Below are positions 1-28,645 of a stretch of DNA of 28,645 nt, in pieces. Position numbers and translations under genes: made by a program. Within the stretch, counting starts at the first letter, position 1. Every line of letters starts with the position of its first letter. Origin of the DNA: a virus (lineage: Duplodnaviria; Caudoviricetes). The notes beneath the pieces were generated by a model. The model was not told the DNA's origin, ran no database searches, and was given only the letters and a program-made list of their open reading frames with translations. The DNA lies in the IMG/VR virus record IMGVR_UViG_3300017909_002071, positions 1-28,645 of that record, one strand, 5' to 3'.

Positions 1-326
1 AAACGGTCACTAACCTCTTGCGTGACATACAGGGTCTGGTTGAAGTTTTCATTCAGATCCTGGGCACGAATAGCAGAACCTGCGAAAAACTGAGTTCGCA
101 GGTTATCAATTTCGGTTTCTCTAAAAATACGGATGTTACCGGTTCCAGAAGGAGGAGCGGTAACGAATGTGATTTCAGTTAAACTCGAAAACGTATAATC
201 GGTATCTTGAGTTTTTACTAGTCCATCAACGCTTACTTTAACGTCGGACTCTTCTAAATATTCAAATGGAAAATTAAAGGTGACGGTAACACCATCACCA
301 TTACGTAGTGCTTCAGTTGTAGACAT
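1..326 (-). CDS. Tail fibre protein (T7 gp17-like), N-terminal part, truncated by window edge
   Basis: Not in the ORF track; translated by hand from ATG at 326: MSTTEALRNGDGVTVTFNFPFEYLEESDVKVSVDG...IRIFRET...FFAGSAIRAQDLNENFNQTLYVTQE, the typical T7 tail fibre N-terminal anchor domain; follows the gp16-like gene. Confidence 0.92.
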   Translation of the reverse strand, partial: MSTTEALRNGDGVTVTFNFPFEYLEESDVKVSVDGLVKTQDTDYTFSSLTEITFVTAPPSGTGNIRIFRETEIDNLRTQFFAGSAIRAQDLNENFNQTLYVTQEVSDR

Positions 327-355
327 TACACGTTTTGTGTTTAGAACATGGGTGG

Positions 356-3300
356 TTATTTAGCCATGTTATCAATAGTATAGGTAGGCGCTCGACCCAT
401 ACGCTGGTCATCTCTGTTGACACCAGCCTGGTGCACACGAGCTTGGATAGCATCTTGCATCTCTTGAGGAAGTTGAAGCTCAGCCATTTTCTTAGCTTCA
501 GCCGCAGCTGCATCAATGTTGATGTAAAGGTTGTCGAAGATTTTTTCATCGATTTCCTTACCATTTTTCAGACGCAACCCGTGGATAGTATCACGCCATT
601 CTTTGGCATTATAGATACCCATCCAATAGGCAATACGTTCACGGAAGTAGCCATCCTTACCCATAATTTCAAACAACTTAGCTTTTTCTTCAGCGGTGTA
701 TCTTACACCGTTTTCAGCTACGTTAAACACAGGTCGAGTATCATACTCAATCTGCATCAAGAAATCAGCCTCAGGTCGATCACGTCCTTCAAAGACTTTC
801 ATTGGCATAACAGCATTCCAAGCACGCAACCATGGGTTTTCCGTGTAGCCTACTTTGTCGCCGTAAAGCCAATCATGGAGTTCAGGCAGCGCACCTTCAG
901 GATCAAAAACATCAGCAATACCATTCTTATTACGAATGTGCTCTGCTAATTCATTTTCAACTACACGCAAAGCTGGGTTAATAATACGACCCATATCACG
1001 ACGCACACCATGCAACGGTGCCATCGGACTCAGGAAGTTACCAGCCCACCGGGTCTGTGCACCTTGGTCACCACGAGCCACGTCAAACATAGGCTCAAGA
1101 CCAGCAAACATGTCGCGGCTAGTCAAAGATGCAGCAAGGATAAACCACGCCTTGTTGAGGAACAAGTCAGGCTCAGAAATGCTAGTAAAGTTATCCATGA
1201 CGTCAACAGTAAATGCCATCCAGTCACCAACTGGACCAAGCCAGTCGTAACTGTGCCAGTTACCATCGTCATCCATGTAGGTCTTTTTCTTGTAATCAAG
1301 CTCTTGCCTAATACGCTGTCGGTTGGGGTCAAAGTGACCGTTACCACGAATTCTACCTGCTTGCCACATATGGAAGGCAGAGTAAATAGCAGCAACGCCG
1401 ATAGCTTTTTTACCACGCATCTCAGCACGCAATCCATCAAACTCAGCTTGTGTAGCTTTGAGACCACGAGGCTTCATTAGCTTTTCAAGTTCGTCTGCGG
1501 TAAAATTGTGCATCTTTGTAGTGCCTACAATCTTTTTGTAATCATCCATAAACATGGTGACTGGACTGTAGGTTCCAAAAGTAGATACGACGTTAGCGCT
1601 GGTTTTAGGGAACAGTACAAACGGTTTTAGCCAAGGGTTAGCTTTAATAAGATTGGAGAACGCACGGACACGAGGGGTGTCTAGGTTCAAGGCAATCTCA
1701 GAAGTAGCGTAGTCTACGTAATCATTTTTGATCAGACCCTTTGTATCAAACATAGAGTCATAGTATTCCTTAGCCTTAGCTTTAAAAGCTTCCTTAGTTG
1801 GTTTTATACCTTCGTCAATAAAGTCGTCATATGCCAGCATCCGTGCACGACCGTTAGCCATGACAGCACGCGTAAATCCGTCAAACGCAGACATAGCGTT
1901 AGCACCAAATCGCAGTATAGGATTGTTGCCAAGTGCGTCGAGAGTTTCTGCAATTTCTAACAAAGCGGCGGGACCGTGTTCACCACGTTTTGCGGAAGCA
2001 TCAGCAAATGAGCGCAGAAGCTCAAAGTTTTCAAGGTTACGTGTAACAAGATCATCACGTACCATATAGCTGACACTATTGGGATCTTTAGATGCCATGG
2101 TGAACACCTTACCCATGTGTTTGGTGCCTTTAACAAAGGAATCCATAATAGCACTATACGTGACAAAACCACGTTTCAACTGACGGAAATCAAGACCAAT
2201 AATTGAGCCACCAAGGTGTGCAACAGGTTTAGCGATCATACCGCCAGTGTTACCCATGATTGCCTTCATAGGAGTGGAGGCAGAAGTCAGGATAGAGTTA
2301 TAGTAGTTGGAGTAGAGACCTTGTACAATAACATTGGGGATGTCAGGACGCTTATCATATACAGCCTTTTGAATGGCAGGCAAACTTTCCTTGATGTACT
2401 CGTTAAGTTTAGCCATGGTATTGATGTCGCCATCAGAAAACTCATAAGCCAAACGCAGCGGATCAAAGAACTCAGGACGTTCTTCAGAAACAGCCTTAAG
2501 CGTCTGAATAAACTTCATCGCTTCATCAGCAGATTCCTCAGCAAGATCGTCTGCTGTTTTAGCAGCTTCACGTGCAGCGTCTTGAATAGCTTGTGGGTTA
2601 TTAGGATTACGCTTCCAAGTGTTAAGGAAGTTAAGCTTTTGACCACGCATTTTCTTAGCCAAACCAGTCTCCATAACGAGATAGGTCAAGCGATCAAAGA
2701 TACGGTCTTGAGCTTCCTTAACTGCAAGAGTGCCTTCCATATTACGTGCTTGCTCGGCAATGTCAGAAACCTGACCAGCCAAGGAAGTCGTAAGGTATGC
2801 ACGAGCTTTTTCAGCATCAAGGTTGACATAATCATCAAGATATTTCTTGATAGCTTTCATGCCAGCATTGAGACCTTCATCATTCAATACTTTAACACTT
2901 TTACCAAGTCGAGTATATTCTTCGGTAAACTCATTCATCATAACCTTGAGCCAGCCGGGATCAGCTTGTGGATCAGTAAGCAACTCAGCAAGTCGAGTAC
3001 CAGCAGCGTCAATCTGTTCAAAACCAATCTTAGCACCATCGGGTAGAATAGCATCGTAAGATCCAGCTTTACGGATCTGTTCTTGCACAGCTTCCATAAT
3101 AGTACGCTTAGGCAGTTCGTCTGCTTCTAAGCCATACTTAAGGGCTGCTTCAGATACCATGCTACGCAGTCTGCCTTGGACTGTGCCGATGTTGCTATCG
3201 ATACGCACCTGGTCCACAGCAGCCCCTACAACACCCATGTCATCGGCTGTACGTACACCAAGCTCATCCGAGTGGAAAACGTCGTGTACGCCCTTTGTAG

Positions 3301-4339
3301 CCTCCTCTGGGTTAGCGTTCTTAGATAGAGCTAGTTCACCAATCTCATCCAAAGCCTGCTCTGTTTTAGCAGCAGCAGCCTCCATGTTTTCCATGAACGC
3401 TTGGGGATCGGTTTCTTCAGCCCTAGCAAATGCTGCGGCTGCAGACTCATCTTTAAACACGTAGTCAGTCATGCTACGGGTTCCGCGGATAGAACGGAAC
3501 AGCTTAATACCAGCTTCCAAGAAACTAGAAGTAAAGCCAAGCATAACACCTTCGTTGCGGTTCTTTTCAGCCCACACATCAGGTGACTCACCATCAAGGG
3601 TAGCCCAGTCACTGGGAATATACTTACCAACTGCTTTCCACTCTTTCTTCAAGAAACCAGCAAGGTTGTCGTCTAGTTGGTTAGTCTTAGCAGTAGAGTC
3701 AACATAAGCACCGATACCAGTATCAATACCCAAGTCAAGCATCCATTTCAATGCTCGGTTGGTTTTAGGAGCACGTGTAGCCAACGGACTACGAGCAGCG
3801 ATGCTGCCGCTCACACCTTTGACTGATCCTTTAAGTCCTAAAAATGGCAAGATCAGACCACTAATACCACGGATGCTTTTGGCAAGTTCGTTTTCATATT
3901 GAGGGCGCTTGCGAAAGTTGGCAAACGGAAGCTTGTTAACTTCATCAACAATATAATCATTGATACCAGCTGATGGAGCACTAATAATGTCCATCAAAGA
4001 ATCCCAACCACCTTTGTCCTCATTCAGACCACTTTCAGATCTAGGATCTCGTGCATACATTTCTGTACGCATACGCTCTTGCTCATCTAGGTTAGCCTGT
4101 TGTTCTGGGGTAAACCTAGAAGTAATTTCTGCAGGTTCTTTATCCTCAACTTCAATGTCAGGATAGATTTCTTGCAGTGCATCGCTAATAGCACCTGCAT
4201 CAAAGGTGTCAGTAGACTCACCACCACCATCGGTGGTCTCAGTATCTACAATTTCTTCTTGTTCATTTGCTACCTTATCTGCCAAAGCGTCTGACAAATC
4301 AGGCATTTGAATCTCTTGTAAGGGATCGTAATCCATCAA
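356..4339 (-). CDS. Internal virion (core/ejection) protein, T7 gp16-like
   Basis: 1327 aa, largely helical-looking, last gene before the tail fibre; size and synteny match gp16. Confidence 0.8.
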   Translation of the reverse strand: MMDYDPLQEIQMPDLSDALADKVANEQEEIVDTETTDGGGESTDTFDAGAISDALQEIYPDIEVEDKEPAEITSRFTPEQQANLDEQERMRTEMYARDPRSESGLNEDKGGWDSLMDIISAPSAGINDYIVDEVNKLPFANFRKRPQYENELAKSIRGISGLILPFLGLKGSVKGVSGSIAARSPLATRAPKTNRALKWMLDLGIDTGIGAYVDSTAKTNQLDDNLAGFLKKEWKAVGKYIPSDWATLDGESPDVWAEKNRNEGVMLGFTSSFLEAGIKLFRSIRGTRSMTDYVFKDESAAAAFARAEETDPQAFMENMEAAAAKTEQALDEIGELALSKNANPEEATKGVHDVFHSDELGVRTADDMGVVGAAVDQVRIDSNIGTVQGRLRSMVSEAALKYGLEADELPKRTIMEAVQEQIRKAGSYDAILPDGAKIGFEQIDAAGTRLAELLTDPQADPGWLKVMMNEFTEEYTRLGKSVKVLNDEGLNAGMKAIKKYLDDYVNLDAEKARAYLTTSLAGQVSDIAEQARNMEGTLAVKEAQDRIFDRLTYLVMETGLAKKMRGQKLNFLNTWKRNPNNPQAIQDAAREAAKTADDLAEESADEAMKFIQTLKAVSEERPEFFDPLRLAYEFSDGDINTMAKLNEYIKESLPAIQKAVYDKRPDIPNVIVQGLYSNYYNSILTSASTPMKAIMGNTGGMIAKPVAHLGGSIIGLDFRQLKRGFVTYSAIMDSFVKGTKHMGKVFTMASKDPNSVSYMVRDDLVTRNLENFELLRSFADASAKRGEHGPAALLEIAETLDALGNNPILRFGANAMSAFDGFTRAVMANGRARMLAYDDFIDEGIKPTKEAFKAKAKEYYDSMFDTKGLIKNDYVDYATSEIALNLDTPRVRAFSNLIKANPWLKPFVLFPKTSANVVSTFGTYSPVTMFMDDYKKIVGTTKMHNFTADELEKLMKPRGLKATQAEFDGLRAEMRGKKAIGVAAIYSAFHMWQAGRIRGNGHFDPNRQRIRQELDYKKKTYMDDDGNWHSYDWLGPVGDWMAFTVDVMDNFTSISEPDLFLNKAWFILAASLTSRDMFAGLEPMFDVARGDQGAQTRWAGNFLSPMAPLHGVRRDMGRIINPALRVVENELAEHIRNKNGIADVFDPEGALPELHDWLYGDKVGYTENPWLRAWNAVMPMKVFEGRDRPEADFLMQIEYDTRPVFNVAENGVRYTAEEKAKLFEIMGKDGYFRERIAYWMGIYNAKEWRDTIHGLRLKNGKEIDEKIFDNLYINIDAAAAEAKKMAELQLPQEMQDAIQARVHQAGVNRDDQRMGRAPTYTIDNMAK

Positions 4340-7167
4340 CGTCCCCTCCTAAGAAGTTGAAATGTCATAGCGCGTGCCTCCTGGTCTCGCAGTAATGTGT
4401 TGTAGTTGTTGCCAAAACCAGCGGCTTGTAGCCTACCATTTACAATAAATGAATCAGCACGAGCTTTACCGATTGTTTGCATCGACAATCCTTGCTTAAG
4501 TAAAGCTGGGAATTGTTTTACAAAATCAGGGACAGCTGCGGGTGCTTGTACTGTTAAATCAGCAATATTAAACATCAACGCTTCATAAGCTTTAGTACCA
4601 TGACGAACGCCAAGTTGTGCCAGCTTAGGAGCATACTGTTTTTCTAGTACTTCAAACCTACGATTAAAAATAGCATCAGCTTCGGTAGGGCTTCCTTGGA
4701 AACCACCATAACTTACACTACCTACATTTCGACGTCCTTTTGCAGGACCGCCAGTTGCTGGGTCTACATGACCATCCCAGTTTCTGGTATAACCACCATC
4801 GTAGGTACGGTTACCCTCGTTAATACCAACCGTTACCAAGAATCTATGCTGACCCTTAGGTGCTCTACGGAAGGTTTGTTGTGGGAATGCTGTATCTCCA
4901 GGAGGTTGTGAAGCGACAAGATTTTCAAAACCAGGTCGTACAGACATACCATTAACAGGACCGAACTGAGCCGGATCCATATAATCCTGACCGTTACGGA
5001 TTGCCCTACGCTTTAGCCGATACATATGTGCCTGCTGTGCACTGGCGTTACGTAAGATATATGGGTTTTGAGCTGTTTGTGCTTGCTCAGGTGTGATGAC
5101 TCCATAACCTACAGCAGCGGCTAGGAGCAATGCTTCAGGTTTTGCGATCACATTAACTCCTAAAGTATCATTTAAAACTGATCGTTTGTATTCTAAATCT
5201 TTACCAATCGACCCAGTTTGTAGGAAAGATCTCAAAGCTTCACGAGTTTCTTCAGCACTTTGGAAAATCAATGAAGGGTTTTTGACAATAGCTTCAGCAA
5301 TACCTTTCGTCGTCTTGCTTTCTTCAGCCAACGTAACCATGTTTGTACGTTGAGCTGTTTGGGCTTTTTCAAGCGGAGGTTCAGGGAAGTTGTCAAAATT
5401 ACCGTTCTTAGGATTTACGTAGAACTCATGGTCTTCATCTTTAGAATCCTCTCGCCACATACCTAACGCAATGTTCTGAGCTTCTAAAGCTACCGCTTTT
5501 TTAGTCCGCTGTTGATCAGGTGGCAGCTTAGCATTCTCTGCCATAAGTCTATCATACTCATCTTCATAGATGCCTTGATAGTGCTCATTAACTGCATCAG
5601 CTCGTTGTGTCAAGTTACCTTGTGGATCAACAAATTTAGCGTTCTTACCTTTGATAGCCTTTTTAATTTGACTAGATCCAAACTTAAATTCTTCAGATTC
5701 CTTACGATCAGCCTGTGCTTCTAGCTTATCTTTATAGCGAGCGTAGATTACAGGATTCAAAGCGTAATCAGCGTCTAGACTGACTTGACCAGTTTCAAGC
5801 GCAATCCTTGCAGCCTTATCAAGTTCAGAAAGCTGCTCACCTTCGACCGAAGATAGACGCATCATCCTTGATAGGGTTGCGTTCATTTCTTGGTTTGGAA
5901 TACCAATCTCACCAGCTTTGAGTGTAACTTCATCCTGTTTGTCGATATAGTCAGCTATAGTACAGGTACCGCTTTCAAGGCATCCACGTACAAACTGTTG
6001 CACGTCAAACTCTAGCTCAGCTTTATCGGCTTTACGTTTGTTGTTACGGAACTTGGTAATGTTATCTTTATAGGCTCTGAGGATTTCTCCAGCTTTTGCT
6101 GGTGCTCGATCAATAAACCTTTGACCGTCTTCTAATACACCTTCATTCAAAAGCTTACCAATTGGCAACTCTGCACCATTAAGTGCAACTGTGCTAACGT
6201 AATCCTTTAAACGTTTGAAGAAACGTGTAGGAGTGTTGGTAAGTGATTTTCCATCCTTACTCCACATGCTTTTAGCATCTACTTGGAACTCAGCAAGTGC
6301 GGCATAGTTGCCCAACTTGATCTGTTCCATCAGGTTGGTTACACCAGACTTGAATCTAGTTTCACCATCATTACCTCTAGTCTGCCTAGAATAAGCCCGC
6401 TCCAGCTGTGCATCGACGGTAAAACCAGTCGCCATTTCACGCTGAATTAGATCGTTATTGACATCAGCAAGTAACTCATGACCCATAAATGCAGTACGCA
6501 AATGGGACATAATTTGTTTAAATTGAAAATCGGGCAGATTCTTTTGATTAATCTTTACGAAAACAAGCTCGTTGTTCTCGTCACGAACCGGAACTTCAGT
6601 ATCGTTGATCTCTAGCTGTGTCGCCATCCATTCAGGATAGACGTTCTGGAACATATGTCCAGCGATCCTACGTTTAAGGGCGATCTGACCGTGGTTTGAA
6701 AAGTTCAGAATACCACGAGGCACATCGTAACTATCAGCGATCTCTGAAGCTTTAGCAGCAGCATGTTTAGTTACGTTGTCAATATCCTTTTCGTTCTGCT
6801 CAATAGCCAACATCTCTGCATTTTGAGGGATTAACCCTTGTCGCAGCATCTGGTAGTATTGATCATCAGCACGTGCCATCTGAATGGCAACGTCTACGTT
6901 TTGAACATCAGTTAGAGTTTTAACAGCTTGCGGTAAAAGCTCGGAAAACTTACCAATAGTTTCGGTAAGCGAGCCTTCACCAGTGCTGCTAGCATATAAA
7001 GCAGGCGCATTCAGTTTATTATCTTCAGCAAGAGTGCTAAAGGTTCCCTGAATAGCAGCGAGGTTTTGTTGCAATGATGGGTTAGGATCAGGCAGCTTAA
7101 GTGGATCAAACTCTTGAGATTGAGCAGCTGACTGAAACTGAACCTGAGTCAAGTTTGGTAGTTTCAT
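4336..7167 (-). CDS. Internal virion protein, T7 gp15-like, with possible C-terminal muralytic domain
   Basis: 943 aa between the gp14-like and gp16-like genes; 4-nt overlap with the next gene; distinct C-terminal domain starting near VGINEGNRT. Confidence 0.7.
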   Translation of the reverse strand: MKLPNLTQVQFQSAAQSQEFDPLKLPDPNPSLQQNLAAIQGTFSTLAEDNKLNAPALYASSTGEGSLTETIGKFSELLPQAVKTLTDVQNVDVAIQMARADDQYYQMLRQGLIPQNAEMLAIEQNEKDIDNVTKHAAAKASEIADSYDVPRGILNFSNHGQIALKRRIAGHMFQNVYPEWMATQLEINDTEVPVRDENNELVFVKINQKNLPDFQFKQIMSHLRTAFMGHELLADVNNDLIQREMATGFTVDAQLERAYSRQTRGNDGETRFKSGVTNLMEQIKLGNYAALAEFQVDAKSMWSKDGKSLTNTPTRFFKRLKDYVSTVALNGAELPIGKLLNEGVLEDGQRFIDRAPAKAGEILRAYKDNITKFRNNKRKADKAELEFDVQQFVRGCLESGTCTIADYIDKQDEVTLKAGEIGIPNQEMNATLSRMMRLSSVEGEQLSELDKAARIALETGQVSLDADYALNPVIYARYKDKLEAQADRKESEEFKFGSSQIKKAIKGKNAKFVDPQGNLTQRADAVNEHYQGIYEDEYDRLMAENAKLPPDQQRTKKAVALEAQNIALGMWREDSKDEDHEFYVNPKNGNFDNFPEPPLEKAQTAQRTNMVTLAEESKTTKGIAEAIVKNPSLIFQSAEETREALRSFLQTGSIGKDLEYKRSVLNDTLGVNVIAKPEALLLAAAVGYGVITPEQAQTAQNPYILRNASAQQAHMYRLKRRAIRNGQDYMDPAQFGPVNGMSVRPGFENLVASQPPGDTAFPQQTFRRAPKGQHRFLVTVGINEGNRTYDGGYTRNWDGHVDPATGGPAKGRRNVGSVSYGGFQGSPTEADAIFNRRFEVLEKQYAPKLAQLGVRHGTKAYEALMFNIADLTVQAPAAVPDFVKQFPALLKQGLSMQTIGKARADSFIVNGRLQAAGFGNNYNTLLRDQEARAMTFQLLRRGR

Positions 7168-7183
7168 TCGTTATCCCGTGGGA

Positions 7184-7933
7184 TTAGGCTTTACCGTCTC
7201 GGTTAATAGTAATGTTGTTAGTTGTGTTTGTACGAGGTCTAAATACAGAGTTTGTATTGAACGCAGTATCAAACTGTTTGAAAGTGCTAAGACCAGACTG
7301 CACACCACCCATGATCTTCATAGCAGTATTGAAGAAGCCGCCACCACTACTCTGCGTGTAAGCAGGAATGTAGCCACGTGATTCCATCTGCATCATAGGA
7401 CCGCCATCCATAATAGGTGCAATGGTGTTCAGATTGGCTTGACGCAAGGCGCCACCAATACCACCAATATTACGACCATATTGACGTTGTGCACTAGTAA
7501 CACTTTCAACAAATCTAGCTTGATTTCGTCCATATTCACCTAAGGTCTGAATAGCCCTTGCCCTATCTGCACTTCGCCCGTAGGTTTCTGTAGCAGCAGC
7601 AATGCCTTCAGCTTGCATAAGTTCGTTCAATAAGCCCTCCTTTTGGAAAGCAAATTGCATCATCTGTTCAGCGTATTTAGCCTGTTCAGTTTGGAAGGAT
7701 GCGTTTGCGGCTGCAAAGTTCTCGTCAAACTGTTTAGTAACTTGTGCTACTTTACGCTCGTATGCACGTTGCCGGTACTCATTGAGCATCCGGGTTTTGT
7801 ACATACCCAATGTGTTATTGTATGCAGCGGCACCGATTTGTGAAGAACGGTCTTGTACTGGTTTGGTCGCAAACATCGACGACAAACCCTGAAAAAGACC
7901 TACACCAGCACCGATTGCGGTTATGGGATCCAT
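7184..7933 (-). CDS. Internal virion protein, T7 gp14-like
   Basis: 249 aa; MDPITAIGAGVGLFQGLSSM Gly/Ala-rich N-terminus and Gln/Ala-rich helical core typical of gp14; synteny. Confidence 0.7.
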   Translation of the reverse strand: MDPITAIGAGVGLFQGLSSMFATKPVQDRSSQIGAAAYNNTLGMYKTRMLNEYRQRAYERKVAQVTKQFDENFAAANASFQTEQAKYAEQMMQFAFQKEGLLNELMQAEGIAAATETYGRSADRARAIQTLGEYGRNQARFVESVTSAQRQYGRNIGGIGGALRQANLNTIAPIMDGGPMMQMESRGYIPAYTQSSGGGFFNTAMKIMGGVQSGLSTFKQFDTAFNTNSVFRPRTNTTNNITINRDGKA

Positions 7934-8349
7934 GGTTTAGTCCAATAAAATTCTTTTAGATCTGAGTTGACATACCAGTCAGGATGCCATCGTCGCCACC
8001 TAGAAAACGTTTTGTATTGTTTGTCTGGGTCAGCACTTGTACAATCTATAAAGATCGTATCTCCTGCTGGTATCAGCCAACGCAATCGGAGGACTTCGTA
8101 GAATCCACGTGGGATAGTTGCAAAGCCCTCAGTGCCAGTCATGCGGTTATGCAAGGATCGGCTGCGTCGATTTTGTTTTTCATGATACCAGTCGTTTATC
8201 TGTCGTCGAGATTTACCTACAGCAAACCCTACTTTCCACACCACAGTACCGTCAGGCACTTTGTCCCAGGGTTCAATAAACACCTTACATATATGCTTAC
8301 CTATTTTAATAGTAGATGTAAGGCGTCTGCGGCGTGGTCTGTAGATCAT
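7921..8349 (-). CDS. Hypothetical protein at the T7 gp13 position
   Basis: 142 aa, Trp/Arg-rich; overlaps both neighbours and fills the gap between tail tube B and the gp14-like gene. Confidence 0.65.
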   Translation of the reverse strand: MIYRPRRRRLTSTIKIGKHICKVFIEPWDKVPDGTVVWKVGFAVGKSRRQINDWYHEKQNRRSRSLHNRMTGTEGFATIPRGFYEVLRLRWLIPAGDTIFIDCTSADPDKQYKTFSRWRRWHPDWYVNSDLKEFYWTKPWIP

Positions 8350-11306
8350 TGGCGAGAGTAGAATCGACGGTTATAGTTACCTTCCCATACAATGTTAAGC
8401 AGGCTAACAGGGAAAGGAGTGTCTCCAATAATAGTAATCTTTAAGTTTTCGTTTCGTTGGTAAATCGGTACATCATGTAAAGCAGATGCCGACAAGTTAA
8501 CGTTGTTGAGAATATAACTATTTGGCAGGGTAACGTTGACTACATTATTCCAACGGTCTCGACCAGTAATATCTACACGATAAGTCACAGGACCACTAAG
8601 ACCTGTAGATACTTTAATACGGTGTAGAATAAGATCAGCCGTAACGTCAGCAACGCTGCTCTGACCTTCACGTGAGGTCGTGTAGAAGACAGGGAGCTGA
8701 AGTTCCATATCATAAATATAACCAATAATCAAGTCACGTCCACGAAAATCGCCAGCTAAATCTACAGTATTAGCCGTAATATCTGCATCTTCAAAGTAAG
8801 ACACAGAACCTTCAGCTTCACTACTTGTTGAGCCAGTATCACCGATGTAAGTGCCAACAGCCACTACGGCTAGACGTTTACCACTAATGTGGTCAAAAGG
8901 CAGGTTAACAGTAGTTGTATCAGTTGCATCATTGTATGTTCTGTACGGGTTGATATTAAACATATCAAGACACACATCTGTTTTTTCACCAGTAGGTAGC
9001 GTCAAGAACCCGGCTTCACTAGCTTGTGTCAAGTCATAAGAAGTTAGGTAAACAAACCCACCAGAACTCGTTACAGCATAAAATGTGCTTTTATCAAAAA
9101 ACTGCAGTTGCAGGTTTCCAGTTAATTTCCATTTATACCAACTCTGTACACGGTTATCACCTTGTACAAAGAATCGATGTTGATATACAGTATCAGATCC
9201 AGCCTTAGCCAATGAAGTGATTGACATAGCAGGTGAAGCTACCATTGAGTCAATATCACTCGGTACGTATTCTGGTACGTTTGCAGTAGCTTCGTCGATA
9301 GATGCAGCAGCTTCCTTTTGGATGTTGAGCATCATAAACAACTTGCTGTATAGATTAGATTTACTAATAAATCCTTGAATAGTACCGACGGAAACAGCAT
9401 CTATATCAGCATCGCACTCGAACGTACTGAGCGTATTAATTTTAGTAGTAGTAGGGCTAAGAATGTCAGCATCCGTAGATAGCAAGAACTGTTCATTAGG
9501 ACCAAACAGCAGCAAACCGATACTAGTAGCAAGCGTGTAGTTGAGCGTCACAGGACGTGTAGACGTTGCTTGGATGTCAATAGGATCGTCTGCAGTCACA
9601 GCTTGGGAAGTGCTGCCAAAGAAGTTAAAGTAATCACCAGCACGGCTCATGATCACAGCTTCATTAGATAGCATTCCTAACCGGTTACGGTAGAAGAATA
9701 GGTTGGTAATTTTTTTACCGATAAAACTGGGAATCGGGTTAGTAGTATCATCACCAACTAAACGATTATCCCAGTTAACAGGTTCGTATTTAAAGATACC
9801 ATTAGCCTGCCGTACGAGCTGGTGAGGCATTGTACTCTCATCAATTTCAAACTTAAGCCCAGGTCCAATGGTTTCTTCCCATACACCAGGACCACGTGCT
9901 TGGCTGTTGGTAGTTTTAAATTCGACATATACATCATCTGCACTTACATCGTCAGCGTTAGTAACACGAACAATATAACCATTTTCACATTGGTTAGGCA
10001 AACGAGAGGCTACATTAATCTTTTCTTGGAAAACATAGATACCTTCTTCTTGAGAAGAACCTTCTGTAGAAATAGTAAATGGTGCAGTACTTGACACATA
10101 AACACCAGGACCAATTTGCGTAGCCGTGATGTTCGGTTGTGCGTTCAATAGACCCGCAATAGCAGAAGCAATGGTGCCGGAGTCAAGAGTAGCACCAGAA
10201 ACAGTTGAGGGTGTGGTATGAGTTACAACTACCCCATTGATAGTTACTTTATAGTTTGCATTATATGCAACAGTCTGGATAACGATAAACGCTTCATTAG
10301 GCTGAGCAGGTGAAAGCGTAGACTTCATTGCCGTTGTCTTGTTTTTATTCAAGACAAACGTATAATCGTTGATAGTCAGGATTTCGATGTCATCAGGCTG
10401 AGCATCTTTTAAGTAGGCTGTAGTTGGGATGTTAGATGATCCGATAGCGCAAGTTGTTACTTCAGTATCGTAATCCCCCTGCTCTGTAGATTCTAATGCA
10501 ACAGCAGTGTTGTAGTTGGACTGCGCTGTAGCCATTGCAGTATCTGCTGCAGTCAATTCAGAAGGTGTGTTTGCAGCAGCTGTGGTTTTTACAACTTCAT
10601 ATACACGATACCCATCACGTTTCATCCAAGGATAATCTTCAGTCCTATCACTGCCTCGCTCATAATTAGCTGGCATAGGATCACCTGCATTTGTAACAGC
10701 AACAATAGTACTTGCAGGAGCTAAAGTATCATCTTTAATTATACACTGCTTAGTATCTATACGCTCTAAAACACCAGATTTAAGCATTTCTTCGTAGTAA
10801 CCGTTTTTATAGGTTACCTCTATTTCAAACAAACTTTCCTCAGTTGAAAGCTGACCATCACTGGTTTCAGTTCGTGTAGCTTGTGCCGCATGTAATGCAG
10901 TTAGATTAGTTTGTGTTGAAGTATGAGCAGCAGTATACGTATCTAACTCTGATTTAAGATTAGTGACATTACAAGCGGTAGGCTGTCCTGTAGCAGCAAG
11001 GGTACCCATATCCACAGCACGAGGTTGCCCATCTAGTAACCCCCAGACACGGAAAATACCATCAGTTGTATCATATTGACATACATATTTTTCTTCATCA
11101 TCCCGAAGGATTGGAAACCAACGTCCTCGGGCTGTTGCATTGTACAGTTCTGCTTCAAATTTACCACCAGGTCGTTTGAGCAAACCTAGTGCATAATCAG
11201 GGAAAACGTTGGATGCCTCCACAACTTGCCCAGGAAACTTAAGTTTATCTGGTTGCTGGGATACGCCCAGAAGCAAGTTTGGAATCCTTTGGGAAATTGT
11301 ACTCAT
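8346..11306 (-). CDS. Tail tubular protein B (nozzle, T7 gp12-like)
   Basis: 986 aa; N-terminal ISQRIPNLLLGVSQQPD, GLLKRPG, W..RLVGDDTTNPIPSF and FFYRNRLG motifs. Confidence 0.95.
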   Translation of the reverse strand: MSTISQRIPNLLLGVSQQPDKLKFPGQVVEASNVFPDYALGLLKRPGGKFEAELYNATARGRWFPILRDDEEKYVCQYDTTDGIFRVWGLLDGQPRAVDMGTLAATGQPTACNVTNLKSELDTYTAAHTSTQTNLTALHAAQATRTETSDGQLSTEESLFEIEVTYKNGYYEEMLKSGVLERIDTKQCIIKDDTLAPASTIVAVTNAGDPMPANYERGSDRTEDYPWMKRDGYRVYEVVKTTAAANTPSELTAADTAMATAQSNYNTAVALESTEQGDYDTEVTTCAIGSSNIPTTAYLKDAQPDDIEILTINDYTFVLNKNKTTAMKSTLSPAQPNEAFIVIQTVAYNANYKVTINGVVVTHTTPSTVSGATLDSGTIASAIAGLLNAQPNITATQIGPGVYVSSTAPFTISTEGSSQEEGIYVFQEKINVASRLPNQCENGYIVRVTNADDVSADDVYVEFKTTNSQARGPGVWEETIGPGLKFEIDESTMPHQLVRQANGIFKYEPVNWDNRLVGDDTTNPIPSFIGKKITNLFFYRNRLGMLSNEAVIMSRAGDYFNFFGSTSQAVTADDPIDIQATSTRPVTLNYTLATSIGLLLFGPNEQFLLSTDADILSPTTTKINTLSTFECDADIDAVSVGTIQGFISKSNLYSKLFMMLNIQKEAAASIDEATANVPEYVPSDIDSMVASPAMSITSLAKAGSDTVYQHRFFVQGDNRVQSWYKWKLTGNLQLQFFDKSTFYAVTSSGGFVYLTSYDLTQASEAGFLTLPTGEKTDVCLDMFNINPYRTYNDATDTTTVNLPFDHISGKRLAVVAVGTYIGDTGSTSSEAEGSVSYFEDADITANTVDLAGDFRGRDLIIGYIYDMELQLPVFYTTSREGQSSVADVTADLILHRIKVSTGLSGPVTYRVDITGRDRWNNVVNVTLPNSYILNNVNLSASALHDVPIYQRNENLKITIIGDTPFPVSLLNIVWEGNYNRRFYSRQ

Positions 11307-11917
11307 CGTGCAAGTGCGTTATACGGTTTGTAGGAGTTGTAGTAATTTTCACCGTCACGCCAGCCAAAGATACTGTAATCAGCTTGGTTGCAATCATATT
11401 CGACTGCAGCGGCACGGGTCATGATTTCTTGTTCTTGCAGCAGTCCAGCAAGTTGAGCCTCACCAACTGTTTTAACAGCTGCCATTCGAGCAGCTCTAGC
11501 TGTAATATAGTTCTGAATTACAGGTGGCACATCTTCAAATTCATAGAACCAAGTAATATCAGCTGTAATATCTTTAGTGAATTTATACGTATGGTTATGT
11601 CGGTCGTAGAGTTTGTTTCCACGTCGTACTACATCATAGTCATCACGGTGGGTTTCGACATTAGTGTCGATCTGCAGAGCGTTAGTAGGATACAGGATTT
11701 CTTCAGTATTAGTATCTGGTTTTAAGACATAATAACGCTCTAGATTGAAAGTCCAACCTTCACTCTGCACTTGCTTACTTACTTCCCGTAGGGTTGTAAG
11801 TACGATAGCAACTTCAGGGTTTTGAAGATCCAGCGTGGTGACAGGAGCCTGTCCCACGGAGCTTAGGATTTGATTGACAGCATCCAGTTCGGTGGACGCA
11901 GCATAGGTGACAGGCAT
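11303..11917 (-). CDS. Tail tubular protein A (T7 gp11-like)
   Basis: TELDAVNQILSSVGQAPV and VQSEGWTFN motifs; start set at ATG 11917 (MPVTY), downstream of the terminator, rather than the ORF-track start at 12022. Confidence 0.95.
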   Translation of the reverse strand: MPVTYAASTELDAVNQILSSVGQAPVTTLDLQNPEVAIVLTTLREVSKQVQSEGWTFNLERYYVLKPDTNTEEILYPTNALQIDTNVETHRDDYDVVRRGNKLYDRHNHTYKFTKDITADITWFYEFEDVPPVIQNYITARAARMAAVKTVGEAQLAGLLQEQEIMTRAAAVEYDCNQADYSIFGWRDGENYYNSYKPYNALAR

Positions 11918-11930
11918 AGTAGTAATAGAT

Positions 11931-11958
11931 AAAAAAAAGGGGCGTCCGAAGACACCCC
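11931..11958 (-). terminator. Intrinsic terminator after the major capsid gene (T-phi position)
   Basis: Minus-strand RNA GGGGUGUC-UUCG-GACGCCCC followed by U8, about 20 nt after the capsid stop. Confidence 0.93.
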
Positions 11959-11978
11959 AATATGAGATCAAAAAAAGA

Positions 11979-13124
11979 TCAGAAGGCAGCGTTGCCAGTA
12001 GAACCAGGAGCTGCGCCAGCAATCAGTTCGACGCAAGCAGCAGGGTTCAGGTAGTCAGCGCCCATGGCGAGACGACCAAGGATCACGTCGCCCTGATAGA
12101 TCACGGAGACGTCACCGCTGGTGACTTGCACTTGAGGACCGATAGCTTCCACGCAGGCAGCACCTTCACGCTGGAAGATGAGTCCGCAGCTGTTAGCAAA
12201 TTCGGTTTCTTCACCGTACTCGTTGTTGATACCAGCAACGTCGTTAGCGGCATCTTCAACGGAGGGAGACACAAAGGAACCGGTGTTGCCAGGATCGGTA
12301 ACACCAGGGTTGGTAGCAGATCCAGTACCATACTTGGTACCATACTTGCTGAAGAACGGAATGTTCATCGACTTGAAGATCTTGATACCAGCGATCTCAA
12401 CGATGCCGTTGCCACGCTGACGTGCGGTACCTTGCTCATCGCGGTTGATCAAACCAGAGTCGCCAACCTTTTGGATCAGTTCATAGTACTGACGGGGGTT
12501 CAGAACACCCACGCGACCTTCAGAGCTGACACCCTTCTCATCCATAGCAGCAGCTGCGTCATAGAAAGCAGCAACCAGCTTGTCAGCATCGTAGGCATCA
12601 GAAGCGTTAGCGGTAGCGCCGACGCGGACCTGAGTACCACCGGGCTCAACAAAGCTAGACTTGGTGATAGGAGATGCAGCACGTGCACCGCGAGCGATAG
12701 CACGGAAGATCAGACGGTCATACTTTTCTGCGAGAGCGTAGCCGATCTTACGGCTGATCTCAGAACGCAGGTCGTAGTGTGCGAGAGTTTCGTCGAGGTC
12801 GTAGACAAAAGCGCTGGAGATTAGCAAATCGTCAACGGTGACGGTCTTCTCAGCCACCGGCGGCGCACCGTCGGTGTTACCGAGGATTGCGTTGCCAGGG
12901 GTATGATACTCAGCCGTGGTACGACCGGTATAGATGAACTGCATAGACTTACCGTTGGTAAGAGTACGCTTGGTCACCAGGTCACGAGCAATAGCATTGT
13001 ACTCGAAACCTTTGAACATCTCACCGCTAAAAAGCTTGAGATACAGAGCGCGGGCGTCACCCGTGCTGTTAGACTGACCAGGGCGAGTCAAACTCGTGGT
13101 CAGAGTAGAAGTTTGTTGTGCCAT
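11979..13124 (-). CDS. Major capsid protein (T7 gp10-like)
   Basis: 381 aa; ALYLKLFSGE, RTLTNGKSMQF, DDLLISS and GYALAEKYDR motifs. Confidence 0.97.
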   Translation of the reverse strand: MAQQTSTLTTSLTRPGQSNSTGDARALYLKLFSGEMFKGFEYNAIARDLVTKRTLTNGKSMQFIYTGRTTAEYHTPGNAILGNTDGAPPVAEKTVTVDDLLISSAFVYDLDETLAHYDLRSEISRKIGYALAEKYDRLIFRAIARGARAASPITKSSFVEPGGTQVRVGATANASDAYDADKLVAAFYDAAAAMDEKGVSSEGRVGVLNPRQYYELIQKVGDSGLINRDEQGTARQRGNGIVEIAGIKIFKSMNIPFFSKYGTKYGTGSATNPGVTDPGNTGSFVSPSVEDAANDVAGINNEYGEETEFANSCGLIFQREGAACVEAIGPQVQVTSGDVSVIYQGDVILGRLAMGADYLNPAACVELIAGAAPGSTGNAAF

Positions 13125-13284
13125 TATACAGGAGTAAGATTAAAATAGACTTGCTCCCAAACGTTTGGAAATTTTTTGTTGAAAATGTTGTGGTCTATCC
13201 CACCGTCTAGACGGTTAGAGGTATCGGCGTACCGGCTCCAACCAATGCAAGGGAGGTCCGACTCTGAGGTGCCTCCCAAGCTGT
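13125..13284 (-). promoter_or_regulatory. Structured non-coding leader of the major capsid gene
   Basis: 160-nt intergenic region with several inverted repeats: 13251-13277, 13213-13243, palindrome 13202-13215, 13190-13203, palindrome 13157-13168. Confidence 0.55.
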
Positions 13285-13443
13285 TTACAGAAGACCTTTA
13301 AGGCACTTCTTTTGTTTACGACATTCAGGTTTTTTATCACCGCAATGTCCGCAACGCTTGAACACTACCTCTGCACCAGTAGGTGCTGGGGTATATGGAA
13401 CAGGAGTTGCTTTAGCAGCTTTAGATTGATGCTTACTGGGCAT
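13285..13443 (-). CDS. Small Cys-rich basic protein (52 aa)
   Basis: From ATG 13443: MPSKHQSK...RCGHCGDKKPECRKQKKCLKGLL; start overlaps the end of the upstream peptide ORF. Confidence 0.6.
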   Translation of the reverse strand: MPSKHQSKAAKATPVPYTPAPTGAEVVFKRCGHCGDKKPECRKQKKCLKGLL

Positions 13444-13549
13444 AATGAGGATTGCGATACTCAACACCGCGGTAACGGAGCACTTCCACGTGGTAGCGCA
13501 CGGCGCGGCGTCGGTTGTTTTTGATAAAACGAATGAGGTTCATGGACAT
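13433..13549 (-). CDS. Small YRG-motif peptide (DUF4278-like, 38 aa)
   Basis: Below the ORF-track cut-off; hand translation MSMNLIRFIKNNRRRAVRYHVEVLRYRGVEYRNPHYAQ; LxYRGVxY is the DUF4278 signature and the ORF lies directly behind a glutamine-II riboswitch. Confidence 0.8.
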   Translation of the reverse strand: MSMNLIRFIKNNRRRAVRYHVEVLRYRGVEYRNPHYAQ

Positions 13550-13566
13550 AGTTCGTACAAGATAAA

Positions 13567-13615
13567 CCTAACCCCCGTTCCATGGTTAGGCAACATGCGT
13601 CCCGAAGGATGAACG
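13567..13615 (-). promoter_or_regulatory. Glutamine-II riboswitch (Downstream-peptide RNA motif)
   Basis: Minus-strand RNA CGUUCAUCC-UUCG-GGACGCAUGUUG-CCUAACC-AUGGAACGGG-GGUUAGG: 5' CGUUC complementary to GAACG, UUCG-capped hairpin, CGCA junction, 7-bp CCUAACC/GGUUAGG stem; followed by a YRG peptide as expected for this motif. Confidence 0.88.
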
Positions 13616-13624
13616 TACGAAATA

Positions 13625-14704
13625 TTAACCGATTGCAGGTGTAGTCAGTGCAACCGGTGTGGACTCAGCAGCAGCCAAGTCAAGTGGGAAGTTGTGAGCG
13701 TTACGCTCGTGCATTACTTCCATACCGAGACCAGCTCGGTTGAGGATGTCAGCCCAAGTATTGATTACACGACCATCAGCGGATTGAATGGACTGGTTAA
13801 AGTTAAAACCATTCAAGTTAAACGCCATAGTAGACACACCAAGAGCAGCAAACCAAATCCCCACAACAGGCCAGGCAGCCAGAAAGAAGTGGAGACTACG
13901 AGAATTATTAAAGCTAGCGTATTGAAAAATGAGACGCCCAAAGTAACCATGAGCAGCCACGATGTTATACGTCTCCTCCTCTTGCCCGAACTTATACCCA
14001 TAGTTTTGGCTAACATTTTCAGTCGTTTCACGGACCAAGCTAGAAGTAACAAGGGAACCGTGCATAGCTGAAAACAGAGAACCACCAAAAACGCCAGCAA
14101 CCCCAAGCATATGGAAGGGATGCATAAGAATGTTGTGCTCAGCTTGGAAAACAAACATGTAGTTGAACGTTCCCGAGATGCCCAATGGCATTCCATCAGA
14201 GAAACTGCCTTGTCCGAAAGGGTAGACAAGGAATACAGCTGTTGCGGCAGCGACTGGTGCAGAATATGCGACAAAGATCCAAGGCCTCATACCTAGTCGA
14301 TAACTAAGTTCCCATTCACGTCCCATGTAAGAGAAGACGCCAATGAGAAAGTGGAAGACAACGAGTTGGTATGGTCCTCCATTATAGAGCCACTCATCAA
14401 GTGAAGCGGCTTCCCAGATTGGGTAAAGATGTAGCCCGATTGCGTTACTTGAGGGAACGACTGCTCCTGAGATGATGTTGTTTCCATAGAGTAGAGATCC
14501 GGCAACGGGTTCACGAATGCCATCGATGTCCACAGGGGGAGCAGCGATGAATGCAACCAAAAAGCAGACGGTTGCGGTCAGTAGGGTTGGGATCATCAGA
14601 GTCCCGAACCAGCCAACGTAAAGTCGGTTGTTAGTAGAGGTTACCCAAGAACAAAATTCTTCCCAGGCAGACCTCCGTTGTTGTTGAGAAAGTACAGCGG
14701 TCAT
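13625..14704 (-). CDS. psbA: Photosystem II reaction centre protein D1
   Basis: 359 aa, unmistakable D1 ([34 protein letters not shown]); GREWE form (Glu130, high-light type); uninterrupted. Confidence 0.99.
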
Positions 14705-14789
14705 TAAAAGTGCAGAGATTTGTTAGACAGGGTATGTATTTGAGCACTTTAATGAAGCCCTCCCAAGGCTCACATCCAGTGGAAGGCTT
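14702..14789 (-). promoter_or_regulatory. Two-hairpin 5' leader of psbA; second stem includes the start codon
   Basis: AAGCCUUCC/GGAGGGCUU stem (14755-14789) directly followed by CAUUAAAGUGC/GCACUUUUAAUG stem (14744-14754 with 14702-14713). Confidence 0.55.
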
Positions 14790-14797
14790 GGATATAA

Positions 14798-15148
14798 TCA
14801 GAGCTTGTACTTCAGACCGACTTTAGTACCATAGGAGTTGGTGTCGTCGGACACGAAGGAGATCTCGCCATAGACGTCGAGACGCTTGGTGGCGGCAACA
14901 GAGCCGAACACCTTGCCAGTAAGTTTAGTTTCAGCTTCACCGTCATCAGGTGAGAAGACGGTAGGACCAGCTTGCACACCCCAAGAGGTGAGACCATTAC
15001 CATCTTCATAACCAAGATGGAAATCAGTAGCCATGCCCTGATAGTTGGAACCGTTAAAACCAGAATTGTTTTCGACGTTCACATACGGACCTGCCAGTGC
15101 GGGAGCAGCGGCGAGGAGGGTTGCGGGGAGGATAGCGAGGAATTTCAT
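14798..15148 (-). CDS. Secreted/outer-membrane beta-strand protein (cyanobacterial/cyanophage type)
   Basis: 116 aa; signal peptide MKFLAILPATLLAAAPALA, then alternating amphipathic beta-strand pattern ending KVGLKYKL. Confidence 0.7.
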   Translation of the reverse strand: MKFLAILPATLLAAAPALAGPYVNVENNSGFNGSNYQGMATDFHLGYEDGNGLTSWGVQAGPTVFSPDDGEAETKLTGKVFGSVAATKRLDVYGEISFVSDDTNSYGTKVGLKYKL

Positions 15149-15158
15149 TAGATTAGAG

Positions 15159-15311
15159 TTACTTTTTTTTAGCAGTTTTAGCGGAGCGTCGGAAGTTAGC
15201 AGCCGTGGGCGCTCCTTTAGACCCAGGCTTTCTCATTTTTTCACCAGACCCGGCAGCGATACGCTTGCGTTTGGCATGGATGTTTGCATAAAGACCACGT
15301 TTTTGTTTCAT
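15159..15311 (-). CDS. Small basic hypothetical protein (50 aa)
   Basis: Hand translation MKQKRGLYANIHAKRKRIAAGSGEKMRKPGSKGAPTAANFRRSAKTAKKK; TAATG coupling with the upstream ORF. Confidence 0.75.
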   Translation of the reverse strand: MKQKRGLYANIHAKRKRIAAGSGEKMRKPGSKGAPTAANFRRSAKTAKKK

Positions 15312-15553
15312 TAGCATTTCCATTTGCGTAGTGCCAAGGCTTTCCGGGTTGGCTTGCCGTTCTTACGCATCGGACCTTTGACGCCTTTCATTCTAGCACA
15401 GAAGGACCGCTTGCGAGGACCACCACCAGGCTGTGGTGCCTTCAGGTTTGAACCTGTTTCACGATTATATTTACGACGACCGGCAGCTGTCAAGCCACCG
15501 GACCTCGATTTGTGTTTGCCAATCTTAAGACTGACGCTTTTTCTTGCCGCCAT
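15311..15553 (-). CDS. Small basic hypothetical protein (80 aa)
   Basis: GGLTAAGRRKYN...NLKAP...RKRSFCARM...KALALRKWKC; Lys/Arg-rich; coupled to neighbours. Confidence 0.8.
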   Translation of the reverse strand: MAARKSVSLKIGKHKSRSGGLTAAGRRKYNRETGSNLKAPQPGGGPRKRSFCARMKGVKGPMRKNGKPTRKALALRKWKC

Positions 15554-15608
15554 TTTTCTTGGTACCTTTTTTGACGGGCTTGCCGTAGGTACCGGGACCG
15601 TAGGGCAT
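15525..15608 (-). CDS. Basic micro-protein (27 aa)
   Basis: Hand translation MPYGPGTYGKPVKKGTKKNGGKKKRQS; ATG overlaps the hli stop (TAATG). Confidence 0.55.
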   Translation of the reverse strand: MPYGPGTYGKPVKKGTKKNGGKKKRQS

Positions 15609-15799
15609 TACCAGATTCCGGGAATAAGTTGACCAGTTACAGCATACGAACCAATCGCAGCCATCACACCGAGCATGGCAAGCCTGCCGTTGAGACGCTC
15701 GGCGCGTTCGTTGTGGGGGATAGAGTTTTCGTCGATGTACATAGGTGGTTCTTTAGCGTAGATGTTGGTGCGTCCGCCGTCTTCAATAACAGTAGACAT
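15608..15799 (-). CDS. hli: High-light inducible protein
   Basis: 63 aa; AERLNGRLAMLG chlorophyll-binding motif and TGQLIPGIW C-terminus; TGATG coupling to the scaffold gene. Confidence 0.96.
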   Translation of the reverse strand: MSTVIEDGGRTNIYAKEPPMYIDENSIPHNERAERLNGRLAMLGVMAAIGSYAVTGQLIPGIW

Positions 15800-16581
15800 C
15801 AGAAGTTAAGACCGGGTGAGTTAGCAAGTTTGTCCATAACCTCTTGCCGGAAGGCAGGGTCACGGTCATAGCGAGGGTCGTTCATATCACGTACGACTTC
15901 CGCTTGGCTACGATAGCCACCAGATGCCTGAGCAGGTTTGCCTTGGATCATGTTGTTTTCGTAGCCCACGTTGTCTTTGTATTGTGATTGGAGACCCTGA
16001 AGCATCAAGTTAATTGTAGCAACATCACCACTTTCGATAACGTTGTCAAATGCTTCAACCATTGTAGGATCAAGATTTTCAGCAGCCCATGCAGTCATCT
16101 GTTGGTACTGCGTTTCACCACCAACGCTATCAAAGATAGCAGACACTTCACTGTCAGTCAGCTCTCGCCCTTCAACAGGGGAGCTATCTTCTAGAGTGCC
16201 TTGATACTTAAAATACGCATCAACAAGATCTTTACTATCCATTGCAGCGAGCTTTTCAATCGAAGCGTCGCTGAGTTGACCACCATCTGCCATTTCATCA
16301 TCAATGGAATCGAATAGGTCAAACGCTGGATTAGACTCAACCTCTGGTTCAGTTGTATTTTCTTGCGCGGATTCGGTTTGCTGATCATTTGATCCAAGTT
16401 TTTGTTGCAGCTCAATGTAAGCTTTTTCTAGATCCTGTGCACTTTTATACTTACCTGCCAGCAGGTTGTTTTGTGCATCTTCCATTGCCTGACCGACAGC
16501 AAGGGTCTCGGCGTCCCGTTCTTCAGCAATCTGAATTGCTTGGGGATCATTACTAGGATCGTAAGTGAGTAGTTCAGCCAT
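15799..16581 (-). CDS. Capsid assembly scaffolding protein (T7 gp9-like)
   Basis: 260 aa, acidic; LLAGKYKSAQDLEKAYIELQQKLG, VGGETQYQQMTAWA and DPRYDRDPAFRQEV motifs; follows the portal. Confidence 0.93.
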   Translation of the reverse strand: MAELLTYDPSNDPQAIQIAEERDAETLAVGQAMEDAQNNLLAGKYKSAQDLEKAYIELQQKLGSNDQQTESAQENTTEPEVESNPAFDLFDSIDDEMADGGQLSDASIEKLAAMDSKDLVDAYFKYQGTLEDSSPVEGRELTDSEVSAIFDSVGGETQYQQMTAWAAENLDPTMVEAFDNVIESGDVATINLMLQGLQSQYKDNVGYENNMIQGKPAQASGGYRSQAEVVRDMNDPRYDRDPAFRQEVMDKLANSPGLNF

Positions 16582-16587
16582 AGATTA

Positions 16588-18153
16588 TTATTCGGGTGAA
16601 ATTGCTTCAGCCATCACGGCTTCAGCGTTTGGGTTTTTAGATGGATCCATCATAGGCGTCTTTAACATTTGAGGTGCCTGCTGTAAAGCCATCATCTCTT
16701 GCTCTTGTTGAGCAGCAGCGTCAGCTTCGGCCTGCTGGTCTTCCATACTCTTGACCAGGTTGAGAACATCAATACCTTGTGCAGCAGCCAAACGTTTGAT
16801 AGCCTCGTCAGCATTGATGAACTTCATCAGCGCTTCAGGTCCAAGTGTTTGTGCAACAGTTGTAATGAATGCAGTTAAAGACTCACGATCTTGGCCACGG
16901 CCTAGTGCGTTGATACCTGCAACAATAGTGGGTCTTACCAGATCCTTAGGATACTTAGGCAGCTGACCGCTACGTGACAAGACCAACAGTTTACGGTTTA
17001 GGTAAGGAACCAGGAACTCAACAGTCAGCAAGCTGAACAGCCCACCAAGTTGTTGTTCAAGTTCCAGTTGTGTCAGTCGTACTTCCTCAGCTGTAGTGCG
17101 TTCTGATTGACGCACGTTTAACACAAGGAATGCTTCCAGCAAACGCCGTTCAAGATTCTGCATCATAGTCATAGCAGTCGAGAAGTCAGCAGTCTTACCT
17201 ACTTGGATAACACCGATGTCTTCAGGACGACCTTGAACGATTGCTCCGTTACCAGCCTGAGCGATTGTCTGAGGCTTGGTCATGGAGGAAGGGCTGACAA
17301 CAAACACCACCTTAGCGGCGCTTGCAGAGCCTTCTACCATAGCTTGTGACAGTGCGTTGAGTGACTTGAAATCACCCAAGAATTCTTCAACCCGTCCACG
17401 TCCGTAGTTCTCACCGTCAACAGAGTTGAACCGGAGAACCAACCAAGGGTTAGCATCTTTAGGTGCCTTACCATCAGTGTTGGGGATTGCTTTGTCAAAA
17501 GCTTCCTGGTGCCAGACCCAACGATTGTTGTCTAGCTTGACATGAGTATAAATCTCAACGTCATCAGTGTTGGAACCATAACGGCTAGTAACACTTTCTT
17601 TTGCTTTTAGTTCTTGGAACTCCTGAGGCAGGAGTTGTTTGTTAATAAGTTCTTTGGTTACGATCTCAATTATGTTACCGTTACCATCACGTTCTACAAC
17701 ATAACGATTGAGTGGGTAGTGCTTGATCCCATCCTTACCCATATACAACAGGGCGTTACCACCGACCACAAGATGCTTGATAGCTTGGTGTACGGCAACA
17801 CGATCACCAGATGCGGCAATCGAATCCATTACCATACGCTCCATCTTTGCAAAGCTAAGGTCAAGTTCAGATCGAATTTCAGCAGGCAGTTCGGTGCCTA
17901 GCTTGGAATCATCAATCTGAAGTTTGAAAAAGGTAGTCTGCGGCGGCAGCAACGCCAGCATCAGTTTAGATGCCAGAGTTACCACCGCTTTACTACCAAC
18001 ACTTTGCCAAGGTTGACGCAGGTTCTTGTGTGAAGGTCGCAGCTCATCACGTTGGATAAGATACGGTAGGGTCAGTTCAGAGCACTCAACAGCAATGTCA
18101 AGAAAATGATTACGGTAGCTGGTTAGATGATCATACCTGCTACGTGCGTGCAT
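16588..18153 (-). CDS. Portal / head-tail connector (T7 gp8-like)
   Basis: 521 aa; WQSVGSKAVVTLASKLMLALLPP, ENYGRGRVEE and ERTTAEEVR motifs. Confidence 0.97.
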   Translation of the reverse strand: MHARSRYDHLTSYRNHFLDIAVECSELTLPYLIQRDELRPSHKNLRQPWQSVGSKAVVTLASKLMLALLPPQTTFFKLQIDDSKLGTELPAEIRSELDLSFAKMERMVMDSIAASGDRVAVHQAIKHLVVGGNALLYMGKDGIKHYPLNRYVVERDGNGNIIEIVTKELINKQLLPQEFQELKAKESVTSRYGSNTDDVEIYTHVKLDNNRWVWHQEAFDKAIPNTDGKAPKDANPWLVLRFNSVDGENYGRGRVEEFLGDFKSLNALSQAMVEGSASAAKVVFVVSPSSMTKPQTIAQAGNGAIVQGRPEDIGVIQVGKTADFSTAMTMMQNLERRLLEAFLVLNVRQSERTTAEEVRLTQLELEQQLGGLFSLLTVEFLVPYLNRKLLVLSRSGQLPKYPKDLVRPTIVAGINALGRGQDRESLTAFITTVAQTLGPEALMKFINADEAIKRLAAAQGIDVLNLVKSMEDQQAEADAAAQQEQEMMALQQAPQMLKTPMMDPSKNPNAEAVMAEAISPE

Positions 18154-18497
18154 TAGCCTAAGTTAGTTGAAGTACCTTGTTCGTTCATTGCGATGCGAAG
18201 ACGGTCAAGACCTCGTGTGCCTTGTCCACGACGCTTACGCTTTTTACGTTGAATAGTAGTTGGACGTCGTTGCGTCAGGTTTTGAACATTAGCTGCCATG
18301 GTTGCTTCCATAGCTTGAGCTTGCTGCTCATTGCGTGCTTGAATCTGTGAAATCCGTTGCTGGTTTGCAGATTCTTGAGCCATCATATCACGACGAGCAC
18401 GCTCGGCATCGCGCCGTGCCCGTTCTTCAGCTTCACGACGTGCGCGTGCTTCCCGCCGCCGTGCCCGGCGAGCGGCGCCACCATCTCCTCTACTCAT
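18153..18497 (-). CDS. Hypothetical Arg-rich protein upstream of the portal (gp6.7/gp7.3 position)
   Basis: 114 aa; Arg/Glu/Ala helical N-terminus and basic C-terminus RKKRKRRGQGTRGLDRLRI; TAATG coupling to the portal. Confidence 0.7.
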   Translation of the reverse strand: MSRGDGGAARRARRREARARREAEERARRDAERARRDMMAQESANQQRISQIQARNEQQAQAMEATMAANVQNLTQRRPTTIQRKKRKRRGQGTRGLDRLRIAMNEQGTSTNLG

Positions 18498-18500
18498 TTT

Positions 18501-18692
18501 TTAAAGTTCCTCGTTTTGAATACGTGAGTTGATCCAGTCCACAACACTACGCTGACCTGCTTGATACATGATCGTGGTGATACTTGTATCTGGACTGGGA
18601 TTGGTCAGCCGAAATCTATCTTCTAGTTCATTGACTAGAGCATCCACAGTTAAGCCGATGTTAAGCGTACTGTGGGAGGTTTGTATTTGCAT
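18501..18692 (-). CDS. Conserved-type hypothetical protein (63 aa)
   Basis: From ATG 18692: MQIQTSHSTLN...LVNELEDRF...IMYQAGQRSVVDWI, resembling the small gene found before the portal in T7-like phages. Confidence 0.7.
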   Translation of the reverse strand: MQIQTSHSTLNIGLTVDALVNELEDRFRLTNPSPDTSITTIMYQAGQRSVVDWINSRIQNEEL

Positions 18693-19377
18693 GTTCAAAG
18701 AAAGCAGGCATACGAGCTGCACGGGTGGCAGACAGTTCGGGCGCTTTGCCCTCATACATTAGTCGATCACTAGAATCGACCCAAAATTTTTTGTCCAAAT
18801 ATTTATCGGATGCACCAACCTTGAGCGGCTGCATGACCCAGTTAATTGTAGCCTTCCTCAGTCTATCCAGGGACGGCGAGATCTCAAGCCCCAACTCTTT
18901 GCATACGAGAGAGTTACATGCCACATGGATTTGTTCGTCTCGTGAGATGTCCGCTGAGACTGTTCGCATACCAGCGTCACCACAAAAACGAAAGAAGGGT
19001 AGTAGAACAAAGAAGATCGCACGCTCGGCAACCATTGCTTTGGTGATCGTGTGATCAGGATGCTCAATCCACGCTTTCTGGAGCGCCAGCGCTTCCTTCT
19101 CAGCTTTGGAATCAGTGCCGTAAGAGTTGGCAATGTAACCCAAAGCCACGTCGTGGTTTTCTTCGTCTTTGACGTTTGTTTCGAGGAGCGTGCGAGCCGC
19201 AGCAGGGACATTCTTTTCTAGAGCATCAGTAATAAAGTCTCCGACAGGAAGTTCCATGTGTCGGAGTGCGAGAGCACGGAAGATTGTTTCCTCCGCACCC
19301 TCTTTGCAGACACCAGCTGTAGTTTGCACTGGTGACCACTTGCGCTTACGCGCCATTAGTTTTTCATAAGGGTTCAT
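18661..19377 (-). CDS. nrdB: Ferritin-like protein, probable class I ribonucleotide reductase beta subunit
   Basis: 238 aa; dimetal ligands E (MELPVG), DEENH, E (MVAER), DEQIH; C-terminal Tyr (LPQYA); 4-nt overlap with the alpha gene. Confidence 0.75.
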   Translation of the reverse strand: MNPYEKLMARKRKWSPVQTTAGVCKEGAEETIFRALALRHMELPVGDFITDALEKNVPAAARTLLETNVKDEENHDVALGYIANSYGTDSKAEKEALALQKAWIEHPDHTITKAMVAERAIFFVLLPFFRFCGDAGMRTVSADISRDEQIHVACNSLVCKELGLEISPSLDRLRKATINWVMQPLKVGASDKYLDKKFWVDSSDRLMYEGKAPELSATRAARMPAFFEHANTNLPQYA

Positions 19378-20750
19378 TCTTGACAGTCACATTCGAGTTC
19401 TTTATTTAGTATGTCTGCAAGAAGGTCATCGGCATCATCTTGAAGTGCTGCATATACATCAGACTTATCTTGAGTATCACCCATGACTTGCAAACTGTAG
19501 TAAAGGGAGGTTTGCGGAGATTCCAACCACTCTTCGATAAAGGCTTCGTCATATGTGACGACATCACTCCAACTGTTGAAGCTATACCCGTGAAGAAGTC
19601 CCGTACGGTTGAACAACCGCATGATGCCATCAGCAACACGCTTGTAATTGTCCCAACCAACTTCTGAAGCGATTTCTACATCGCCATAATTAAATGTTTC
19701 GACACCGAACGTACCGCTATCTCGGTCAACCGTACGGCTGATAGGCGGTGCGATCTCTGGGGTACAAGTGTACCCATCTAAGTCTTTGCTGCGATAGCTG
19801 CAGGATGCAGTAGGTGCGATAGCAAAGGCACGTACCATATTGTTTGCACGTGCAATACTAGCAGCTAGGTCAATTCCCAAGCCAAGCTGTACAACCAGCT
19901 CGAAGGCAGGAGTCTTCACCATCTCACCGTCCAGGTACTGCTCCAAGGCAACACCAAACTGTTCGTAGCTTACTCCGTACCGCCGAAGAAGGTTAGCAAG
20001 TCCGAGTACTCCAAGTCCCACCTGTCGATCGGTTGCAGCTGGGAGGTATTCGCCAGTTGATCCAACACCTGTTTTGCCATGGAGATCGCACAGCTGGGAC
20101 ATGCCTTCACTAAATGCTTTTGGGATGTCGTCGAACTCACAGGCACCGAGATTGATATGCTGCAGGAGGCAGGTTCCACGTGAGGGCAAGTACACTTCGA
20201 GGCATACATTTCCTCGGATTCGTTTGTCATTTGCATCGTACTTTACTTTGTTGAGCCAGATGTCACCGGACTTAATTCCGTGGAGTAGTTCCTCCTTAAA
20301 CGTACACCCCTCCCACCATTCGGGGGTGATGTTGATGCATCTCTTGACCCAAGGTAGCTCGGATCGAGAAGCGCGAATAAAGTCAAGAGCATCAGGGTGG
20401 GATAGATCAAGGTGAAGAACAATCGCACCGTTGCGATAGGTGCCGCCACGCCTAAGGATTTCATTTAGCGTTGAGAAGATTTTGCCAAAGGAAACAGGTC
20501 CGCTTGCAACAAGCTTGTCATCTCCTTTAACTGTTTCTGTGCCCTTGGGTCGCAGTTTTGATAGGTGAATCGCAACGCCCGCTCCGTTTCGCAGAGCATG
20601 GCTAGCAAACCTCCAGCTGGCTTCGATTCCATCTGGTCCCTCCATCGAATCTTCGACTACAAAGACTGTGCATGATACTGGAAGCCGTGACTCAGGGTTG
20701 TCGAGCCACGATTGTACACGTCCAGTGCGTGAAATATACGAGGTGGTCAT
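19374..20750 (-). CDS. nrdA: Ribonucleotide reductase catalytic (alpha) subunit, minimal form
   Basis: 458 aa; VSC, NVCLE (NxCxE), GTCLL, IAPTASCS, SLYY and C-terminal CDC; no room for an ATP cone. Confidence 0.9.
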   Translation of the reverse strand: MTTSYISRTGRVQSWLDNPESRLPVSCTVFVVEDSMEGPDGIEASWRFASHALRNGAGVAIHLSKLRPKGTETVKGDDKLVASGPVSFGKIFSTLNEILRRGGTYRNGAIVLHLDLSHPDALDFIRASRSELPWVKRCINITPEWWEGCTFKEELLHGIKSGDIWLNKVKYDANDKRIRGNVCLEVYLPSRGTCLLQHINLGACEFDDIPKAFSEGMSQLCDLHGKTGVGSTGEYLPAATDRQVGLGVLGLANLLRRYGVSYEQFGVALEQYLDGEMVKTPAFELVVQLGLGIDLAASIARANNMVRAFAIAPTASCSYRSKDLDGYTCTPEIAPPISRTVDRDSGTFGVETFNYGDVEIASEVGWDNYKRVADGIMRLFNRTGLLHGYSFNSWSDVVTYDEAFIEEWLESPQTSLYYSLQVMGDTQDKSDVYAALQDDADDLLADILNKELECDCQE

Positions 20751-21118
20751 TTAAGAATTAGATCGTTCAATGTAGGTGGTTTGTAATTCGGTCCCTTCAG
20801 AACCTTACCGTCTTCTCGGTAGATAGGTTTACCATCTTCACCAAGCTTAGACATATTAGAAGCGTGTACTCGGTGCATAGCTTCATCGAGATCCCACTCT
20901 TGAGAAGAAGCAAACTGATAGCACACGTAAACTAGATCAGCAAGTTCTTTAAGTTGTTCACACTCATCTTTTAGATGGTAAGCTTCATGGAACTCTGACC
21001 ATTCCTCATCGATCAAAGCTTTCTGTGTAGTCCGATGGTCCTTCCCAGTCTTCAGTGAATAGGCGGAGCGGAACTGTTCCGCTTGATCCATCAGACTCGT
21101 GTGTATGTAGGAGTTCAT
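20747..21118 (-). CDS. MazG-like / PRA-PH-like nucleotide pyrophosphohydrolase
   Basis: LIDEEWSEF, LKELADLVYV, VHASNMSK and DGKVLKGPNY motifs; start uncertain (21118 or 21091). Confidence 0.88.
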   Translation of the reverse strand: MNSYIHTSLMDQAEQFRSAYSLKTGKDHRTTQKALIDEEWSEFHEAYHLKDECEQLKELADLVYVCYQFASSQEWDLDEAMHRVHASNMSKLGEDGKPIYREDGKVLKGPNYKPPTLNDLILK

Positions 21119-21287
21119 TTTCAAGATAGTGGATAGCTTTTTTAAGATCATCTACCTTGCTGTCTTTGTATCCAGCGCGGCAAATGTATTTAATTGCATT
21201 GCCAAGGTGGTAGTTGAGCTGCTGATCTCTAATGAAATCCCAGACCTCTATGTTTCCTCGGGTGTAGTGTGGTGGGGAGTTGGCCAC
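21006..21287 (-). CDS. DUF3310 protein (T7 gp1.7-like nucleotide kinase family)
   Basis: PPHY, GNAIKYICRAGYK and DLKKAIHYL motifs. Confidence 0.85.
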   Translation of the reverse strand: MANSPPHYTRGNIEVWDFIRDQQLNYHLGNAIKYICRAGYKDSKVDDLKKAIHYLENELLHTHESDGSSGTVPLRLFTEDWEGPSDYTESFDR

Positions 21288-21487
21288 TGTTTGACTAGGT
21301 TTGATACGGTGTTGCTGAGGCAGAAGTTTTGCCGTTGCAGTGCAAGAAATAATGTAATGATGTCTGCTTTATCTGCCTGAGGGAGCAGATCCTCAAGCCG
21401 TCTTATCTTGAAGCTCTGCTCTATCGTCAGATCCAACACTGGCATCGGTAGGATTCCAGGGTATGACGGTTTTTGTTGTTGCGTCAT
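21248..21487 (-). CDS. nblA: NblA-like phycobilisome degradation adaptor
   Basis: LDLTIEQSFKIR...IITLFLALQRQNFCLSNTVSNLVKQW matches the NblA pattern L(S/T)xEQxF...LxxQ...LxKxW; start at 21487 or 21445. Confidence 0.78.
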   Translation of the reverse strand: MTQQQKPSYPGILPMPVLDLTIEQSFKIRRLEDLLPQADKADIITLFLALQRQNFCLSNTVSNLVKQWPTPHHTTPEET

Positions 21488-22163
21488 AATTTTCTTGTGT
21501 GAGAATTCGTGCGAGTCTTGCATTGGTAAGGGCTACCTCCTCGTCTAAGTCTTTGGAAGCAAAAGCTTTGACAACAGTATCCCATGTGTAACCGTCTTCC
21601 TCAAACAAAGAGACCGCACGTTTGACACCGATGCCAGGTACACCACTGTAACCATCAGTCTGATCACCTGCAAGTGTTTGAATAAGATGCCATTGCATAC
21701 CCTGTTCAGGAGTAATGTCAAGAACCTCATCCATGTTAAACAACTTACCAGGTATCTGTCTCATGTCCTTGTCTGGCGAGACTATGATGTTACCGGGGTT
21801 AGCCGTAGCATAAATACCCATAGCATCATCAGCCTCAAGCTCAGGCAAGATGATGACTTCATACTGCTGTTTAAGTGCAGAAATTACCCGGCGATAACCA
21901 CAAGGCTTCTTTCTATTTCGATGCCCTTTGTAATCCGGGTAAATTTTTTTCCTGAAATTTTTAGAGTCGCTGAAGAACAGCACCAGTTCTGGTGTGTCCC
22001 ACATGAAGTTGTTTTTAATCTTTGACAGCTCACGCTGTACGTTTGATAATGCTTCGGAAAATTTACTGATGACAAGGATCACATCCTCGCCAAAATCAAT
22101 CTCATCTTCAGCACCGGCGCAGGACTTGTAAACTATGTAGTCTGCGTCAATTAGTAGTTTCAT
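21393..22163 (-). CDS. 5'-3' exonuclease (T7 gp6-like)
   Basis: From ATG 22163: MKLLIDADYIVY, NFRK, YKGHR, LEADD, SPDKD and GDQTDGYSGVPGIG motifs. Confidence 0.95.
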   Translation of the reverse strand: MKLLIDADYIVYKSCAGAEDEIDFGEDVILVISKFSEALSNVQRELSKIKNNFMWDTPELVLFFSDSKNFRKKIYPDYKGHRNRKKPCGYRRVISALKQQYEVIILPELEADDAMGIYATANPGNIIVSPDKDMRQIPGKLFNMDEVLDITPEQGMQWHLIQTLAGDQTDGYSGVPGIGVKRAVSLFEEDGYTWDTVVKAFASKDLDEEVALTNARLARILTQENYDATTKTVIPWNPTDASVGSDDRAELQDKTA

Positions 22164-22765
22164 AATGTTCAATAGCCTCATCGGCTGTGGCGAAGCCAAT
22201 TTGAGGGAACGGTTTGAGGCCAATATCCTTCCCTGGTTTGTCTAGATAAACTCTAGCCATTTCAAATACATCCTCAAGCGAGCAGTCAGCTTCTTTCATG
22301 ATGGACTTAAGTGCGCCTTCTAAGCGATTAGCTGCTGACCAAATATGACCACGGTACAACAATGTGTCATGACAATGATCACCAACAGGTCGTGTTTCTG
22401 CTGTATTACCGAATGGTAACCCAGTGAACGCACAGGTGTCGGTTTGGTGTGGCTTCATAGCGTGATAGTTGTGGGAAAAAAGGTTGCTGCAGTTGCGGTG
22501 CTGACGTCTCTGCTTTCCTATAAAATTATCCTTAGAATCGTAACCTTTGCACCGTAAACACTTACCAACTAAAGGAGATACTAACGCTTTAGCTTTTATA
22601 GAGGGATCTTTTTGTTTACCAATGATCCTTGAATTTTTACTTTGAATTGATGAGCATTCTTTGTGGCAATAGTATCCATTACGTTGGTTGTAATACATTG
22701 CAGATGAATGATCCCAACGTTTACAGTAAGCACACTTTTTAACGTCGTCAATTAACAAGTTCATA
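22145..22765. repeat. Imperfect 20-bp direct repeats flanking the endonuclease gene
   Basis: Minus strand TATGAACTTGTTAATTGACG (22746-22765) vs TATGAAACTACTAATTGACG (22145-22164), 16/20 identical. Confidence 0.65.
22147..22764 (-). CDS. Endonuclease VII-like (His-Me finger) free-standing endonuclease, probably mobile
   Basis: 205 aa; DHCHDTLLYRGHIWSAANRLEG resembles the EndoVII core DHxH...RG...NxxEG; N-terminal CAYC, CHKEC and CLRC. Confidence 0.72.
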   Translation of the reverse strand: MNLLIDDVKKCAYCKRWDHSSAMYYNQRNGYYCHKECSSIQSKNSRIIGKQKDPSIKAKALVSPLVGKCLRCKGYDSKDNFIGKQRRQHRNCSNLFSHNYHAMKPHQTDTCAFTGLPFGNTAETRPVGDHCHDTLLYRGHIWSAANRLEGALKSIMKEADCSLEDVFEMARVYLDKPGKDIGLKPFPQIGFATADEAIEHYETTN

Positions 22766-23290
22766 GGTGGCTACAATAATTACCCTACCACCGGTTTTAG
22801 GTGGGTGAATGTAATGAAGTGATTGACCAGGAAAGCAAATAATATCGTCTTCCTTTGGTTCATAAACCTCGTCCCCAACAACAGTTGCACCACCCTTATC
22901 GGTCAGGTAGATTAACATGTTTTCATGGGGAAACTGATGATCTACATGAGGTTCAGATGGGATCATCTTTTCCGTTGGGAAAGTGACGTTCGCATTGATA
23001 CGATGAAAGCACTTGACTGGTGTTTTACCGTTGAGTGCCAGTATTTCCATGAGCAGATTTACAACCATCGGTAAAAACTCTGAGCTTTGCACTGAAAACC
23101 CATACATTTCAGGTCTTGTGAGTAAAGCGTGCGAAAGAAAAGGAATAAACTCATGTCCCACCTTAACACTTTTTGGATCACCATACTTTCCACCAGACAT
23201 ATTATTAGTCCAGGAAACCATGGAGCCGGTAAAAAGATCTTTCACATCCTCATACTGTCTGCTGAAGGGGTTTTTAAGCTTTGTTATCAT
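22748..23290 (-). CDS. 2OG-Fe(II) oxygenase superfamily protein
   Basis: From ATG 23290 (TGATG overlap with the polymerase stop), 180 aa; PHVDH (HxD), LIYL, distal His (SLHY) and Arg (GGRVII). Confidence 0.8.
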   Translation of the reverse strand: MITKLKNPFSRQYEDVKDLFTGSMVSWTNNMSGGKYGDPKSVKVGHEFIPFLSHALLTRPEMYGFSVQSSEFLPMVVNLLMEILALNGKTPVKCFHRINANVTFPTEKMIPSEPHVDHQFPHENMLIYLTDKGGATVVGDEVYEPKEDDIICFPGQSLHYIHPPKTGGRVIIVATYELVN

Positions 23291-24564
23291 CAATGGACCT
23301 CCGACCAATCACGTCCTTGTTTTGCTTCTGCACTGATTGGGAGGCGTAGTGAATAGTACTTTCCAGCCGCTTCAGCGCTTTGTACCAGGGATGCTGATAA
23401 AGCGTCGGCGTGTGTGGGGTCGCACTCGAATTGTAATTCGTCATGTATAAAGGCGAGCTGTGAGCAGCACAACTCTTGAGTGTTTGCATGGTTGATGACC
23501 ATCCAGCGCTTTGCAACAATACCTGCACCTGATTGTAGCAGGTAGTTCAATGCTTTGTGCGGACTGTCAACTTTGATCTTTCGTGTATCTACTGATCGAA
23601 CATAGCCCTTCTCAGACGCTGTTTTGATAGCCTCCAGAAGTTGGGCAAGCCCGTCAATAGCTTCCACAAACGCTGTGCGTATTTCTTTACCTTTGGATTT
23701 AGCTCTAGTTGGGCTGAGAGAGGAGTCATAACTTAATCCAATTTTGGCATCGCCGGCACCATAGAGGAAGGCGTAGGTAACGGTTTTGACAGCCCTTCTG
23801 GAGATGCCAACTTTGTCGGCATTGACTTGGTGAATGTCGCCATTGAGGAGAATATCTGCGTAGCAACCCCCGTCATAGCGTGCAAGATAATGAGCGAGCA
23901 TCCTAAGTTCAATGCCTGCAAGATCAGCACCAACCATAATTTGCCCTGGGGTCGGTTGGAATAGTTTTCTGAATTGTGGGTCACTTTTAACTTGTCCGAG
24001 GTTAGGGTTACGGTGTGCACATCTGTGTGTGTTAGTTGCGACGGAACAGTGATGGTGAATTCGTTTAGCATTCGTACATAGCTTCAGCCATGCGTTCGTG
24101 CCTTCCGAGATCATCCCCAAGCTCTTGGTAATATCGAGACACTTCAAGAAGTCCTCGGCTATCGTAATCCCAGCGCAAGCAGCCTCCTTCAAGATAACTT
24201 CGTCGATGATCGGCTTCCCAGTAGGAGTCAACTCCGTCGGCTTCCAGCCATGATATGTTTGCAGGATCCATGATATATGGTCACGTGATGTGGGATTGAG
24301 ATCTTTTAAGCGTGTGAATGGAGCGCCTTCGACATAGCCTTGGGTCCGATTATTTCGTTTAGGAGTAAATAATGATCCGGCAACGAAAGGGTGCCTGTCG
24401 CGTAGTAGTTGATAAGTTTTTTCAAGTTCGGTTCTGAGAGTCGATGCAAGTTGCCATGCAGCGCGGTCATCAAAATACCATCCATGAAGTTCCTGTTGCG
24501 TAAGAATGTTTGCAACCTGATGTTCTAGCGCGACCCACTCAGGTAGGGGTGGAAGTGATCGCAT
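23290..24564 (-). CDS. DNA polymerase family A, polymerase domain (C-terminal part of T7 gp5-like)
   Basis: 424 aa; motif A GADLAGIELRMLAHY, motif B KTVTYAFLYG (Tyr at the T7 Y526 position), motif C IHDE; thioredoxin-binding insert much shortened. Confidence 0.95.
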   Translation of the reverse strand: MRSLPPLPEWVALEHQVANILTQQELHGWYFDDRAAWQLASTLRTELEKTYQLLRDRHPFVAGSLFTPKRNNRTQGYVEGAPFTRLKDLNPTSRDHISWILQTYHGWKPTELTPTGKPIIDEVILKEAACAGITIAEDFLKCLDITKSLGMISEGTNAWLKLCTNAKRIHHHCSVATNTHRCAHRNPNLGQVKSDPQFRKLFQPTPGQIMVGADLAGIELRMLAHYLARYDGGCYADILLNGDIHQVNADKVGISRRAVKTVTYAFLYGAGDAKIGLSYDSSLSPTRAKSKGKEIRTAFVEAIDGLAQLLEAIKTASEKGYVRSVDTRKIKVDSPHKALNYLLQSGAGIVAKRWMVINHANTQELCCSQLAFIHDELQFECDPTHADALSASLVQSAEAAGKYYSLRLPISAEAKQGRDWSEVH

Positions 24565-25040
24565 AATTTTTTAGTTACTTGAACGTCTTGTATGCAGTAA
24601 TCCTGCATTTCTTGAGACCATTCAGACCAATCAGCGTCCTTACCAAAGCTGCCCTTGTATTCAGACAGCCTGTGACCGTACGCTTCGAGACTGTGACGAC
24701 CGTAAAGCTGCAGTGGCATGTTCTCCCACTTGTGCTTCATGTCTAGGTCTCTCATATCCGTGTGATACAACCGCGAGAGAAGAAGGGTATCGATAACCAA
24801 GGCGGTCGGTTGAAACCACGAATAGATTTTTTGTAAGCAGGGTAAGTCGTACCCAATGATGTTGTGACCGACAATGACTTCAGCGTCTTCCAATCGTTGA
24901 ACGCCACGAGTAATGGGTTCAGCATTACCCTCGTCGTTGTATATGAGAGTTTGGTCAGTTTCTGAGTCGTAGATGACCAGACAGTGAATGCGGGTAACAT
25001 CATCAAGTAGACCGTTGCTTTCCAGGTCGAATACCAGCAT
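24525..25040 (-). CDS. DNA polymerase 3'-5' exonuclease domain (N-terminal part of T7 gp5-like)
   Basis: 171 aa; ExoI FDLE, ExoII GHNIIGYD, HSLEAYG, ExoIII YCIQD; ends at TAG inside the polymerase ORF. Confidence 0.93.
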   Translation of the reverse strand: MLVFDLESNGLLDDVTRIHCLVIYDSETDQTLIYNDEGNAEPITRGVQRLEDAEVIVGHNIIGYDLPCLQKIYSWFQPTALVIDTLLLSRLYHTDMRDLDMKHKWENMPLQLYGRHSLEAYGHRLSEYKGSFGKDADWSEWSQEMQDYCIQDVQVTKKLCDHFHPYLSGSR

Positions 25041-25170
25041 TTTTCCATTGGTAAGTTTTGTCTACAAATTTAGCACGCTCTACCATTTCAGGCGTGGGAG
25101 GTGTTGGGCGACGGAGATCACGTTTAGTACTAGAAATCGGTTGCCGGGTTGAAATCGGGTTGAGCTTCAT
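25003..25170 (-). CDS. Small hypothetical protein (55 aa) bridging helicase and polymerase genes
   Basis: Hand translation MKLNPISTRQPISSTKRDLRRPTPPTPEMVERAKFVDKTYQWKNAGIRPGKQRST; covers the 89-nt gap. Confidence 0.5.
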   Translation of the reverse strand: MKLNPISTRQPISSTKRDLRRPTPPTPEMVERAKFVDKTYQWKNAGIRPGKQRST

Positions 25171-26713
25171 GTTCAATAAACTTACAGGTGTTCAGATCGT
25201 AGTTCAGTTCTCCAGCGATACCAACCTCGCCAGAATATCGATTCTTAAGGATTCTAACAGTCGTACGGCTTCGTTCAGATCCGTTCTGCTGATCTCGTTC
25301 GAGCGCAATACATGCGTCGCTGAGTTGAGCAATTGAAGCAGATCCCCTGAGCTGTCCGAGCGTAACTCTAGCACCTTCTTCATGATTGACATCTGATGTG
25401 GTTCTCCGTAGGTGGGAAACAAGGAACAATGATATACCAGTGCGTTCAACAAGTGAGCGCAGCTTGGTCATGGTTGTGTCGATCATACGACGCTCATCAC
25501 CGTCAAGCCCGCTGAGCAGGATGCTGAGGTGATCGAGGAATACAACACGAGTTTCAAGACCCGATGCCATGTACTCGATACGTTCGTAGATGTGATCAGG
25601 ATCATAGCTCCCGAAGCCATCAAACAAATGTAAGTTCCAATTGGCAATCGTCTTGTCGAAAGCGTCAGTCAGTTCAGCGCGGCTGTGCTCACCTAAGTGC
25701 AGGGATTTGCCAACCTTTGCTGACATCAATCCGAGAGCTGTACGACGGTTGGATTCTTCAAGTGCCAGGTAACCGACCCGTTCTCCTTTACATAGCAGAT
25801 GAGTTGCGAGTTCACGACAAAAGGAGCTTTTTCCGATCCCGCTTCCAGCAGTAATCGTGACAAGTTCTCCATACCGGATCCCGTGTAGTTTGTTTTGCAG
25901 TCCTTGAAATGGGTACTCATGATCTGCTGGTGGTGATGGTGTGGTGATGATGTCGAGCAAAGATTTTGCATCGACGATCCCGTCTGGTTTGTATTGGACG
26001 TGCTCGTAGTTACATACGGCACGGATAGCCTCACTGTCTCCGGCTTGTAAAGCCTCTGAGGCATCCTTGTAGTCCTCTAGAGCACCGATGAAAACCTTGC
26101 CAGGTGGTAGGACACCGGCAGCCTCCTTGGCAGCCTTCTGACCGGCTTCATCGTTGTCGAAGAACAGGACAATCTTGTCGTAATAATTGACCCATTCGTA
26201 GTTGTGTTGGATCGCTTTCTTTGCAGCAGGCGCACCGTTCGGGATAGATACTACATCCCAGTTTGGTTGTGCCTCCCACACAGACAAAGCATCCATCTCA
26301 CCTTCTACGATGACTAGCTTTTGTTCTTTCTTTGTGGTTTTGTGACGGAAGTTTTGCATTCCGTACAGTGTTTTGACCTCGCCTTCACAACGGAAGTCTT
26401 TGTCTTTGGTTTTTATCTTTGCGCCGAGAAGTGTTCCAGCGCTGTTGTAATAATGGAAGCGTAGCTGTTCTCCGTCCTTGTAGGCTTTGAACAGTTCACA
26501 GGTTTTTTCTGAGATTCGTCGCTTCTGCAGCCGTCCAGCTGAGCCTTGTAGGTTGACATCTCGCATTTGATGAGTGTGATTTGTGGTTTCGTTACCACTT
26601 GTGTGCGTAAAGCATCTGAAACAAAAAGCGTGACCGTCTGAGTACAGGCTATTTGCATCAGACGATCCGCAGTTGTCGCACGGCATGTGCCGTACAAATT
26701 CAGAGTCGCTCAT
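25130..26713 (-). CDS. DNA primase-helicase (T7 gp4-like)
   Basis: Zn finger CDNC...CFRC, TOPRIM EGEMD and DND, Walker A AGSGIGKS, LDHL, LRGS, KNR; ATG 26713 overlaps the endonuclease stop (ATGA). Confidence 0.97.
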   Translation of the reverse strand: MSDSEFVRHMPCDNCGSSDANSLYSDGHAFCFRCFTHTSGNETTNHTHQMRDVNLQGSAGRLQKRRISEKTCELFKAYKDGEQLRFHYYNSAGTLLGAKIKTKDKDFRCEGEVKTLYGMQNFRHKTTKKEQKLVIVEGEMDALSVWEAQPNWDVVSIPNGAPAAKKAIQHNYEWVNYYDKIVLFFDNDEAGQKAAKEAAGVLPPGKVFIGALEDYKDASEALQAGDSEAIRAVCNYEHVQYKPDGIVDAKSLLDIITTPSPPADHEYPFQGLQNKLHGIRYGELVTITAGSGIGKSSFCRELATHLLCKGERVGYLALEESNRRTALGLMSAKVGKSLHLGEHSRAELTDAFDKTIANWNLHLFDGFGSYDPDHIYERIEYMASGLETRVVFLDHLSILLSGLDGDERRMIDTTMTKLRSLVERTGISLFLVSHLRRTTSDVNHEEGARVTLGQLRGSASIAQLSDACIALERDQQNGSERSRTTVRILKNRYSGEVGIAGELNYDLNTCKFIEHEAQPDFNPATDF

Positions 26714-27063
26714 AGGAGCCACTTAATAGGTATGTTAGAAAATGAGCACCAAGGGATGTTGTTTTTATCACACCACTTGGCGTAAGTTGTTTTACTTTTC
26801 TTTGATATTGTGTTGTAGGGTGCCTGGAAGACCATGCGTAAGTCAAGGTCAGGATTCTGTTCCTTGACTGATTTGATTTTCTTCCGGTCAGCACTGTCCC
26901 AATACCCTTTGCACTCTAGTATAACACCGTTCGGAAGAACGAAGTCAGGGCAGTACATGTGAGATATGGTATATGGGACTTTAGAACATTCGTACTCGTA
27001 CTTGACACCCAGCTCAACGAGAAGGTCGGCAACCTTTTCTTCGAGTCTGGATCGAAAAGCCAT
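26710..27063 (-). CDS. Endonuclease I / Holliday junction resolvase (T7 gp3-like)
   Basis: FRSRLEEKVA, YCPDFVLPNG, ECKG, DLRMVF and TTYAKWC motifs. Confidence 0.95.
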   Translation of the reverse strand: MAFRSRLEEKVADLLVELGVKYEYECSKVPYTISHMYCPDFVLPNGVILECKGYWDSADRKKIKSVKEQNPDLDLRMVFQAPYNTISKKSKTTYAKWCDKNNIPWCSFSNIPIKWLL

Positions 27064-27257
27064 TAGTCGTCCATGTGCTTTTCAATGATGGCTTCAACGA
27101 CATCAGTAACGGCACGAGACATCTCGTACTTGAAATCGTTTTTATCTGCTTTGTAACGAGTAACGCAGATAGGAGGCAGCTGAATATCCAGCGTGCCTTT
27201 GTAAACACCGGTCACCTCATCACGAGATACGGTGTATTGGAAATCAGAAGTCGTCAT
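27063..27257 (-). CDS. Hypothetical protein (64 aa)
   Basis: From ATG 27257 (MTTSDFQYTV...IIEKHMDD); overlaps the SSB end and is TAATG-coupled to the endonuclease. Confidence 0.7.
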   Translation of the reverse strand: MTTSDFQYTVSRDEVTGVYKGTLDIQLPPICVTRYKADKNDFKYEMSRAVTDVVEAIIEKHMDD

Positions 27258-27810
27258 CGGGTTCACCTGCATCGTTGGAAATGTTGGGCTCGCCAACTTT
27301 AAAGCCTTCGGTCTTGCCGAACAGCTCAGCTACATCAGCTTCATCCATGTCACCAGTGTCAACACCAGCAGAGGATGCAAGCGAGATAACTTGCACAGCC
27401 TTGAGCTTCAAGCTAGTGCCGTAGGTTACACCGTCCTTGAGGATGTAAGGCTTTTGAAAGAATGCAAGCTTGACTTTAGCGCCGCCATATAGAGGGGTAT
27501 CGGTGTCTTCAATAAGAGTTCCCTCAGTGTCAACAACAGGAGGCTTGGTTTCGTCATTCCATGTGAACTTAACAGTGTACTTGCCCTCAGAAACTTCTTC
27601 CCAGGGCTCAGGCTTCAGCACAGAACGCTTCGGATTCTTCAGTTTTGATTCAGCCCACTTGATGGACTCAGTGCGGTCAGCTTCCAGCTGATCCACGATG
27701 TCTTGACCGACCACAGCCATAAGCTTGTAGCCGAATTTACCGGGTTGCAGTACAGCTTGGTAGCCTTCGAGGACCACGGGCTGTTCAGTTTTGATGATGG
27801 TACGTGCCAT
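27244..27810 (-). CDS. Single-stranded DNA-binding protein (T7 gp2.5-like)
   Basis: 188 aa; GTSLKLKAVQV strand and acidic tail ending in Phe (EPDDDF); synteny. Confidence 0.9.
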   Translation of the reverse strand: MARTIIKTEQPVVLEGYQAVLQPGKFGYKLMAVVGQDIVDQLEADRTESIKWAESKLKNPKRSVLKPEPWEEVSEGKYTVKFTWNDETKPPVVDTEGTLIEDTDTPLYGGAKVKLAFFQKPYILKDGVTYGTSLKLKAVQVISLASSAGVDTGDMDEADVAELFGKTEGFKVGEPNISNDAGEPDDDF

Positions 27811-28645
27811 TTAGCAGAAAAAGTAGGTGGAATCGATAACCGATGAGGGTTCTAGTGTATCACACATCGGTGGGTCAGTCTCTGCCCCAATTTGGCGGGC
27901 AAAGTCAGTTAAGAAGTCATGCTCCGCAAAGAGGTGCATGTATGTCTCACGAACAATGGATGAAAGAACACCCATGTCAGTAGCACGACACAAAACCGAG
28001 TCGTGTATGAAGGAAATCGGAGCGTCGAAGCGGAGTGCAGATAAGTGAAGGAGGCTTGCATCAAGTGAGTGGATGAGATTAGGCGCTGTTGCGTTCTTGT
28101 GATGAGACTTATCAACCTTGTCGCTTTCATCTGTTGCCACCTTGATCTGACACCTGCCGAGTAACTGTAGCTCAATGTCCTTGACTACAGGTTTCATCAG
28201 CCGTTGAGTGACGACAAACCCTGATGGTGTAGTCCATGTTAACTCAGTTAAACCGCGGTCAATCGCCTTACCGACCTCCAACTCAATCCATGCCATGACT
28301 TCCATGGGACCAGGAACAATGATGTCCATGGCATCACGTACAGCCTTGACAGTAAGAGTTAGATCCTCCTTACTAACTTCAACACCCTTTTCCTTCAGTG
28401 CTTCACGAATGTAGCCACGGTTGGAAAAAGGTTTTGCGTTGTAAGGTACGGTCATTACTACACGTTTGACAGTTTTTCTGTCCATGTAGGGTTTGATTGA
28501 GTCGGGTACATGTGGGGTAGCTTGTTGAGCCACCACTTTGTACGCATCCTGAGGCTTGTCTGATGGTAAAACATTGACAAGCTTAGCGGTTGAGGCATCT
28601 CGTGCAACTCCTGCAAGTATCTGAAGACCACTGCAAGTAGCATCT
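27811..28645 (-). CDS. T7-like single-subunit RNA polymerase, C-terminal part (truncated by window edge)
   Basis: Frame is open to the window end: DATCSGLQIL (motif A), RKTVKRVVMTVPY (motif B), PNLIHSLDAS, IHDS (motif C), terminal YFFC. Confidence 0.96.
   Translation of the reverse strand, partial: DATCSGLQILAGVARDASTAKLVNVLPSDKPQDAYKVVAQQATPHVPDSIKPYMDRKTVKRVVMTVPYNAKPFSNRGYIREALKEKGVEVSKEDLTLTVKAVRDAMDIIVPGPMEVMAWIELEVGKAIDRGLTELTWTTPSGFVVTQRLMKPVVKDIELQLLGRCQIKVATDESDKVDKSHHKNATAPNLIHSLDASLLHLSALRFDAPISFIHDSVLCRATDMGVLSSIVRETYMHLFAEHDFLTDFARQIGAETDPPMCDTLEPSSVIDSTYFFC

Follow-up and report, generated by a model that had tools for sequence, protein, structure and literature searches.

A glutamine-II riboswitch and a separate structured leader RNA upstream of the capsid gene in T7-like cyanophages

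What does a glutamine-sensing RNA do in the late region of a cyanophage, between a photosynthesis gene and the capsid gene, and does the supply of capsid protein depend on it? The question is raised by a 28.6-kb fragment of a T7-like cyanophage (the window, which is the whole stretch of DNA analysed; the record is 63 per cent complete and the genes lie on the minus strand), where an earlier note had described a glutamine riboswitch, a YRG peptide and a Cys-rich peptide wedged between psbA and the major capsid gene. The source is a marine cyanobacterial virus, and its major capsid protein is 96.8 per cent identical to the counterpart in Synechococcus phage S-RIP2. That observation is real and largely of a known kind, and it is the neighbouring leader RNA that merits further work. 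The locus appears to hold two modules: the riboswitch likely governs translation of the YRG peptide only, while a folded leader, predicted to be cut, likely gives rise to a stable and heavily translated capsid mRNA. We put the probability of this reading at roughly 0.5. The features on which the argument draws are these:

13625..14704, minus strand: psbA (photosystem II D1), a 359-aa ORF matching annotated D1 genes; the upstream neighbour, with its stop at 13627-13625
13566..13618, minus strand: glutamine-II (Downstream-peptide) riboswitch aptamer; Rfam RF01704, 51.3 bits, E 7.3e-10, full model
13552..13558, minus strand: region of translation initiation for the YRG ORF; in the absence of glutamine it is predicted to form a helix with the aptamer 5' arm (13621-13615), 7 bp long in MFE and centroid folds
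13433..13549, minus strand: 38-aa YRG peptide, DUF4278-like, with one repeat; the ORF contains LRYRGVEY
13285..13443, minus strand: Cys peptide with four invariant Cys, 52 aa from an ATG or 60 aa from an upstream GTG; 39 homologues
13246..13281, minus strand: leader hairpin P1 with a conserved loop and compensatory changes; the slot is filled in relatives by a T-loop mini-tRNA or a full tRNA
13213..13243, minus strand: leader core hairpin P2/P3, with C over AYAM internal loop, YNMG tetraloop and covariation; found once in the window
13203..13214, minus strand: first palindrome, 12 nt; four variants in 61, 7, 5 and 2 loci, all self-complementary as RNA
13190..13203, minus strand: leader hairpin P4, 4 bp with a GANAGA loop; 100 per cent of cells paired, one compensatory pair
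13157..13168, minus strand: second, perfect palindrome, 12 nt; its sequence differs between phages and its symmetry is kept
11979..13124, minus strand: major capsid protein gene (T7 gp10-like; PF21703, E 1.2e-71), with its ATG at 13124
11939..11958, minus strand: intrinsic-terminator-like hairpin 3' of the capsid gene, 8-bp stem and 8-T tail

The covarying leader of the capsid gene occupies 13281-13125 on the minus strand, just outside the region that had first drawn attention, and the 160 nt ahead of the capsid gene are the most conserved part of the stretch. Capsid-gene loci were fetched from relatives (80, from which 5 with a match close to the contig start were removed), and the leader core was present in all 76 capsid loci compared, in 71 by pattern and in 5 as a variant read by eye. 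Scanning in the opposite direction, from the leader side, 120 loci were found and 80 examined; a capsid gene followed in 77, and the other three were truncated. There is one copy per genome.

Several lines of evidence indicate that the element is an RNA. Across 31 cores (of 110 distinct, picked for near-equal length), the three-helix structure shows 69 cells in which both sides have changed, where shuffling gave 19.9 (0/500), counts that ignore kinship, and controls in which the helices were slid scored far lower. Tetraloops of the class labelled YNMG and swaps of the closing pair from G-C to A-U occur in all four sequence sets. A core descriptor, applied to leaders of at least 200 nt with duplicates excluded, matched 69/69 cyanophage leaders, 57/62 leaders found with the capsid of pelagiphage HTVC011P, 28/37 found with the capsid of Rhizobium phage RHEph01 and 14/16 named isolates, including a roseophage and a Ralstonia phage; these counts are partly fitted, since a first descriptor was over-strict on the lower stem (20/63 and 21/37) and was relaxed once after its misses had been seen, and the controls still stood at 0 for coding and antisense sequence and at no more than 0.03 for shuffles. 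The distant phages share the core hairpin alone, with neither the tRNA mimic nor the palindromes. The window leader by itself is not unusually stable (z -1.51). Many unpaired bases of the core are invariant. Its upper stem differs in length among leaders and its loop is constant, a pattern suggesting that the loop itself is recognized and not that a cut is placed at a measured distance.

Upstream tRNAs and a weak mascRNA match in Syn5 aside, the core had no Rfam match at E ≤ 10 in the window or at E ≤ 5 in 48 related loci. Identity with manA was considered and rejected, there being no Rfam match and the manA alignment row being unlike the leader. A GTDB scan with a 17-nt pattern returned mostly chance matches, with a full model match in 3 of 80 among the matches listed. 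Full leader matches were seen in unrelated MAGs labelled Porticoccaceae, Rubrivivax and Dehalococcoidia (L360, L346, L329), which are probably mis-binned phage contigs.

The position upstream of the core is taken by one of several elements that share a geometry. A full tRNA fills the P1 slot in 8/60 loci and in NATL1A-7 and ends at the core's first base. T-loops, those of tRNAs included, lie 13-14 nt from the core boundary in 55 of 137 leaders, a spacing held by all 55 of the T-loop leaders and in line with that of a tRNA mimic, in which a coaxial stem would place the T-loop some 13 nt from the 3' boundary. The hairpin of the window's type (type A) has its loop 15-16 nt from the core in 80 of the 137, again in 80/80 of its kind, and by the predicted fold this spacing includes about two bulged bases. 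RNase P and RNase Z follow substrate rules in which tRNA-like T-loop spacing guides cutting, and tRNA punctuation and mascRNA-type mimics use a tRNA-like shape to specify where a longer RNA is cut. The P1 loop of the window, being of type A, departs from the canonical T-loop, so that it is position and spacing that suggest recognition by such nucleases. The Syn5 P1 matched the mascRNA model weakly (E 2). Metatranscriptome runs contributed assembled contigs of relatives only, in small shares. Ahead of the pelagiphage core (capsid genes L457-L511), a long near-perfect hairpin stands in place of the tRNA mimic and is possibly an RNase III site.

T7 overproduces its capsid protein from a dedicated promoter. 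An annotated phage promoter stands at the leader's position in T7 and phiKMV, and the core hairpin is absent from both and from SP6. Syn5, which carries the hairpin, has two promoters only and transcribes more than 37 kb from one promoter (according to the accessible part of PMC3950665), so that how such phages make enough capsid protein becomes a question; a processing site together with a terminator would give a discrete capsid message. In the two-module reading, the tRNA or its mimic would be recognized by RNase P and/or RNase Z of the host, whose cut would release the capsid message from the long late transcript, and the terminator downstream of the capsid gene would supply the 3' end. A factor would likely dock at the invariant C/AYAM internal loop; the simplest candidate is a phage head protein, which would amount to autoregulation, and a host factor is the other. 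The palindromes would likely protect the RNA by making it double-stranded, or else allow pairing between two messages. The capsid message would be stabilized. The leader would stand in for the promoter that T7 devotes to its capsid gene, and it would shield capsid synthesis from the riboswitch. One conserved RNA, for which a cut position is predicted and whose loop does not vary, opens the question of capsid supply to experiment in cultured S-RIP2, S-TIP37, P-SSP7 and Syn5.

A further possibility, compatible with processing and offered tentatively, is that the leader RNA associates with itself: its palindromes would base-pair from one capsid message to another, giving dimers or assemblies of more than two. 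Palindromes of at least 10 nt occur in 119 of 151 leader tails against 19.1 expected, and in 109 of 142 cases the loop of the second palindrome is self-complementary, against an expectation of about 1 in 16. Its symmetry is kept while the sequence changes, through 23 different central hexamers (some of which come from AT-rich chance palindromes), and one variant of the first palindrome is self-complementary only by way of G-U pairs. Any palindrome, however, may fold as a simple hairpin, and the leaders of the Ralstonia phage and MW202733 have no palindromes at all, while the pelagiphage leader has AT-rich ones only.

The same elements can be assembled into a broader proposal, somewhat unlikely as a whole, in which an ancient RNA device replaced the capsid promoter of T7 throughout a large T7-like branch infecting cyanobacteria, SAR11, roseobacters, rhizobia and Ralstonia. 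Here the message would be cut at the tRNA or its mimic, the head protein would bind at the invariant internal loop and so set its own supply, and in cyanophages the sequence-free palindromes would make capsid messages dimerize or assemble further.

Parallels exist for most parts of this arrangement. The gene 10 cassette of T7 (phi10 promoter, short leader, T-phi terminator) likewise places a dedicated device before the capsid gene and a terminator after it, but T7 is without the core hairpin, and the device here is a covarying RNA behind a tRNA or mimic. With tRNA punctuation and mascRNA mimics the leader shares the tRNA-shaped cut mark, whereas the product of interest here would be the downstream mRNA, and the cutting is predicted. 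The accessible part of Fremin 2023 (PMC10690425) lists candidate RNAs before PHA00201 capsid genes (DNAVirus_231, 3706, 3823, 3864 and 5397), which are also predicted structured RNAs fronting T7-like capsid genes, mostly aquatic; as described there they lie at most 25 nt from the start codon, span 43-80 nt, have 1-3 covarying bases and are given no function, a comparison made by description rather than by alignment. Part of the leader motif may already be contained in the alignments of Fremin 2023 or Weinberg 2017. A literature search that most subscription papers lay beyond found no description of the capsid leader, and the accessible portions of publications on LUZ100, the S-SBP1 transcriptome and NblA held nothing on it.

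The riboswitch itself is secure. The earlier note's intact glutamine-II aptamer just after psbA scores 51.3 bits over the full length of RF01704, for which the gathering score is 33 bits, and no other Rfam family matched anywhere in the window. The 38-aa ORF that had been placed behind it lies at 13549-13433, and its start is 17 nt past the aptamer end. Counting the window, 46 capsid loci have 1.2 kb or more of upstream sequence; the 3' half of the aptamer was found in 38 of them and was absent in 8, and the YRG peptide was found in 37. The reverse scan gave 120 viral riboswitch loci, 116 with a YRG peptide, the remaining four having at most 30 nt of downstream DNA. P-SSP7, S-TIP37, S-CBP4, SS120-1, S-TIP28, S-RIP2 and S-SBP1 carry the riboswitch, S-RIP2 with the complete module; it is absent within 1.9 kb in Syn5 and S-SRP01 and within the 0.8-0.9 kb examined in four other isolates. 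The module is of a known kind and common in T7-like cyanophages, and the 2010 alignment of the Downstream-peptide motif already includes the P-SSP7 phage copy as a row (PMC2864571 supplement). Found at roughly four loci in five, the module suggests that these abundant viruses sense the glutamine of the host while infecting it.

Glutamine binds this aptamer class and turns translation on, as the accessible part of PMC6212724 describes for a Prochlorococcus copy, and phages go unmentioned in the main text of that paper so far as it was accessible. In the ligand-free fold of the window the aptamer 5' arm pairs with the seven bases preceding the YRG start codon; without glutamine the arm would occupy the peptide's initiation region and glutamine would free it, and translation of the Cys ORF may be coupled to that of the YRG peptide. 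Across 117 riboswitches the anti-initiation pairing was better for the cognate than for the non-cognate partner in 61, which is not significant (p 0.14), and against shuffles p was 0.013. The picocyanobacterial glutamine-II systems with DUF4278/IF17-like peptides, as given in PMC2864571 and the accessible part of PMC6212724, have the same aptamer and the same YRG-type short ORF behind it. The phage copy differs from them in lying within the late region and in encoding a one-repeat peptide of 13-39 aa in most cases, and some phage relatives nest a whole gene in the aptamer P2 loop. These genes of 54-60 aa lie entirely within the loop, with the stop at its 3' edge (L002, L007, L012, L019, L048, L051, L058, L073 and L079), and all four that were tested match phrog_628; S-SBP1 gp32 (L592:1845-2009) also sits in the P2 loop, by position. 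Other marine phages carry glnA-type glutamine riboswitches (accessible part of PMC9004378).

The peptide had been called unannotated, which is so for its counterpart in P-SSP7, whereas S-TIP37 has it annotated as a hypothetical protein. Its kinship to DUF4278 is the other detail to be corrected. The test set comprised 29 of 56 viral peptides of at least 20 aa plus the window peptide; 22 of these 30 matched PF14105 weakly, one of them above the cut-off of 25.3 bits, and the window peptide had no match even at E ≤ 10, while the YRG..Y motif is kept. Y-R-G-x-x-Y is present in 107/107 distinct viral peptides, which range from 13 to 60 aa (the final Y lay outside the selection criterion), and L24, Y26, R27, G28 and Y31 are invariant among 27 aligned peptides. 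The assignment of the peptide behind the riboswitch to the DUF4278 type is therefore supported, and the 13-residue YRG core offers a handle for finding the DUF4278 target.

Whether the peptide acts as a viral inactivating factor that binds host glutamine synthetase (GS) and shuts it down at high glutamine is another matter. Control by a glutamine switch, the DUF4278 likeness of 22/30 peptides and retention in 37/46 loci would suit that role, which the accessible part of Klahn 2018 (PMC6212724) proposes for IF17-like peptides of the host. The viral peptides, however, span the DUF4278 part only (mostly model positions about 37-57) and shrink to as few as 13 aa, and none matched the NCBIfam models for the GS inactivating factors IF7/IF17. 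By these profile matches the YRG peptide appears to resemble DUF4278 and not the GS-binding part of IF17; according to the accessible part of Klahn 2018, DUF4278 proteins this short are missing the sequences at the C-terminus that IF17 requires for GS binding. We regard a GS-inactivating peptide as unlikely.

It might also be asked whether the conserved element ahead of the capsid gene acts as DNA, as a promoter for a phage RNA polymerase or as a symmetric protein-binding site. The type-A loop does resemble the Syn5 promoter as printed in the accessible part of PMC3950665, and T7 has a promoter at the same place. Yet the window holds no extra copies beyond chance (the record being 63 per cent complete, and Syn5 having only two promoters), T-loops or tRNAs take the place of the loop in 55/137 leaders, and an RNA is favoured by the G-U pairs, by the YNMG tetraloops and by the compensatory changes, so that a DNA element is improbable.

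The proposal with which the locus was first presented, that the riboswitch serves as a nitrogen checkpoint tuning capsid synthesis, would work through coupled translation or termination; it is not supported and is quite improbable. It draws on proximity, with a leader or capsid gene within 1.2 kb behind the riboswitch in 59 of 64 viral loci having at least 1 kb downstream, on the overlap of the YRG and Cys ORFs, and on a database protein, P0039, that fuses both peptides. Against it, the riboswitch is missing in 8/46 loci, and where present the aptamer lies anywhere from 231 to 916 nt from the capsid start, behind ORFs that change from relative to relative. No terminator was found after the aptamer in the window, a run of at least 5 U follows it in just 6 of 129 relatives, and the capsid start lies 160 nt beyond the stop of the Cys ORF, behind a leader of its own. 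Since the leader accompanies 76/76 capsid loci and the riboswitch 38/46, at 231-916 nt, the two modules are very probably independent of each other.

Highly improbable is a self-cleaving ribozyme by which the core would cut itself off the upstream tRNA: the core begins at a tRNA 3' end, the position that the accessible part of PMC10879173 describes for the structured theta ribozymes of gut phages, and many of its unpaired bases are invariant, but it has no Rfam ribozyme match at E ≤ 5-10, no HDV-type double pseudoknot is apparent by inspection, the supported structure consists of simple hairpins of which distant phages share a single one, self-cleavage would make a tRNA mimic unnecessary, and unlike theta ribozymes the leader is always tied to a capsid gene.

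The Cys ORF is an interchangeable passenger, found in 10/46 capsid loci with at least 1.2 kb upstream. The 52-aa Cys-rich ORF overlapping the end of the YRG ORF was located as had been claimed (13443-13285, an overlap of 11 nt). C31, C34, C41 and C47 are invariant in 18 aligned sequences, and the four-Cys part is likely a zinc-binding tail; the peptide has no Pfam family above cut-off and no named lead in the ESM Atlas. P0039, the 83-aa fusion of YRG and Cys peptides, is a single case and may be a gene-calling or sequence artefact.

Further upstream, a sigma-70 promoter consensus with a 12/12 match lies at 15493-15464 on the minus strand, within a DUF6321 ORF and upstream of an OMP-like gene and psbA, and a similar site is present in three relatives; it could be a host-polymerase promoter driving psbA and the riboswitch. 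The OMP-like beta-barrel gene is at 14798-15148 in the window and directly behind the YRG peptide in L017, L025, L031, L033, L042-L044, L049 and L080, where coupling to the riboswitch is possible.

The heads of the Cys-peptide relatives resemble the N-terminal arm of the capsid protein, and the Cys ORF can be grouped with other small ORFs that open with residues similar to the capsid N-terminus. A profile of that terminus scored at least 10 bits with 21 of 718 small ORFs, against 0.0 for shuffled sequences. ORF heads compared with the capsid of their own genome scored 26.5 against 21.5 +/- 0.6 when permuted (65 pairs, with kinship ignored and a few ORFs mis-picked), and the window's own pair of Cys ORF and capsid scores poorly (9). 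ORFs of 30-60 aa upstream of the leader (e.g. L063, L137, L082 and L067) start with a copy of this arm, in many cases nearest to the one in the capsid of the same phage, and continue with tails that are acidic, basic or Cys-rich; such ORFs may be capsid mimics or cargo.
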